NCBI GenBank assembly: GCA_040773245.1 | Contig: JAXGWO010000014.1 | Span: 707-64,706, forward strand | Origin: PVC group bacterium | GTDB taxonomy: Bacteria > Auribacterota > Erginobacteria > Erginobacterales > Erginobacteraceae | DNA: 64,000 nucleotides | Direction of reading: 5' to 3' | Notes under the pieces: generated by a model | The model's input: the letters and a program-made list of their open reading frames with translations, nothing else | Database searches by the model: none | What the model was told of the DNA's origin: nothing | Made by a program: the position numbers and the translations under genes | In this document: positions 1 through 64,000 of the stretch, piece after piece | How positions within the stretch are numbered: the stretch's first letter is position 1 | How the letters are laid out: each line of letters starts with the position of its first letter

Positions 1-2
1 AC

Positions 3-1118
3 GACCCGGAAGTGGTTGGTCCCCGGCCGTTGGCCGAAACCGCTCCCTGGCACCACCACCACCCCGGTCTCCCGGATCAGCCCCCGGACAAAATCACCGT
101 CGCTGCCGGGGATCTCCAGCCGGGGAAAGGCATAGAAGGCCCCCCGGGGCGCCACGCAGCTGATCCCCTCGATGGAGTTGAGCATCTCGACCGTGATGTC
201 CCGCCGACGGGTCAGCTTCTCCCGGGCGTCGATCAGGTGGGACCGCTCCCCTTCCAGGGCGGGCTTGATCGCCCACTGGACCGGATGGCTGGCGGAGAGC
301 CGGGCCCGCAGCAGCTTGTTGACCGCCTCCAGGTAATCCTTCAGCTGGTCCGGCGCCCCGCTGACCAACCCCCACCCGATCCGGAATCCGGGAGCGAGGT
401 AGTTCTTGGAGAGGCCGTTGAGGGTGATCACCGCCGCCTCGGAGTCGAGCGAGGCGGTGGGGATATGCTCCCCCCCCTCCAGGATCAGGCTGTCGTAGAT
501 CTCGTCGGAGAAGATGACCAGGTTGTGTTCTCTGGCCAGGGCGATGATCCCCCGCAGGACCTCCCCGGAGTAGACCGCCCCGGTGGGGTTGTTGGGATTG
601 ATGACCACGATCGCCCGGGTCTTCCGGTCGATCCGGGAGGCGATATCCTCGAGGTCGGGCTGCCAGCCGTCCCCCTCGTCCAGGTAGTAGAACCGCGGCT
701 CGGCCTCCAGCTTGTTGATGATCGCGCTGTAGAGCGGGTAGCCGGGCGCGGGGACGAGGACGTTCTCGCCCCGGTTGACCAGGGCGGTCAGGCAGATATC
801 GATCGCCTCCGAGGCCCCGGTAGTGATGAAGACGTCCCGGATCGAGGAGATACCCTTCCGGCGCCCGTCCCGGCGGATCGCTTCCCGGGCCTCCTCGATC
901 CCCGAGGAGGGGGCGTAGCCGTTGCGGTTGGCCAGCATCGCCCGGTGAACGGAGTCGATGATCTCCGGCGCGGTCTGGAAATCGAAGAGGTTGGGGTCGC
1001 CGATGTTGAGGTAGAGAACCTCCTTACCCCGCCGGGCCGCTTCTTCGGCCAGGAGGACGACGTCGCGGACCGCGTAGGTGATCTTCCCGGTCCGCCGGGA
1101 TGGCTTTATCTTCGTCAT
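3..1118 (-). CDS. PLP-dependent aminotransferase class I/II (AlaA-like); 3' end runs off window start
   Basis: Not in the ORF track. Manual translation from ATG at 1118: MTKIKPSRRTGKITYAVRDV...LNIGDPN...INPNNPTGAVY...SDEIYD...GLSKNYLAPGFRIGW (fold-type I motifs, PLP lysine in SKN). Confidence 0.9.
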   Translation of the reverse strand, partial: MTKIKPSRRTGKITYAVRDVVLLAEEAARRGKEVLYLNIGDPNLFDFQTAPEIIDSVHRAMLANRNGYAPSSGIEEAREAIRRDGRRKGISSIRDVFITTGASEAIDICLTALVNRGENVLVPAPGYPLYSAIINKLEAEPRFYYLDEGDGWQPDLEDIASRIDRKTRAIVVINPNNPTGAVYSGEVLRGIIALAREHNLVIFSDEIYDSLILEGGEHIPTASLDSEAAVITLNGLSKNYLAPGFRIGWGLVSGAPDQLKDYLEAVNKLLRARLSASHPVQWAIKPALEGERSHLIDAREKLTRRRDITVEMLNSIEGISCVAPRGAFYAFPRLEIPGSDGDFVRGLIRETGVVVVPGSGFGQRPGTNHFRV

Positions 1119-1181
1119 CTCGATCCCTGTTTGATCTTCATCCGCTGACCCGCGATCCTCGGCCCTGAACGGGCGGGTGAT

Positions 1182-1210
1182 AATATATCTGCGCAACCGG
1201 CGGCAGGCAA
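1182..1210 (-). promoter_or_regulatory. Putative sigma70 promoter for the aminotransferase
   Basis: Minus strand TTGCCT-N17-TATATT, about 65 nt upstream of the ATG. Confidence 0.5.
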
Positions 1211-1236
1211 GCGCTTTCCCTCCCCGGGGGAAGGCG

Positions 1237-1797
1237 TCAGCTTTCTTCTCCCCCCAGGCGGCGGTAGAGGTCGATCAGGACCTCGGCGTCGAGGGCGGCG
1301 TAGTTGAGCTGGCCGGGGGTGAGGGGACGGCGGGTCCAGTCACAGGTCTGGTAGCTCTTGTCGAGTTCGAACCCCAGCTCCCGCCGGCAGACCGCGCGCA
1401 GGCTATGCCCGCCGGGGATGCGGTAACCTCTCAACCTCCGGGAGGCAGCCAGGGTGTCGAAGATCGAAGTGATCTGGCAGCCGTATCTCCCCAGAACCCC
1501 CCGCTCGAAGGGGGCGTTGTGGATGATCACCCGCACCGCCGGGTCCTCCAGGACCAGGAAGAACGGGGCGAGGTCCCCGATCTCGAAGACGTCGATCACC
1601 GCGTTGAAATCCCCCGTCGCCACCTGGGCCAGGCAGAGGGTCCCCCAGTCGAGCGTGGTCTCGACGTCGAGGGCGATCGCCTCCTCCCGGAGCAGTTCCC
1701 GGCTGAGTCCCTCCAATCCCTCCTGGCTGGAGACGAGCCGGACCGGGCGGCGGAAGGTGAAACCGGGTTCCCCCGGATGGATGATCACATCCTGCAT
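1237..1797 (-). CDS. Stand-alone 3'-5' exonuclease, DEDDy/RNase D-like domain
   Basis: C-terminal part of track ORF 1237..2382: ALDVET (ExoI), IIHNAPFE (ExoII), DWTRRPLTPGQLNYAALDAE (ExoIII). ATG overlaps the queC stop (ATGA). Confidence 0.85.
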   Translation of the reverse strand: MQDVIIHPGEPGFTFRRPVRLVSSQEGLEGLSRELLREEAIALDVETTLDWGTLCLAQVATGDFNAVIDVFEIGDLAPFFLVLEDPAVRVIIHNAPFERGVLGRYGCQITSIFDTLAASRRLRGYRIPGGHSLRAVCRRELGFELDKSYQTCDWTRRPLTPGQLNYAALDAEVLIDLYRRLGGEES

Positions 1798-2480
1798 CAC
1801 CGATTCTCCTCCAGGATCGGGTCGGGGACCCCGGCCTCCTGGAAGCCGCGCGCCCGGAGCCGGCAGCTGGCGCAAACCCCGCAGGGCCGCGGCCCGGGAC
1901 TGACGTAGCACGACCAGGTGAGGTGGAGAGGCGCGTTGATTTCCAGCCCCCGCCGGACCGCCTCCCCCTTGGAGAGGTGGATCAGCGGGGCCTCGACCCG
2001 GATCCCCGAGCCGGGACCGGTCCCCAGCTCGACCGCCCGGTTGAAGGCCGCGATGAACTCCTCGCGGCAGTCGGGGTAGCCGGAGGAGTCCTCCTCCATC
2101 ACCCCGATGAAGACCCGCTTCGCCTCGACCGCCTCCGCCCAGGAGACGGCCAGGGCCAGGAGGTTGGCGTTGCGGAAAGGAACGTAGGTCGAGGGGACCT
2201 CGCCGGGACCGGGCTCTTCGGCGGGGATCTTCTTCTCCGGGTCGGTCAGGCTGGAACCGCCGATCTGCCGGAAGTGGTCGAGACCGACCGCCAGGCGAAG
2301 TTTCTCCGGGACGGCGAAGTAATCGGCCAGTTCGTTGAAGGCCCGCAGCTCCCTCCCCTCGGTCCGCTGGCCGTAGTTGCAATGGAGGAGGGCCAGGCGG
2401 TACTTTTGCCCGGCGAGCGCCGCCGCGACGCAGCTGTCGAGTCCTCCGCTGACCAGGCAGACCGCGAGGCCGGAGGTCAT
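1797..2480 (-). CDS. queC: 7-cyano-7-deazaguanine synthase
   Basis: SGGLDS PP-loop, YVPFRN, GYPDCR, TWSCY and CGVCASC motifs. Confidence 0.95.
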   Translation of the reverse strand: MTSGLAVCLVSGGLDSCVAAALAGQKYRLALLHCNYGQRTEGRELRAFNELADYFAVPEKLRLAVGLDHFRQIGGSSLTDPEKKIPAEEPGPGEVPSTYVPFRNANLLALAVSWAEAVEAKRVFIGVMEEDSSGYPDCREEFIAAFNRAVELGTGPGSGIRVEAPLIHLSKGEAVRRGLEINAPLHLTWSCYVSPGPRPCGVCASCRLRARGFQEAGVPDPILEENR

Positions 2481-2833
2481 CTCTTCCTTCTCCGGGCGGG
2501 CTTCACGTACTCGGCGGCCACGGTCGAGGTGATCCCGCCCCGGGGGGTGAAATCGCCGGTCACCTTCATCCGGCGGGGTCGGGCGGCCCGGACCAGGTCG
2601 TCGAGGACCTCATTGACCAGGCTCTCGTAGAAGACCCCCCGGTCGCGGAAGCCGAAGAAGTAGAGCTTGAGCGACTTCAGTTCCAGGCAGAGCTTGTCGG
2701 GGACATACTCGACCGTGATCGTCCCGAAGTCCGGGTTGCCGGTGATCGGGCAGAGCGAGGTGTACTCCGGGTTGCGGATGGTGATCAGGTAATCCCGTTT
2801 GGGGTACTTGTTGGGGAAAGTTTCGATGGTCAT
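2477..2833 (-). CDS. queF: preQ0 reductase (type I QueF)
   Basis: SLCPITGNPDF with the catalytic Cys, ELKSLKLY QueF motif, PRGGI. Start taken at MTIETF (ATG 2833). Confidence 0.93.
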   Translation of the reverse strand: MTIETFPNKYPKRDYLITIRNPEYTSLCPITGNPDFGTITVEYVPDKLCLELKSLKLYFFGFRDRGVFYESLVNEVLDDLVRAARPRRMKVTGDFTPRGGITSTVAAEYVKPARRRKR

Positions 2834-2932
2834 AAGATTTCCTCTCGCTCCTTTTTGGCCCTTATTGCATAAAACCGGCAAGCTTGATCCGGCCCCTTAT
2901 TTTACAAAAGTGGTATGACTTGATCTGTAAAA

Positions 2933-3568
2933 TTAGACCCCGCGATCCCGCCCGGGCCAGATGACCTTCTGGAGCTGGAGCTGGAGCCGGACCTCGAGAC
3001 CGTCCCCGAGGATCCATCCGGCCAGTTCGGCCGGGTCGAGCTGACCGGCCGCCGGCGAGAAGAGCACCGCCGGGCTGGCGGGGATCCGCTCCCCGGCCAC
3101 CGCCTTCGCCCAGAGGTAATCCTCCCGGCCGCCGATTACGAACTTCACCTCGTCGCGCGGGGTGAGATGAGCCAGGTTCTCCCAGCGCATCTTCCCCGTC
3201 TCCCCGCTCGAGGGGCACTTCAGGTCCATTATCCTCGCCGCCCGGGGGTCGAGGACGGAGATGTCCAGCGAGCCGTTGGTCTCGATCAGGACTTCCAGCT
3301 TCCTATCGAGCAGGGCGGAGACCAGGGCCGGGGTCTCCTCCTGGAGGAGCGGCTCACCACCCGTGACCTCGACCAGCCGGCAACGGTAAGCCTCCACCCG
3401 TTCGAGCACCGCTTCCCGGGATAACAATTCCCCTCCTTCCCGGGCGTAGAGGGTATCGCAATAGGAGCAGTTCAGGTTGCAGCCGGCCAGCCGGACGAAG
3501 ACGCAGGGCAGCCCCGCGCCAGTGGACTCCCCCTGGATGCTGTGAAAGATCTCGCTGACCTTCAGCAT
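2933..3568 (-). CDS. queE: 7-carboxy-7-deazaguanine synthase (radical SAM)
   Basis: SEIFHSIQGE...FVRLAGCNLNCSYCDT, TGGEPLLQ, ETNG, MDLKCPSS, LQLQK motifs. Confidence 0.95.
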   Translation of the reverse strand: MLKVSEIFHSIQGESTGAGLPCVFVRLAGCNLNCSYCDTLYAREGGELLSREAVLERVEAYRCRLVEVTGGEPLLQEETPALVSALLDRKLEVLIETNGSLDISVLDPRAARIMDLKCPSSGETGKMRWENLAHLTPRDEVKFVIGGREDYLWAKAVAGERIPASPAVLFSPAAGQLDPAELAGWILGDGLEVRLQLQLQKVIWPGRDRGV

Positions 3569-3572
3569 CCCC

Positions 3573-3941
3573 TCACTCCGAATAGGCCGCGCCACTGTCC
3601 GAAGTCTCCCGGACCTCGACCCGGCAGACCCGGACCCGCCCGTCGTCGAGCCGGCGGCCCAGTTCCCGGAATAAGTACCGGGCCAGGTTCTCAGCGGTGG
3701 GGTTTGTTCCCCGGAATGCCTCCAACCGGTTGAGGTCCCGGTGGTCGAGTCCGGCGCAGATCTCCTCCAGGTGCGATTTCAATTCCCGGAAGTCGATCCC
3801 GAAACCCCGCTCGTCGAGCTCATCGCAGGAGACCGAGACCTTGATCTTCCAGTTGTGCCCGTGAACCCGGGAACAGGGACCCGGGTACCCGTCCAGGCAG
3901 TGGGCGGAGGAGATACCGGCTTCGATGAATGCTTCGTACAC
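3573..3941 (-). CDS. queD: 6-carboxy-5,6,7,8-tetrahydropterin synthase
   Basis: AH...CSRVHGHNWK, DFRELK, LDHRDLN, NPTAENLA motifs; GTG start; directly upstream of queE. Confidence 0.92.
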   Translation of the reverse strand: MYEAFIEAGISSAHCLDGYPGPCSRVHGHNWKIKVSVSCDELDERGFGIDFRELKSHLEEICAGLDHRDLNRLEAFRGTNPTAENLARYLFRELGRRLDDGRVRVCRVEVRETSDSGAAYSE

Positions 3942-4082
3942 TGAAAAATTATTCTGCGAAATATTTTAGTGTTTGAGTTCTGTTCTCGAAATCAACGGTC
4001 TTGATTATACATCAGGAATCTCCGAAACCGGGTGAACCAAACTTGTGGAGCATTGCGGAACGATAGTTATCCGATCGGACCT

Positions 4083-4889
4083 TCAGTTCAAGGCCGGGAA
4101 GAAGAGCGGGCGTCCGGTCTCCGGGTGGGTGACCGTCTCCAGCCGGGCCCGGTAGAGCTCGGAGAGGTTCTCCCGGGTGATCAACTCACCCGCCGGTCCG
4201 TCCTTCCAGACCTCCCCTCCCCGGAGGAAGACCAGCCGGTCGCAGCAGGCCGAGGCCAGGTTGAGGTCGTGGAGGACCGCCAGGATCGTCATCCCCCCTT
4301 CCCGGTGAAGCCTCTGCAGGAGCCGGAAGATTTCCTGCTGGTAGCCGAGGTCGAGGTGGAGGGTCGGCTCGTCGAGGATCAGCAGCTCCGGCTCCGCGGC
4401 CAGGGCGACCGCGATCAGGACCCGCTGCTGCTCTCCCCCGCTCAAGGCGAGGAAGTTCCTCTCCCGGAAGGAGGAAGTGGACGTGGCCTCCAGCGCCCGG
4501 TCCGCCGCTTCCCGGTCCGCCGGGGAGGGCCGCCACTGGAGCGGCCGGAAGTAGGGGAGCCGCCCGAGGAGGACCAGGTCCCCCACCGGAAGGTCGATCT
4601 CCCCGCCCCGGTTCTGGGGGACGACCGCGCGGAGGCGGGCCAGTTCCCCGGGAACCCACCGGGCGAACGGCTTCCCCCGGTAGAGAAGCTCTCCCCGCCG
4701 GGGGGGGAGGAAACCCGTCAGCACCCGGACCAGGGTGGTCTTCCCCGAACCGTTGGGCCCGGCCAGACCGAGAAACTCTCCCCGGCGGACGGAGAAGTCG
4801 ATCCCCTGGAGGACTTCTTCCTTCCCGTAACCGGCGGAGATCTTCCGGACGGTGAGGAGTTCCGTCGAATTTTTAACTGCGTCTTTCAT
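4083..4889 (-). CDS. ABC transporter ATP-binding protein, cobalamin/iron-siderophore family (BtuD/FepC-like)
   Basis: Walker A GPNGSGKT, signature LSGGEQQR, Walker B LILDEPT, AVLHDLNLA. Confidence 0.92.
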   Translation of the reverse strand: MKDAVKNSTELLTVRKISAGYGKEEVLQGIDFSVRRGEFLGLAGPNGSGKTTLVRVLTGFLPPRRGELLYRGKPFARWVPGELARLRAVVPQNRGGEIDLPVGDLVLLGRLPYFRPLQWRPSPADREAADRALEATSTSSFRERNFLALSGGEQQRVLIAVALAAEPELLILDEPTLHLDLGYQQEIFRLLQRLHREGGMTILAVLHDLNLASACCDRLVFLRGGEVWKDGPAGELITRENLSELYRARLETVTHPETGRPLFFPALN

Positions 4890-4895
4890 CGTTTT

Positions 4896-6019
<1,124 letters not shown>

Positions 6020-6023
<4 letters not shown>

Positions 6024-6928
6024 TCCCCTTCCCTCCCGGCGAGAAAACCCGCGATCCGCTCCAGCCCCTCAGCCAGCCGGGGCCCGAGCCGGCAGACCGT
6101 GTCGGGGTCGAGGAGATAAACCCGGCCCTTCTTCACCGCCCGCAGTTCGGGGAACCGCTCCCAGAAGGCCGACGACGCCGCGGCCTCGCTCCCCATCGCG
6201 GCGACGATGATCACCTCGGGGTCGTCGATCAGGACCTGCTCCCGGCTGAAGACCGGGTAGCGGGCGGAGACGGCGGCGGCGATATTCTTCCCGCCGGCGA
6301 TCTCGACCATCTCCCCGATCAGCGTCCCCCGGGAGGCGGTGATCAGGGGTTGGAGCCCGATCTGGACGAAGACGGATACCGGCGCCGGCGAGAGGCGACC
6401 GGACCGGACCCGCCCGATGGCCGCCTCCATCTCCCCGATCCTCCCGGCGGCGGCCTCCTCCCGGCCGAGGAGAACCCCCAGCTCCCGGAGAAAGGCGAAG
6501 TAAGCCTTGAAGTCCCGCGCCTCGTCGAAGACATAGACCGCCATCCCCAGTCCCCGCAGCCGCGCGACCGTCTCCGGGCTGTTCCCCTCCCGGGTGGCCA
6601 GGACCAGGTCGGGCCGCAGCGCCGCGATCCGCTCCAGCCCCGGGTTCTGCAGCCCCCCCAGCCGCTCCGCCGACCCGGCGGGCGGGAGCGGGCAGAAATC
6701 GCTCACCCCGACCAGCCGTTGGCCCGCCCCCAGGGCGATCACGTTCTCGGTCAGGTCGGGGTTGAGGGAAACGATCCGTTCCGGGGAGCGGTCAAGCCGG
6801 GACTCGACCCCGGCGGCGTCAACTGCCAGAGCCTTACCCGCGACGGTCGAACCTTCCGGGACCCCGGAAGGCGGGCCGGCCGCGGATACAATCAACCAGA
6901 CGGCGGCGAACAGGAGGTTGCCGGACAC
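6020..6928 (-). CDS. ABC transporter substrate-binding protein, BtuF-like
   Basis: PERIVSLNPDLTE, ERIAALRPDLV, GGKNI, YPVFSREQV, DTVCRLGPRL. GTG start at 6928 after GGGAG gives a signal peptide; the track ORF's extension over the tRNA is spurious. Confidence 0.88.
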
Positions 6929-6999
6929 GGATAACTCCCCCGTTGGAGATGGAGGCTGCGACAGCGTGAATCCATCGGCTCCCCCGACGGGGAAACCGA

Positions 7000-7085
7000 T
7001 GCCGGAGGCGGGATTTGAACCCACACGGCACTTAAGTGCCAAGGGATTTTAAGTCCCTTGTGTCTGCCAGTTCCACCACTCCGGC
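7000..7085 (-). tRNA. tRNA-Leu (anticodon TAA), CCA not encoded
   Basis: Minus strand GCCGGAGTGGTGGAACTGGCAGACAC-AAGGGA-CTTAAAA-TCCCTT-GGCACTTAAGTGCC(long variable arm)-GTGTGGGTTCAAATCCCGC-CTCCGGCA. Confidence 0.97.
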
Positions 7086-7144
7086 GGGGCGAGAGCGCAC
7101 GCGGAAGCTTAACCCTAAATGCGTCTCCAGACTTGACGGGTCAG

Positions 7145-7174
7145 ATTATAGAGGTCCGCCCCGGAATATGGCAA
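7145..7174 (-). promoter_or_regulatory. Putative sigma70 promoter for tRNA-Leu
   Basis: Minus strand TTGCCA-N18-TATAAT, about 60 nt upstream of the tRNA. Confidence 0.6.
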
Positions 7175-7256
7175 CCCCCGAATCAGGATCCCCGGATACA
7201 ATTTGCCTTCTCCCGGGAATGGAGCGATACTGCGATAATGGATATTCCGAATATCG

Positions 7257-7454
7257 GGCTTCGGACGGGGCAGCCGAATCCACAGCGCCAGGATCCTGCG
7301 GCTGGCGGATAACCTGCCGATCGTGATCGAGATCGTGGACAGCCCCGAACAGATCGAGGCCTTTCTCCCCGTCCTGGACGGGTTGCTCCAGGAAGGTATG
7401 GTCACCCTGGAAAAGGTTCGGGTGCTCGCTTACCGGATCGCGGGCGGGGACTGA
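7257..7454 (+). pseudogene. 5'-truncated DUF190 (PII-like) gene
   Basis: Manual translation GFGRGSRIHSARILRLADNLPIVIEIVDSPEQIEAFLPVLDGLLQEGMVTLEKVRVLAYR matches the C-terminal half of DUF190 as I recall it. In-frame TAA at 7236-7238 and no start codon before the conserved part. Confidence 0.75.
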
Positions 7455-7455
7455 A

Positions 7456-7497
7456 GCCGCCGTCCGGGGGCGGGCGGCCCCGGGAGCCGCCTTTCCT
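7456..7497. terminator. GC-rich hairpin between convergent genes
   Basis: ccggggg c gggcg gccccgg stem-loop; short T tract only. Confidence 0.35.
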
Positions 7498-7517
7498 GAT
7501 TGCCGAATGGATTCTGG

Positions 7518-10500
7518 TTATCTGGTTACCGGAATATCGGCGGTGCCCCCGAAGTACGTACGGGTGACACCCTTGATCGCCCAGAGACCGGAAGTCCCCC
7601 GGAAAATTCCGAACAGATCACTCGCTGAACCTCTGTAATCAGCCGGCACCGGGGAATCCCCGCTTTTCCCGAAATAAACCCTGGTTATTGCTCGGATAGC
7701 CCAGAGACCCGATGCGGGACGGAAGATACCCGCCGTCCGATAAAACCACCCCGTGTAATCTCCGGGGACCAGGCGATCACCCGCAGCACCGAAATAGAAT
7801 CGGCTGACTGCCCGGATGGCCCAGAGGCCGGATTCCGCGCGGAAGATTGCCGGATCCTGGCGGCCGGCGCCTTGATAATCTCCCGGAATGGGCTGGTCAT
7901 AACGCCCCCCGAAATACATTCTGGCCCCTCCCCGGATAGCCCAGAGGCCGGAGGAGGGCCGGAATATTCCGACGGCTGCAGTGCCCGTTCCCTCATAATC
8001 TCCGGGAACCGGAATATCATCGAAGCCTCCAAAATATATCCTGGTCAGCCCGGATATAGCCCACAGACCGGCGGAGGGCCGGAAGACCGCGATGTTCACG
8101 ATCCCGTCGCCGCTGTAGTCAGCCGGGGTCAGAACATCCTGTGACGTGCCGAAATATGTCCTGCTCATTCCCCGGATCGCCCATAATCCGCTGGAGGGCC
8201 GGAAGATGGCGATATCGGGAGTCCCGTCGCCGTTATAATCACCGGAGACGATTCCCGGGCAGGAAATGCTGTCGGCCTTAAGTTCGATATCCCCCATCGC
8301 CACCCCGCTCTCCCCGGCCCAGTCGGCATAGGGAGCCTCGGCATAGCCGGGGAGGTAGCCCGGGCGGCGGGCCTGGGCCCGGACGGTCCCGTCCCCAAAA
8401 TGAGTGCAGACCTCCACCTCATAATCTCCGTAATCGCCGGCCGCGGCAACCGCGGAAACCCGGTCCGGGCAGGCCGCCCGCACCGCGGCTCCCGAAATAA
8501 CCGCCCCGGTGTCGATATCAACCACCCGGCCGGACACCCGGAAGCACTTGATGATCGTGGGCGTGGGGGTGATGACCGGCGTCAGACCGGGAGAAGGAGT
8601 TGGAGAGGCAGTGGGTGCTGATGTCGGCGGCGGGGCGGTCGGGCGGGGCGAGGGCGTACCGGTGACGGTCGGGGTCGGCGTCGGCGGCGGCACCGTCGGC
8701 GGCGGCGAAGGCGTGACGGTCACGGTCGGGGAAGGCGTCGGGGTGACCGCCCAGACCTCGATCTCGTCGAGGGCATAACCGTCACTCGGGATGGGGTAAT
8801 TGTCGTAGAACTGGAACTTGATCTGGAAATGGTCGTTGAAGTCGAACCCGTAGACGCCCCTCATCTCGCTGAGAATGACCGAAGCCGAAGTGTAATACCC
8901 GGGTCCGCCTTTGAAGGAGAAGACTCGGTCCCAGTTCTCCCCGTAATCGTCGCTGACGAAGACCCCGTCCTCCTCGTCCTCCTCGTCGATGAACTCCCGC
9001 CAGCGGAACTCCAGCGAGACCAGGGAACTGTAGCAGCCGCTTAAATCGGCCGTCAGGATCAGGGCCGCCGGGGAATACTGGCCGCCGTTGCTGCTGTCGT
9101 CGAGCAGGACGGAATAAGCGCCGGCATCGGGGTAGGCCGTGCTGACCCGCACCCGGCCCTCGGCATCGGTAAAAACCGACCAGCACTGGCTCAACCCCCC
9201 GGTCTCGAAGCCGTCGTAGAAAGGCAGGGCCGCCGCGGGCGGGGTGGCGGTGGGCGGAGGTGTGGTGGTGACGGTCGGGGTCGGGGTGGCCGACGGGGTC
9301 GGGGTCGGTGACTTGAAGCCTTCCGGGGTGGGGGTGGCGGAAGGGGTGGGGGTGACCGTCGGGGTAGTGGTAACGGTCGGGGTCAGGGTGGACGTGGGCA
9401 GGGGGGTCTTGAACCCGACCGGGGTCGGGGTGACGGCCCAGATCCTGACCTCGTCAATGGCATAACCGTCGGTGGGGATCCGGAAATTGTCATAGAACTG
9501 GAACTTCACCTGGACGTGCTCGTTGAAGTCGAAACCGTAGACGCCCCGCATTTCCGAGAGGGATATGGACTCGTAGGTGTAACTCTGGGGACCGTAGTTG
9601 AAAGAGAGGATCCGGTCCCAGCTCGCGCCGTAATCGTCGCTGACGAAGACCCCGTCGGCGGCGTCATTATCGTCGTCAAACTCTCGCCACCAGAAACCCA
9701 GGGCGACCTCGGAACCGTAGTAACCGCTTAAGTCCGCCGTCAGGATCAGGGCCGCGGTTGAATCGTCGCCCCCGGAGATACCGGTATCGAGCAGAGCGGA
9801 GTAAGTCCCCTCGTAGGGATAATCCGCCTCGATCCGCACCCGTCCCTCGAGATCGGTATAGACCGACCAGTACTGGCCCAGCGTCCCTGATTCAAACCCG
9901 TCGGCAAACGGCAAGCCCGCCGACGGCGGCGTGGCGGTGGGCGGCGGGGTGGGGTTGTGGGTGCCGGTGGGGGTCGCTGACGGCGGCGGGGTCGGGGTCT
10001 TGTAGCCTTCGGGCGTTGGCGACACCGAAGGAGTGGGGGTGACCGATGGGGTGGGCGGAAGGGTCGGCGGGGGGGTGGAAGTCGGGGTGGAGGTCGGGGT
10101 CGGCGGCGGGGTGTGATAGCCTTCGGGTGTCGGGGTGGGGGTATAGCAGGCGCAGGGAAAATCCACGGGGAAGGGGCTCCCGTTGAGGTAATAGTTCTCC
10201 GAGCAGCCGTCGTAGGTTAGCACCATATCCCCCAGGGTAGGGCAGTCCCACTCCGGGGCCCGGCCGTCCTCGACCACGTCGTAGGTCGTCCGGTAGACCT
10301 GGGTGGCCCCGGACCAGGTGACGCCGGTGGCCCCGCTCCCGTCGGAATAGGAGCTTCTGCCCTTCAGGCGGTCGACCGCCGTCCAGCGCGGGTGGCCGTA
10401 GTTGGTCCCCCCGTTGATGACGGCGAGTTCGGCCTTGAGCCGGTTGACGTAGGTGGCGCTGGAGGAGCCGTCGCTGCCGTGGTGGTTGACGTGGATGACA

Positions 10501-11207
10501 TCGACCCCGTAATCGGGGTCGAGCAGGGGACTGGCCGGCGGATAGGTGATCAGGGCGTTGGAGAGATAACTTTCGTTCCCCTCCAGGTCTCCGGCGGTTA
10601 TGTAATCGAAGCCGCCGTCTCCCCCATAGGTCCCGCAGTACTGGATCAGAAGGCAGATGCTCAGGTTGTTGCTGCCGGTGCTCCCGGAGGATCCATCGAT
10701 GAACTGGCCGTAACGCCCCACGCAGGTGGCGCGGGCCCCGTCGCCGAGGGAGATCTCCAGGCCCAGGGGGATCTGTTCCCCCAGACCGAAACTGTAGTTT
10801 TCTCCGCAGTGGTAGATGGTCTCGGCGGTGTAACCCGAAGAGAGAACCGAGATCAAGCCGCCGTAATGATCGTTGTCGTCGTGGGAAGCGATCACGTAGT
10901 CGAGGCGGCGGGACCCCGCCGGGAAGATGGCGTTCAGATAAGGAACCACCTCGCTGTAACCCTTGCTCCCGGTCCCCCCGTCGATCAGGATGGAGGTGCC
11001 GTCCGGCCCGATGATCAGTTCGCTCGCCCCCTGCCCCACGTCGATGGTGTGGATCTCGAGATCCCCCATTTCGGAGGAGGACCGCAGCAGCGGATGAGGG
11101 GAAGATACGATACCGTAAGCCTTCTCCCCGGCCGGAGAATAACCGGCCAGCGAAAAGAGCAGTACCGCCCATCCGAAGAGGCCTCGGGTTACAATTGTTT
11201 TCTTCAT
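7518..11207 (-). CDS. Exoprotein A (1229 aa): signal peptide, ComEC-like MBL-fold hydrolase, Pro/Thr linkers, two duplicated ~165-aa beta-sandwich-like domains, carboxypeptidase-regulatory-like domain, six-repeat FG-GAP-like C-terminal domain
   Basis: IDVGQGASELI...IDGG, SHDDNDHYGG, NHHGS; two LPFxDGFE...DGYAxDE repeats; RVSGRVVD; six GDYxGxG..FRxxSGLWAI...YFG units ending DIPVTR. Confidence 0.88.
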   Translation of the reverse strand: MKKTIVTRGLFGWAVLLFSLAGYSPAGEKAYGIVSSPHPLLRSSSEMGDLEIHTIDVGQGASELIIGPDGTSILIDGGTGSKGYSEVVPYLNAIFPAGSRRLDYVIASHDDNDHYGGLISVLSSGYTAETIYHCGENYSFGLGEQIPLGLEISLGDGARATCVGRYGQFIDGSSGSTGSNNLSICLLIQYCGTYGGDGGFDYITAGDLEGNESYLSNALITYPPASPLLDPDYGVDVIHVNHHGSDGSSSATYVNRLKAELAVINGGTNYGHPRWTAVDRLKGRSSYSDGSGATGVTWSGATQVYRTTYDVVEDGRAPEWDCPTLGDMVLTYDGCSENYYLNGSPFPVDFPCACYTPTPTPEGYHTPPPTPTSTPTSTPPPTLPPTPSVTPTPSVSPTPEGYKTPTPPPSATPTGTHNPTPPPTATPPSAGLPFADGFESGTLGQYWSVYTDLEGRVRIEADYPYEGTYSALLDTGISGGDDSTAALILTADLSGYYGSEVALGFWWREFDDDNDAADGVFVSDDYGASWDRILSFNYGPQSYTYESISLSEMRGVYGFDFNEHVQVKFQFYDNFRIPTDGYAIDEVRIWAVTPTPVGFKTPLPTSTLTPTVTTTPTVTPTPSATPTPEGFKSPTPTPSATPTPTVTTTPPPTATPPAAALPFYDGFETGGLSQCWSVFTDAEGRVRVSTAYPDAGAYSVLLDDSSNGGQYSPAALILTADLSGCYSSLVSLEFRWREFIDEEDEEDGVFVSDDYGENWDRVFSFKGGPGYYTSASVILSEMRGVYGFDFNDHFQIKFQFYDNYPIPSDGYALDEIEVWAVTPTPSPTVTVTPSPPPTVPPPTPTPTVTGTPSPRPTAPPPTSAPTASPTPSPGLTPVITPTPTIIKCFRVSGRVVDIDTGAVISGAAVRAACPDRVSAVAAAGDYGDYEVEVCTHFGDGTVRAQARRPGYLPGYAEAPYADWAGESGVAMGDIELKADSISCPGIVSGDYNGDGTPDIAIFRPSSGLWAIRGMSRTYFGTSQDVLTPADYSGDGIVNIAVFRPSAGLWAISGLTRIYFGGFDDIPVPGDYEGTGTAAVGIFRPSSGLWAIRGGARMYFGGRYDQPIPGDYQGAGRQDPAIFRAESGLWAIRAVSRFYFGAAGDRLVPGDYTGWFYRTAGIFRPASGLWAIRAITRVYFGKSGDSPVPADYRGSASDLFGIFRGTSGLWAIKGVTRTYFGGTADIPVTR

Positions 11208-11400
11208 CCGGGTTCAAGGGAGTCGAGGAACATTTTGAGTAATATACCATTATTTCATCTCCCGCGGGCGCCGTTTCCTGCCGGTAATTACTTTTACCGG
11301 GGCCCTCAACCCCCTACACCCTGATTCCCGGGTTTTATCTTGTCGGATTCCCGGATCTCCGGTGAAATCCCCCTGTTTTTGCTATTGCTATCTCAAAGCA

Positions 11401-11585
11401 GGGCCGTCAGGGACGATCAGAGGGTGTACTTCGGGGGCTTGGGCGACGTCCCGGTATTCCAGGACTGCACCGGGGACGGCACCAAGGACCTGGGCATCTT
11501 CCGGGGATCCTCCGGGTTATGGGCGATCCGTGGGGTGACGAGGGCTTGCTTCGGGACTGTCGGGGATGTGCCGCTGGTGAGGTAG
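11401..11585 (+). pseudogene. Collapsed remnant of the exoprotein B C-terminal repeat domain
   Basis: 11401-11555 aligns with 14146-14300 (9 mismatches counted in about 155 nt), then switches at CTTCGGG to 14774 onward, identical through the stop and into the 3' trailer. No start, signal peptide or catalytic domain. Confidence 0.85.
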
Positions 11586-11607
11586 ACTGTCTGATTCTTC
11601 GGGAGGG

Positions 11608-11652
11608 GAAAGGGGCGGTTCTCCCGGGACGGGGGGAGCGTCCCTTTTTCTT
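11608..11652 (+). terminator. Intrinsic terminator duplicated with the remnant
   Basis: aaaggggcg...cgtcccttttt, a near-copy of 14833-14875. Confidence 0.6.
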
Positions 11653-11747
11653 CCCCGGACGACCCGGTATCCGGCAAAAATCAAAATACTCTCGCCGGGT
11701 CCCCCAACCACCTCCACCCCGGCTCCTTGGCCTGCCGCAATCCCCGG

Positions 11748-11777
11748 TTGACGAACCCCCCGTCCGACCGGTAAGAT
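11748..11777 (+). promoter_or_regulatory. Putative sigma70 promoter upstream of exoprotein B
   Basis: TTGACG-N18-TAAGAT. Confidence 0.5.
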
Positions 11778-11847
11778 TGCCCACCGAGATCCGAGTTATT
11801 TCCGTATGCCCATAACATCCACTCGACCAGGGAGAAGAAACTCCGTA

Positions 11848-11934
11848 ATGAACACGAGATCTACCTGTGTGATTACCTGGCTGGCTCTCGGCGCGATCCT
11901 GGGAGCCAGCAAGTTCAAGATATTCGGGCAATGA
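11848..11934 (+). CDS. 28-aa signal-peptide-like ORF overlapping the exoprotein B start
   Basis: MNTRSTCVITWLALGAILGASKFKIFGQ*, preceded by GGGAGAAG; its TGA overlaps the next ATG (ATGA). Confidence 0.4.
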   Translation: MNTRSTCVITWLALGAILGASKFKIFGQ

Positions 11935-14810
11935 AGCGGATTCTACTTATAGCGTTGGCCCTACTGGTCCCGGCGGCGGTATGGGGGCAGACTCCTACGC
12001 CTACGCCCAATCCGAATTTCCTTGAGTGGGGATATTATGTGGGCAATTCGGAAGGGGGTGAGGCCCGTGGTGCTTGGGCCGATGAAAGTTATATCTACAC
12101 CACGAACTACGACTACATAAATATATTCAATCGTAATACTCTTGTTCCGATTGCTTCTATTAATGAGCCGTCAAGTCACGGAACTGTCGGGCTTTGCGGC
12201 ATCTGTTCCAATGATGATTACCTATTAGTCGCAGAGATTAATGACGATAGGTTGATAGTCCTTGAAAAAGATACTTGGACGGAACTCACCCGGCTTGTGG
12301 TTGATGGGGCGACTTACCCGGTGTTCAATTCTTCGTATTTCGCTTGCGGAGGCAATCCGGCGAAAGTCTATCGGCTATCTGATTTCTCTCTTGCTACTAC
12401 CCTTAATTCGGGAGGGTATGATTTCAGCGGAAACGAATACTACTGGCTAACCAGCGATACTGTCGCTAAGAATTACAAGTTATACCATACCTCCGATTTC
12501 TCCATCGCTACCACGATTGCCCTTCCCCCTCCGGCTACTCAGGCCTACGGGGGAAAAATCATAGGGGATGATTACTTCTACACGGGGTGGTCGGCGGATA
12601 CCAAGATGTATGTCCACAACCTCTCGGATTTCTCTATTCATACCATTATTACTGGGATACCCAATCCCCCTCGGGCCGGGACGAGAAACGGAAATGTCCT
12701 CGCTACATATTTTAAGATTGGAGCCGAAGGATTCAAGTGGTGGGTAACTGACGGGGATTGGTCTTTGCTTACTGCTATTTATGGGCGAACAACGGGCTAT
12801 TGGTATCAGCTTGCCAATTACGGCCCTGTATTCTATTACCCGAATTTCTATGGCGGGGGATATTCCTACCTTTGCCCTGCTGAATCCCCGTCAAAGAAAT
12901 TGAGCGGCGGCCTTTTCTATAAGGATGGGTTCTTTTCCCCGGTATGGATCTCGGGATTTAATAATCATTCCGTGGTATGGGGAAATGATGGGATAACTTA
13001 CGGGGATAGCACGGATTTCGTAGATTTCGGGTGGTTACATACAGCAGATATCCCCGTAACTTTTGACGGGACGAAGTATTATTACAAAGTCTATACCGGC
13101 GGGGAACTGATGATAGAGGACTGTTTCTCCGGCATCGACGCTTCATTCAATCGGTTTACTGTGGGGCTTTTCGCCGATGAGCAAAACGGGGCGACTCAAT
13201 GGGGAGTTCATACCCAGTTATTTGATCCGTATGCCCCGGGGTTTTATGTTTCGGCGGGGGACTTGGTAAGCAGCCCGTCAGACGATCAGTTTCGGTCGTG
13301 GTATTCATACGCCGCCCCGTGGCAGAAGAAATTTCCGTCGGTAGTGACTATCGGGAATCACGATGACAATGGGGTGTGGGATAGTTACTTCCCGTTTTCA
13401 GAAACATCGGCTTATTATTCCGTGGAAGTCGGTGATGTGCTATTTGCCGTCTTTGATTCAGGGTTGAAGAATAGCATAACAACCGGCTCGGCGGAGTGGG
13501 TATGGTTAAGCGACACGCTTTGTTCGAGCGACAAGACCTATAAGGTTGTAGTGTCGCATTATGGTCCGTTTAATGCCGGTAATGCCGATGGAATACAGAC
13601 CTCGGCTATGTTCGATTTGCTTCCGATGATAAAGGAAGCTGGGACTGATGCTTGGATTTACGGGCATTCCCACATCCCTCAGCATTTCTCAACGGATGGG
13701 ATTGATTACTTTCTGCTACCGGCGGCGAGCTATAATCCAGATTTGCCTCAGTTATATTTCGGCGATGAGGTCAAGTTCTACAATACCACCGATATCGGGT
13801 TCGGCTTGCTCGCAGTAGAAAACGATGTATTGCGATTCAGTTACTTTAATTTAAGCGGAGAGAAAATCTACGGCCCTGTTTTCGTAGAATCGCCAACGCC
13901 TACGCCGACCCCGACTGTGACACCAACTGTGACACCGACCCCGTCCGCTCCCCCGACGAGGACCCCGAGACCAACGGCCACCCTGACCCCGACGCCCACC
14001 TCTACCGCCGTGCCTCCCACAGCCACCCCGGTCCCGACCTCGACCCCGAGCCCGGTGCCCACGGCGACCCTGGAACCAACCCCGACCCCCGGCCCGGAGA
14101 CCTTGGGAGGGAAGATGGGGATATTCCGTCCCTCCTCCGGGCTCTGGGCCTTCAGGGACGGTCAGAGGGTGTACTTCGGGGGCTCCGGGGACGTCCCGGT
14201 ATTCCAGGACTACACCGGGGACGGCACCAAGGACCTGGGCACCTTCCGGGGATCCTCCGGGTTATGGGCTATCCGTGGGGTGACGAGGGCTTACTTCGGG
14301 GCTGCGGGTGACCTCCCGGTCCCCGCGGACTGGCGGGGAAACGGGACGGCAAGGTTGGCGGTCTTCCGGGGTTCCAGCGGGCTGTGGGCGATTAAAGGAG
14401 TGACGAGGGTTTACTTCGGGGGGGCTCTCGATACCACGGTTCCGGGGGACTACGCGGGGACAGGGACTACCCAGGTGGGGATATTCAGGTATTCCTCGGG
14501 GCTCTGGGCGGTCCGGGGAGTTACCCGGGCTTACTTCGGAGGTACTGCGGACATCCCGGTCCCCGGGGACTATGCCGGAGATGGTACGGGGGACATAGCG
14601 ATATTCCGGGAATCCTCCGGGCTCTGGGCGGTCCGGAACGGCGAGAGGGTATACTTCGGAGGTTCCGGGGACATCCCGATGCCGGGAGACTACCTGGAGG
14701 ACGGAAGGGATAAGGCGGGGGTGTTCAGGGGAAGCTCGGGGCTCTGGGCTATCCGGGGGGTTACCAGGACGTACTTCGGGACTGTCGGGGATGTGCCGCT
14801 GGTGAGGTAG
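11931..14810 (+). CDS. Exoprotein B (959 aa): signal peptide, propeller-like repeats, calcineurin-like metallophosphoesterase, Pro/Thr linker, six-repeat C-terminal domain
   Basis: MKRILLIALALLVPAAVWG; repeated xLSDFSxxT; FADEQ, SAGDLV, IGNHD, SHY, YGHSH phosphoesterase motifs; ends DVPLVR. Confidence 0.87.
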   Translation: MKRILLIALALLVPAAVWGQTPTPTPNPNFLEWGYYVGNSEGGEARGAWADESYIYTTNYDYINIFNRNTLVPIASINEPSSHGTVGLCGICSNDDYLLVAEINDDRLIVLEKDTWTELTRLVVDGATYPVFNSSYFACGGNPAKVYRLSDFSLATTLNSGGYDFSGNEYYWLTSDTVAKNYKLYHTSDFSIATTIALPPPATQAYGGKIIGDDYFYTGWSADTKMYVHNLSDFSIHTIITGIPNPPRAGTRNGNVLATYFKIGAEGFKWWVTDGDWSLLTAIYGRTTGYWYQLANYGPVFYYPNFYGGGYSYLCPAESPSKKLSGGLFYKDGFFSPVWISGFNNHSVVWGNDGITYGDSTDFVDFGWLHTADIPVTFDGTKYYYKVYTGGELMIEDCFSGIDASFNRFTVGLFADEQNGATQWGVHTQLFDPYAPGFYVSAGDLVSSPSDDQFRSWYSYAAPWQKKFPSVVTIGNHDDNGVWDSYFPFSETSAYYSVEVGDVLFAVFDSGLKNSITTGSAEWVWLSDTLCSSDKTYKVVVSHYGPFNAGNADGIQTSAMFDLLPMIKEAGTDAWIYGHSHIPQHFSTDGIDYFLLPAASYNPDLPQLYFGDEVKFYNTTDIGFGLLAVENDVLRFSYFNLSGEKIYGPVFVESPTPTPTPTVTPTVTPTPSAPPTRTPRPTATLTPTPTSTAVPPTATPVPTSTPSPVPTATLEPTPTPGPETLGGKMGIFRPSSGLWAFRDGQRVYFGGSGDVPVFQDYTGDGTKDLGTFRGSSGLWAIRGVTRAYFGAAGDLPVPADWRGNGTARLAVFRGSSGLWAIKGVTRVYFGGALDTTVPGDYAGTGTTQVGIFRYSSGLWAVRGVTRAYFGGTADIPVPGDYAGDGTGDIAIFRESSGLWAVRNGERVYFGGSGDIPMPGDYLEDGRDKAGVFRGSSGLWAIRGVTRTYFGTVGDVPLVR

Positions 14811-14832
14811 ACTGTCTGATTCTTCGGGAGGG

Positions 14833-14875
14833 GAAAGGGACGGTTCTCCCGGGGACGGGGAGCGGTCCCTTTTCT
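14833..14875 (+). terminator. Intrinsic terminator of exoprotein B
   Basis: aaagggac...gtccctttt stem followed by Ts. Confidence 0.65.
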
Positions 14876-15291
14876 TCTGGGAAAAGTTGGGGGGCCACCA
14901 AGGAGGGATCCCGGGTTGAGGTGACTGATCACCGGAGACCAAAGTCCTGTATTTTCCTGCCGGGTCCTCTCTCTGATCCGGGATGTTTTCCGATTCTGCT
15001 CCGGAAATTAATCCTTCCGCTTATCCCGGTCCATTCCCTATACCCTGGAGACGAAGATTACCGGGATTCTCCTGGGATTCGAGCGCGGGTTTATCGCTTG
15101 CCTTCTTCACGCGTTTCATCGATATTATCAGCCACAAACCCACTCCTCCCGGCAAACGGAGTGGTCGCCGGGAAAAGAGTAACAAGCGATTTCTTTTCAA
15201 TCGTCGTCCCCCGGCCATTGCCCTCCGGCCCTTCCCCCGGCGGCTCCTACCCCGATCCTTTGCCTGGGGAAAAACTCAACGGCGCGAGCTT

Positions 15292-15546
15292 ATGATGAAA
15301 CGAAAAATATCCTGGACCCGGCGGGGCGAGGACGGGGTCAAGCGGGAGGTGCGGGTGACGATCTCCCGGGGCGGCATCAAGTGGCAGTTCAAGCGGGCGG
15401 ACGAAGAGCGCTGGGACTACGACAGTTCCGCAACCGAAGAGGAGTGGGACGCCCTGGAAGAGATCCTGGGGCGCCGGATGCGCCGGGGACGCGGCTTCGG
15501 CCAGGCGGAATCCGTGCGCGAGTTCCGGAGGCCGGCCGGTGCCTGA
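15292..15546 (+). CDS. Hypothetical protein (84 aa)
   Basis: MMKRKISWTRRGEDGVKREVRVTISRGGIKWQFKRADEERWDYD...; GC-rich codon usage; stop overlaps the next gene's start region. Confidence 0.7.
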   Translation: MMKRKISWTRRGEDGVKREVRVTISRGGIKWQFKRADEERWDYDSSATEEEWDALEEILGRRMRRGRGFGQAESVREFRRPAGA

Positions 15547-16660
15547 AACGCGGCAGTTCCTGGCCTCCTCCATCCCGGGGACCGAGGGGGTTCTCTGCGA
15601 CGAACTGCGGGAACTCGGCTTCTCCGGGGTGCGGCTGAATCAGGGAGCCATCCCATTTCGGGGGACCTGGCGCGAGGGATGGCGCGCCTGCCTGGTCAGC
15701 CGGATCGCCCAGCGCGTCCGGGTGCTCCTCCGCCGCTTTCCCGCCCCCGGCGGAGAAGCCCTCTACGCCGGTATCCGGGCGGTGGACTGGCGGCCATTCC
15801 TCACCTGGCGGCAGACCCTCTCGGTCAGCGCCGTCTGCCGGTCGAGCGCCATCGGCCACAGCGGCTTCGCGGCGCTCAAGGTCAAGGACGCGATCGTCGA
15901 TCAGATCCGCGGTAACGGGGGGAAACGCCCCTCGGTATCCCGGGAAGACCCCGATGTCCGAGTTTACCTCTACCTGGTGGAAGACCGGGCGGCGGTTTAC
16001 CTCGACCTCTCCGGCGATCCCCTCCACCGGAGAGGCTACCGGCTCGAGACCGGCGAGGCTCCGCTGAGAGAAACCCTGGCCGCCGCCATCCTGCGCCTTT
16101 CCGGCTGGGACCGCGCCGTCCCTCTGGTCGACCCGCTCTGCGGATCCGGGACGATCGCGATCGAGGCCGCTCTCTGGGCGGCCGGGAGGTCGCCGGGTCT
16201 CTCCCGCGAACGGTTTGGTTTCGAGCGCTGGGCCGATTTCGGGGAGGAAGAAGCTCGAACGATGCAGGAACTGCGGGGAGAACTGCGCGCCGCCGCCGCC
16301 GGAAACGCCCCCCGCATCACGGCCGCCGACCTTGACGAGACCGTCCTCGAGGCCGCCCGGGCCAACGCGCGGAGAGCCGGCGTGAGGATCTCCTTCCGCC
16401 GCCGCTCGCTCTTCGATCTCCAGGGGAACAGCGCCGCGAAAATCATCGTCACCAACCCCCCCTACGGCGTCCGGCTCGACGCCGACCCCGACTTCTGCCG
16501 CCGGGCCGGGGCCGCCTTCAGCCGGCTCCACGGCTGGCGGGTCTGCCTGCTGGCCGGGACGCCGGGGTACGAGCGCTCGATCTCGCTCAAACCCCGGCTG
16601 AAGATCCCCCTGCCCAACGGGGACCTCCAGTGCGACTTTTTAGTCTACGAGATCCCCTGA
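15539..16660 (+). CDS. THUMP-domain class I SAM-dependent RNA methyltransferase (RlmL-like, m2G)
   Basis: KVKDAIVDQ, LHRRGYR, APLRETLAAA, DPLCGSGTIAIEAA, TNPPYG. Confidence 0.9.
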   Translation: MPETRQFLASSIPGTEGVLCDELRELGFSGVRLNQGAIPFRGTWREGWRACLVSRIAQRVRVLLRRFPAPGGEALYAGIRAVDWRPFLTWRQTLSVSAVCRSSAIGHSGFAALKVKDAIVDQIRGNGGKRPSVSREDPDVRVYLYLVEDRAAVYLDLSGDPLHRRGYRLETGEAPLRETLAAAILRLSGWDRAVPLVDPLCGSGTIAIEAALWAAGRSPGLSRERFGFERWADFGEEEARTMQELRGELRAAAAGNAPRITAADLDETVLEAARANARRAGVRISFRRRSLFDLQGNSAAKIIVTNPPYGVRLDADPDFCRRAGAAFSRLHGWRVCLLAGTPGYERSISLKPRLKIPLPNGDLQCDFLVYEIP

Positions 16661-16964
16661 TCCGCCGGGACCGGGCCGGGGCACCCCTCCGGGGGGTAGA
16701 TGGACCGGAATATATGTTGTTTTATGGACAATCAGTACGAAAGATAACTTACTCTCAATATAAATGGGGGAAAAGAGATATAGATTATGTGATTTCTGAG
16801 TATGGTGAAGGAAATTACAAAATTGGAGATCAAAGTCCTGCCATCCCTGGTATCCGCAATCATTCTTTGCCTTTTCATTGATACTTTATATACTTGTGAT
16901 AATTATGATTGTATATTGTATATGTGCCTTCCAACCTAAAGCCACAAACCAAGGAGAGAATCCA

Positions 16965-17477
16965 ATGGCGAAGAAAATGACAACCCTCGGCACCCTGGCA
17001 TCCAGATTTTCCGAGGCCAAGCGCATAATCGCCCCCCTGACCAAGAAGATGGAAGAGATCTCCGAGCTGATCTCCGAAACCGAGCGTGTCCTCGGTTGCT
17101 ACCAGGAGATAGCCGACGGAGTCATCGTCCGGAAGGCCAGGGCCCCCCGGGGGAAAGCCAAGAAGAAGGCCGGAAGACCCGACGGCAAGAAAAAGGGAAC
17201 CGGACTCTCTTCCCAACTCAAGGACTACCGGAAGAAAGCCGGGTTAAACCAGGAAGCCCTCGCCAAGAAGCTGGGGGTCAACGTCGCTTCCGTCAGAGCC
17301 TGGGAACAGGGGAGATCTAATCCCCGTAAGGCTGCCCTGAAGAAAATCGAGAGGATCCTGGGGGGCAAGACGGCGAAACCGAAGAAGACGAGGAAGGTTC
17401 GGAAAACTCGGAAGGTCAGGAAGCCGCGGAAGGCGGTCAAGGTTCCGCCGAAGGCTAACGAGGCTCCTCAGGCGTAA
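16965..17477 (+). CDS. Basic DNA-binding protein: N-terminal helical segment, XRE/Cro HTH, Lys/Arg-rich tail
   Basis: RBS AAGGAGAG before ATG 16965; LKDYRKKAGLNQEALAKKLGVNVASVRAWEQGRSNP HTH; tail KKTRKVRKTRKVRKPRKAVK. Confidence 0.85.
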   Translation: MAKKMTTLGTLASRFSEAKRIIAPLTKKMEEISELISETERVLGCYQEIADGVIVRKARAPRGKAKKKAGRPDGKKKGTGLSSQLKDYRKKAGLNQEALAKKLGVNVASVRAWEQGRSNPRKAALKKIERILGGKTAKPKKTRKVRKTRKVRKPRKAVKVPPKANEAPQA

Positions 17478-17507
17478 GCAATCCGAACATATACTGGCTT
17501 TGCCAAA

Positions 17508-17540
17508 GGGATGGCGTCCTGACGGATGCCACCCATTTTT
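17508..17540 (+). terminator. Intrinsic terminator after the HTH gene
   Basis: gggatggcgtcc-tgac-ggatgccaccc followed by attttt. Confidence 0.7.
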
Positions 17541-17696
17541 ATTCCTTTACAGCAACAAAATATTGGGAAAAATAGTCTTGTATAATTAATAGCGCGGAGG
17601 CACAGTTAACCTGTTTTGAGCACTTCTCATTTGGCCTTACCCATAAGCAGAGGATTGGTCTTGAGAAAGCGACGGCAAGGCAAATTTGATTCAACG

Positions 17697-17742
17697 ACCC
17701 GCCTTCGGATCGTGCATCCGGGGCGGGTTTTTTATTTATTTT
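17697..17742 (+). terminator. Intrinsic terminator in the 5' leader of exoprotein C
   Basis: 13-bp stem with one bulge (acccgccttcggat/atccggggcgggt) followed by tttttatttatttt; lies between TATAAT at 17581 and the start at 17808. Confidence 0.75.
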
Positions 17743-17807
17743 GGCCCAGGCGAAGAGTTTCAGGGATAAATTTATCAGGCTAACTAATTGTCAAAGGGAG
17801 GGGATTG

Positions 17808-19820
17808 ATGAGACCGATCAGGGGATTCCGATATTGCGCGGCAGTTCTGGCCGGCATAATGATGATACCCTGTTGGGTAAGCTCGGGCCGGGCGGATACA
17901 TCGGTTTACGTCGACGCTTCCTCGGGGAGTGATATCACTGGGAATGGAAGTCAGGCCAAGCCCTGGCAGACTATTGGGAAGGCTCTGGACTCCATAACCG
18001 GGACCTCGGTTAACCCTTGCCAGGTTCTGGTGGCCCAGGGGACCTATCACGAATCGAGACTTAATCCAGATCAATATGAGTCCGTTTTCGGCGGCTATAA
18101 CCCCGCCAACTGGGACCGGGATATCGATACCTACCGGACCGTAGTCGACGGAGGGGGAGAGGAGATGTGGATCTTCAGGGGCGAGGATCATTGCACTTTC
18201 GACGGCCTATACCTTCAGAACGCCGGAGAAGGGGTGTTTTGTTGGAGCAGCTCCCCCAATATCAGGCGTTGCCATATCAGCAATTGTGAAATGGGTATTG
18301 CCACTTCCGAGGGAGCGACAATTCGGCAAAATGTCCTGGTCGGTAACGGTTATGCCATATTCGGGGGGCCCAATACCGGATTTATTACCAGAATCTATAA
18401 CAATCTGATTGTTCTTAACACGGAGGGATCAGTGCCCAGCGGAATCGCCAGTGGCTCCAACAATATGTACTGCATCAATAACACGATCGATTCCAATGAA
18501 TACGGGATCCGTATTCAGAAAGCTAGTGATGAACTGCCCCCGGTAGCGCTGATCCAGAATAACAATATCACCAGAAACGGAAGTAGCAGTCATTATGATG
18601 GGATTTATCTTTCCGATTCCGAATACTTTGGTGTCGATCCCGATCTGATCACCATTCGCTACAATAACGTTTGGGACAACGGAACCGACTACGACGGCTG
18701 CGTCCCCGGCGAGGGAGACATCTCCCAGGATCCGCTTTATCGGTCCCCGGCCGGTGCCGGCGGGAGCGGTTACGAGCGGTTACCGACGGCGGAGGTTTTA
18801 GCCCGGGAAGAAGACCGGCTTCTGGAGATGGAAGCGGAAAAACTGAGTGCCTGGGAGCGAGGCTATTCCGTGACCAAGGGTCGATCAACCATCCGGCGGG
18901 GAGGAGAAATTATGGCCGCCGTCGACTACGATTACCAGCTCTTCGAAAATTCTCCATCGATCGACGCCGGTACGAATGAAAACGCGCCATCAGAAGATAT
19001 ACTGGGGGCCCTTCGGCCCAACCCCAGCACGGCGATAGCTGATATCGGCTGTTATGAGTATTACTCCACCCCCGCGCCCCCGGCCTCACCCCCCTGGACC
19101 ACCGACTTCAACGGGGACGGAACCAGCGACATTGCGGTCTTCCGGGAAAGCTCCGGCCTCTGGGCGATTCGTCAGGTGACCCGGGCCTACTTCGGGAGCT
19201 CCAGCGACCGGCCGGTCCCCGCCGACTACACCGGCGACGGGACCACCAATATCGCGATCTTCCGGGAGTCCAACGGCCTCTGGTCGGTCAGCGGCGGCCA
19301 GAGGACCTACTTCGGGGGATCGGGCGACCTGCCGGTCCCCGGCGACTACACCGGGGACGGGACCGCGAACCTGGGGATCTACCGGGAGTCCACGCGTCTC
19401 TGGGTGGTCAAGGGGGTGACCCGGGCGTATTTCGGGAGCTCCGGCGACAGCCCGGTGCCCGGCTACTGGGCCGGGGACGGGAGCAAGTCAATCGGGGTCT
19501 TCCGCCCCGCCAACGGCCTCTGGATCATCCGGGGTATCACCCGGTCCTACTTCGGGTCCGCGAGCGATACGGTGGTCCCGGGGGATTACAACGGCGACGG
19601 GAGCTGGGACCCGGGGGTCTTCCGGCCCGCCAGCGGTCTCTGGTCGGTGAAGGGGGTGACCCGGACCTACTTCGGCCAATCCACGGACCTGCCGATCCCT
19701 GGAGGGTACCGGGGGGACGGGCGGGACTGCCCGGGGATCTTCCGCAACGGCCTCTGGGTGATCAAAGGCGTGACCCGGGCTTACTTCGGCTCCGGGAGCG
19801 ATGTGCCGGTGACGAGGTAG
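17808..19820 (+). CDS. Exoprotein C (~670 aa): signal peptide, DUF1565/right-handed beta-helix (pectin-lyase-like), six-repeat C-terminal domain
   Basis: VYVDASSGSDITGNGSQAKPWQTIGKAL; Asn/Ile-rich IxNNxI coils; SPSIDAG...DIGCYE; ends DVPVTR. Confidence 0.87.
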   Translation: MRPIRGFRYCAAVLAGIMMIPCWVSSGRADTSVYVDASSGSDITGNGSQAKPWQTIGKALDSITGTSVNPCQVLVAQGTYHESRLNPDQYESVFGGYNPANWDRDIDTYRTVVDGGGEEMWIFRGEDHCTFDGLYLQNAGEGVFCWSSSPNIRRCHISNCEMGIATSEGATIRQNVLVGNGYAIFGGPNTGFITRIYNNLIVLNTEGSVPSGIASGSNNMYCINNTIDSNEYGIRIQKASDELPPVALIQNNNITRNGSSSHYDGIYLSDSEYFGVDPDLITIRYNNVWDNGTDYDGCVPGEGDISQDPLYRSPAGAGGSGYERLPTAEVLAREEDRLLEMEAEKLSAWERGYSVTKGRSTIRRGGEIMAAVDYDYQLFENSPSIDAGTNENAPSEDILGALRPNPSTAIADIGCYEYYSTPAPPASPPWTTDFNGDGTSDIAVFRESSGLWAIRQVTRAYFGSSSDRPVPADYTGDGTTNIAIFRESNGLWSVSGGQRTYFGGSGDLPVPGDYTGDGTANLGIYRESTRLWVVKGVTRAYFGSSGDSPVPGYWAGDGSKSIGVFRPANGLWIIRGITRSYFGSASDTVVPGDYNGDGSWDPGVFRPASGLWSVKGVTRTYFGQSTDLPIPGGYRGDGRDCPGIFRNGLWVIKGVTRAYFGSGSDVPVTR

Positions 19821-19870
19821 GGCAACCGAATCGGGTTGGCCTAATCGGTTAGAATTAGAGGAATATTGTT

Positions 19871-22800
19871 ATTAGATATCGCATCACATTACTGTTATGC
19901 GTATTTGCCTTCCTGGGTATTCCAGGCTTCTCTTCCGCCCAGAGCCCGATGGAGATCTGGTTCGTCTCCCAATACGGGTCCGCCGGGACCGCCACATTGA
20001 TCAAGGGGCCGGATGGGACCGTGGTCCTTTATGACGAGGGTGGAGGGGCCAACGCCGCCAGCAAGTGCAAGGCGATTCTGGATGCCGAGGGGATGTCCTT
20101 CATCGATTACGCCATCGCCGGGCACTACGACAGCGACCACCAGGGAGGGCTCGACGACCTGGTCTCTATGATGGGCGGCACTTATTCATTCGGGACTTTT
20201 TACGACCGCGGTGGCACGCAAACCCATACCGGGTCCGCCATCGACGCCAACTACTACGACCTGGTCAGCACGTCCGGCAAGAGGGCCACGGTGACGCTGT
20301 ACGGGAGTTCGGATATCTCGCTCGGTTACGGGGCCAAGGTTCAGTTTATGTCCGTCGGGGCCCCCAATACCACCGATGCCATCTACATCCGGGGCCGTCC
20401 CAACGTGACCACGGGGATCTCCGAGAACAACAAGTCGATCACGGCCCTGGTTTCCTTCAACTCGACATACGGAGCCCCCGGCTTCGACCTCTACCTGGGG
20501 AGCGATGCCGAGGGGACAACCGAACTGGCGGTGGACAACGTGGTGGGGGACCTCGGCCGCTCCTGCGATGTGCTCCTGGTTGACCATCACGGGTCCTACA
20601 CCTACGGAATCAGCTCCCCGGAATTCTTGGGGAATATGGATCCAGAGTTGGCGATTATTTCGGTCTGGGATAACTCCCACGGACATCCCCGCGTCGAGGT
20701 CGTCGAGAACCTGCAGAAGGTGGTCGAGCCGCTGGATCAGCGGATCGTCCGGCTGATGCCGGGTAACGAGGGGGCAGTCGGATGGGCGCCGGAGACGATG
20801 GATTACTGCCACACCACCGGGAGCGATTCGATCGACGGGACGGTGAAGATCACCGTCTCGACCGACGGTCTCTTCTACACGGTGACCGGTTACGGGATCA
20901 CCGAGCCGGGGCTGACCGACCACCCGGTGGACGAGTATTTCACCACCCCGACGCCAACGCCGGCGGTTGACTGGAACCGATCCTTTGAGGATTGGGCGAC
21001 GGAGACCCGTCCGGAAAAGTGGGAAGTCGTCCCGGAGAGCTTCGCCCGGCAGACCAGCCTCTCCCTTGACGGCGATTACGCCGCCGTCCTGGTCGGGTAC
21101 GGGGACTCGATGTGCCTGACCCAGGCGCTCCCGGCGGACGCTCCGCGGTCAATGGAGTTCGGAGCCTGGCTACAGCTGCTCTCCGGCGGAGGGGGAACAG
21201 GAGGGCGGGTGTTATACATATACGAATCCGCCTCGGGGGGCGGCGAAATCTACGGCAACCGGGTCGAGGGGCCGACCGGCTGGGCCTGCAGTCTGCTCCA
21301 GGTCGAAAGAGGGGACGACTGGACGAACGAAGTGATCTCGATCTGCTTCGATGACCCGGCGGAGGGCTCGGAAGCCGTGATCGTCGACGCCGCCTGGATC
21401 CTGGATTACTCGGTGCCTTCCCCTACCCCGACGCCTACTCCTTTCGACGGCTGGTTCTCAGATTGGGCCTGGCGGGAGAAGATAACCATACCGGCGGCCG
21501 GGGTGGAGAGCGATCTGGCCGGTTTCCCGATCTTCATCTCCCTCGATTCATCCCGGAGCCAGGTGTTCTGGGCGGCCCAATCCGAAGGGGCTGATATAGT
21601 CTTTTCTCCAGGTGACCGGAGTTCAAAGTGGAATCACGAGATTGAGAAGTATAACTCGCAGACGGGCAGCGAGGAACTGGTCGCCTGGGTGGGGGTCCCG
21701 CAATTATCATCCCAGACCGACACGGTCTTTTATATGTATTACGGGAACCCCTCGTCCGCGGCTCAGCAGGACCCGGCCGGGGTATGGGATTCCCATTTTC
21801 AAGGTGTCTGGCACCTGGGAGAAGGGGAGGGTTCGGCGGCCGATGACTCCACCGGTGCCGGCAACGACGGGACGGCCAGCAAGGGAACCGGCTGGATCGG
21901 TGAAGGCAGGCTGGACGGTGCTTATGCCTGTGATGGGACCGCAGATTACTTCACGGTGCCGGATGCCTCCGGCCTCAAACCGACCCGGATCACCCTGGAA
22001 GGATGGATCAAACCGGCCCAGATCCCCTTCGCCGTGAGTTTTCCGGGACTCTTCGACAGCACCTACAGTTACGCATACAGCTTTCTGGGAAAGGACAGCG
22101 ATGAACTGTCGGCCTATTTCCATATCGATGGGAGCTTGAAAATTCTGACCACCTCGGGGGCAAACCTGAGTGAGAACACCTGGTACTATGCGGTGGCCCG
22201 GTATGACGGCAGCGAGATCGGCATCTTCATCAACGGGGAGGAGAGGGCAAGCCTTCCCGCGGCGGGCAACCTGGATACAGGAGGAGGATACGACCTGCTC
22301 CTGGGCTATGGCCGCGGTGGGGTGAGTTACTGGATGGGAGGCTTGGATGAGATGCGGTTATCCGACTGCGCCCGGAGTGATGACTGGATTCTCACCTGCT
22401 ACCGCAACCAGTCTTCCCCGGGCGACTTCTTCGGGATCTCTCCCCGGGAGGCGGAGCTTACCCCCACCGTCTCCCCGACTGCCAGCGCCCCTCCGACGCC
22501 CTCTCCCCCCCCCTCTCCGACTCTGACCCCAGTGTCAGAGTGGAATAAATCCTTCGAGGATTGGGCGACGGAGACCAGACACGATAAATGGGAATTCGTT
22601 GAAGGTTTCGCCCGGCAGACCGACAACGTCCGCGATGGGAATCACGCCGCCGTAATTTTCGGAAACGACGATAGAGTATCTGTCATCCAGAGCCTTCCGG
22701 AAGACGCTCCGCGGTTTCTCGAGTTCGGCGTATGGCTGCAGATGTTGGCGGCCGGCGGAGAATTGAATGGCCGGGTAATATATGGTTGTAGAAAAGGACC

Positions 22801-23956
22801 AGAGAGTTGGGGCGAGATCGAGGGCAACCTAATCGTGGGGCCGACCGGATGGGCCCAGAGTTCACTACAAATCGAACGGGAAGAAGGTTGGACGGATGAA
22901 TGGATAAAGATTTCCCTCTGCTGCCCCCCGATGGATTCCGAAGCGGTGATCATCGACGGCGCCTGGATCCGGGATTACTCGGTGCCCTCTCCCACCCCGA
23001 CGCCGACCCCAGTTCCTTCGGCGACTCCATCCGCCACCCCGACTGTCAGCGTCCCTCCGACGCCCGCTCCCTCGCCCTCGGCCACCCCGACTGTCAGCGT
23101 CCCTCCGACGCCTTCTCCCCCGCCCTCGGCCACCCCGACTCCGTCGGCAAGCCCCACCACTTCGCCGACCGCCTCGCCGACGCCCTCCCTAACCCCCACC
23201 CCTCTTCCGCCGCCCCGCAATCACTGGATCTACGACTACAACGGCGACGGGACCTCGGATGTCGCCATCTTCCGGGCTTCTTCCGGCCTCTGGGCGATCC
23301 GGGGGATCAGCCGGGCCTACTTCGGATCCTCAAATGACCTCCCAGTCCCCGGGGACTTTGACGGCGACGGCACCACGGATATCGGGATCTTCCGGTCCGC
23401 TTCCGGCCTCTGGGCGGCCCGGGGAGTGACCCGGACTTACTTTGGCGGTACGGACGACGAACCGATCCCGGGAGATTATGAAGGTTACGGGACAGTTGGT
23501 ATCGCCATCTTCCGTCCGGCTTCCGGACTTTGGGCGATCAAGGGCGTTACCCGAGCGTATTTCGGCGGTTCTTCAGACATCCCCCTCCCTGGTTACTGGG
23601 CCGAAGATCCGATGAAGTCCATCGGGATCTTCCGCCCGGCCTCGGGACTCTGGGCGATAAAGGGAATTACCAGGGCCTATTTCGGTTCCTCGGTGGACAA
23701 ACCGGTCCCGGGGGACTACGCCGGGACTGGGAGCTGGACTCAGGCGATTTTCCGGGAAACTTCCGGACTCTGGGCCGTCAAGGGGGTGACCCGGGCTTAC
23801 TTCGGGGGTTCCACGGACTCCCCGATCCCCGGCGGCTATAACGGCGACGGAAAGGACTACCCGGGTATCTTCCGGGGAACCAGCGGCCTGTGGGCGATTA
23901 AAGGCGTGACCCGGACCTACTTCGGCTCCGGTAGCGACATCCCGGTAACCCGGTAG
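19871..23956 (+). CDS. Exoprotein D (~1360 aa): signal peptide, ComEC-like MBL fold, duplicated CBM-like domain, DUF2341 + LamG, Pro/Thr linker, six-repeat C-terminal domain
   Basis: [21 protein letters not shown]; two [13 protein letters not shown]...[13 protein letters not shown] repeats; [23 protein letters not shown]; ends DIPVTR. The start is inferred at ATT 19871 because the signal peptide lies upstream of track ATG 19949. Confidence 0.85.
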
Positions 23957-23979
23957 ACTGTCGGATCATTCGAGAGGAA

Positions 23980-24012
23980 AAGGGCGGCTCCCCGGTCTCG
24001 GGGGCCGCCCTT
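23980..24012 (+). terminator. Hairpin terminator after exoprotein D
   Basis: aagggcggctcccc-ggtctc-gggggccgccctt. Confidence 0.65.
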
Positions 24013-24239
24013 AGTCCTTCCGGGGACACCGGAAACTCCGCTCCCCTACCATAGACACCCTGTTTTAACCCCCTGCCGGCCTACAGGCAGGGTTTGAATC
24101 TCTCAGCAGGGGTTTCCTCTACCCTACCCCTGGTGAAAGTGATGACTTAGAACAGCCTCAGGAAACGGGACCGCTCCGTCGGCTACCTCCGGCGCGGGCT
24201 ACTCTCCCCTGACCGCCGGCACGGCGCGGTATCCCCGGC

Positions 24240-24689
24240 CTACCACTGATCGAGCTTGAATCTCTGTTTCTCTTCGTCCCATTCGGGGCAAGGTTTGGGT
24301 TTCCCATTCCAATCCCAGCACTTCGACTTTATCAGCTTGTTGTCACGGAACTCGGCCTCCGTCATCTTCTGCCCGTTCTCGTGCCAGGCGGTCACCTTCC
24401 CGTGCCACTTACCATCACGGAATTTGCCTGCCCCGGCCTTCTGCCCGTTCTTGTGCCAACCAGTGGCCTTCCCGTGCGGCTTGCCGTCACGGTACTCAAC
24501 CTCGGTCTTCTTCTGCCCGCTGGAGTGGTATTCGACCGCCGTACCCATAAACGGCATATCTGAATCAACCTCGTACATCAGTCCACCCCGCTCAACGAGC
24601 TTATCCTTATCCACCACCTTCGGTTTTCCGCATCCCTCGGCAAAGACAACCCCTAACACTACCGCCATCGCCACGCTCAACGCCCTCAT
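24240..24689 (-). CDS. Lipoprotein with MORN-variant repeats (YwqK-like)
   Basis: RBS GGAGGAG, ATG 24689; MRALSVAMAVVLGVVFAEG-C lipobox; repeats YHSSGQKK, WHKNGQKA, WHENGQKM. Confidence 0.8.
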   Translation of the reverse strand: MRALSVAMAVVLGVVFAEGCGKPKVVDKDKLVERGGLMYEVDSDMPFMGTAVEYHSSGQKKTEVEYRDGKPHGKATGWHKNGQKAGAGKFRDGKWHGKVTAWHENGQKMTEAEFRDNKLIKSKCWDWNGKPKPCPEWDEEKQRFKLDQW

Positions 24690-24796
24690 CGCTCTCCTCC
24701 ATAGACAGGGGGTAAGTGGGGGGTTATCCCTTGTACAAGAATGGAACCGGCCTACATAAGAACGGTTCTGCTTCCAGACGTTCGGAAAACAATCAA

Positions 24797-24868
24797 AGGC
24801 GCGGACCGGACTCGAACCGGTGAATAGCGGTTTTGCAGACCGCCGCCTTACCACTTGGCTACCGCGCC
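24797..24868 (-). tRNA. tRNA-Cys (anticodon GCA), CCA not encoded
   Basis: Minus strand GGCGCGGTAGCCAAGTGGTAAGGCG-GCGGT-CTGCAAA-ACCGC-TATTC-ACCGGTTCGAGTCCGGT-CCGCGCCT. Confidence 0.97.
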
Positions 24869-24873
24869 GTAAT

Positions 24874-25068
24874 CTATCCTTCCAAGTACCAGATCCGGAA
24901 GAAGTCCTCGTGGGTCTCGACGTTGACCAACTTCCGGTTCTTCTCGGCCAGGAAGCTGTCGATCTTCGCCAGAAACTGCTGCCGGGCGGGGGGGATCACC
25001 TTCACCCGGACCCGGCCGGCGATGCGGGTCGGGCGGAAAAGGAAGTCCTTGTAGTCGAGCCTGGCCAT
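24874..25068 (-). CDS. Hypothetical protein (64 aa)
   Basis: MARLDYKDFLFRPTRIAG...FFRIWYLEG; starts 2 nt after the coaB stop; host-like codon usage. Confidence 0.6.
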   Translation of the reverse strand: MARLDYKDFLFRPTRIAGRVRVKVIPPARQQFLAKIDSFLAEKNRKLVNVETHEDFFRIWYLEG

Positions 25069-25070
25069 CC

Positions 25071-25712
25071 TCAGACCCTCCCGGCCGCGATCTTCCGGAC
25101 CCGGTCGATGATCTTCCCCGCCAGGGCGTCCTTGCTCATCAGCGGCCACTCTTCCGGAACACCCTCCCGGCCGACCACGACCACCCGGTTGGTCGCGGCG
25201 GCGAAACCGCAGCCGGGGGCGGTGATGTCGTTGGCGACGATCAGGTCCAGGCGCTTACTCTTCAATTTTTTCCCGGCGTTGTCAACGATGTTTTCCGTCT
25301 CGGCGGAAAAGCCCACCAGGACCAGGTTTCCCTTCTTCTTCCCCAGCCCGGCGAGGATGTCGGGGTTGCAGACCAGGTCGAGGGTGAGGCGGCTTTGGTT
25401 CTTCTTCAGCTTCCGGCGGGAATAGCGGGCCGGGCGGTAGTCGGAGACGGCGGCGGCCATAATCACCGCCCCGGCGCCGGGGAGGTGTCTTGTAACCTCG
25501 TCGCGCATCTGGCGGGCGGAGGTGACGGGGACAAACTCCACCCCGGGAGGCGGGGGGAGGTTGACCGGGCCGCTGATCAGGACCACCTCCCCTCCCCTCT
25601 TGCGGGCGGCGCGGGCGAGGGCAAAGCCCATCTTCCCGGAGGAGGGGTTGGAGATGAACCGGAAGGGGTCGAGAAACTCCCGGGTCGGGCCGGCGGTGAT
25701 GATGAATTTCAT
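25071..25712 (-). CDS. coaB: Phosphopantothenate--cysteine ligase (CoaB half of CoaBC)
   Basis: ITAGPTREFLDPFRFISNPSSGKMG, AAAVSDY, NPDILA, VGFSAET, DLIVANDI. Confidence 0.92.
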   Translation of the reverse strand: MKFIITAGPTREFLDPFRFISNPSSGKMGFALARAARKRGGEVVLISGPVNLPPPPGVEFVPVTSARQMRDEVTRHLPGAGAVIMAAAVSDYRPARYSRRKLKKNQSRLTLDLVCNPDILAGLGKKKGNLVLVGFSAETENIVDNAGKKLKSKRLDLIVANDITAPGCGFAAATNRVVVVGREGVPEEWPLMSKDALAGKIIDRVRKIAAGRV

Positions 25713-25771
25713 CTTTGGTGTCGCCCCCGGCGGGGGCTTGATGGGGAAAGATTGTTTTCGGGCGACAGGAT

Positions 25772-25877
25772 GAGATTGCTTCGTCGCTGCGCTCCTCGCA
25801 ATGACTGAGTGGGATACTGCGCTCCTCGCAATGACGGGGTGGAGTGATGCGCTCCTGGCGATGACTGGGGCGGCGGC
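25772..25877. repeat. Palindromic repeat element plus three 30-bp tandem units
   Basis: GAGATTGCTTCGTCGCTGCGCTCCTCGCAATGAC (imperfect palindrome ATTGC...GCAAT); TGCGCTCCT(C/G)GC(A/G)ATGAC recurs at 25788, 25818 and 25848. Confidence 0.85.
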
Positions 25878-25898
25878 AAACCGAACGCGGATGCCTCT

Positions 25899-26483
25899 TT
25901 ACTTCGCGGGGCGGGAGAGGATGGCGGTGATGGCTTCCAATATGGCGTCGAGGGAGGCGAGGCGGCCGGGACCTTCATAACCACAGGCCAGGTGGCCGGA
26001 CTCCGGGCCGACGAACTCCACCCCGTGCTTCTCCAGCCGCCGGATGTTCTCCTGGACGATGGGGTTTCGATACATCCCGCTGTTCATCCCGGGGGCGAGG
26101 AGGATCGGGGCCCGGGTGGCCATCACCACCGCGGAGAGCAAGTCGCCGGCCAGGCCGGCGGCCATCTTCCCGATGAAGTCGGCGGAGACGGGGGCGATCA
26201 CCACCAGCCTCGGGAATTCGGCCAGGGTGATGTGCGCCGCGCCACGGGAACGGTCATCCCCGAACATCCCGGTGTGGACCGGGCGGCCGGTCAGGGTCTC
26301 GAAGGTCAGAGGGGTGACGAACTCCCGGGCGGCGGCGGTGAGGACGGTCCGGACCTCGGCCCCGGCCTGGGCCAGGCGGCTGGCCAGCTCGGCCGCCTTG
26401 TAGGCGGCGATCGAGCCGGTCACCCCGAGCAGGATGGGGACGCCGGCCAGGACTCGCTCAAAGGATGCCGGCTGCTTCGGCAT
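25899..26483 (-). CDS. coaC: Phosphopantothenoylcysteine decarboxylase (CoaC half of CoaBC)
   Basis: LGVTGSIAAYKA, HITLAEF, APVSADFIGKMAAG, APGMNSGM, GHLACGYEGPGRL. Confidence 0.92.
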   Translation of the reverse strand: MPKQPASFERVLAGVPILLGVTGSIAAYKAAELASRLAQAGAEVRTVLTAAAREFVTPLTFETLTGRPVHTGMFGDDRSRGAAHITLAEFPRLVVIAPVSADFIGKMAAGLAGDLLSAVVMATRAPILLAPGMNSGMYRNPIVQENIRRLEKHGVEFVGPESGHLACGYEGPGRLASLDAILEAITAILSRPAK

Positions 26484-26688
26484 CCTTCTCCTCCTCCGGC
26501 GGGGCAAGGGTGATCTTCTCGGCCGCGATCTCGTCGAGGGCGATCATCATCGGCTTGCGGTTCCGGACATCCTCGATCAGGGGTTTATCGCCCCGGGTCA
26601 GCGAAACCGTCCGCTTGGCGGCGAGGATGACCAGGGAGTAGATGTTGTCAACTTTCTTCAGATAGGGTTCGGTGGTCAGGCTGCGCAT
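26458..26688 (-). CDS. rpoZ: RNA polymerase omega subunit
   Basis: NIYSLVILAAKR...KPMMIALDEIA; located between gmk and coaC. Confidence 0.85.
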   Translation of the reverse strand: MRSLTTEPYLKKVDNIYSLVILAAKRTVSLTRGDKPLIEDVRNRKPMMIALDEIAAEKITLAPPEEEKDAEAAGIL

Positions 26689-26752
26689 CTTCTCTTCCTC
26701 TTTTATTAACGAGAGCACTAATTAGATTGCATCTCCTCCAAGACAGTACGTC

Positions 26753-26797
26753 GAGATTGCTTCGTCCCCCTCACGTCGTTCGGGGTCCTCGCAATGC
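26753..26797. repeat. Second copy of the palindromic repeat element
   Basis: GAGATTGCTTCGTC-ccctcacgtcgttcgggg-TCCTCGCAATG; same arms as 25772, different loop. Confidence 0.8.
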
Positions 26798-26824
26798 CGG
26801 GCAACCTGTTTTATGCTCTCCTGA

Positions 26825-27427
26825 TTAACTTTGGATAATCCCGTTCACGACCCGGGGGAAACGCTTCGCCCGGCAGCGCTCGGCCCGGATCACCGACTCC
26901 AGATCGGAGACGGCGGTCTCGAGGTCGTCGTTGACGATGCAGTAATCGTAGTCCGAAAAGCTTTCGATCTCTTCCCGAGCCCGGGCGAGGCGCTTGGCGA
27001 TCACCTCGGGACTGTCGGTCTTCCGGCCATCGAGCCTTTTTTGAAGCTCGGAGAGGGAGGGCGGGAGAAGGAAGACGTAAACCGCCTCGACCCCCAGCTT
27101 CCGGATCGACCGGGCCCCCTGGACGTCGATCAGGAGGAGCATATCATACCCGGCTTCGAGCTGGGCTTCAACATAATCCCGGCCGGATCCGTAGTAATAG
27201 TCGTAAACCACGGCGTGCTCGAAGAACCTTCCCCGGGCCAGCTTTTCCTTGAACTCCTCCTCGGTGAGGAAGAAGTAATCCACCCCGTCCTTCTCCCCGG
27301 GCCGGGGCGGGCGGGTGGTGGTGGTGATGGCCCGCTTGACCCGGTCGGTCCGGGCCAGCAGCCCCTCGCTGACGGTGGTCTTCCCCGCCCCGGAGGGGGC
27401 GGAGAGGACGACGAGCAGTCCTTTCAT
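26825..27427 (-). CDS. gmk: Guanylate kinase
   Basis: SAPSGAGKTT, TTRPPRPGEKDGVDYFF, IDVQGA, VFLLPPS, YDYCIVNDDL. Confidence 0.96.
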   Translation of the reverse strand: MKGLLVVLSAPSGAGKTTVSEGLLARTDRVKRAITTTTRPPRPGEKDGVDYFFLTEEEFKEKLARGRFFEHAVVYDYYYGSGRDYVEAQLEAGYDMLLLIDVQGARSIRKLGVEAVYVFLLPPSLSELQKRLDGRKTDSPEVIAKRLARAREEIESFSDYDYCIVNDDLETAVSDLESVIRAERCRAKRFPRVVNGIIQS

Positions 27428-28245
27428 TCCGCGTTCCTCGCCTGTTCCCGCAGACTCTCCAGTTCCGACTTCATCAAAACCACCTGGGCGGAGACCGCGG
27501 AGTCGCCGGCCTTGTCCCCCAGGGTGGTCACCTCGCGCTGCATCTCCTGGAGGAGGAACTCCAGGGTCTTGCCGACCGGCTGGCCGGAGTCGAGGTACCC
27601 GGCGAACTGCTCCAGGTGTCCCTCGAGGCGGGAGAGCTCCTCCTCGACGTTGGCCGCCGCGGCAGCGGCGGATGAGTTCCGTCCCCGCTCCGGGGCCGCC
27701 CCCTCCCGGATCCTTTCGAGGATCCGGACCCGGGCGGTCTTGAAGGCGCCGGTGAAGACCTTCAGGTGGCGGTTGAGGTCGGCCCGCAACCGGGCGCCCT
27801 CCCGGGCCCGCATCCCGATCATCTTCTCCAGGGCCCGGTCGAGGCTGATCCCGAGCTGCTTCTTGAACTCGGCGGCCGAGGGCAAGCCGGTGACGGTCTC
27901 CAGCACCCCGGGGAGGTTGATCAGGACCTCGGGGCTGATCTCGGATTCGGCCCCGACCGACCGCCTCAGGCGGCCGAGGGCCTTCCAGTATCTCCGCGCC
28001 AGCGGTTCGTTGATCCGCACCCGGTAGCGGTCGGAGCCCTGCTGGAAGCCGACATAGACGTTAACCCGGCCCCGGGAGACCGACTCCGAGATCTTCTTGG
28101 CCAGCCAGCTCTCCAGCCGCCCGTACTCGTTGGGGAGCCGGACCTTGATGTCGAGGAAGCGGTGGTTGTAAGACTGCAGCTCGGTCTTGACGGTGAAGTC
28201 CTTGCCCCGGGCGCTGCCGGTGCCGTATCCGGTCATACTGAACAT
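27424..28245 (-). CDS. yicC: YicC/YloC family endoribonuclease
   Basis: SMTGYG, NHRFLD, RGRV, EEELSRL, GKTLEFLLQEMQRE, LREQARNAE; upstream of gmk. Confidence 0.9.
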   Translation of the reverse strand: MFSMTGYGTGSARGKDFTVKTELQSYNHRFLDIKVRLPNEYGRLESWLAKKISESVSRGRVNVYVGFQQGSDRYRVRINEPLARRYWKALGRLRRSVGAESEISPEVLINLPGVLETVTGLPSAAEFKKQLGISLDRALEKMIGMRAREGARLRADLNRHLKVFTGAFKTARVRILERIREGAAPERGRNSSAAAAAANVEEELSRLEGHLEQFAGYLDSGQPVGKTLEFLLQEMQREVTTLGDKAGDSAVSAQVVLMKSELESLREQARNAE

Positions 28246-28313
28246 AACAGTTCCCCTGGTTGGTTGAATGCCGGCCGGGTGATAATAGCAAAATCCCGGC
28301 GGCTGTCCAGCGA

Positions 28314-29273
28314 TTATGGCCCGGTCCCCTCCCCCGCCCGGAGACTAACGAGGACGGATTCCATATCCTCAGGCAGCGGGGCGGTCCACTCCATCGGATC
28401 GCCGGTAACCGGGTGAGTGATCTTCAGGCGAAGGGCGTGGAGCATCTGCCGGGGGACGGAGGGAGGCTCCCCCCTCCGCTTTCCCCCGTAGACCGGGTCG
28501 CCGAGGACCGGGCAGCCGAGCCGGGCCAGGTGGACCCGGATCTGGTGGGTCCGCCCGGTGAGGATCTTCAGCCGGAGGAGCGAGACGCCGGGGAACTCCT
28601 CCTCCAGCCGGTAGAGGGTCCGGGCGGGGCGGCCGGAACCGGCCCGGACCGCCATCCTGGTCCGCCGGGTCGGGGAACGACCGATCGGAAACGCGCACTC
28701 CCCCGCCTCCCCCGGCGGCCGACCCCGGACCAGGGCCAGGTACTCCTTCTCGACCGTCCGGGCGCGAAACTGCCGCCCCAGATCTTCCCAGGCCTGTTCG
28801 GTCCGGGCGCAGACCAACACCCCGGAGGTGTCCCGGTCGAGCCGGTGGACGATCCCCGGGCGGAGGGGAGAGCCGGTCTCGGGAAGGGTCCCGAGATGGC
28901 GAATGAGCGCATTGACCAGGGTCCCCCCCTGCCCCGGGCGGAGCGGGTGGACCAGAAGACCGGGGGGCTTGTCGATCACCGCGATGGAGTCGTCAAGGTA
29001 GAGAAAGTCCAGGGGGATCGGCTCCGGACGGGGGGCGACCTCCTCCGGGGCCGGGAGTTCGACCGCGACGGTATCCCCGACGGCCAGCTTATGGCCGGGC
29101 TTGGAAACCTTTCCCGCCACCCGGACCCCCCCCTCCACGACCAGCCGTTTGATCCGGGACCGGGAGAGACCCTCGAGCCTTCCGGCGAGGAAGAGGTCGA
29201 GCCGGGTCCCGGCCGCCTCCGGTTCGACCGGAAACTCGAATCTTTTCTCCGCGCTGTCCGGTTCGGGGGTCAT
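28314..29273 (-). CDS. rluD: RluA-family pseudouridine synthase (RluD-like)
   Basis: RLDLFL S4 domain, IDKPPGLLVHP, GIVHRLDRDTSG, GRTHQIRVH, RQMLHA. Confidence 0.9.
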   Translation of the reverse strand: MTPEPDSAEKRFEFPVEPEAAGTRLDLFLAGRLEGLSRSRIKRLVVEGGVRVAGKVSKPGHKLAVGDTVAVELPAPEEVAPRPEPIPLDFLYLDDSIAVIDKPPGLLVHPLRPGQGGTLVNALIRHLGTLPETGSPLRPGIVHRLDRDTSGVLVCARTEQAWEDLGRQFRARTVEKEYLALVRGRPPGEAGECAFPIGRSPTRRTRMAVRAGSGRPARTLYRLEEEFPGVSLLRLKILTGRTHQIRVHLARLGCPVLGDPVYGGKRRGEPPSVPRQMLHALRLKITHPVTGDPMEWTAPLPEDMESVLVSLRAGEGTGP

Positions 29274-29274
29274 C

Positions 29275-30492
29275 TCAGTCGCATAGTTTATCCGTGGTGG
29301 CGGCCAGCCGGGAGGCGAGAGTCTTGAGGAGGTGGGCGGCGAACTCCGGGTTCTCGCCGAGGATGGCCTGGAAGTTCTTCCGGGAGATCACCGCCGCCTC
29401 CACTTCCGGGGACTCCGCCTCCACCGTGGCCGTCCGCTTCTCCTCCAGGAGCATCGCCATCTCCCCGAAGTGATCCCCGGGGCCGAGCTTCCCCACCTCC
29501 CTGCCGTCCTTGACCACCCGGACCGTCCCCGCCGAGAGGTAGAACATCTCCTCCCCCGTCTCCCCCTCGCGGCAGATCGCCTCCCCCTCGGTGTAGCGCC
29601 TCAGGAACCGCTCGAGCAGGGTCCTCCCCACCGGCTGGCCTTTCCGCGAGGCGATGAAGAGCCGCCTCAGGAGAAGGGCTTCCCTCCGGCCGGCGTTGGC
29701 CGCCACCTCGGCCCCGAAGAGGACGGCCAGGAAGGCGTAGTAGATCCAGACCGTGACCAGGAAGATCGCCTTCAGGGAGCCAAAGGCGTAGCCATAGTTG
29801 GGGTTGAAGCGGAGGAAGAGGGTGAAGGCCGGGCGGGTGAGGAAGACGAGCAGGGTGGTGGCGGCGGCGCCGGAGAGACGCGAGCTCCAGGGGACCCGGG
29901 CCGGGCAGAAGACCAGGAAGAAGAAGGAGACGAAGAGGACGCCGGCCCCGGCGGAGAGGAGGAACCGGAAGAGCTGGCCGATCAGCGTCGCCTCCCCCGC
30001 CCCGGAACGGGGGAGACCGAAGACCGCCCGGCCGCCGACCAGGAGGAGGAAGAGCGAGAGGAGGGCAATCACGGTGAGGAGGTTGATCAGCTTGGCGAGG
30101 AGGAAGTTCTTCCTCCGGTCGCGCTTGAAGATCCGCTCGAAGGTGGAGCGCAACGCCGAGGCGAAGGGAGTCGCCACCCAGAGGAGGGCGGCCAGGCTGA
30201 CCAGCCCCCACCCCCGCTGCTGGGAGAGGGTGGCGATCTCGTTCAAAATCACCTCGTTGAAGCGGGGGAGCACCTGCTCGGTGAGGAGGGCGATCTCCTC
30301 CAGGGCCGTCTCCGAGGAGGCGGTCAGCCGGCTCAGCAGGATCAGCACCGCCAGCAGGAGCGGGATCAGGGCGAAGAATCCGTAGTAGGCGAGGGCGGCC
30401 GCCGACTGGAGATCGCGGTTGGCCGAGAACGAACGGACCGACTCCCCCAGGACCAGGAAGGCGAAAGCGAGTTTTCCCCGGAGTTTTTTCAA
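29275..30492 (-). CDS. YihY/BrkB family membrane protein fused to a cyclic-nucleotide-binding domain
   Basis: SAAALAYYGFFALIPLL, YGYAFGSL, WIYYAFLAVLFGAE; then ICREGETG, FGEMAMLLEEKRTATV. TTG start at 30492. Confidence 0.85.
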   Translation of the reverse strand: MKKLRGKLAFAFLVLGESVRSFSANRDLQSAAALAYYGFFALIPLLLAVLILLSRLTASSETALEEIALLTEQVLPRFNEVILNEIATLSQQRGWGLVSLAALLWVATPFASALRSTFERIFKRDRRKNFLLAKLINLLTVIALLSLFLLLVGGRAVFGLPRSGAGEATLIGQLFRFLLSAGAGVLFVSFFFLVFCPARVPWSSRLSGAAATTLLVFLTRPAFTLFLRFNPNYGYAFGSLKAIFLVTVWIYYAFLAVLFGAEVAANAGRREALLLRRLFIASRKGQPVGRTLLERFLRRYTEGEAICREGETGEEMFYLSAGTVRVVKDGREVGKLGPGDHFGEMAMLLEEKRTATVEAESPEVEAAVISRKNFQAILGENPEFAAHLLKTLASRLAATTDKLCD

Positions 30493-30503
30493 CCCTTGAG
30501 AGA

Positions 30504-30998
30504 CTACTCGACGGCGGCGGGGGCGTCTTTCCGGCCCGAGGGCTGGCCCGATTTCCCGAAGAGGATGGCGATGAGGAGGAGGGCGACCCCGACGCAGATG
30601 GCGCTGTCGGCGACGTTGAAGGCGGGCCAGTGGTAGCTGCCGAACTGGAAGTCGAAGAAATCGACCACGTTCTTGAAGCGGAAACGGTCGATCAGGTTTC
30701 CGACCGCTCCGCCGAGGATCAGCCCGGCGGCGACCCGGGAAAGCCGCCCGGCGGCAAAGAGGGTCTTGAAGAAGATCAGGAGGACCGCCACCGTCAGGAG
30801 GGAAAGGAGGATGAAGAGGTGGTTGAAGCGGGGGAGGATCCCGAAGGCCGCCCCCGGGTTGTAAACCAGGGTGAGGGCGAAGAAGTCCCGGATGACCACG
30901 ATCTGCCGGGCCGGCTCGGCCGAGAGGATCTCGATCATCGCCCACTTGCTGACCTGGTCGGCGGCGATGATGACTAGGGCTGTGACCGCCGTCAGCAT
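30504..30998 (-). CDS. lspA: Lipoprotein signal peptidase II
   Basis: DQVSK, NPGAAFG, GAVGNLIDR, VVDFF, WPAFNVADSAI. Confidence 0.95.
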   Translation of the reverse strand: MLTAVTALVIIAADQVSKWAMIEILSAEPARQIVVIRDFFALTLVYNPGAAFGILPRFNHLFILLSLLTVAVLLIFFKTLFAAGRLSRVAAGLILGGAVGNLIDRFRFKNVVDFFDFQFGSYHWPAFNVADSAICVGVALLLIAILFGKSGQPSGRKDAPAAVE

Positions 30999-33817
30999 CA
31001 CGACATCTGCCGGCGGCACTCGGCGCAGACCGCCGGGTGCTCGGTCCATTCGCCGACGGTGGGGGAATACTTCCAGCAGCGGCCGCACTTCTCCCCTTCC
31101 GCCCGGCCGGCCCGGAGCCGGATCGATTCCAGGGCGGTGGGCCGGCTCCCGGGGCTGAAGTTCTCGACCCGGAGCAGCTTCACGCCGGAGACGATAAAGA
31201 TCTTCGGCAATACTTCCCGGTAGTCCTCGAGCAGCCCCGACCACTCCGGATCGGAGACCTCGACCGTGATCTCCGCCTCCAGGGAGGTCCCGATCTTCCC
31301 CTCGGTCCGGATCTCCTCGAGCAGCTTGAGGACCTCGGCCCTCAGCAGGAGCAGCTTTGCCCAGCGCCCGGCCAGCTCGCCGTCCCGCCACTCCGGCCGG
31401 GGTTCGGGCCAGTCGGCCAGGTGGACGCTCCCGGGGAGATCGGCCCGGGAGGCGAGGTGACCCCAGACCTCCTCGGAGGTGAAGACCAGGACCGGGGCCA
31501 GAAGCCGGGCGAGGAGCAAGGTGATCTCCCAGAGCGCGGTCTGGGTGGACCTCCGCTCGCGGCCTCCGGGGGCGTAGGTGTAAAGCCGGTCCTTGAGGAC
31601 GTCCATATAGAAGGAGGACATCTCGATCACGCAGAAGTTGTGAATCTCCCGGTAAACCCGGTGGAACTCGAATTTTTGATAGGCCTCGGTTACCCGGCCG
31701 GCCAGCTCGGCGGCCTGATGGAGGACCCAGCGGTCGATCTCGTCCATCTCTCCCGGGGGGACCCGGTCGGCGGCGGGGTCGAAGTCGTAGAGGTTGCCGA
31801 GGCAGTACTTGAAGGTGTTGCGGATCTTCCGGTAGGACTCGGAGATCTTCCGGATCAGGTCGAGGGAGACCGAGATGTCCTTCCGGTAGTCGATGGAGGC
31901 GAACCAGAGGCGGAGGATGTCGGCCGGGAACTTCTCCAGGGCGCCGGCGACGGAGATGAAGTTGCCCCGGGACTTCGACATCTTCTCCCCCTTGGAATCG
32001 ACGACAAAACCGTGGGTGAGGACCGTCTTGAAGGGGGCTTGGTCGGTGGTGGCCGCGGCCAGGAGCAGCGAGAGCTGGAACCAGCCCCGGTGCTGGTCAG
32101 TCCCCTCCAGGTAGAGGTCGGCGGGGTAGGCCAGCCCGGGGTGCTCCATCACCACCGCCCGGTGGGAGGAACCCGACTCGAACCAGACGTCGAAGATGTC
32201 GTTCTCCTTGCTGAACTCGGTCTTCCCGCAGCCTCCGCAGGCGGTCCCCTCCGGGAGGAGTTCTTCCGGGGGAAGCTCGAACCAGCAGTCGGATCCCTGC
32301 TCCCGAAAGAGTTCGATCACCCGGCCGATTACCCCGGGGTCGAGGAGTTCCCGCCCGCAGGAGCGGCAGTAGAAGGCGGGGATGGGGACGCCCCAGGTCC
32401 GCTGCCGGGAGATACACCAGTCCGGGCGGCCCTCCAGCATCCCCCGGATCCGGGTCTTCCCCCAGTCGGGGACCCACTCCACCCGCTCGACTTCGTCGAG
32501 AAGCTTTTGCCTCAGGCCGCGGTTGGCCAGGGAGACGAACCACTGCCGGGTGGCCCGGAAGATCACGGGCTGGCGGCAGCGCCAGCAGTGGGGGTAGGAG
32601 TGGGCGATCTCCCCCCGGGCGAGGAGAAGGCCGCGCTCGGATAAATTCTCCACGATCCGGGGGTTGGCCGCCAGGACGTGGAGGCCCTTCAGGGCGGGAA
32701 CCTCGGCGGTGAACTCCCCCCGTTCGTCAACCGGGCTGGCGGTCTCCAGGTTGAACTTCCGCCCCGAGAGGTAGTCCTCCTGGCCGTGGCCGGGGGCGGT
32801 GTGGACGCACCCGGTCCCCTCCTCCAGGTTGACATAGTCGGCCGGGATCACCGGGCACTGGCGCTCCTCCCAGGGGTGGCGGTAGAGCAGCCCCTCCAGC
32901 CTCGTCCCCTTCACCTTCCCCCGGATTTGTCGGGAGGCGATCCCGGCTTCCTTAAAGACCCGCTCGACCGCCTCGGCGGCCAGGATCACCCGCCGCTCCT
33001 CGTTGCTGGCGGGGTCGGGGAAGCTGACCAGGACGTAGTCGAAGAGCGGGTTGACCGCCACCGCCCGGTTGGCGGGGAGGGTCCAGGGGGTGGTGGTCCA
33101 GACCAGGATCGAGACCGGGGCTACCCCCGCGCCGGGGAAGAGATCGGGGGGGAGCGAGACCAGGGGGAAGCGGACGTAGATCGAGGTATCCTTCCGGTCC
33201 CGGTACTCCAGTTCCGCCTCGGCCAGGGCGGTCCGGCAGGAACCGCACCAGTGGATGGGTTTCAGCTCCCGGTAGACGTAACCCCGCTCCACCATCTCCT
33301 GGAAGACCTCGAGGACCGCCGCCTCGTAGGCGGGGTTGATGGTCAGGTAGGGGTTCTCCCAGTCGCCCGAACAGCCCAGCCGCTTGAACTCCTTCCGGTT
33401 GGAACCTACGTAGTTAAGGGCGAACTTCCGGCAGCGCTTCCGGATTTCCGCCGGGGACATCTTCTCCGCCTCCTCCCCCAGCTCGGTCATCACCTTGTGC
33501 TCGATCGGAAGTCCGTGGCAGTCCCAACCGGGGATGTAGGGGGCGTCGCAGCCGCTCATCGTCCGGAAACGGACGATGATGTCCTTGAGGATCTTGTTCA
33601 TCCCGGTCCCGATGTGGAGATCGCCGGTCGGGTAGGGAGGACCGTCGTGAAGGGTGTAGTTCTCCCTCCCCTGCCGCGCGGAGCGGATCTTTCCGTAGAG
33701 GCCGGTCTCCTCCCAGCGGGCGAGGAACTCCGGCTCCTTCCGGGCCAGATCGGCCTTCATCCCGAAGGGGGTCTGCGGGAGGTTGAGGGTATCCTTGTAG
33801 TCGTGCTGATCGCTCAT
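30998..33817 (-). CDS. ileS: Isoleucine--tRNA ligase (type 1, C-terminal Zn finger)
   Basis: YKDTLNLP, HDGPPY, GWDCHGLPIE, WTTTPWTLP, WCISRQR, EGTDQHRGWF, KMSKS, CGRCW. Confidence 0.97.
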   Translation of the reverse strand: MSDQHDYKDTLNLPQTPFGMKADLARKEPEFLARWEETGLYGKIRSARQGRENYTLHDGPPYPTGDLHIGTGMNKILKDIIVRFRTMSGCDAPYIPGWDCHGLPIEHKVMTELGEEAEKMSPAEIRKRCRKFALNYVGSNRKEFKRLGCSGDWENPYLTINPAYEAAVLEVFQEMVERGYVYRELKPIHWCGSCRTALAEAELEYRDRKDTSIYVRFPLVSLPPDLFPGAGVAPVSILVWTTTPWTLPANRAVAVNPLFDYVLVSFPDPASNEERRVILAAEAVERVFKEAGIASRQIRGKVKGTRLEGLLYRHPWEERQCPVIPADYVNLEEGTGCVHTAPGHGQEDYLSGRKFNLETASPVDERGEFTAEVPALKGLHVLAANPRIVENLSERGLLLARGEIAHSYPHCWRCRQPVIFRATRQWFVSLANRGLRQKLLDEVERVEWVPDWGKTRIRGMLEGRPDWCISRQRTWGVPIPAFYCRSCGRELLDPGVIGRVIELFREQGSDCWFELPPEELLPEGTACGGCGKTEFSKENDIFDVWFESGSSHRAVVMEHPGLAYPADLYLEGTDQHRGWFQLSLLLAAATTDQAPFKTVLTHGFVVDSKGEKMSKSRGNFISVAGALEKFPADILRLWFASIDYRKDISVSLDLIRKISESYRKIRNTFKYCLGNLYDFDPAADRVPPGEMDEIDRWVLHQAAELAGRVTEAYQKFEFHRVYREIHNFCVIEMSSFYMDVLKDRLYTYAPGGRERRSTQTALWEITLLLARLLAPVLVFTSEEVWGHLASRADLPGSVHLADWPEPRPEWRDGELAGRWAKLLLLRAEVLKLLEEIRTEGKIGTSLEAEITVEVSDPEWSGLLEDYREVLPKIFIVSGVKLLRVENFSPGSRPTALESIRLRAGRAEGEKCGRCWKYSPTVGEWTEHPAVCAECRRQMS

Positions 33818-33859
33818 CTCGATTATCCGGTTAGGGAAGTTCAACGGCTAAGAGGGCGG

Positions 33860-33889
33860 ATAGTAGCAGAGGGGCAACGGCGCCGTCAA
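33860..33889 (-). promoter_or_regulatory. Putative sigma70 promoter for ileS
   Basis: Minus strand TTGACG-N18-TACTAT with TG at the extended -10 position. Confidence 0.55.
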
Positions 33890-33960
33890 ATCAAAGTTGG
33901 GCGGAGGAACTCCCTTAACCCGGAATAGATAAGGTGATACAATCGCCCCGGACAACGCCG

Positions 33961-35325
33961 ATGAAAGCCCTCCTGGTCAACCCCTGGATCTGCGACTTCG
34001 CGGCCTACGACCTATGGCTGAGGCCCTTCGGGCTGCTCCGGGTCGGGGCGGTTTTGCGGAAGTGGGGCTGGTCGGTGGACCTCCTCGACTGCCTCGATCG
34101 GTTCGACCCCGAGCTTCCTGCTTATGCCTCCCGGAAGCTCCCCCGGAGCAACACCTTCGGCCGGGGGAAGTTCTACCAGGTCCCGGCGGAGAAGCCGGAG
34201 GCGGTCGCCTCCGTGGACCGCCCCTACTTCCGCTACGGGCTTCCCCGGGAACTGGTCATCAAGCGGCTGGCGGAGAAGGAGAAGCCGGACCTGGTCCTGG
34301 CCGGGACGACAATGACCTACTGGTATCCCGGGTACTTCCAGACCCGGGAACTCTTAAAAGAGGCCTTCCCCGGCGTCCCGGTTATCCTGGGAGGGCTTTA
34401 CCCCCAGCTCTGCCCGGACCACGCCCGGGATCAATCGAAAGCCGACGCGATCGCGGTCCGGGGCGGATGGGAGGAGCTGGCCGATCTGCTCGCCGGGCGG
34501 GGATTCCCCCGGCCCGGTCAACCCGGGACGGAGATTCTCCCGGCCTACGACCTGCTGAGGAACCGTTCGGCCCTGGCAGTCCGGACGGGACTGGGCTGCC
34601 CCCACTCCTGTTCCTACTGCGCGGCCGCGCTCCTGGAGCCGGAACTCCGGCGGCGGGAACCGCCGGCCGTGGCGACGGAGATTATTGGCTACCGGGAACG
34701 CTATGGGACAACCGACATCGCCTTCTACGACAACGCCCTCCTCTATGACTCCCCCCGCCACCTCGATCGTATCCTTGCTCTCCTGATCCGGGATGGCGGG
34801 GGCTGGAGATTCCATACGCCCAACGGTCTCCACGCCCGCTTCCTGACTCGCCGGACCGCGGAGCTGATGAAGGAGGCCGGGTTTGTCCAGCCCCGGCTCA
34901 GTTTGGAATCGGCAGGCGAGGATCACCAGAAGAGAACCGGCGGGAAGGTGGCCAACCGGGATTTGATCCGGGCGCTGGAGCACCTGGCAGAAGCCGGCTA
35001 CCGCCGGGGGGATGTCATCGTCTACCTGATGATCGGGCTTCCCGGGCAGATCCCGGAAGAGGCGAAGCGGGATATCCGGTTCGTCCACTCCCTGGGGGCC
35101 GCCGTCTCCCTGGCCGCCTTCTCCCCCATCCCGGGGACCCCCGACTACCTTGCCCTGGTCAAGAAAGGGGTGATCCCGGGAGACCTCGATCCGCTCTGGC
35201 AGAACAACACCATCTTCTCCTCCCGGCAGGGGGTATTCACGCTGGAGGTGATCCGCGGGCTGCGGGGATTGGCCGGGGATCTGAACCGGGAGTTGCGGGG
35301 CACCATAACCGATGGTAAGCTATGA
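33961..35325 (+). CDS. B12-binding-domain radical SAM protein
   Basis: NPWICDFAAYDLW, MTYWYPG, LGGLYP, GCPHSCSYC, FYDNALL, TPNGLH. Confidence 0.88.
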   Translation: MKALLVNPWICDFAAYDLWLRPFGLLRVGAVLRKWGWSVDLLDCLDRFDPELPAYASRKLPRSNTFGRGKFYQVPAEKPEAVASVDRPYFRYGLPRELVIKRLAEKEKPDLVLAGTTMTYWYPGYFQTRELLKEAFPGVPVILGGLYPQLCPDHARDQSKADAIAVRGGWEELADLLAGRGFPRPGQPGTEILPAYDLLRNRSALAVRTGLGCPHSCSYCAAALLEPELRRREPPAVATEIIGYRERYGTTDIAFYDNALLYDSPRHLDRILALLIRDGGGWRFHTPNGLHARFLTRRTAELMKEAGFVQPRLSLESAGEDHQKRTGGKVANRDLIRALEHLAEAGYRRGDVIVYLMIGLPGQIPEEAKRDIRFVHSLGAAVSLAAFSPIPGTPDYLALVKKGVIPGDLDPLWQNNTIFSSRQGVFTLEVIRGLRGLAGDLNRELRGTITDGKL

Positions 35326-35380
35326 CTTAGCAAGACCTAACAGGCAAAGGACATAAAGGGCTTAAAGGACCTAAAGGATA
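35322..35380. repeat. 9-mer tandem array (GGACnTAAA-type)
   Basis: ...ggcaaa ggacataaa gggcttaaa ggacctaaa ggata, directly after the radical SAM stop. Confidence 0.7.
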
Positions 35381-35405
35381 CCGGGGCGAACAGGACTTTG
35401 CGGGG

Positions 35406-35606
35406 ATGAACAGGGGAAGAATAATCCGGTCGATATTGATAGCGGGAGCACTCTTTCTGGCGGCGGGGTGCGGGGAGGCGCCGCGGACGGGTCCGGAGGC
35501 GGAACTCCGGGCCACGCCCGGCACCGCGGAAGAGACGTTGAGCCGTTACCGGGAGCGAGGGATCGAACCTCGGAAAGCCAGGTTCTCCCGGGAGTGGGAG
35601 GAGTAA
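35406..35606 (+). CDS. Small lipoprotein (66 aa)
   Basis: MNRGRIIRSILIAGALFLAAG-C lipobox; ends PRKARFSREWEE. Confidence 0.65.
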   Translation: MNRGRIIRSILIAGALFLAAGCGEAPRTGPEAELRATPGTAEETLSRYRERGIEPRKARFSREWEE

Positions 35607-35608
35607 AC

Positions 35609-36589
35609 GTGAAGACCGAGCGGAAAGTCCAGTGCGGCCTCTGCCCCCGGCGCTGCGTCCTGGCGCCGGGGCAGCGGGGGGACTGCCGGGCCCGGGAGAA
35701 CCTGAACGGCGAACTGGTCACCCTGGTTTACGGCAACCCCTGCGCGGTCCACATCGACCCGGTGGAGAAGAAGCCGCTCTCCCACGTCCTGCCCGGGACC
35801 AGGACCTTCTCGATCGCCACCGCCGGCTGCAACCTCCACTGCCGGTTCTGCCAGAACTGGCAGATCTCCCAGCGTCCGCCGGAAGAGACCGACAACTACA
35901 GCCTCCCCCCGGCGGCGGTGGTGGAAGAGGCCGTCCGCCACGACTGCCCCTCGATCTCCTACACCTACACCGATCCGATGGTCTTCTACGAGTACACCTA
36001 CGATACCTCGGTCCTGGCCCGGCAACGCGGCCTGAAGAACATCCTGGTCACCGCCGGTTACATCAACGAGCAGCCGCTGCGGGAACTCTGCCCGGTGGTC
36101 GACGCGGCCAACGTCGACCTGAAGGGCGACGAGGAGTACTACCGGAAGGTGGTCGGGGGAACCCTGGGCCCGGTGCTGAGGACCCTGGAGGTGATGCGCG
36201 AGATGGGGGTCTGGCTGGAGATCACCAACCTGATCGTCCCCACCCTCAACGACCGGCCGGACCGGATCGAGTGGCTGGCCGGCTGGGTTTACGACCACCT
36301 CGGCCAGGATACGCCGCTCTACTTCTCCCGATTCCAGCCCCTTTACCAGCTCCGCAACCTCCCCCCCACCCCGGTGGAGACCCTGCGGAGGGCGAGGGAG
36401 ATCGCCCTCGGGAAAGGGCTGCGCTACGTCTATACCGGGAACATCCCCGGCGACCCGGGGGAGAATACCATCTGCCCCAACTGTAAAAAGACGGTAATCG
36501 GAAGGACCGGATACCTGGTCCGGGAGAACCACCTGAAAGACGAGAAGTGCGGATCCTGCGGCCAGGCGATCGCAGGTTTGTGGAAGTGA
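35609..36589 (+). CDS. AmmeMemoRadiSam-system radical SAM enzyme
   Basis: CGLCPRRC, DPVEKKPL, GCNLHCRFCQNWQIS, YTYTDP, NVDLKG, EITNLIVP, YVYTGN, CPNC; GTG 35609 after GGAGGAG. Confidence 0.9.
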   Translation: MKTERKVQCGLCPRRCVLAPGQRGDCRARENLNGELVTLVYGNPCAVHIDPVEKKPLSHVLPGTRTFSIATAGCNLHCRFCQNWQISQRPPEETDNYSLPPAAVVEEAVRHDCPSISYTYTDPMVFYEYTYDTSVLARQRGLKNILVTAGYINEQPLRELCPVVDAANVDLKGDEEYYRKVVGGTLGPVLRTLEVMREMGVWLEITNLIVPTLNDRPDRIEWLAGWVYDHLGQDTPLYFSRFQPLYQLRNLPPTPVETLRRAREIALGKGLRYVYTGNIPGDPGENTICPNCKKTVIGRTGYLVRENHLKDEKCGSCGQAIAGLWK

Positions 36590-36599
36590 GCAACCAAGG

Positions 36600-36764
36600 A
36601 TGAAAACTGAAGAGAAGATCAGCCGGAGGCAGTTCCTCAAGCGGGGGCTCGGCTGGGGGCTGGTGGCGGGGCTTCTGCCCTTCTGGTCCCGGGCGCAGAG
36701 GAAGCCGAACGAGGATAATGTCCGGCCGGCGAAGGCGCGGCACTGGCGGGAACTGGCCGGTTAA
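36600..36764 (+). CDS. Small Tat-signal peptide (54 aa)
   Basis: Below the track cut-off. MKTEEKISRRQFLKRGLGWGLVAGLLPFWSRAQRKPNEDNVRPAKARHWRELAG*; S-R-R-x-F-L-K consensus; AAGG before ATG. Confidence 0.75.
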   Translation: MKTEEKISRRQFLKRGLGWGLVAGLLPFWSRAQRKPNEDNVRPAKARHWRELAG

Positions 36765-37411
36765 GTCCGGGCTGGAAGGAGGCTTTCCACCTCCGACGAC
36801 CGGACCAGCCGGATCCCATTCTCCCTGAACACCCGCTTCGTCTCGGCCGCCGACTCCTCGGTCACCCCCCGGCAGGCGTCCTCGATCACGAAGATTTCCA
36901 AGGTGAACTCGAGGGCGTCGAGGGCGCTGTAGCGGACGCAGAAGTCGAACGCCAGCCCGGCGAGGAAGACCCTTCGTACCCCCCGTTCCATCAGGTACCC
37001 CTTCAGCCCCGAGGGATTCCGGTGGTGGTTGTCGTAAAAGACCGAGTAGGAATCCACCACCGGGTCCAGCCCCTTCCGGATGATCGCCTGGAAGTATTCG
37101 GTCCTGATCCCGGGGGCGAACTCGGCCCCTCTCGTCCCCTGGACGCAGTGGACCGGCCAGAGGATCTGCTCCTTCCCGCCCAGGGTCCCCAGATCGTAGG
37201 GGGCAGCCCCGGGGTGCCGGGTATGGAAACTCCCGTGCTCCGCCGGATGCCAGTCCTGGGAGGCGACCACGACGGGGAAGAGCGGCATCAGCCGGTTGAT
37301 GACCGGGATCACCTCCCGAGCCCCCGGGACCGGAAGCTCCGACTCCTCGATGAACCCGTTCTGGATATCCACCACCAGCAGCGCGGCCCGGTTCTCATTC
37401 TCCCGCTTCAC
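36761..37411 (-). CDS. pncA: Nicotinamidase/pyrazinamidase
   Basis: VVDIQNGF, SQDWHP, LWPVHCVQG, RKG...DSYSVF, GLAFDFCV. Confidence 0.92.
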   Translation of the reverse strand: MKRENENRAALLVVDIQNGFIEESELPVPGAREVIPVINRLMPLFPVVVASQDWHPAEHGSFHTRHPGAAPYDLGTLGGKEQILWPVHCVQGTRGAEFAPGIRTEYFQAIIRKGLDPVVDSYSVFYDNHHRNPSGLKGYLMERGVRRVFLAGLAFDFCVRYSALDALEFTLEIFVIEDACRGVTEESAAETKRVFRENGIRLVRSSEVESLLPART

Positions 37412-37475
37412 AGTGATGACAACATATCACAGCTTAGACCTTGAAGACAAGCCGCCGGTGACTGATCCCGAAGGG

Positions 37476-39818
37476 CTATCGCCTTGGGCGGTAGCCGAGG
37501 ATCACGACCAGGGAGGCGAGGTTGACCAGGGAGACGGCCCAGCAGGTGGCGTTCACCCCCAGGATAGGGAGGATCAGGGCGCTGACCGCGACCGCCCCCA
37601 GGCAGGCCCCGAAGAGATCGGCCCCGTAGGTCAATCCGGCCACCAATCCCACCTTCTTCCTCTCTTTCAGGTACATTCTCCCCGCCAGCGGGAGCTGGAA
37701 CCCCCCGACAAACCCGGCCGTCAGGGGAAGCAGCGGGAAGACCAGCCGCTCGCCGAGGGTGAAGACCGCCTCCATCCCCCGGGCCGCGGCCAGGAAGGAG
37801 AAGACCGCCGGGAGAAGCAGCGGGTAGAGGCAGATGGCGATCTGGGTCACCAGTAGAGCCCGATAGTCATTCCGCAGCCGCGGGAAGAGGGCGGTGACCG
37901 CGCCGGCGCCCAGGGCCAGGCCGACCATAAACAGGGTCAGGAGCAGCCCCAGCTTGTAGTAGACGTACCCGTAGAAGATCTGAAAGGCGAGGAGCACCAC
38001 CACCTGGAAGACGATCTCCGAGAACCCCGAGGTGAAGACCGGCCAGAGCACCCACCCGCCCCGCGAACGGGAGACCCGGCGGCGGAAGACGGGGAAGGCA
38101 ATCAGGGCCAGGACCGCCGGAAGACCGAACCACCACCAGCGGATGACCAGCGCCGCCTGGAGGAAACGGATAAACCAACCCCCGGTCTCGCCGGCGAAGT
38201 AGCTCGACCAGAAGACCACGTTAAAGAAGTAGGAGATCGGGTGAAAGTCGCGGTTGATCCGGGCCCGGGGGGCGGTCTCGATCATCCCCCGCAGGTACTC
38301 GATCCGCTCCCGGCTCATCCGGTCGGCCAGGTAGTACCCCCGGACATAACGAAGGTCAAGCGAGCGCTCCCCGACCCGCTCTTCGATAATCCGGTAATCG
38401 TCGGTCAGGTACCCGGGAGAAGCCGCGGCGATGAAGTGGTTGGTCCCGCCGGGGACGATCACCACCGCCGGGAAGATCCCGTCCAGGGTCCGGTAGAGGG
38501 AACCGAGAAAGTTGCGGAGTTCCCCGCTGATGTAATTGGGAGACGAGGTGACCCCGAAGCCGAGCACCCCGCCTTCCCGAAGACGGGAACGGGCGAGGGC
38601 AAAGAACTCCCGGGTGTAGAACCGGTTGATCTGGGCGGTCAGCGGGTCGGGGAGGTTGAGGAGGATCAGGTCGTATTCATTTCCCGAACGCTCCAGGTAG
38701 AGCCGGCCGTCGCCGTAAACGATCTCCACCCGGAGATCGGTCAGGAACCGCCGCTCGCCGGGGGGAAGAAACTCCCCGGCCAGCCGGATGATCGCCGGGT
38801 CGAGTTCCAGGTAGGTGACCTCCTCCACGGAGGGATGGCGGAGGATCTCCCCCAGCCCCCCTCCGGCCCCGCCGCCGATCAGGAGGACCCGGCGAGGTTC
38901 GGGGTGCTGGAGAAGGGCGAAGTGCACCGACTCCTCGGCCGTGCTCTCGTCGGGGTAGGTGAAGACCAGCAGCCCGTTCTCGAAGACGCTGAACTGGTTC
39001 TCCCGGGCGGTGACCGCCAGGTTGCCGTAGATGCTGTTTTCGATCCTCTCCAGTTTAAAACCCCGCCACTGCCACCGGCGGGAGAGACGGTCCAGGGTAT
39101 GGATTTGCCCGGTGAGGAGGGCGGCCAGGGCGAAGACCGCCGCCGGCGGCCAGACCACCTTGAAGAAGCGGGAGCGGCGAGGGGATGGACCGGCCAGGAG
39201 CAGCGCCCCGGAGGCCGCCAGGTTCAAAAAACCCATCAGCGTCAGCATCGGCATCGAGTCGAGAATCCGGATCAGGAGGAGGCTGGTCAGGAGCCCACCC
39301 GCCGTCGAACCGAGGGCTTCAACGATGTAGACCAGGCCCAACCCCCGGGCCGGCCGCAGGGAGGGGTCCGCCGCCTTCCCGGCGGAGATCCGGTCGTAGC
39401 TGCGGCAGCCAAGGGCAAAGAGGAACCCGTTGAGCAGGCAGGTCAGGGAGAGGACCGAGAAGGAGACCAGGAAGATCGAGCCGTAGCCGGTGATCTGTCC
39501 GGGGGCGAGGCCGAGCAGCAACTTGGCCGAGCGGATCGCCGGCAGGGTCAGGACCAGGACAAAGGCCAGCAAGGTCTGGGCGACCGCCAGAACCAGGGCC
39601 GGGGAACGGAATCGGTCGGAGATCCTCCCCAGGCCGAGGCTCCCCAGCCCGGTCCAGAAGAGCCAGCAGCCCAGGATCACCCCCAGGGAAAGCTCGTTAC
39701 CGTAGAAGAGGACCAGCAGTTCCCTCAGGAAGACGATCTGGGCGGAGAAGGCCGAGAACCCGGCCAGGAAGACCGCGAGGAAGACGGGGATGACTCGGTT
39801 GCGAGGGGGAGGGCTCAC
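37476..39818 (-). CDS. Membrane protein: TM domain - spermidine-synthase-like SAM domain - TM domain (fused MFS/spermidine synthase type)
   Basis: SAQIVFLRELLVLFYGNELS, VLLIGGGAGG, ELDPAII, GDGRLYL, NRFYTREF, INRDFHPISY, YGADLFGA. Confidence 0.85.
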   Translation of the reverse strand: MSPPPRNRVIPVFLAVFLAGFSAFSAQIVFLRELLVLFYGNELSLGVILGCWLFWTGLGSLGLGRISDRFRSPALVLAVAQTLLAFVLVLTLPAIRSAKLLLGLAPGQITGYGSIFLVSFSVLSLTCLLNGFLFALGCRSYDRISAGKAADPSLRPARGLGLVYIVEALGSTAGGLLTSLLLIRILDSMPMLTLMGFLNLAASGALLLAGPSPRRSRFFKVVWPPAAVFALAALLTGQIHTLDRLSRRWQWRGFKLERIENSIYGNLAVTARENQFSVFENGLLVFTYPDESTAEESVHFALLQHPEPRRVLLIGGGAGGGLGEILRHPSVEEVTYLELDPAIIRLAGEFLPPGERRFLTDLRVEIVYGDGRLYLERSGNEYDLILLNLPDPLTAQINRFYTREFFALARSRLREGGVLGFGVTSSPNYISGELRNFLGSLYRTLDGIFPAVVIVPGGTNHFIAAASPGYLTDDYRIIEERVGERSLDLRYVRGYYLADRMSRERIEYLRGMIETAPRARINRDFHPISYFFNVVFWSSYFAGETGGWFIRFLQAALVIRWWWFGLPAVLALIAFPVFRRRVSRSRGGWVLWPVFTSGFSEIVFQVVVLLAFQIFYGYVYYKLGLLLTLFMVGLALGAGAVTALFPRLRNDYRALLVTQIAICLYPLLLPAVFSFLAAARGMEAVFTLGERLVFPLLPLTAGFVGGFQLPLAGRMYLKERKKVGLVAGLTYGADLFGACLGAVAVSALILPILGVNATCWAVSLVNLASLVVILGYRPRR

Positions 39819-39831
39819 GGTTACGGAAACT

Positions 39832-39897
39832 CAGTAATCAGTGGGCAGTGGGGAGTAGGGCATTGGCTACTGCCCACTGCCTACTCCCCACTCCCCA
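39832..39897. repeat. Inverted arms built of 7-mers
   Basis: cagtaat cagtggg cagtggg gagtagg / ctactgc ccactgc ctactcc ccactcc; overlaps the aroK stop. Confidence 0.8.
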
Positions 39898-40399
39898 TCA
39901 ACCCGATCACCCGCCCGGCCACTTCCTCAATGCTCAGGTCCGAGGTATCGATCTGACCCGGGATCCGGTCGTAATCAGGGCGGCGGTCTTTCAGCATCCG
40001 TTTGACCGTCTCCTCCCGGCCGGGCCCCTCCAGGAGCGGGCGATGGCTCTCTCCGGCCACTCGCTCCAGGATCACCTCGGGCCGGGCGGTCAGGCAGATC
40101 AGGGTCCCGGACCGGGACAGGTCGCGGATGTTGTCGGGATCGAGAATCACCCCGCCCCCGGTAGCGATGATCCGGCCGCGGCTATCCGCCAGTTCCCGGA
40201 CCAGTTTCCTCTCCAGCTTCCGGAAATACCCCTCCCCGCGCTCGGCGAAGATGCGGCTGATCTCCATCCCTTCCCGCTCCTCGATCAGGGCGTCCATCTC
40301 GACCACCGGCCGGCCCAGCCTCTCCCCGAGGAGGCGGGCGACCGCCGTCTTCCCGGTGCCCATAAAACCGAAGAGGACGATATTCCTCGATTCTTTCAT
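39881..40399 (-). CDS. aroK: Shikimate kinase
   Basis: LFGFMGTGKT, IFAERGEGYFRKLE, ATGGG, HRPLL. Confidence 0.95.
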   Translation of the reverse strand: MKESRNIVLFGFMGTGKTAVARLLGERLGRPVVEMDALIEEREGMEISRIFAERGEGYFRKLERKLVRELADSRGRIIATGGGVILDPDNIRDLSRSGTLICLTARPEVILERVAGESHRPLLEGPGREETVKRMLKDRRPDYDRIPGQIDTSDLSIEEVAGRVIGLMGSGE

Positions 40400-40462
40400 C
40401 TGGTTAAGCCCGGCAACCGGCCGGCCCGGCGGAAACACAACGGCAACCAAAAGGAGTGAGGA

Positions 40463-41575
40463 TCAACCCCGCCCGGCGGCCAGGTAACCGGAGAGATTCC
40501 TTCGGATTTCCTCGACGCTGTCGCCGCCGAACTTCTCCAGGAAGGCCCGGGCCAGCTCCAGGGCGGCCACTGCCCTCCCCACCACCGACGCCGCCGGCAG
40601 GGCGCAGACGTCGGAACGCTCCCGGGCGGCCTCGGCCGGCTTCCCGGTGGCAAGATCGACCGTGGCGAGCGGGCGGGCCAGGGTGGGGATCGGCTTCATC
40701 GCCGCCCGGATCACGATCGGCTCGCCGTTGCTCACCCCGCCCTCGATCCCCCCGGCCCGGTTGGTAGGCCGGCAGATCCCGTCCTCGGTGCAGGCGATCA
40801 CGTCGTGGACCCGGGAGCCCGGTTCGGCGGCGGCGGGGAACCCGGCCCCGATCTCCACCCCCTTGATCGCCGGGATCGACATCAGGGCGGCGGCCAGGCG
40901 TCCGTCGAGACGGGTGTCGCCCTGGGAGTAGCTCCCCAAGCCGACCGGGACGCCGGCGATCTCCACCTGGAAGACTCCGCCCAGGGTATCACCCTTCTCC
41001 CGGGTCCGGTCGATCAGCTCGATCATCCTCTTCTCGGCTTCCGGGTCGGGGCAGTTGAGACGGGAGGCGGCCAGGTTTCTCCTCCTCTCCTCCGGCGTCG
41101 CGTCCCCGGCTGTAATCCCGCCCAGCGCGGTAACCCAGCTTTCCACGACGATCGAGAACTCCCGGAGCAGGATCTGGGCGATCGCCCCCAGGGCCACCCG
41201 CGCGGCCGTCTCCCGGGCGCTGGCCCGTTCGAGGACGTTGCGGAGGTCCCGGTGGCCGAACTTCCTCCCGCCGGCCAGGTCGGCGTGTCCGGGACGGGGC
41301 GCGGTCACGGGGGAAAGCTGATCGATGGTATGGTCCCGGTTGACGATCACCAGGCCCAGGGGCGATCCGATCGTCATCCCGTCCCTCATCCCCGACCAGA
41401 TCTCGGCCCGGTCGGACTCGATCTCCATCCGCCCCCCCCGGCCGTACCCGCCCTGGCGGGCCTTCAGTTCGGCGTCAATGAATTCCTGATCGATTTTCAG
41501 GCCGGCCGGGAGGCCGTCCAGGATGGCCAGCAGCCCCCGCCCGTGCGACTCCCCCGCGGTCAGGTAACGCAGCAT
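40463..41575 (-). CDS. aroC: Chorismate synthase
   Basis: TAGESHG, RQGGYGRGGRM, PRPGHAD, ERASARETA, GDTLGG, MSIPAIKGVE, GGIEGGVSNG, MKPIPTL, ERSDVC. Confidence 0.97.
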   Translation of the reverse strand: MLRYLTAGESHGRGLLAILDGLPAGLKIDQEFIDAELKARQGGYGRGGRMEIESDRAEIWSGMRDGMTIGSPLGLVIVNRDHTIDQLSPVTAPRPGHADLAGGRKFGHRDLRNVLERASARETAARVALGAIAQILLREFSIVVESWVTALGGITAGDATPEERRRNLAASRLNCPDPEAEKRMIELIDRTREKGDTLGGVFQVEIAGVPVGLGSYSQGDTRLDGRLAAALMSIPAIKGVEIGAGFPAAAEPGSRVHDVIACTEDGICRPTNRAGGIEGGVSNGEPIVIRAAMKPIPTLARPLATVDLATGKPAEAARERSDVCALPAASVVGRAVAALELARAFLEKFGGDSVEEIRRNLSGYLAAGRG

Positions 41576-41653
41576 CTCTTTCTCCTCTGTATGCAAATAA
41601 CCTAGATAGACTTTAATCTAACAGACGATTTAATGTGGTTGAAGAGAAATTTA

Positions 41654-41742
41654 ATCGCTATCGGGATCGCTATCGGGATCGCTTCTCCCCCAGGGCAAGC
41701 AAAGGCTTCGATAGCGATACCGATCCCGATAGCGATAGCGAT
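41654..41742. repeat. Inverted arms built of 6-mers (ATCGnn / nnCGAT) around a 25-bp spacer
   Basis: atcgct atcggg atcgct atcggg atcgct (41654-41683); cgatag cgatac cgatcc cgatag cgatag cgat (41709-41742). Confidence 0.9.
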
Positions 41743-42549
41743 TTAAAGATAAAAACCGAGATACCAGGAGATCAGGGTTTGGCCGAAGAAGAGGGCAAGA
41801 AGGGAGCCGATGGCGAGGTAGGGGCCGAAGGGGATTTTCGATCCCCACTCGGCCTTCCTCCCAAGGATCAGGCCGATCCCGACCACCGCGGCAACCAGGG
41901 CGCCGAGGAAGATGGCGAAGAGCGCCATCCCCCACCCCTGCCAGGCTCCCACCGCGGCCATCAGCTTGACGTCTCCCAGCCCCATCGCCTCCTTCCGGAA
42001 GACCGCCTTGCCCAGGATCCCGATCAACCAGAGGCTCCCTCCCCCCACCGCCGCCCCGATCAGGGACCAAAGCAGCGAGGGGCCGATCCCCGGAGGGCCA
42101 AAGCGTCCGGGGGAGAGAACCGCCAAGAGGAGACCGCCCCCCAGCAGGGAGTAGGTGAGAACGTCGGGAAGGATGAAATGCTCGAGATCGATCAGGGCCA
42201 GCACGACCAGGGTGAAGGTGAAATACCAGAAAAACGGGAAGAGGATGACTCTCTCCCCCCGGCTCGCCAGCAGGAGATAAGCGGCGACAAAGAGCAGCCC
42301 CATCAGCAGCTCCACCAGCGGGTAGCGGGCGGAGATCGCCGCTCCGCAGCGGCGGCACCTCCCCCGGAGGAGGATGAAACTCAGCAGCGGGATATTATCC
42401 CAGGGGGCGATCGGTTTCCGGCAGGACGGGCAGTAGGACCGGGGGAGGACGATCGACTTCCCCTGGGGGAGCCGGTAGATGATGACGTTGGCGAAACTCC
42501 CGACCGCCAGGCCGAAGAGAAAGACGATGCTGACCAGGAAAGTTTCCAT
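41743..42549 (-). CDS. pilD: Prepilin peptidase/N-methyltransferase (A24)
   Basis: GSFANVIIYRLP, RSYCPSC, WDNIPLLS, CRRC, IDLEH, GLGDVKL, IPFGPYL. Confidence 0.95.
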   Translation of the reverse strand: METFLVSIVFLFGLAVGSFANVIIYRLPQGKSIVLPRSYCPSCRKPIAPWDNIPLLSFILLRGRCRRCGAAISARYPLVELLMGLLFVAAYLLLASRGERVILFPFFWYFTFTLVVLALIDLEHFILPDVLTYSLLGGGLLLAVLSPGRFGPPGIGPSLLWSLIGAAVGGGSLWLIGILGKAVFRKEAMGLGDVKLMAAVGAWQGWGMALFAIFLGALVAAVVGIGLILGRKAEWGSKIPFGPYLAIGSLLALFFGQTLISWYLGFYL

Positions 42550-43418
42550 TATTTCTCCTTTTCTCTCCGCTCCATCGCCCGGAGGGCGGCCGACCGCATC
42601 ACTTCCACCGGGGCCGGAAGACCGGTCCAGATCGTCCAGGAGAGAGCGGCCTGCTGAACCAGCATCCCCAGACCGTTAATCGCCCTCAGCCCCAGATGCC
42701 GGGCCGCCCGCAGCAGGGGGGTTTCCGGCGGGTTGTAGACCAGGTCAACCACCGCCGCCTTCGGCGACAGGAGAGCGGGATCGAAGGTGACCGGATCGGC
42801 GGGGGCCAGGCCGAGCGGGGTGGCGTCCACCGCCAGGTCGGCGGCGGAGAGAATCGCCCGGCCGGATCTCTTCTCGGGGTAAAAGTGCCCCGCCGCCCCC
42901 GGCCGGACCTCCCGGTTGATCCAGCGGCTCAACTCCTCCGCCCGCTCCCGGTCGAGGTCGGCGATCTCCACCCGGGCCCCCTTCAGCGCCGCCGAGACGG
43001 CGACCGCCCGGCCGGCCCCGCCGGCCCCGAAGACCGCCACCGTCTTCCCGGCGAAATTGAAGTACAGCCCTTCCTCCACCGACTGGATGAAACCCGGCCC
43101 GTCGGTGTTGAAACCGGAGGCCTCGCCGCTCTGGAAGAGGACGGTGTTGACCGCGCCGATCAGCCGGGCCCGGTCCTCGATCCGGTCGAGCAGTTTGGTC
43201 ACCGCCACCTTGTGGGGTATGGTGATGTTCAGCCCCCTCCCCCCTCGGGCCGCAAAATCCCGGAAGGCGGCCGGCAGCTCCTCCGGCCGGACCGGGTAGG
43301 ACCGGTACTCCCAGTCCAGCCCGGCGGCAGTGAAGGCCGAGTTATGGATCTCCGGCGAGATCGAGTGCCCGACCGGCCACCCGAAAATCCCACATTGCAT
43401 AATCTTGTCTCCCGGCAT
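42549..43418 (-). CDS. aroE: Shikimate dehydrogenase
   Basis: GWPVGHSISP, NITIPHK, GAVNT, NTDGPG, GAGGAGRA, DLVYNPPET, GLGMLVQQA. Start may be 43400. Confidence 0.95.
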   Translation of the reverse strand: MPGDKIMQCGIFGWPVGHSISPEIHNSAFTAAGLDWEYRSYPVRPEELPAAFRDFAARGGRGLNITIPHKVAVTKLLDRIEDRARLIGAVNTVLFQSGEASGFNTDGPGFIQSVEEGLYFNFAGKTVAVFGAGGAGRAVAVSAALKGARVEIADLDRERAEELSRWINREVRPGAAGHFYPEKRSGRAILSAADLAVDATPLGLAPADPVTFDPALLSPKAAVVDLVYNPPETPLLRAARHLGLRAINGLGMLVQQAALSWTIWTGLPAPVEVMRSAALRAMERREKEK

Positions 43419-43467
43419 TGTCAGAACCCTCCAATCAAAAGTTTTCTCTGCGCGGCCTGCCCGCAAG

Positions 43468-44322
43468 CTATTGGTGTTTATGGTATTGCGACAAGGTGGT
43501 GCGAAATTCACCACTCTGGACCAGGCGATGGAGAAGGGTGACCAGCTCCTTGAACCGGGTCAGGTTGGTGTAGTCCAGGGTGCACTTGCTCTTCTGGACC
43601 AGGTCGGCGATGGTGATCTCGCTGCCGAGGAGCGGCTGGATTTCCGGGTCCCCTTCCGCCACCTGGATCAGGAGCTCTCGGTCGCCGCTCAGCCAGCGCT
43701 CGTCGAGCCGGTTGGCCAGGGCCCGGGTCTCGGGGGATTTCAGCCGGTCCTTGACGATGGCGTGATAGAGCTTGAGCATCGCCGGGCGGTCGGGCAGGGA
43801 GTAGAAATACTGGAGGTGGGCCTGCTTCAGCTCTCCGCTTTCGAAAGCCTCGATAATCTCCCGGGGGAACTTCTCGAAGATGCCGATCGAGCGAACGATC
43901 GAGGTGTGGGACTTCCCCGCCAGCGCGGCCAGCTCCCGGTAGCTCTTGAAGTGACCGGTCTCCCAGGCCAGCTTGTAGCCCTTGGCCTTCTCGAACGGAG
44001 TGAGATCCTGCCGGTTCTCGTTGATCACCACCTGGCGGATGACCGCCTCCCGGGCGGTCATCTCCTCCACGAGCGCCGGGATGGCGATCCACTTCTGACC
44101 CTCCCGGTCGTAAAGGGACCGGAAGGCGGCCAGGCGGCGCTCCCCGTCGACCAGCTCGTACTTCCCCTCCCCCGCCGGCCGGACGATGACCCGGACCAGG
44201 AGACCGTAAGAGAGAATCGACTCGGTCAGTTTCCCGATCGACCGGGGACCGTAACTCTGTACCCGGATGTGGTCCTTCGGAACGCTAATCGCGTTGAGGG
44301 GGATATCCTTGAGGATCGCCAT
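43468..44322 (-). CDS. ParB/Spo0J-family protein (no adjacent parA)
   Basis: LTESILSYGLL, ELVDGERRL, NENRQDLTPFEKA, HTH YRELAALAGKSHTSIVRS; RBS GGGAGG. Confidence 0.88.
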   Translation of the reverse strand: MAILKDIPLNAISVPKDHIRVQSYGPRSIGKLTESILSYGLLVRVIVRPAGEGKYELVDGERRLAAFRSLYDREGQKWIAIPALVEEMTAREAVIRQVVINENRQDLTPFEKAKGYKLAWETGHFKSYRELAALAGKSHTSIVRSIGIFEKFPREIIEAFESGELKQAHLQYFYSLPDRPAMLKLYHAIVKDRLKSPETRALANRLDERWLSGDRELLIQVAEGDPEIQPLLGSEITIADLVQKSKCTLDYTNLTRFKELVTLLHRLVQSGEFRTTLSQYHKHQ

Positions 44323-44531
44323 CGCCAGCCTCCCGGGCAATAGATTAACGGCGGAGGAATATCTGTTGCCTAATTAATTGGCTCCGATAACATAATAAGC
44401 CTTGGCAACGGTCTTGTATACCGTAATTGGATATCTTTAAGGATATCTTGAGAATTATCTGATTCCATTCAGGTGATTTTCAACGCAGCAGATTCGAGAC
44501 GCGGGGCTAATAGACAGTCGGTTAATATTCA

Positions 44532-46622
44532 ATGACCGGAATAAAAAAAATCGGATTTGGCGGAGCATTACAAACCGGTATTTTCCTCGGCCTGCTGGGC
44601 TCACTCTCCCTGGTTATGTTGGAGGCAGGATATTTTCTCCTCAGCGGGAAACGGCTTCTCTTCAGCAGTCCCGGGGAATACAGGCTTTTCCTCGTTTATC
44701 TGACCGGACTGCTCGTGTCTCTGGGGGCCATAATTGGGATTATGGAGGGAATTTTTTCCTGGCTGGTCTTCCGGCTTCCCTTTGGACGCCATCGCATCCG
44801 TCCGAATGCCCCGCTGATAGCGGCTACATATGTACTCGGCCTATACTGCTACGTTATTTTCCGCAATGCGGTCCTGACCAACCTCTACCACCCTACAGAG
44901 AGCCATCTTTATCGACAGATCTTCGTCTTCGCCTCTTTGGTCTGCCTTCTCACTTTTGTCCCCCTTTGCGCCCTGCAAAACCAGAGGCGCCGTTTAGCCC
45001 AAGGCTTAAAAATTGTGCGCGGGGGTTCCGCCACGCGACGGATCGGCCGGATCCTCGCCACGGGAATCTTCTTGATGGTTCTGTACTGGGCTGACGCTTC
45101 TTTCTTCCATCGTGCATTTCCTTACCTGCATAATATGATTTCGCTGGTGCTCTTCTGGCTGGGGCAATACTTCCTTCTTTGCCTCGTCGCCGAATTTTCC
45201 CCGCTTAATCCGCGTTTCCAACAGAAAGCTTTACTGCTCTTCGGCGCTCCGATCCTCATCGCCACCCTGACTTTCACTCTCTGCCGTTTTGGTGACAACC
45301 AAAAAGTGAAACGGATCGTTCTCCTGGAAACTCCGTTCCAGAGCAAAGCAATCCAGTGGATCCATCGCCTAGTAGACTTCGATCGCGACGGCTATTCACC
45401 AATCCTGGGGGGCGGGGACTGCAACGACCGCAACCCCGCCGTCAACCCGGGGGCTTACGACATCCCCGGGGACGAAATCGACCAGGATTGTTTTGGCGGT
45501 CCGAGAATGCCCCGATTCGGAAAGGAGGTTCTCCGCGTCGGGCCGGTCCCCGAAATCGCCAACGTCATATTTATCACCATCGACGCCGTCCGTTATGACC
45601 ACGTTGGCTGTTACGGCTACCAACGCCGGACCACGCCCAATCTCGACCACTTGGCTGCCGGGGCCGCCCGCTTTGTCGAGGCATACAGCCAATCGACAAA
45701 TACCATTTTCTCCTTTAATTCGGTGATGACTTCCCTGATCCCGCTGGAGGCGGAGAAACTGGATATTGTTCACACTCTTCCCGAGATACTGAAGCAGGCG
45801 GGCTGGACAACCACAGTCATCGCCCCGAGGATTCGATTCGAGGTCTACTATTTCCGCCACCTGTTTTACCGCGGATTCGACCATAAAGAATTTCCAGTGG
45901 TGCCTCCGCCGATCACCGATCAATCCACCACCCAGAAACTGACGGAAAAGGCGCTGGAATTTCTCCGCAGCGAGCACGAACGACCGTTTTTCCTCTGGCT
46001 GCATTACTACGATCCTCACGCTCCATACCTACCCAATCCGGAATCTCCAAATTGGGGGGAGGATGCGATCGATCTCTATGACGGTGAGATCCTCCGGGTC
46101 GATGCCGGTATAGGGAAGATTCTCGACTGTCTCCGGGAAACCGGCCTGTTCAATCGTTCTCTGATTGTGGTCTTTGCCGACCACGGAGAGGAATTCGGCG
46201 ATCACGGGGGGAGATCCCACGGCACCACTCTCTATCAAGAAGTCCTCCGGGTTCCGCTGATCGTTCGGATCCCGGGGGCCGAATCCAGAACGGTCGCAAT
46301 CCAGGCGAGCTTAATCGATCTTCCGCTCACCGTCCTCGACGCGATCGGCCTCCCCCTCCCCCGCCGGACGCAGGGGATAAGCCTTCTCCCCGCAATTCTC
46401 GGATTTGAAACCCGGGAGCGGGATGAGGGAATTTTCGCCGAGAATCTGCTGGCGAAAAAGCGAGCCATCCTTTACGGAGACTGGAAACTGATTTACGATT
46501 ACCGTCACGTCACCTTCGAGCTTTATAACCTGGCGGAAGATCCCGATGAAAAGAGGGAAATCTTTGACCGGGAACCGGCCCGGGCGGCCGACCTGATCCG
46601 CCGACTCGCCGCTTACTATTGA
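44532..46622 (+). CDS. Membrane-anchored sulfatase-like hydrolase/transferase with a MopE-type metal-binding motif
   Basis: N-terminal TM helices; DFDRDGY...GDCNDRNPAVNPGAYDIPGDEIDQDC; ITIDAVRYDH, FFLWLHYYDPH, YDGEI, ADHGEEF, HGTTLYQE; no CxPxR. Confidence 0.85.
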   Translation: MTGIKKIGFGGALQTGIFLGLLGSLSLVMLEAGYFLLSGKRLLFSSPGEYRLFLVYLTGLLVSLGAIIGIMEGIFSWLVFRLPFGRHRIRPNAPLIAATYVLGLYCYVIFRNAVLTNLYHPTESHLYRQIFVFASLVCLLTFVPLCALQNQRRRLAQGLKIVRGGSATRRIGRILATGIFLMVLYWADASFFHRAFPYLHNMISLVLFWLGQYFLLCLVAEFSPLNPRFQQKALLLFGAPILIATLTFTLCRFGDNQKVKRIVLLETPFQSKAIQWIHRLVDFDRDGYSPILGGGDCNDRNPAVNPGAYDIPGDEIDQDCFGGPRMPRFGKEVLRVGPVPEIANVIFITIDAVRYDHVGCYGYQRRTTPNLDHLAAGAARFVEAYSQSTNTIFSFNSVMTSLIPLEAEKLDIVHTLPEILKQAGWTTTVIAPRIRFEVYYFRHLFYRGFDHKEFPVVPPPITDQSTTQKLTEKALEFLRSEHERPFFLWLHYYDPHAPYLPNPESPNWGEDAIDLYDGEILRVDAGIGKILDCLRETGLFNRSLIVVFADHGEEFGDHGGRSHGTTLYQEVLRVPLIVRIPGAESRTVAIQASLIDLPLTVLDAIGLPLPRRTQGISLLPAILGFETRERDEGIFAENLLAKKRAILYGDWKLIYDYRHVTFELYNLAEDPDEKREIFDREPARAADLIRRLAAYY

Positions 46623-46623
46623 T

Positions 46624-47874
46624 ATGAACAGGAGCAGTTCAATCCGATTGTTGATCGTCATCCTCCTCATTTCCTTCGGGGGCAAGGTAATGTATTCCCA
46701 TATCCTCTCCCGGAGAATGGATGAGCTGGTCATCTCCGATATGCGGACCTATGACCTCCTGGCGGTCAACCTGATCGAAAAAGGCTACTATGGAATAGAC
46801 AAACCCTGGTCCTACCGCCCACCGCTCTATCCATTCTTCCTGAGTCTGGTCTACCGCGTCTTCGGCCATTCTCACTCCGTGGCCCGCGTGGTCCAGGCGG
46901 CGCTGGCGACGCTTTCGACCCTATTGGTCTTCCTGATCGCCAAGGATGTTATCGGTTCCGTCGGAGCTCTCCTGTCGGCCTTCCTGACCGCGGTTGACTT
47001 TTCCCTCATCCACCTCTCCGGCCTCCTGCTTTCGGAAAACCTCTATATCCCGCTCAGCCTGCTCCTGATCCTGCTGCTGATGAAAGGCTTCCGGAAACCG
47101 GGCTGGCCGGTCTTCATCGGGGCCGGGATAACCGGAGGCCTGGCCGTCCTCTGCCGCCCGACCGTGCTGCCTTTCCTGTTTCTGACTGTTGTGATCCCGT
47201 TTATACCGGTCGCGGGTTTCGGCCGGCGCACCCTGAAGGGTGCGGCTACGGCAACCGGGGAAAAAGCCGGCCCCGACGTAGCCGCGGGCTTCAGCCCGCG
47301 CCGGATAAATGGCCTGGCGGGGTGGGCGGTGATGCTGGCGGCGGCCGGACTGACGATCGCGCCCTGGACATATCGAAACTGGCGGCTGCACGGGGACTTC
47401 GTCCCCGTCTCCACCAATGCCGGGACGATGCTCTGGATGGGCCTCCACCCCGGCGCCCCCGGCGGCTACCACTACCCGGATAACAGCACCAACCCCCTCT
47501 ACGAGATAAAGGATGAGGTGGAGAGGAATCGGGAGGGGATCCGGGAGTCGATCCGGTTTATCAGGCATAACCCCGGAGAATTCCTTCGGTTGACCGCGGT
47601 CAAGATGCGCATCTTCTGGGGCGGGTACCTCTTCACCTGGAGCGGACGTCAATGGGCGATATGTGGAATACTCGGATTCAGCGGATTCCTTCTCTCATTT
47701 AAGACCTGGCGGCGATGGCGGCTCCTCTACCTGTACCTTGGCTCCTTCATCGCCGTTCACTTCTTCGTCCACAGCGCGTCGCGTTACCGCCTCCCCCTCC
47801 ACCCTCTGGTCGCGATCTGGGCGGCACTTTTCCTGGTCCGGATGGCAACAGCAACGCTGCAACAAAGGAAGTAG
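46624..47874 (+). CDS. ArnT/PMT-like (GT-C fold) glycosyltransferase
   Basis: SDMRTY, YRPPLYPFFL, LLSENL, CRP, PWTYRNW, SRYRLP; multiple TM helices. Confidence 0.82.
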   Translation: MNRSSSIRLLIVILLISFGGKVMYSHILSRRMDELVISDMRTYDLLAVNLIEKGYYGIDKPWSYRPPLYPFFLSLVYRVFGHSHSVARVVQAALATLSTLLVFLIAKDVIGSVGALLSAFLTAVDFSLIHLSGLLLSENLYIPLSLLLILLLMKGFRKPGWPVFIGAGITGGLAVLCRPTVLPFLFLTVVIPFIPVAGFGRRTLKGAATATGEKAGPDVAAGFSPRRINGLAGWAVMLAAAGLTIAPWTYRNWRLHGDFVPVSTNAGTMLWMGLHPGAPGGYHYPDNSTNPLYEIKDEVERNREGIRESIRFIRHNPGEFLRLTAVKMRIFWGGYLFTWSGRQWAICGILGFSGFLLSFKTWRRWRLLYLYLGSFIAVHFFVHSASRYRLPLHPLVAIWAALFLVRMATATLQQRK

Positions 47875-47875
47875 A

Positions 47876-48508
47876 ATGAAGTCACAACGGAGAAGCCCGG
47901 ACGAAGAACTCGCCTTTCCGCTTCTTCACCGGAAGGTACTGGAGATTTGCGCCGCCTGGAGACGGGGATTGATCCTGGACGCCGCGGCAGGTTATGGCAT
48001 TCTTTCCAGGAATCTGCGGGGAATGGGATTCCGGGTAATCTCAACCGACCTGGAAGCCAGGCCGAACCTCCAGCCTGATCTGCAGTTCTTCCGAGCCGAT
48101 CTCAATCAGGACCTGGCCCTTCCGGGGATGACAGTCGATTATGTCGTTTCCCTGGAGACCATCGAACATCTGGAAAATCCCTGGCACTTCACCCGAGAAC
48201 TGGCCCGGATTCTTAAGCCCGGCGGGCGGCTGGTTCTCTCCACCCCGAATATCGATTATCTGAGCTGTAAGATCTTTTTTCTCCGGGAAGGGAGTTTCTA
48301 CCCATTCTTCAACCAGTGGCAATACAAGGTAATCGGGCACATTACCCCGCTCTCCCGTTACTACTTGACCCGGATCCTGGAGAAAGCGGGCTTCCAGATT
48401 GAGAAGTACTCTTACAACCGATACCGGATTCCGTTCTTCAAGATCCCGTCACCGCTGCGGTGGCCGATTTTCGGAGAATCCCTGATCATCCAGGCCGTGA
48501 AAAAATGA
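47876..48508 (+). CDS. Class I SAM-dependent methyltransferase
   Basis: ILDAAAGYG, DLNQ, ETIEHLENP, LKPGGRLVLSTPN. Confidence 0.88.
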   Translation: MKSQRRSPDEELAFPLLHRKVLEICAAWRRGLILDAAAGYGILSRNLRGMGFRVISTDLEARPNLQPDLQFFRADLNQDLALPGMTVDYVVSLETIEHLENPWHFTRELARILKPGGRLVLSTPNIDYLSCKIFFLREGSFYPFFNQWQYKVIGHITPLSRYYLTRILEKAGFQIEKYSYNRYRIPFFKIPSPLRWPIFGESLIIQAVKK

Positions 48509-50106
48509 GAACCGTAACCGGTAATCGCTGGCTGATTTGGCTGATCCTGATCACCGCCCTGGGGGGATGGCTCCGGTTTTCCGGCCTGGACTGGGGGCTG
48601 CCCTGGCGCTACCACGTCGATGAGAACGCCTTCATCAACACCGCCAACGCGATGAGGAAGGAGCCGATGCTCAATTACCTCAACCCGCGATGGTTTTACC
48701 ACCCGTCCCTGAACATCTACATCGTCACCTTTCTCTCCGGGATTTACTCCCTCTTCTTCCCCCTCACCCTCCCCACCGTCCACCTCCTGGGACGGATCAG
48801 CTCGGCCGCCTGGGGGACCCTCTCCATCCCCCTGATCTTCTTCCTGGGCCGCCGGCTTAACAACGCCCGGACCGGGATACTCGCCGCCCTCTTCCTCTCG
48901 GTCACCGTGATCCACGTCCAGATGAGCCATTTCTTCACCCCGGACGTGATGCTGGCCTTCTTCCTGATGGCGGTGACGTGGTTCTCCGTCGGGGCGATGC
49001 GGGCCGGGAGAAACCGGGACTACCTGGCGGCGGGGATCGCCGCCGGGGCGGGGATGGCCGGCAAGTACTGGGCCCCGGCGGTTCTGCCGCTTCTGACCGC
49101 TCACCTGATCCGGATGATCTCCGACCGGGCGACCGGGTGGAGAGATCAGCGAAAACTCCTGCTTGGTCTGCTCGCCGCCGGGGCGACATTTTTCCTGCTC
49201 TCTCCTTACATCATCCTCGACGCCGCCACCGCCGTCCCGGCCATCCTCTGGTGGGCGAGAAAGACCACCGGGGAGATCCCCCAGATCTGGGCTTACCATT
49301 TCCAGGGGACAGCTTCTTACCTCTTCCACCTGACCGATAACCTCCCCTGGGCAATGGGCTGGCCGCTGGCGCTGCTCTCGACCGGCGGATTGATCTTCTG
49401 CCTGGCAAGGCGAAAGAAGGAGGACATCATTCTCGCCGTCTGGATTGTTCTCAACTTCCTCCTGATCGGGAGCTGGTTCGTCAAGTCGATCCGCTACCTG
49501 CTGCCGATCACCCCCTTTCTCTGCCTGGCGGCGGCGGAACTGGCGGCGGAGATGATCTCCCGGAGAAACTGGAGGATCATAGGAACGGCGGCGGCCGGGG
49601 CGGCCTTTCTCTGGGGAGCCGTGTTCTCCACCGCCTTTATCTCCATCTACCGGGCTCCCCACCCCAAGAGCCAGGCTTCGGATTGGGTTTACCGGAACCT
49701 GCCGGCTGGTTCGCGCCTGGCCACCGACCGCTCGATCCCGCTCGGCGCGCGCAACGGCCTCCCCGAACTTTTCCCCGAGGAGGTCATCAGCTTCACCTAT
49801 CTCTTCGAGAGCAAACTCGGTCCGGCAGAGAAATCAGCTCACCTGGGAGGGATACTGGAGAGAAACGACTATGTCATTATCGCCGACGAACTCCCGGTCT
49901 ATTTCCGGAATCCCCGGCCCGAGCACCGGCCGGAAAAGGAGTTCCTGGAAAGGCTCTTCTGCGGCGAACAAGGTTTCAAGCTGATCAAGGTGTTCAAGGA
50001 ATACCCCAGGCTGGGGAACTGGGTAATCAACGACGACCGGGCGGAACTGTCCTTCCACTTCTTCGACCACCCGGGGATCTTCATCTTCGAAAAAATCAGA
50101 AAATAA
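48505..50106 (+). CDS. ArnT/PMT-like (GT-C fold) glycosyltransferase
   Basis: LRFSGLDWGLP..YHVDE, YHPSL, LGRIIS-like TM segment, SHFFTPD, GKY, RYLLPI. Confidence 0.85.
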   Translation: MRTVTGNRWLIWLILITALGGWLRFSGLDWGLPWRYHVDENAFINTANAMRKEPMLNYLNPRWFYHPSLNIYIVTFLSGIYSLFFPLTLPTVHLLGRISSAAWGTLSIPLIFFLGRRLNNARTGILAALFLSVTVIHVQMSHFFTPDVMLAFFLMAVTWFSVGAMRAGRNRDYLAAGIAAGAGMAGKYWAPAVLPLLTAHLIRMISDRATGWRDQRKLLLGLLAAGATFFLLSPYIILDAATAVPAILWWARKTTGEIPQIWAYHFQGTASYLFHLTDNLPWAMGWPLALLSTGGLIFCLARRKKEDIILAVWIVLNFLLIGSWFVKSIRYLLPITPFLCLAAAELAAEMISRRNWRIIGTAAAGAAFLWGAVFSTAFISIYRAPHPKSQASDWVYRNLPAGSRLATDRSIPLGARNGLPELFPEEVISFTYLFESKLGPAEKSAHLGGILERNDYVIIADELPVYFRNPRPEHRPEKEFLERLFCGEQGFKLIKVFKEYPRLGNWVINDDRAELSFHFFDHPGIFIFEKIRK

Positions 50107-50132
50107 CGTCACGAGAAAGGATCGGCGCCACA

Positions 50133-50250
50133 ATCGCTATCGCTATCGGTATCGCTATCGGAATCGAGATATGACCCGCCAAGCACGAGACGATATAATT
50201 TGCCGGACGACTGCTTGATAGCGATCCCGATTCCGATCCCGACCCCGACC
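50133..50250. repeat. Inverted arms built of 6-mers around a ~48-bp spacer
   Basis: atcgct atcgct atcggt atcgct atcgga atcgag (50133-50168); gatag cgatcc cgattc cgatcc cgaccc cgacc (50217-50250). Confidence 0.9.
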
Positions 50251-50289
50251 GGAAGCAGCATAACAAAATTTCTGCAGCCGATTTATCCG

Positions 50290-51501
50290 ATGAAAGTTTG
50301 GTTACTCTCTCACTCTTACCTCCCGGCCCGGGGGGGGATCGAAAACTACCTGCGGGAGTTATCCCGACGCCTGATCGGCCGGGGTTATCAACCTACCGTG
50401 ATCTGCCGCGGAGGAGCGGGCCGGGCCGAAGAGGAGGAGATCGAAGGAGTCCGGGTGATCCGCCACCCCGACTTCGCCGTTCCCCGGGCAAAACTATTCT
50501 CCAAGCACCTCTACCTGGCCGGAAAGATCGCCGGCTGGCTGGGGGAGCGCCCCTACTGCCGGGAAGGCTGGGCCCTCTGCCGCTACCCCCACTACCAGTT
50601 CGCCTTCTCCTCCATACCCGACCGCTGCCCGGGGATCTATCTTCCGGCGGCGGCCTGGCCGGCCCTGGCCCCGCTGGCGGCGGCGACCGGCGGGTGGAAG
50701 GAACGATGGTTCGAACTCTGGTGGCGCCGCCAGACCGCCTACCTGGAAAGGGAATCCCTCCGGCAGGCGGACCGGATTATGGTCTTCAGTCGGAATATCC
50801 GCCACCAGATGGAACGCCTCCACGGTATCGCCCCCCACTCCTTCACCATCAATCCTCCGGGGGTGGATCTCGACCGTTTCCACCCCCGGCCTCCGGATAA
50901 GGGGATCTTAGCCTCGCTGAGGCTCGATTCAGGTAAACCGCGGATCCTGTATATCGGCCGTTTCTCCCCGGAAAAAAACCTGGCCTTCCTCCTGCGTACA
51001 CTGGCTCCCCTGCTCCGGGAATCCCGGGCAGATCTGCTTCTGGCCGGCGAAGGTCCCTCCCGGCCGGCATTGGAACAGGAGATTGAACGACATAATCTGC
51101 ATCAGTCCGTCCGCCTGCTCTCGCCGACCGACCGCCCGGAAGACCTTTACCCTCTGGGGGATATCTTCGTCTCCCCCTCCCGTTACGAAGCATTCGGTCA
51201 GACGCTCCTGGAAGCGATGGCCTCCGGACTGCCGGTGGTTGCCCTCCAATCCGCGCCGCCCCGGATCCTGACGGCGGCGGAGGAGGTCATCGAAGATGGA
51301 CGGAGCGGTTACGCCGTCTCCGAGGATCCCGCCGACCTCCGCCAGAGGGTGGAGAATCTCCTCTCTTCCCCGCAGCTTCGGGATGAAATGGGCCGGCGCG
51401 GGCGGGAGATCTGCCGGGAGCACTTCAGCTGGGACCGCCATATTGAGATGATTCTGGACTCGATCCTCCAATTAGAGCAACGCGATGACCAAAGGAGCTG
51501 A
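50290..51501 (+). CDS. GT4 glycosyltransferase
   Basis: GGIENY, NPPGVDLDRF, YIGRFSPEK, YEAFGQTLLEAMASGLP. Confidence 0.9.
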   Translation: MKVWLLSHSYLPARGGIENYLRELSRRLIGRGYQPTVICRGGAGRAEEEEIEGVRVIRHPDFAVPRAKLFSKHLYLAGKIAGWLGERPYCREGWALCRYPHYQFAFSSIPDRCPGIYLPAAAWPALAPLAAATGGWKERWFELWWRRQTAYLERESLRQADRIMVFSRNIRHQMERLHGIAPHSFTINPPGVDLDRFHPRPPDKGILASLRLDSGKPRILYIGRFSPEKNLAFLLRTLAPLLRESRADLLLAGEGPSRPALEQEIERHNLHQSVRLLSPTDRPEDLYPLGDIFVSPSRYEAFGQTLLEAMASGLPVVALQSAPPRILTAAEEVIEDGRSGYAVSEDPADLRQRVENLLSSPQLRDEMGRRGREICREHFSWDRHIEMILDSILQLEQRDDQRS

Positions 51502-52675
51502 TATCCTCTTCCTCTCCGGGATCCGCTGGGAGTTCAGCTTCCAGCGCCACCAGCAGATCGCCTCCCTGCTGGCCCGGCGGCACCGGGTGCTCTTCTTCGA
51601 GATCGGGCTCTCTCCGGCCAACCTGGTCAAGGAACCGGCGGTGACGGTCAGGCACTGGAAACGTTGGCTGGCAGGACCGGAAGAGATCCGTCCTGGCCTC
51701 TACCGCTGCGTCTCCCCCCTCCTCCTGCCGCTGAACCGGAGCGTGACCGCCGTCAACCGGCTCAACCAGGGGATCACCTTCCGGGCCGCCCGGCGGGCCG
51801 GGGAGAAACTGGGGATGGCCTCGCCCCTCTTCTGGATCAGCGACCCTTACTTCTCCTTCTTCGCCCGGGGTCACGGTCAACCGTTGACGATCTTCGACTG
51901 GATTCACGACGAAGGGGGAACCGGGGGATCGAGACTGGACCGGGTCTACCGGCGGCTGCGGGAGGAGACGCTCCGGGGGGCGGATATCGTCTTCACCCCT
52001 TCGCGGGTGATATTCGAGCGCCACGGGCGGAACGACCCTCGTTTTCACCTGGTCCCGCACGGGGCGGACCTGCCGCCGGAGGCGGCGGCGGCCGGACCGG
52101 CACCGGAAGATGTCTCCTCCATCCCCTCCCCCATCATCGGTTTTGTCGGGACAATCGGCCCCGCGGTCGATCTCGAACTGCTGGCGTTCCTGGCGGACAG
52201 AAGAAAGGATTGGTCCTTTGTTCTGGTTGGAGAAGTCAGAAAAGCCGTCGGGGAACTGGCTGCCCGGCCCAATATTCATTTGCTCGGACCGAAAACCAGG
52301 GAGGAACTGCCACGCTACCTTGACACCTTCGCCGCGGGAATCATCCCCTACCGGGTCAACTCCCTGACCGAGACCGTTCACCCGGTCAAGACTTACGAGT
52401 ACCTGGCCGCCGGCCTCCCGGTCGTCTCCACCCGCTTGCCCGAACTTCTGCCCCTGGAAAGCATCATCCGGCTGGAGAACGGTGCCGAAGCTTTCCACCG
52501 TGCCCTGGCCCAAATCCTGGACGGAGACTCGCCGGAGGAAAAGAATTCGCGGATGAATTTCGCCCGGGCAAATTCCTGGGAGAGGCGGGTCGAGAAGATC
52601 GAGGGGATCATCGCCAGGGCGCTGACCGGTCAGTCTCCCGCCGGGGAGAAAGTGATCCGGTCGGTGACGTCGTAG
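51485..52675 (+). CDS. GT-B glycosyltransferase (GT4-like)
   Basis: QRHQQIA, LVPHGAD, IGFVGTI, HPVKTYEYLAAGLPVVST, ANSWERR. Confidence 0.85.
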   Translation: MTKGADILFLSGIRWEFSFQRHQQIASLLARRHRVLFFEIGLSPANLVKEPAVTVRHWKRWLAGPEEIRPGLYRCVSPLLLPLNRSVTAVNRLNQGITFRAARRAGEKLGMASPLFWISDPYFSFFARGHGQPLTIFDWIHDEGGTGGSRLDRVYRRLREETLRGADIVFTPSRVIFERHGRNDPRFHLVPHGADLPPEAAAAGPAPEDVSSIPSPIIGFVGTIGPAVDLELLAFLADRRKDWSFVLVGEVRKAVGELAARPNIHLLGPKTREELPRYLDTFAAGIIPYRVNSLTETVHPVKTYEYLAAGLPVVSTRLPELLPLESIIRLENGAEAFHRALAQILDGDSPEEKNSRMNFARANSWERRVEKIEGIIARALTGQSPAGEKVIRSVTS

Positions 52676-54177
52676 AAATCGTAACTGGTCGAGAAGCCCT
52701 TGTAATAGCTCCGGTCCGGGAGGAGCGGATAGTCCTGGCCGAAGTAGCGATTGAAGACCAGGCGGAAAGTGTTGACCGGCGTGATCGTGGGGTAGAGAAG
52801 ATTATTCCCGCCCCCGGGCAGGTGGTAGGCGTTCAGGATCCTCATCCTCTCCCGGAGGAACCGGTCGCTCGGGTTCCCGAAGCCGCCGACCGAGATCGGA
52901 CCGTGATCCCCCTGGATGATCACGATCGGGGCGGGGTCCGGGGAAGCCAGCAGGACCTTGAGCAGTTCCCTGACCTTCATATTGACGAAAGACACCTGGT
53001 CGGCGTACGCCTCCCGCCTCCCCTGCCCGGTCAGGCTCACCTTATCCACTTTGCGTTCTTCTCCTTCCGGGCCGAAGACATACGGCCCGTGGGGACAGAC
53101 CAGGTGGGCGAAGACAAACTTGGGGCCGGAGACCGTCCGGTGGACCTCGGCGATACCGGAGAAGATGCCGAGGATCCTCTTCCGGTGATTCCCCGCCAGG
53201 AGGTTAAGTACCCGGCGAAACGGCACCAGCAGGGTGGTCTGGGCCAGAACGACCGCGAACTCGTTGCCGTACCCGTACCGCAGCTCGAGATCGGCGTGCC
53301 GGTTTCGTTCGTTGCCGCTCCAGCCGGAATCGAAGTGGACGAATTTGTACCCCCGGCTCTTGAGGAACCGAACCGCCTTGTTATTCTCGATCAGGTAATA
53401 AAAAGCGACCGAAACTTCCGGCGAATCACCGTCACTGCCCCGGAGGTAATCAAGATACTCGAAATTCAGGGACGACGAGAGCGAGGGCGCGCTGAAAGGG
53501 TAATTGCTGCGTCCTTCCGCCACCACATAAAATCCCGCCTCCTCCAGGAATTTGATAAAATCGCCGTTATCGTAATCGTAGATATCCTTCAGGGTCTGGG
53601 TATGGGCATAGGCATCGAGGATGATATAGTAGATATCCGGATAGCCGCCCCGGTCGGCCGCGGCGACAAGAGCGGCTTCCGTGGGGACCTCTTCCGACGA
53701 CCGGCCCGGGGGGCCGCGGCGGAGCGAGTAGAGCAAAACGCTGCCCAGGGAGATCGCAACCAGCAGGATGGAAACCAGGTTGAGGATCGTGGTCAGCTTG
53801 TCCAGCTTTCTCGAGGTTTTAACCGTCCACAAGACTACAATTAACGTTGCCAATGCATAGACACCCAGCAGGTAGCGGTGCTGCCAGAGATTGAGACCGA
53901 AGGCGGTCATCCCGACCAGGGAATTATGGAGATGGCCGTAGGAAAAGAAGAGCAGAACCAGCAGGGCCACCACCAGGGCGGATTTCCGTCCGTTTCTCCA
54001 GACCAGGTTGAGCAAACCCCAGAGAAACAAGGTGCTCAGCAGGGCAACGGCCAGGGGCAGCAGGACCTGGTCCGGGGAGAGGGCTTCCTCCCGATTGTGG
54101 CTGAAGAGGAAGAGGATCGGGAAGACGGCGAAAAGAACCGGATGAAGAATAACCTGCCTGGGACCACTTCTGGACAT
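52630..54177 (-). CDS. Membrane-anchored sulfatase-like/LTA-synthase-like protein
   Basis: Several N-terminal TM helices; PDIYYIILDAY, RSNYPFS, FVFAHLVCPHGPY, IIIQGDHG, TPVNTFR. Confidence 0.82.
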   Translation of the reverse strand: MSRSGPRQVILHPVLFAVFPILFLFSHNREEALSPDQVLLPLAVALLSTLFLWGLLNLVWRNGRKSALVVALLVLLFFSYGHLHNSLVGMTAFGLNLWQHRYLLGVYALATLIVVLWTVKTSRKLDKLTTILNLVSILLVAISLGSVLLYSLRRGPPGRSSEEVPTEAALVAAADRGGYPDIYYIILDAYAHTQTLKDIYDYDNGDFIKFLEEAGFYVVAEGRSNYPFSAPSLSSSLNFEYLDYLRGSDGDSPEVSVAFYYLIENNKAVRFLKSRGYKFVHFDSGWSGNERNRHADLELRYGYGNEFAVVLAQTTLLVPFRRVLNLLAGNHRKRILGIFSGIAEVHRTVSGPKFVFAHLVCPHGPYVFGPEGEERKVDKVSLTGQGRREAYADQVSFVNMKVRELLKVLLASPDPAPIVIIQGDHGPISVGGFGNPSDRFLRERMRILNAYHLPGGGNNLLYPTITPVNTFRLVFNRYFGQDYPLLPDRSYYKGFSTSYDFYDVTDRITFSPAGD

Positions 54178-54236
54178 TACCGAAGACCCTGTCTTGATTT
54201 TGGCCGATTGTAACACGGGGCACCATCCGGACCATA

Positions 54237-55436
54237 ATGAAACCTTCTCCACGTCGTCATCCGGTCTTGCTCAGCATATCCCACTCGGCGGTGGTGGGCG
54301 GATACCGGAAGCGGTATTCGGAGGTCGCCCGGCAGTCCGACCTGGTGGTCAACCTCCTGGTCCCGCGCCGCTGGCGGCAGTTCAACCGGATGATCGACCT
54401 GGAAGAATCCGCAGACAACTCGTACCGGATGACTGTCCGCCAGCCGATGACCTGGGGGATACGCAATCACGGACTGCGCAACGTCACCCATATCTATCCC
54501 CGCCTGGAGCGGTTGCTCCGCGAACTGCGTCCGGATATTATCGAACTGTGGGAGGAACCGTTCTCCGCCGTCACCTTCCAGGTGATCCGGGCCGCGAAAA
54601 AGCTCCACCCGGAAGTCCCGATCATATTCTTCTCCGCCCAGAACATCCGGAAGAATCATCCGCCGCCGTTCTCCTGGTTTGAGAGATACACCTATCGTCG
54701 GGCCGATTTCGCCTTCGTTATCAACCGCGAGGCGGAGAAGGTAATCCGGGGGAAAGGCTGGGAGAAAGGATCACTGGTCCTCCCCCTGGGCGTCGATCCC
54801 GGGTTCTTCCGGCCGCGGTACGCCTCGGCCCGGCGCGCCGAACTCCGCCTGGACAAGTTCACGGTCGGATTCGTCGGGAAGCTGGAAGCCCAGAAGGGTC
54901 TCCTGGAGTTGATCCGGTCCGTCGCCGGCCTGACCGGGGCGGTTGATCTCCTGATCGCCGGGGACGGCCCGCTGCTGAACCGGGCGCGGGAACTGGCCGC
55001 GGAACTGGGATTAACCGAAAGGGCCAGGTTCATCCCCGCCGTTCCTTATGATACAATGCCCGAATTGCTCACTTGCCTGGATGTCCTGGTGCTCCCTTCC
55101 GTGACCGAACCCGGCCTGAAGGAACAGTTCGGCCGGGTCCTGATCGAGGCGATGAGCTGCGCCGTTCCGGTTATCGGCTCCGACTCGGGGGAGATCCCCC
55201 ACGTGATCGGGGACGCCGGGCTGACCTTCCCGGAGGGGGACTGCCGGCGGCTCGCGAAACAGATCGAGGCTTTACGGATGGACCCAACCCGGAGAAAGGA
55301 ACTGGGTGAACGGGGGCGGGCCCGGGTCCGGAAGCTCTACTCCTGGGAGGAGATCGCCCGGCGACAGATCGCGGTTTATAATCATCTCCTGGGAGAGGGA
55401 TCAACCCCCCCGTCCGCCGGAAATAATGAGCCCTGA
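54237..55436 (+). CDS. GT4 glycosyltransferase
   Basis: LWEEPFS, PLGVD, KGLLEL, KEQFGRVLIEAMSC, GEIPHVIGDAG. Confidence 0.9.
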   Translation: MKPSPRRHPVLLSISHSAVVGGYRKRYSEVARQSDLVVNLLVPRRWRQFNRMIDLEESADNSYRMTVRQPMTWGIRNHGLRNVTHIYPRLERLLRELRPDIIELWEEPFSAVTFQVIRAAKKLHPEVPIIFFSAQNIRKNHPPPFSWFERYTYRRADFAFVINREAEKVIRGKGWEKGSLVLPLGVDPGFFRPRYASARRAELRLDKFTVGFVGKLEAQKGLLELIRSVAGLTGAVDLLIAGDGPLLNRARELAAELGLTERARFIPAVPYDTMPELLTCLDVLVLPSVTEPGLKEQFGRVLIEAMSCAVPVIGSDSGEIPHVIGDAGLTFPEGDCRRLAKQIEALRMDPTRRKELGERGRARVRKLYSWEEIARRQIAVYNHLLGEGSTPPSAGNNEP

Positions 55437-56286
55437 TCCGATTGATCAAGCCGGCTATGCCCTCCTGGACTCGGGCCGGGGGAGGAAGCTGGAGCAGTTC
55501 GGTCCCTTCCGGCTGGTCCGCCCCTGCGCGCCGGCGATCTGGGAACCGGTCCTGGACCGATCGGAGTGGGAGCGGGCCGACGCGGTCTTCACCCGGGATG
55601 GGGACAGTCCCCCCCCGGCCGGGGCGGGACTGCCGGAATCCTGGGAGACCCGGATCGGCGGATTGGTCTTCAAGACCTCGCTGACCGGCTTCGGGCACCT
55701 CGGGGTCTTTCCCGAACACCTGACGATCTGGCGGCGGACGGGGGAGATCGCCCGGGCCGGCGGACGGGCGGAACTCAGCATCCTCAACCTCTTCGCTTAC
55801 ACCGGGGGGGCCACCCTGGCCCTGGCCGGGCCGGGGAGGAAGATCTGCCACGTCGACGCCTCCCGGCCCGCCGTGGCCTGGGCCCGGGAGAACGCCCGGC
55901 TCAACCGGCTGGAGGATTCTCCCATCCGCTGGATCGTCGACGACGTGAAGAAGTTCGCCGGCCGGGAGATCAAGCGGGGGGTCAGGTACGACGGGATCAT
56001 CCTCGACCCCCCTTCCTTCGGCCGGGGAAACAAGGGGCAGGTCTTCAAGATCGAGCAGGACCTCCCTCCTCTCCTCCGGGACCTGGGCCGTCTCCTCTCC
56101 GACCGCCCGCTCTTCGTCTGCCTCTCCGCCCACACCCCCGGCTTCACCGGGCGGGTCCTGGAAAACCTCCTGCGGCAGGTCCTGTCCCCTCGGGGAGGGG
56201 GACGGCTGGAGTCCGGGGACCTGGTCATCGATTCGGCCCAATCCTTCCCGCTCACCCTGGGAACCTACGCCCTCTGGACGCGATGA
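55426..56286 (+). CDS. Class I SAM-dependent methyltransferase (RlmI-like)
   Basis: YALLDSGRGRKLEQFG, HLGVFPE, LNLFAYTGGAT, HVDAS, IRWIVDD, YDGIILDPPSFGRG. Confidence 0.85.
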   Translation: MSPDPIDQAGYALLDSGRGRKLEQFGPFRLVRPCAPAIWEPVLDRSEWERADAVFTRDGDSPPPAGAGLPESWETRIGGLVFKTSLTGFGHLGVFPEHLTIWRRTGEIARAGGRAELSILNLFAYTGGATLALAGPGRKICHVDASRPAVAWARENARLNRLEDSPIRWIVDDVKKFAGREIKRGVRYDGIILDPPSFGRGNKGQVFKIEQDLPPLLRDLGRLLSDRPLFVCLSAHTPGFTGRVLENLLRQVLSPRGGGRLESGDLVIDSAQSFPLTLGTYALWTR

Positions 56287-57134
56287 CCGCCAGGATCGAA
56301 AGCCGGCAGAACCCGCGGATCAAGGAGGCCCTCAAGCTTTTCAAGAGGGCGGACCGGGACGCGAGCGGACTCTTCATCATCGAGGGCTACCGGGAGATCC
56401 GGCGGGCCGAGGAGAACGGATGGGAATTCCAGACCCTGTTCTTCTCGCGGGATCACTTCCTGAAGGACAACGAGGACGCCCTGATCGCCAGGATCCGGAG
56501 CCGGGGAGCCCTGATCCTGGAATGCGCTCGAACCGTCTTCGAAAAACTGTCCTACCGGGACCGGCCCGACGGGCTCTTCGCCGTCGCCCGGCAGAGGCAT
56601 TATACCCGGGAGAACCTCGACGCGATCCTGGACACCCGCCCCGCCCCGCTCTTTGTGATCGTGGAGAGGATCGAGAAACCGGGGAATCTGGGCACGATCC
56701 TGCGGACCGCCGACGGGGTCGGGGCCGAAGCGGTGATCGTCTGCGATCCGGTGGCGGACGTCTTCAACCCCAACGTGGTCCGGGCCTCGGTGGGCACCCT
56801 CTTCTCCCGGGTGGTGGTCAGGATGCCGGCCGGGGAGTGCCTGGATTACCTCCGGAGCCGCCGGGTCCGGGTGATCGCCGCCAGCCCGGAAGGAAAGGAT
56901 TACTACTTCTCGGCCGATCTCACCGGACCGGTCGCCCTGGCCTTCGGGGCCGAGCAGTACGGCCTGACGGCGGAGTTTCTCCGGCGCGCCGACGAGGTGG
57001 TGAAGATCCCGATGGCCGGGGCGGCCGATTCCCTCAACGTCTCGGCGGCGGCGGCGATCCTGCTCTACGAGGCGATCCGGCAGCGGTACCTGGCCGGGAC
57101 TCCGGGGCCGGAAAGACCGGAGGCGGGAAGATGA
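56283..57134 (+). CDS. TrmH/SpoU family RNA methyltransferase
   Basis: QNPRIK, IEGYRE, EKPGNLGTILR, RASVG, FGAEQYGL, IPMAGAADSLNVS. Confidence 0.92.
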   Translation: MTARIESRQNPRIKEALKLFKRADRDASGLFIIEGYREIRRAEENGWEFQTLFFSRDHFLKDNEDALIARIRSRGALILECARTVFEKLSYRDRPDGLFAVARQRHYTRENLDAILDTRPAPLFVIVERIEKPGNLGTILRTADGVGAEAVIVCDPVADVFNPNVVRASVGTLFSRVVVRMPAGECLDYLRSRRVRVIAASPEGKDYYFSADLTGPVALAFGAEQYGLTAEFLRRADEVVKIPMAGAADSLNVSAAAAILLYEAIRQRYLAGTPGPERPEAGR

Positions 57135-57832
57135 GCCGCGGACCGGAGATAATCCTCTACCACTCCGTCCAGCCGGACGACCGTTTCCCCTCCCCCTCCG
57201 GGGTCAACCTCCCGCCGGAGATCTTTGAACGGCACCTCGCCTACCTCCAGGGGAGTTACGCGGCCGTTACCCTTCGCGAACTCCTCTTCCACCCGCCCCG
57301 GAACGGACGGCCGCCGCTGGCCGTAACTTTCGACGACGGCTACCGGGACACCGCAGAGATCGCTTATCCCCTGCTGAAGAAATACTCCATTCCGGCAACC
57401 TTCTTCCTCACGGTCTCGATGGTCAACCAGGCCTGGCCTTTCCCCGGGGGACCCTACCCGGGCTTGAGCTGGGAGGGGGTGCGGGAGATGGGGAGGGACC
57501 CGGGGGTGGAGTTCGGGTCTCACGGCCTGAACCACCGCGACCTGACCCGGCTCCCGCCCGAAGAGGCGGGACGCGAGATCGGGGAGTCGAAGAGAATCCT
57601 GGAGGAGAAGATCTCCCGCCGGGTGGACTTCTTCTCCTTCCCCCACGGGAGTTACAACGACCGGCTCCGGGGACTGGTCCGGGAAGCCGGCTACCGGGCG
57701 GCCTTCTCCGTCATCCCCCGCCGGGAGGACGATTTCGCCCGGAGAAGGGTCCTGATCTCCCGGAAGGACGGCCTCTTCCGCCTCCGGCTCAAGCTCTCCC
57801 CGCTCTACTGGCCGCTGCGGAGAATCCTGTGA
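57131..57832 (+). CDS. Polysaccharide deacetylase (CE4)
   Basis: LYHSV, TFDDGY, ATFF, GSHGLNH, FSFPHG. Confidence 0.9.
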   Translation: MSRGPEIILYHSVQPDDRFPSPSGVNLPPEIFERHLAYLQGSYAAVTLRELLFHPPRNGRPPLAVTFDDGYRDTAEIAYPLLKKYSIPATFFLTVSMVNQAWPFPGGPYPGLSWEGVREMGRDPGVEFGSHGLNHRDLTRLPPEEAGREIGESKRILEEKISRRVDFFSFPHGSYNDRLRGLVREAGYRAAFSVIPRREDDFARRRVLISRKDGLFRLRLKLSPLYWPLRRIL

Positions 57833-57833
57833 G

Positions 57834-58952
57834 ATGATCCTGATCATTACGCGCTACTTCCCACCTTCCCGGGGGGGAACCGAGGCCTACACGTTCGATC
57901 TGGCCCGGGGACTATCCGGCCAGGGGCGGGAGGTCGTTGTCCTCGCCCCGGCCGCGCCGGGAGATCGCGCCTTCGACCGCACCTGCGGGTTCGAGGTCGT
58001 CCGCGCCGGGGGCGAACGGGGGCGCTGGCGGAGGCTGTGGGCCTTCTTCCGGACAGCACAGCGACTCCGAACCCGCCGGCAGATCAGGGTGATTGTCGCC
58101 ACCACCTGGTCCCCGAGCGGGCTGATCGCCCTCTGGCTCCGCCTCCGCTTCTCCCTGCCTTACCTGGTGATCGCCCACGGCAGCGAGCTTTACGCCCACC
58201 GCCCCTGGAACTGGCTCCGGGGGACGGTCTTCCGGAGAGCGGAACGGGTGCTGGCCAACAGCGAATACACCCGGAAGCGATTGGAGAGCCTCGGGATCGG
58301 GGCGAAAAAGATCCCCCTCGTCCCCCCGGCGGTCAACCTGGAGAAACTGGGCGCTGACTCCGGGCATCCCCTGGAGCCGCCGCGGGGGGAGGGTCCCCTC
58401 CTCCTCACGGTCACCCGCCTCGCCCCCAAGAAGGGGGTGGACACGGTGCTGGCCGCCCTGCCCCTGGTCCGGGAACAGGCCGGCCCGGTCAGGTACCTGG
58501 TGGTGGGAGCCGGGGAAGATCGTTCGCGCCTGGATAGAATTATCCGCGACCACGGACTGGAAGACTCGGTCACCCTGGCCGGACGGCTGAGCGAAGAGGA
58601 TCTGGCCGCCGCCTACCGGCTTTGCGATCTCTTCCTGTTAATCAGCCGCCAGGAGCGGGGAGGAGCCGACTACGAGGGATTCGGGATCGTGCTCCTCGAG
58701 GCCGCCGCGGCCGGCAAGCCGGTGATCGCCGGGCGGTCGGGGGGGATCCCGGAGGCGGTCGAGGAAGGGGTGAGCGGCCTGCTGGTCAACCCCCTCTCCC
58801 CCGAGGAGACAGCCGCGGCGATCGTTTCCCTGCTCAACGATCCCGAGCGGGCCCGAGAAATGGGGGAAAAGGGCCGGCGGCGGGTCCAGGAAAGTTTTTC
58901 CGTCAGGGCAATGGCTGACCGGGTCAGCGGCATCATAGACGAGTCGGCGTGA
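57834..58952 (+). CDS. GT4 glycosyltransferase
   Basis: FPPSRGG, HGSEL, NSEYT, RLAPKKG, EGFGIVLLEA, SGGIPEAV. Confidence 0.9.
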   Translation: MILIITRYFPPSRGGTEAYTFDLARGLSGQGREVVVLAPAAPGDRAFDRTCGFEVVRAGGERGRWRRLWAFFRTAQRLRTRRQIRVIVATTWSPSGLIALWLRLRFSLPYLVIAHGSELYAHRPWNWLRGTVFRRAERVLANSEYTRKRLESLGIGAKKIPLVPPAVNLEKLGADSGHPLEPPRGEGPLLLTVTRLAPKKGVDTVLAALPLVREQAGPVRYLVVGAGEDRSRLDRIIRDHGLEDSVTLAGRLSEEDLAAAYRLCDLFLLISRQERGGADYEGFGIVLLEAAAAGKPVIAGRSGGIPEAVEEGVSGLLVNPLSPEETAAAIVSLLNDPERAREMGEKGRRRVQESFSVRAMADRVSGIIDESA

Positions 58953-60103
58953 TGAGGATTCTCCAGATCGCTTACAAGTCCAAGATCAGCGGGGGGGAGA
59001 AGGTCCTCTTCGACCTGGCCGTCTGCCTCCGGAGGCGGGGGCATCAAGTGCTGACGGCCTGTCCGGACCCGGGACAGCTGCCGGAGAGACTGGCGGCGGA
59101 GGAGATCCTCACGAAGGTAATCCCGTTTCACAAGACCTATGACCTTCCGGCCGCTCTCCGGCTGGCCCGCTTGATCCGTGAAGAAAGGATCGAAATAGTT
59201 CATTCTCACGGTATGCTGACCAATATCCTGGCGCGCCTCGCCGGGCGGCGGGCCCGGGTCCCGGTCTCGGTCTCCACCGAGCACCTGACGATGGAGCTGG
59301 CCCGGGGCGGCCGGGGAAAGAACCGGCGGGACCGGATCCAGGCCGCCTATTACCGGAGACTCGATAATTTCACCAGCCGTTACAACCAGGTGGTAATCGC
59401 CGTCTCAAAAGCGGTCCGCGACGACCTGCTGGAACAGGGGATGGATCCCGGCCGGGTGATCGTTATTCAGAACGGCATCGAGATACCTCCCCTCCATAAC
59501 CTGGCCGGGCGGAGAATCCGGGAGGAACTGGGCATAACGCAAGACATCCCGGTGATCGGGACGGTCGGCCGTCTCTCTCCCCAGAAAGATTATCCGACCT
59601 TCCTGCGGGCGGCCGCCGAAGTCATCGCCGCGGTCCCCCGGGCGCTGTTCCTGATCCTGGGGGACGGGGATCTCCGCCCGGGCCTGGAGAAGCTGGCGGC
59701 GGAATTGAAGATCGCGGGGAGGGTGAGATTCCTCGGTTACCGGGAGAACGTTCTGGAAATGGTCTCCGCCTTCGACATCTTCGCCCTCTCCTCGCTCTGG
59801 GAAGGGCTGCCCCTCGCCGTCCTGGAAGCGATGGCCCTGGCCAAGCCGGTGGTCGCGACCGCCGTCCCCGGGACGGCCGAGGCGCTGGTTGATGGTGAGA
59901 CGGGTTTCGCGGTGCCCATCGGGGATCCCGCCGCCCTGGCGGGAAAGATCATCCATCTGGCCGGGAACCCGGGGAAGGCCCGGGAGATGGGGAAGGCGGG
60001 GAGAAAACGGGCGGAAGATAAATTCAGCCGGAAGCGGATGGCGGACGAACACGAAGAGCTTTACCAAAGACTGCTCAACCGGCATTACCAAGAGAAGCAA
60101 TGA
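58949..60103 (+). CDS. GT4 glycosyltransferase
   Basis: GGEKV, STEH, IQNGI, GRLSPQKD, EGLPLAVLEAM. Confidence 0.9.
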   Translation: MMRILQIAYKSKISGGEKVLFDLAVCLRRRGHQVLTACPDPGQLPERLAAEEILTKVIPFHKTYDLPAALRLARLIREERIEIVHSHGMLTNILARLAGRRARVPVSVSTEHLTMELARGGRGKNRRDRIQAAYYRRLDNFTSRYNQVVIAVSKAVRDDLLEQGMDPGRVIVIQNGIEIPPLHNLAGRRIREELGITQDIPVIGTVGRLSPQKDYPTFLRAAAEVIAAVPRALFLILGDGDLRPGLEKLAAELKIAGRVRFLGYRENVLEMVSAFDIFALSSLWEGLPLAVLEAMALAKPVVATAVPGTAEALVDGETGFAVPIGDPAALAGKIIHLAGNPGKAREMGKAGRKRAEDKFSRKRMADEHEELYQRLLNRHYQEKQ

Positions 60104-61269
60104 TCAATATCCTGTACCTGAATCCCGCGGGGTTCATCGGGGGGGCGGAGAAGAGCCTGCTGGACCTGCTGGACAATCTTCCCCCGGAGAGGTTCCGGCC
60201 GCTGGTCGCGCTGCTTTCGCCGGGGCCGATGGCGGAAGCTCTTCGGGAGAGATCGATCGACTGCCGTCTCCTTCCCCTCTCCCCCGCCCTGCTCGAACTG
60301 AGCCGGGGGAAGGGGAAGAACTCCCCGGGAGCGCTCCTCGCGGCGCCGTTTCGCCTCCTGCCGGCGGCCGGGCAACTCGGACGGCTGATCCGCAAGGAAA
60401 GGATATCCATTGTCCACACCAACGGGCTGAAGGCCCACCTCCTGGGGACGCTCCCGGCCCGGTTCAACGGCCGGCCCGTGGTCTGGCATTTCCGCGACCT
60501 GCCCGGCCGGGGAGGCTACGGGCGGCTCTTCCGCCGGCTGGCCCGGATCCTGCCCAGCCGGATCATCGCCAACTCGGCCGCGGTGAAGCGGGAACTGGGG
60601 AACCCGGCCCGAGCCCGGGTCGTCTACAACGGCGTGGCGATCCCGCCGGCGCCGGATGAAGCCGGGACCGGACGGCAAAGAGAAAAGCTGGGACTGGGGA
60701 AGGGAGAGCTGGTGATCGGGACCATCGGCCATCTCGCCCCCCTGAAAGGCTACGAAGATTTCCTCCAGGCAATCCCCGCAATTCTGGAGAAATTTCCCGC
60801 CTCCCGGTTCCTGATCACCGGCGATGCCATCTACCCGGCCTGGCGGGACTACCGACGCAGCCTGGAAGCCCGGGCGGAAGAATTGGGAGTGGCCGGGGCG
60901 GTTATCTTCACCGGCGGCCGCACGGACCCGGGGGAGATTCTCCCCGCCCTGGATATCTTCGTCCTCCCCTCCCGGTCCGAAGGGTTCGGACGGGCCAACC
61001 TGGAAGCGATGGCCGCCGGGCTGCCGGTGGTCTCCACGAACGTCGGGGGTATCCCCGAGGTGGTCATCGACGGAGAGACCGGGCTCCTGGTCCCGCCGAA
61101 CCGGCCCGCGGCTCTCGCCCGGGCGATCATCACCCTGGCGGAAGACCAAGGACGGCGGAGTAAGTTCGGCGCGGCCGGGAGAAAGCGGGCGGCGGAATTT
61201 TCCATTCGAAGAATGACGGACGGGGTGGTCGCGATATATGATGAAGTCTTATCCGGTTCCCGGGAATAA
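60100..61269 (+). CDS. GT4 glycosyltransferase
   Basis: GGAEKSL, WHFRD, VYNGV, KGYEDF, EGFGRANLEAM, GGIPEVV. Confidence 0.9.
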   Translation: MINILYLNPAGFIGGAEKSLLDLLDNLPPERFRPLVALLSPGPMAEALRERSIDCRLLPLSPALLELSRGKGKNSPGALLAAPFRLLPAAGQLGRLIRKERISIVHTNGLKAHLLGTLPARFNGRPVVWHFRDLPGRGGYGRLFRRLARILPSRIIANSAAVKRELGNPARARVVYNGVAIPPAPDEAGTGRQREKLGLGKGELVIGTIGHLAPLKGYEDFLQAIPAILEKFPASRFLITGDAIYPAWRDYRRSLEARAEELGVAGAVIFTGGRTDPGEILPALDIFVLPSRSEGFGRANLEAMAAGLPVVSTNVGGIPEVVIDGETGLLVPPNRPAALARAIITLAEDQGRRSKFGAAGRKRAAEFSIRRMTDGVVAIYDEVLSGSRE

Positions 61270-61285
61270 TTGCGGCAGGCAACAG

Positions 61286-62398
61286 GTGAATTTCAGCGTC
61301 CTCCAGGTCGGCAAGTTCTACTCTCCCTACCGGGGGGGTATGGAGACCTACCTGGTCGATCTCTGCCGGGAACTGAAGGAGCGGGTGGATCTCAAGGTAC
61401 TGGTCGCCAACACCTCCCGCCGGACCATCCGCGAAGAGGTGGACGGGGTGGAGGTGATCCGGGCCGGGAGCTGGGGCCGCGCCTTCTCGACCTCGCTCTG
61501 CCCCTCCTTCCCGCAGCTGATGCGGGAGAACGCCGCCGACATCATAACCGTTCATCACCCCAACCCCCTGGCCACCCTCGCCTACCTGAAGGCCCGCCCC
61601 CCCGGGCGCCTGACGGTCGTCTACCACAGCGACATCGTGAAGCAGAAACTGACCGAACTGCTCTACCGACCCCTGCTCCTGAAATTTATCCGCCGGGCGG
61701 AGAAGATCAGCGTGACTTCGCCGCACTATATCGAGGGGTCGCCGATCCTGCGCCGGTTCCGGGAGAAGTGCGTGGTGATTCCGATCGGGATCGATCTCTC
61801 GCTCTTCGAGGAGACCGGGGCCATCGCCGCCCGGGTCCGGGAGATCCGGCGGATCCACGGCGAGAGAACCGTGCTCTTCATCGGGCGGATGGCCTCGTAC
61901 AAGGGCATCGAGTACCTGGTCAAGGCGATGGGGGAGGTCAACGGCAAGCTTCTGGCCATCGGCGAAGGGGAACGGTTCGACGCCCTGAAGATGATGGTCG
62001 TCTCCCACGGTCTGGAGGACCGGGTCGCCCTGCTCAGCGCGGTCTCTCCCGATGATCTGCGGGCGCATCTCCGGGCCTGCTCCGTCTTCTGCCTCCCCTC
62101 GATCTCCCGCAACGAGGCTTTCGGGATCGTCCAGCTGGAGGCGATGGCCTCTTCCCGGCCGGTGGTCAGCTCCCGTCTCGACACCGGGATCACCTATACC
62201 AACCTCGACGGGGTCACCGGGCTGGTGGTCCCGCCCCGGGATTCCCGGGCCCTGGCCCGGGCGCTCAACCGGATCCTAGACGACCCCGCGCTCGGGGACG
62301 AGATGGGCCGGCAGGGCCGGCGGCGGGTCGAGGAGGAGTTCACCAAGGAAAAAATGGCGGAGAAGACCTACCGGATGTATCGGGAACTGTTAAACTGA
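61286..62398 (+). CDS. GT4 glycosyltransferase
   Basis: GKFYSPYRGGME, HHPNP, YHSDIV, YKGIEY, EAFGIVQLEAM; GTG start. Confidence 0.9.
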   Translation: MNFSVLQVGKFYSPYRGGMETYLVDLCRELKERVDLKVLVANTSRRTIREEVDGVEVIRAGSWGRAFSTSLCPSFPQLMRENAADIITVHHPNPLATLAYLKARPPGRLTVVYHSDIVKQKLTELLYRPLLLKFIRRAEKISVTSPHYIEGSPILRRFREKCVVIPIGIDLSLFEETGAIAARVREIRRIHGERTVLFIGRMASYKGIEYLVKAMGEVNGKLLAIGEGERFDALKMMVVSHGLEDRVALLSAVSPDDLRAHLRACSVFCLPSISRNEAFGIVQLEAMASSRPVVSSRLDTGITYTNLDGVTGLVVPPRDSRALARALNRILDDPALGDEMGRQGRRRVEEEFTKEKMAEKTYRMYRELLN

Positions 62399-62402
62399 AG
62401 GT

Positions 62403-63455
62403 ATGAATCTTCTCATCTTCATCGCCACCGCGGCCCTCTCCCTGATCCTCACCCCGATCCTGATCCGGCTGGCTTCCCGCTACGGGATCTCCCGCCACGA
62501 TGCCACCGGCTTCCTGCGGAAAAGGGCGCTGAGCCTGTCCGGGGGCGTGACGATATATATCTCTTTCGTTACGGTCACCGCGGCGGCCTTTCTCCTCAGC
62601 CGGGGGCGGTGGCTGGGATCCTATGACTACAACTATCTGGGGATCCTGATCGGCGGAACCCTGGTGCTCGTCCTCGGCTTCCGCGATGCCGTCCGCAAGG
62701 TCCCGCTGCCCTTGAAAATCGTTGTCCAGGCCCTGGCCGGACTGATCCTGGTCGGATGCGGCTACCGGATAGACTCCCTGACCTTCTTCCCGGGGGGAAA
62801 GATCGCCCTCGGCGGGGCGGGACCGGCATTCCTGATCGTCTGGGTTATCGGGGTAACCAACGCCTTCTCTCTCATCGACACCATCGACGGGCTGGCCGCC
62901 GGGATCGCCGCCATCTCCGCCGCCATCCTCTTCTTCGTCGCGCTGGCCGGACCGCCTTTTGTCCCGGTGCTGGCCCTGGCTGTCGCCGGGGGCTGTGCGG
63001 GTTTCCTCCGCTACAACTTCTATCCCGCCCGGATCCACCTCGGCCGGTCCGGTTCCTATCTTCTCGGTTTTGTCTTGGCGGCGATCGCCGCCCAGGGGGA
63101 ACTGAAGGCCGCCGCCGGGATCACCCTGACGCTTCCCCTCCTCGCCCTGGCGACCTCCCTCTTCGGGAGATTACCTGGCCGCTCCGGACCGGGGAAGGAG
63201 AACCGGATCCATCACCAGATCTCCGACCGGCTCCTCCGTCTCGGTTATTCGCCCCGCCAGGCGGTCCTGATCCTCTACCTTCTCCAGGTCAACCTGGGGA
63301 TGATCGCCCTGGTCGCCGCCGCCGCCGGCCGGACCCTGGCCCTGGGGATCTTCCTCCTGATCGGGATGATGCTCTATCTGCTCTTCAACATCGTCGAAGA
63401 ATACCGGTCGCGGCTCCGGCTCCTGAACTCCGGGGAACCGGGAGAATCCCGATGA
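62403..63455 (+). CDS. WecA/MraY-family (PNPT) protein with substituted catalytic motifs
   Basis: Overall PNPT topology, but GFRDA, NAFSLIDTIDG and HLGRSGS replace GxxDD, NxxNxxDGxDG and MGDxG. Confidence 0.8.
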   Translation: MNLLIFIATAALSLILTPILIRLASRYGISRHDATGFLRKRALSLSGGVTIYISFVTVTAAAFLLSRGRWLGSYDYNYLGILIGGTLVLVLGFRDAVRKVPLPLKIVVQALAGLILVGCGYRIDSLTFFPGGKIALGGAGPAFLIVWVIGVTNAFSLIDTIDGLAAGIAAISAAILFFVALAGPPFVPVLALAVAGGCAGFLRYNFYPARIHLGRSGSYLLGFVLAAIAAQGELKAAAGITLTLPLLALATSLFGRLPGRSGPGKENRIHHQISDRLLRLGYSPRQAVLILYLLQVNLGMIALVAAAAGRTLALGIFLLIGMMLYLLFNIVEEYRSRLRLLNSGEPGESR

Positions 63456-64000
63456 CGGAGACGACGATTTACTGGCTGGCCTTCCTGATCTCCCTGGCGG
63501 CCTCCCTCCTGGCGACCCCTCCCCTGGTCAGCTGGGCCCGGAAGAAGAAGATAACCGCTCTCTCCCACGAATTAAACGGCAAAGGACGGGAAGTTCCCCT
63601 GCTCGGGGGGGCGGCCATCTTCCTCGCCTTCACCCTTTCCACCGGCTTGGCCTTCCTGATCAGCCGGGACCGGATGCTGGGTTCTTTCGACACCCATTAC
63701 CTGGGCTTGATCCTGGGCGGAACCATCATTCTCGGGCTGGGGATTTACGATGACATCCGGGGGGCGCGGGCCCCGGTCAAGCTGATCGTCCAGGCGACGG
63801 CCGCCCTGACCCTGATAGCCAGCGGTTACAACGTCGAGGTCCTGACCAACCCCCTCGGCGGACAGATCCGGCTCGGCGCCTGGGGTTGGCCCCTGGTCAT
63901 CCTCTGGGTGGTCACCGTCACCAACGCCTTCAACCTCCTCGACGGACTGGACGGACTGGCCGCCGGAACGGCGGCGATCGCCGGGCTGGTCCTCTTCTTC
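63452..64000 (+). CDS. WecA/MraY-family undecaprenyl-phosphate sugar-1-phosphate transferase, truncated by window end
   Basis: Manual translation: VPLLGGAAI, GIYDDIR, KLIVQ, TNAFNLLDGLDGLA. Confidence 0.88.
   Translation, partial: MTETTIYWLAFLISLAASLLATPPLVSWARKKKITALSHELNGKGREVPLLGGAAIFLAFTLSTGLAFLISRDRMLGSFDTHYLGLILGGTIILGLGIYDDIRGARAPVKLIVQATAALTLIASGYNVEVLTNPLGGQIRLGAWGWPLVILWVVTVTNAFNLLDGLDGLAAGTAAIAGLVLFF

Follow-up and report, generated by a model that had tools for sequence, protein, structure and literature searches.

The AmmeMemoRadiSam system, which we take to comprise a TIGR04337 radical SAM enzyme, a TIGR04336 Memo-like protein (B) and a TIGR04335 AMMECR1-like protein (A), has human disease-linked homologues. 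To our knowledge its function has not been established in any organism. Its contexts are said to have been analysed by Burroughs et al. in 2019 (J Biol Chem 294:10211). Described examples of Tat hitchhiker systems include the gamma subunit of the Burkholderia FAD-glucose dehydrogenase (PMC6719666), PaoABC (PMC4273604) and the [NiFe]-hydrogenase small subunit (Rodrigue et al. 1999, via PMC10924467). NapH/NosR-like proteins are extracytosolic electron conduits, forming a module that serves extracytosolic oxidoreductases in a modular fashion (PMC8238504).

The locus studied here lies in the window, by which we mean the whole 64-kb stretch of DNA that was analysed, and has three co-directional ORFs: pepU, a radical SAM enzyme and pepD. 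Every element that the initial annotation had named was found again in its place. The features are:

35406..35606, + strand: pepU, an ORF of 66 aa in which a linker joins an N-terminal signal or anchor to a C-terminal strand tag
35457..35471, + strand: L-A-A-G-C, resembling a lipobox, where the pepU hydrophobic region ends, read from the sequence
35571..35603, + strand: pepU tag RKARFSREWEE, belonging to the family motif G(I/L)xPx(E/K)Ax-aromatic
35596..35603, + strand: Shine-Dalgarno sequence GGGAGGAG for the enzyme, within the last pepU codons
35609..36589, + strand: AmmeMemoRadiSam radical SAM enzyme of the short form (326 aa), lacking both a signal and the first strand
35633..35686, + strand: enzyme N-terminal Cys motif C9-x2-C12-x3-C16...C26, invariant in two alignments
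35828..35851, + strand: radical SAM cluster motif C74-x3-C78-x2-C81 (CNLHCRFC), read from the sequence and in invariant alignment columns
36600..36764, + strand: pepD, an ORF of 54 aa in which a short linker joins a Tat signal to a strand tag ending LAG
36621..36641, + strand: pepD twin-arginine motif S-R-R-Q-F-L-K (TIGR01409, 16.9 bits, cutoff 16.7)
36729..36761, + strand: pepD tag AKARHWRELAG, with A-x-aromatic-aromatic at a fixed distance from the C-terminus
36761-37411, − strand: convergent nicotinamidase gene, whose stop overlaps the pepD stop by 4 nt
37476..39818, − strand: polytopic membrane protein of 780 aa that has a spermidine-synthase-like domain and is conserved next to the enzyme

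By score the enzyme is a clear member of the AmmeMemoRadiSam family (369.3 bits on TIGR04337, cutoff 220), and related short-form loci encode a B+A fusion. It departs from the described system in that only profile positions 8-333 are matched and positions 1-7 are missing, in that the 64-kb window holds no A or B gene, and in that the partners in related loci carry export signals. As in Tat hitchhiker systems, a signal-less cofactor enzyme is encoded beside a partner bearing the sole twin-arginine signal, and we propose that a pre-formed complex is exported. Known hitchhiker escorts are folded subunits of ~17 kDa or larger, whereas pepD would keep only ~20-25 residues after its signal, with a single predicted β-strand. 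That strand, unlike anything in the known escorts, is a cis element in sister enzymes, and nothing in those systems corresponds to a second partner that bears this strand on a Sec-type anchor. The NapH/NosR-like module (PMC8238504) recurs as the upstream gene architecture in many sister loci, but there it has an extra terminal transmembrane helix with the strand tag, or a separate pepU after the module. No radical SAM client of such a module has been reported, and the window has only a bare anchor-plus-tag peptide.

We consider it probable, though well short of certain, that the locus encodes a split exported AmmeMemoRadiSam enzyme that receives a strand in trans, with pepD as Tat hitchhiker escort and pepU as membrane dock. 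That the peptides supply the strand in trans for Tat export or anchoring, as the initial annotation had supposed, remains the best-supported reading, with binding and export both inferred. Our literature search, which does not exclude an earlier mention of signal-bearing versions, retrieved nothing on these peptides or on radical SAM enzymes that are periplasmic or exported by Tat, and gave no description of an arrangement in which a strand supplied from outside serves to export and tether an enzyme.

The enzyme starts at the GTG at 35609, reads MKTERKVQCGLCPRRC... and stops at 36589. The N-terminal A-x-Y-Y strand, TIGR04337 positions 1-7, is absent from its polypeptide and is present on the flanking ORFs; the long form P0037 matches the profile from position 1, the 'A' of 'ARYYE'. 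The family N-terminus given in the initial annotation proved correct, as long forms have a Tat, Sec or lipoprotein signal, then '(K/R)EAxYYxxL' and then V-x-C-x-L-C-P. The abrupt start of the enzyme that had been remarked upon is real but not unique, since its closest homologues and a whole clade of ~325-aa enzymes start likewise. Translational coupling of the enzyme to pepU is predicted from the position of its Shine-Dalgarno sequence inside the pepU 3′ codons. A promoter and terminator scan of 35250-36900 gave no sites, PADLOC returned nothing relevant, and coverage of 33900-37500 was zero in three metatranscriptomes from one source study; the reading we favour is without any experimental or transcript evidence.

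Each small ORF terminates in A-x-aromatic-aromatic, which in long-form enzymes is the opening strand, placed just after their N-terminal signal. The C-terminal motif noticed earlier as common to both peptides is real, being the same strand tag, and it is conserved beside the enzyme in many phyla. We compared 84 related loci, 33 short-form and 51 long or medium, by three-frame reading of the flanks and by HMMs, which replaced a strict C-terminal regex that missed about half of the peptides. A separate pepD was found in 24 of the 31 short-form loci having downstream sequence, to which this count is limited, and in none of the 51 long or medium loci. The pepD HMM exceeded 50 bits in 23 short-form loci; in long-form loci its matches (17-24 bits) were confined to the enzyme ORF, at the N-terminal extension. 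The upstream tail ORF, scored with a tail HMM, occurred in 28/33 short-form loci against 0/51 of the others. All strong matches to the stand-alone Tat peptide or the upstream tail among the 84 loci were beside short-form enzymes. Look-ups begun from the peptide (P0149, P0131) reach the same cassette, and the small ORFs are kept beside enzymes of 53-90% identity in Omnitrophota, Aegiribacteria, Planctomycetota, Elusimicrobiota, Myxococcales and others. The search for small ORFs beside these enzymes across genomes, which had been proposed as a check, finds the peptides conserved next to short-form enzymes.

As a chance control, the tag regex combined with a hydrophobic run matched 8 of 1668 small ORFs (0.5%) around control long-form loci, none of the eight adjoining the enzyme and none Tat-like. 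Because control matches are rare and neither enzyme-adjacent nor Tat-like, and because the HMMs recover the peptides beside short forms only, the tag-peptide pattern exceeds chance. At the level of sequence, these comparisons demonstrate that the tag is homologous to the cis strand of long forms and that its distribution is complementary to that of the cis-fused long forms. On a neighbour-joining tree the short forms come close to monophyly, with 2 short/long changes, and this complementarity therefore represents one or two evolutionary events, not many independent ones. When pepD or pepU was prepended to the enzyme the TIGR04337 match reached only position 6 or 3, with a gain of 1-2 bits; with a junction loop that exceeds that of long forms by ~4 residues, the test is uninformative.

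The pepD translation is MKTEEKISRRQFLKRGLGWGLVAGLLPFWSRAQRKPNEDNVRPAKARHWRELAG, followed by a stop. By its TIGR01409 match it meets the criterion for a Tat signal, with SRRQFLK followed by a moderately hydrophobic h-region, GLGWGLVAGLLPFW. S-R-A stands before Q in the window pepD and there is no consistent AxA site across the family, so that the signal, if uncleaved, may stay as an anchor; Tat-dependent translocation is inferred. The family consists of unnamed small proteins with at least 244 cluster representatives at 50% clustering, the top 150 of which are all 46-92 aa long. RR or RK is present in 155 of 169 members, A-x-aromatic-aromatic stands at a fixed distance from the C-terminus in all 169, and the C-terminus is G in 169/169 and LAG in 138/169. 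Compared with L001, pepD has a dN/dS of 0.31 and 15/7/20 differences by codon position, a pattern of purifying selection between the two, and it is retained in L001 despite an insertion of ~830 nt between pepD and the enzyme.

pepU reads MNRGRIIRSILIAGALFLAAGC...RKARFSREWEE and then a stop, and has orthologous ORFs in L001, L003 and L005. Its C-terminal 26 codons give a pS of 0.96 and a pN of 0.20 against L001, and on this codon comparison the protein tail is conserved despite saturation of synonymous sites. Where the window has L-A-A-G-C, orthologues have AAAC, PAGC or AVGC at the lipobox position; pepU fits the classical lipobox only loosely, and in other lineages the anchor is a plain transmembrane one with no Cys. 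The pepU tag shares its motif with RGLIRPREARYYE of long-form enzymes. The window tag (ARFS) is a degenerate version of it, which counts against the reading we favour.

The window pepD closely resembles the first 54 residues of a long form, a tandem duplication with later deletion is a plausible origin for it, and pepU ends only 2 nt before the enzyme start. Such features would fit non-functional N-terminal remnants of degraded long-form paralogues, or a single gene, pepU plus enzyme, broken by a frameshift or an assembly error. We hold this to be very improbable: the ORFs are intact across phyla and under purifying selection, the enzyme begins at a start codon of its own behind a strong Shine-Dalgarno sequence, and the same junction recurs in four independent assemblies. 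The frameshifted lipoprotein-enzyme gene that the initial annotation had entertained is refuted by the lack of any indel at 35585-35611 in all four.

Orthologues differ in how the upstream ORF is placed relative to the enzyme frame: it may share that frame and end at a stop, overlap the enzyme by ATGA, or be separated from it by a gap of 33 nt. This variation rules out a single frameshifted gene, a programmed frameshift or readthrough. A decayed remnant is ruled out by cross-phylum conservation together with purifying selection.

Outside this lineage, the proteins that carry the upstream tail at their C-terminus are extracytoplasmic FMN-binding or NapH/NosR-like electron-transfer proteins. The tail is fused directly to signal-bearing FMN_bind proteins in L025, L066 and L077, and in NapH/NosR-like proteins it stands after a final transmembrane helix that comes after the cytoplasmic Fe-S domain. 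The upstream gene of many sister loci encodes an extracytosolic FMN_bind domain, transmembrane helices and CX3CP Fe-S motifs. The occurrence of the tail on FMN-binding and NapH/NosR-like proteins had not been noted in the initial annotation.

Of all 84 loci, 31 encode the AmmeMemoSam_B+A fusion partner; among the 33 short-form loci the number is 13. Nearly all full-length members of its cluster that were examined bear a Sec or lipoprotein signal, the exception being L059, in which the partner has no signal and the enzyme is signal-less too. In the 64-kb window tblastn found no Memo, AMMECR1, NapH-like or FMN_bind gene, and the A and B genes may lie elsewhere in this genome. The whole system looks extracytoplasmic. 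In about 11 long forms, however, the signal is a plain Sec-like one that lacks a twin-arginine motif, and a separate Tat peptide is absent too; such signals are hard to reconcile with the export of a folded Fe-S enzyme.

Small ORFs beside a radical SAM gene are the classic precursor arrangement, and the peptides, together with the tails on FMN-binding and NapH-like proteins, could instead be substrates of the enzyme (RiPP-like or in protein modification), modified in or near A-x-aromatic-aromatic before export. The best Foldseek match of the enzyme is PFL-AE (3cb8_A, E 3.9e-14, TMt 0.81), which acts on a peptide loop; a sequence search of solved structures returned PFL-AE alone (E 8e-4) and no solved family member. 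Moreover, pepD contains an aromatic pair, an Ala that never varies and an equally invariant Gly at its C-terminus, and radical SAM domains related to those of Memo-AMMECR1 systems have been tied to peptide processing (PMC7159879). However, the motif is the enzyme's own N-terminus in long and canonical forms (TIGR04337 positions 1-7), where a cis-fused substrate would permit at most one turnover, and in the cis model described below the tag is a structured strand of the N-terminal domain. Pfam recognised Radical_SAM only, plus a weak Fer4_12, and found no SPASM, twitch or RRE domain in the enzyme, leaving the criterion for a RiPP maturase unmet. The aromatic positions are chemically unconserved (F-S, F-A or H-W in the window and its relatives), and at their N-termini the peptides carry true export signals rather than leader peptides. 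We regard a substrate role as unlikely, and less likely than a strand in trans, without excluding it.

For the trans strand we envisage the following. In canonical and long-form relatives the opening β-strand (A-x-aromatic-aromatic, positions 1-7) would pair with the V-x-C strand before the N-terminal Cys motif. The export signal of long forms precedes this predicted strand; in the window clade the enzyme gene begins after it, and the strand is encoded on two separate signal-bearing polypeptides. We infer that pepD, with its Tat signal and strand, would bind the enzyme by strand complementation while it is in the cytoplasm, folded and loaded with its clusters, and would carry it through the Tat translocon as a hitchhiker. 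By a similar inference pepU, with its Sec or lipoprotein-type anchor, would show its strand at the outer face of the membrane and tether the exported enzyme, and redox-protein carriers of the tail may also feed electrons to it. The order of these events is likewise inferred.

In an AlphaFold model of a pepD-enzyme fusion the tag has a pLDDT of 91 and forms β bridges at residues 44-45 and 49-51, with the signal region at pLDDT 45-60; the MSA of this cis fusion includes long-form sequences, from which its confidence borrows. In a trans-like fusion (enzyme then pepD, with an MSA lacking peptide or long-form sequences) the same two residues bridge at a pLDDT of ~50. DSSP assigns strands in both models, the V7-Q8-C9 strand being the predicted hairpin partner of the tag. 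The support that the trans-like model offers for docking is weak.

This weakness, and the non-Tat signals on some long forms, would be accommodated if the tags bound the enzyme for cytoplasmic regulation or assembly, with pepD inactivating it or recruiting it to the inner membrane face, or if they bound Memo-AMMECR1. The problems of SAM supply and Fe-S assembly would vanish if the enzyme were not exported. We nevertheless doubt a purely cytoplasmic role and give it only a small chance, as the tail is fused to extracytoplasmic FMN_bind domains and in NapH-like proteins comes after an odd final transmembrane helix, the Memo-AMMECR1 partners carry Sec or lipoprotein signals, and the pepD motif S/T-RR-x-F-L-K is near-perfect, conserved and superfluous for a mere anchor. 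Export with a strand in trans, the reading we prefer, has its own difficulties: a periplasmic radical SAM enzyme would need SAM and low-potential electrons outside the cytoplasm, for which our search gave no precedent, and the existence of two tag donors for one apparent groove seems unexplained.

One tentative elaboration, which we think possible but would not expect to hold, is a donor-strand hand-off, in which the Tat-borne pepD strand, having completed the fold of the enzyme in the cytoplasm, is swapped outside for the identical strand on an anchor or on a flavinylated NapH/NosR-like conduit. The enzyme would then be exported with its clusters and possibly bound SAM, the exchange would plug it into a membrane redox chain, and the strand would be a portable docking tag moved by evolution between enzyme, micro-proteins and redox carriers. 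In chaperone-usher pili a fold missing one β-strand is completed by a strand of another polypeptide, with donor exchange. By analogy only, here too a strand would be donated in trans and a first donor (the chaperone) could yield to a final one; unlike in the pili, no sequence or fold relationship exists, and exchange between pepD and pepU is pure speculation.

If export with a strand in trans is true, an unannotated micro-protein family (at least 244 clusters) would have as its sole job the lending of a Tat signal and one β-strand, and pepD would be the most minimal hitchhiker escort known. A fold element would have become a transferable docking tag, shared by the enzyme, bare membrane anchors and flavinylated electron conduits. 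Radical SAM chemistry would take place outside the cytoplasm in many anaerobic phyla, raising the questions of SAM and low-potential electron supply, and there would be a first concrete lead as to where in the cell, and with which partners, the Memo/AMMECR1/radical SAM system works. HMM-ready annotation rules would also follow for two classes of small gene that gene callers miss or call 'hypothetical'.

The topology of the spermidine-synthase-like neighbour is ambiguous by hydropathy. This 780-aa protein scores 67 bits on MFS_SpdSyn (cutoff 40) and 173 bits, under the cutoff, on PRK03612, and its homologues adjoin the enzyme in 41 of the 84 loci, short and long forms alike.

The stretch at 35406-36764 of the window holds three co-directional ORFs, as the initial annotation had described:

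35406-35606, forward strand: pepU, 66 aa; its N-terminus is positively charged and precedes a hydrophobic stretch to L-A-A-G-C, and past a linker the peptide ends in RKARFSREWEE
within the last pepU codons, forward strand: Shine-Dalgarno sequence GGGAGGAG of the enzyme gene
35609-36589, forward strand: AmmeMemoRadiSam radical SAM enzyme, 326 aa, starting with GTG two bases past the pepU stop codon
36600-36764, forward strand: pepD, 54 aa, starting eleven bases past the enzyme stop

In pepD a textbook twin-arginine motif (SRRQFLK) precedes a mildly hydrophobic region, and the peptide ends in AKARHWRELAG; the pepD stop codon overlaps that of a convergent nicotinamidase gene. Searches of Pfam, NCBIfam and PADLOC families assigned neither peptide to a family, the single match being that of pepD to the Tat-signal model TIGR01409, whose cutoff it just reached. 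The enzyme scored 369 bits against TIGR04337 (cutoff 220) over profile positions 8-333 only. By score and motifs it belongs to this family; it lacks the N-terminal strand and a local association with the A and B genes. Directly 5' of pepU lies a gene for a 463-aa B12-binding radical SAM protein (33934-35325, forward strand). Among related enzyme loci in other genomes (L-numbers), this neighbour is shared only by the closest relative (L001/L002) and is absent from L003 and L005. It therefore probably reflects lineage-specific synteny and is not a component of the system.

It had alternatively been proposed that the lipoprotein-like pepU and the enzyme are one frameshifted gene, with 35585-35611 as the place to check. 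The window stretch was recovered in four independent metagenome assemblies (anaerobic digesters, wastewater), all without an indel at the pepU/enzyme junction. In close orthologues the upstream ORF stands in varying relation to the enzyme (same frame with a stop, ATGA overlap, or 33-nt gap), which excludes a conserved frameshift. In one assembly (X6) a single nucleotide is deleted at 35402, four bases 5' of the pepU ATG, and all four assemblies have T rather than G at 35652, inside the enzyme gene.

As separate ORFs, both peptides are kept in the close orthologue loci L001, L003 and L005-L007, whose enzymes are 66-84% identical. The upstream ORFs end in '...GIEPRRAQFAREVEE*', '...GIRPQKALFSRKIEE*' or '...TGKARYWKPIE*', and the downstream ones in '...ARHWRELAG*', '...EARHYRHLAG*' or '...RARHFRQLAG*'. 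Between the window and L001, dN/dS is 0.31 for pepD and 0.20 for the enzyme; for the last 26 codons of the pepU tail, pN is 0.20 and pS 0.96, synonymous sites being saturated. In L001 pepD is intact despite a repeat-rich insert of ~830 nt between it and the enzyme. This insert (4982-5811, in the closest NCBI relative) contains several GC-rich palindromic units (…CACCCCGTTGGGGTG… / …GGTCCCCGGGGCG…) and then an AT-rich stretch, and from its sequence looks like REP/MITE-type repeats.

Sorting the best 120 homologues plus 80 genome loci distinguished three enzyme forms. Short forms, to which every one of the window enzyme's closest relatives belongs, have ~325 aa and start 3-9 residues ahead of V-x-C-x-L-C-P. 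Long forms (~370-410 aa) begin with a signal of Tat-like, Sec-like or lipoprotein type, followed by a linker and the strand '(K/R)EAxYYxxL' before that motif, and two medium forms have the strand without a signal. Position 1 of the TIGR04337 profile is the Ala of 'ARYYE' in P0037, a long form, and therefore the family model opens with the strand, as the initial annotation had stated. The abrupt start seen earlier in the window enzyme is real, but it is a property of the whole short-form clade and not a local truncation. The N-termini of nine long forms have a plain Sec-like signal or transmembrane anchor and no twin-arginine motif (L020, L054, L014, L021, L026, L046, L051, L068, L087); no Tat peptide is encoded at these loci, a paradox for an Fe-S enzyme. 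At L027 a medium enzyme (3001-3981) without an in-frame signal stands beside a signal-bearing Memo-AMMECR1 protein (451-1950); its N-terminus could be mis-assembled or frameshifted, or this could be another split arrangement.

We then compared a short-form set of 33 loci (29 from a genome scan, three orthologue loci and the window) with the long and medium forms. The scanned loci, from many phyla and with enzymes 53-62% identical, had their flanks read in three frames and with HMMs, and both small elements were recovered. The pepD HMM found a Tat peptide directly 3' of the enzyme at >50 bits in 23 loci and at 29 bits in one more; variant downstream Tat peptides occur in L010, L052, L055, L080, L081 and L043, and in two loci the sequence breaks off past the enzyme. 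Of the 33 loci, 28 have an upstream ORF whose end reads 'G(I/L)xPxEAxYW...', among them L040 and L060, both left out of the training of the tail HMM. None of the 51 long or medium loci has a separate peptide of either kind; there the pepD HMM matched only the enzyme ORF's own N-terminal extension (17-24 bits). Fisher tests of short against long and medium loci gave 8e-15 for the separate Tat peptide and 1.6e-17 for the upstream tail. Since the short forms are almost monophyletic in the enzyme tree, these values overstate independence, and what really counts is that both ORFs persist throughout a deep clade spanning many phyla. In L055 (3963-4130), L080 (3897-4148) and L081 (3936-4199), which belong to Victivallales, Planctomycetota and one further lineage, the A-x-Y-Y...LAG tail of the downstream Tat peptide is replaced by '(E/A)AR..YPGP(V/L)..L', and the search for an upstream tail ORF found none; these peptides may be a second escort type.

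A pepD profile searched against 1.84 billion cluster representatives matched 244 proteins at E <= 1e-3 and 59 at E <= 1e-10, the best 150 all being 46-92 aa long and aligned end to end. Among 169 collected members, 155 have RR or RK within the Tat motif, and all have a C-terminal Gly (LAG in 138). A-x-aromatic-aromatic likewise stands in every member, with a fixed spacing to the C-terminus: 12 residues in 150 members and 9 in the window subgroup. Where the source names them at all, it is as 'hypothetical protein' or 'twin-arginine translocation signal domain-containing protein'. Judged by sequence, pepD represents an unnamed micro-protein family. Genome look-ups starting from two of its peptides, P0149 and P0131, found the same cassette around both:

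first, a NapH-like FMN_bind/Fer4_5 protein, tail-bearing or with an 85-aa pepU after it
second, a radical SAM gene, 325-326 aa
third, pepD
fourth, a spermidine-synthase-like membrane protein, convergent

The upstream tail has three kinds of carrier. It is C-terminal on a 441-583-aa protein with FMN_bind and two Fer4_5 (CX3CP) motifs in L013, L015, L022, L024, L028 and L088 (three of five such proteins scanned with Pfam have a ferredoxin-type dicluster). In L023, L030, L033, L056 and L089 this protein ends past its Fe-S domain, and a small ORF of its own, made up of a transmembrane helix plus tail, comes next; in L025, L066, L077 and L034 the tail is joined straight to a small signal-bearing FMN_bind protein. 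By hydropathy count the L013 carrier runs from a signal anchor through FMN_bind, three transmembrane helices, a CX3CP motif, two transmembrane helices, a CX3CP motif with the ferredoxin-type domain and one final transmembrane helix to the tail; tail and FMN_bind are therefore on one side of the membrane. FMN_bind/NapH-like proteins have been described as ApbE-flavinylated extracytosolic electron conduits for various extracytosolic oxidoreductases (PMC8238504). Outside the window, the strand element is carried on extracytoplasmic redox carriers. A fusion of AmmeMemoSam_B and A (Memo plus AMMECR1) is the partner protein in 31 loci (confirmed in L022 at 236 and 192 bits). Nearly all full-length fusions among those listed have a Sec or lipoprotein signal; one exception, in L059, has none, and neither has the L059 enzyme. 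The sole Tat signal in short-form operons is that of pepD. Carriers and signal-bearing partner together place the tag, and therefore the protein recognising it, putatively outside the cytoplasm.

The most frequent neighbour of the enzyme, ahead of Memo-AMMECR1, is the polytopic spermidine-synthase-like membrane protein (~700-800 aa, with a central SAM/dcSAM-binding fold; window copy 37476-39818, reverse strand). It adjoins the enzyme in 41 of 84 loci, short and long forms alike, and its hydropathy topology is ambiguous.

Two structure predictions were made. In the cis model window pepD was fused to the window enzyme, with long and short forms in the MSA. Mean pLDDT was 91 (signal region 45-60, artificial loop 78), and tag residues 41-50 (VRPAKARHWR) also reached 91; DSSP assigned beta bridges to residues 44-45 and 49-51, adjoining the V61-Q62-C63 strand. 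Because of this, the strand is predicted to be an ordered part of the N-terminal domain, with the split in a hairpin loop. In the trans-like model, a stricter test with short-form enzymes only in the MSA, pepD followed the enzyme C-terminus and its own 40-residue signal and linker served as tether. The enzyme core exceeded 90, residues 368-375 (PAKARHW) were at least 50 and other pepD residues below 50; A44 and K45, as in the cis model, were bridged, a suggestive result of low confidence. Tag contacts in both models are inferred from secondary-structure strings only. By structure comparison the enzyme core has a PFL-AE-like fold.

A fold element that sister enzymes carry in cis is thus encoded here on two signal-bearing polypeptides flanking the enzyme gene. 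The analysis supports the main line of the initial interpretation and extends it, trans binding and export remaining inferences. With moderate confidence, and without binding data, we infer binding of the strand to the enzyme in trans. We further infer, without export data, that pepD would act as a Tat hitchhiker escort, that pepU and the carrier tails would keep the enzyme tethered to the membrane's outer face, and that the flavoprotein carriers would deliver electrons to it. More speculatively, the pepD strand might be swapped after export for the anchor strand by donor-strand exchange, SAM might travel as a bound cofactor, and the spermidine-synthase-like protein might have a SAM-related role. 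There are difficulties. Two strand donors face one apparent site, and in ~11 long-form loci the enzyme has a plain Sec-like signal and a Tat peptide is missing. We also count the lack of transcript evidence for the locus (none was found), the absence of Memo, AMMECR1 and NapH-like genes from the 64 kb of the window, the degenerate pepU tag (F-S where Y-W is expected) and the lack of a known chemistry for the system. Our literature search gave no earlier example of radical SAM chemistry outside the cytoplasm.

Among known mechanisms the nearest is Tat hitchhiking, in which a small subunit carries the signal; examples are the FAD-GDH gamma subunit (PMC6719666), PaoABC (PMC4273604) and hydrogenases (PMC10924467). 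Compared with known escorts pepD is extremely reduced, to a signal and one strand, and is homologous to a cis element of sister enzymes; unlike known systems, that of the window has a second, anchor-borne copy of the tag. A full-text search of PMC and bioRxiv gave no account of pepU or pepD peptides or of exported AmmeMemoRadiSam enzymes; it did not cover Burroughs et al. 2019, reportedly the one comparative-genomics paper on Memo contexts. The system would combine hitchhiker export with gene fission, plus several unprecedented features, and direct tests are pending. Unrelated to this finding, 44532-46622 (forward strand) encodes a sulfatase-domain protein with a MopE-type metal-binding motif, a PMT_2 glycosyltransferase follows it, and the remaining window neighbours are housekeeping genes (ileS, chorismate synthase, shikimate dehydrogenase, ParB).
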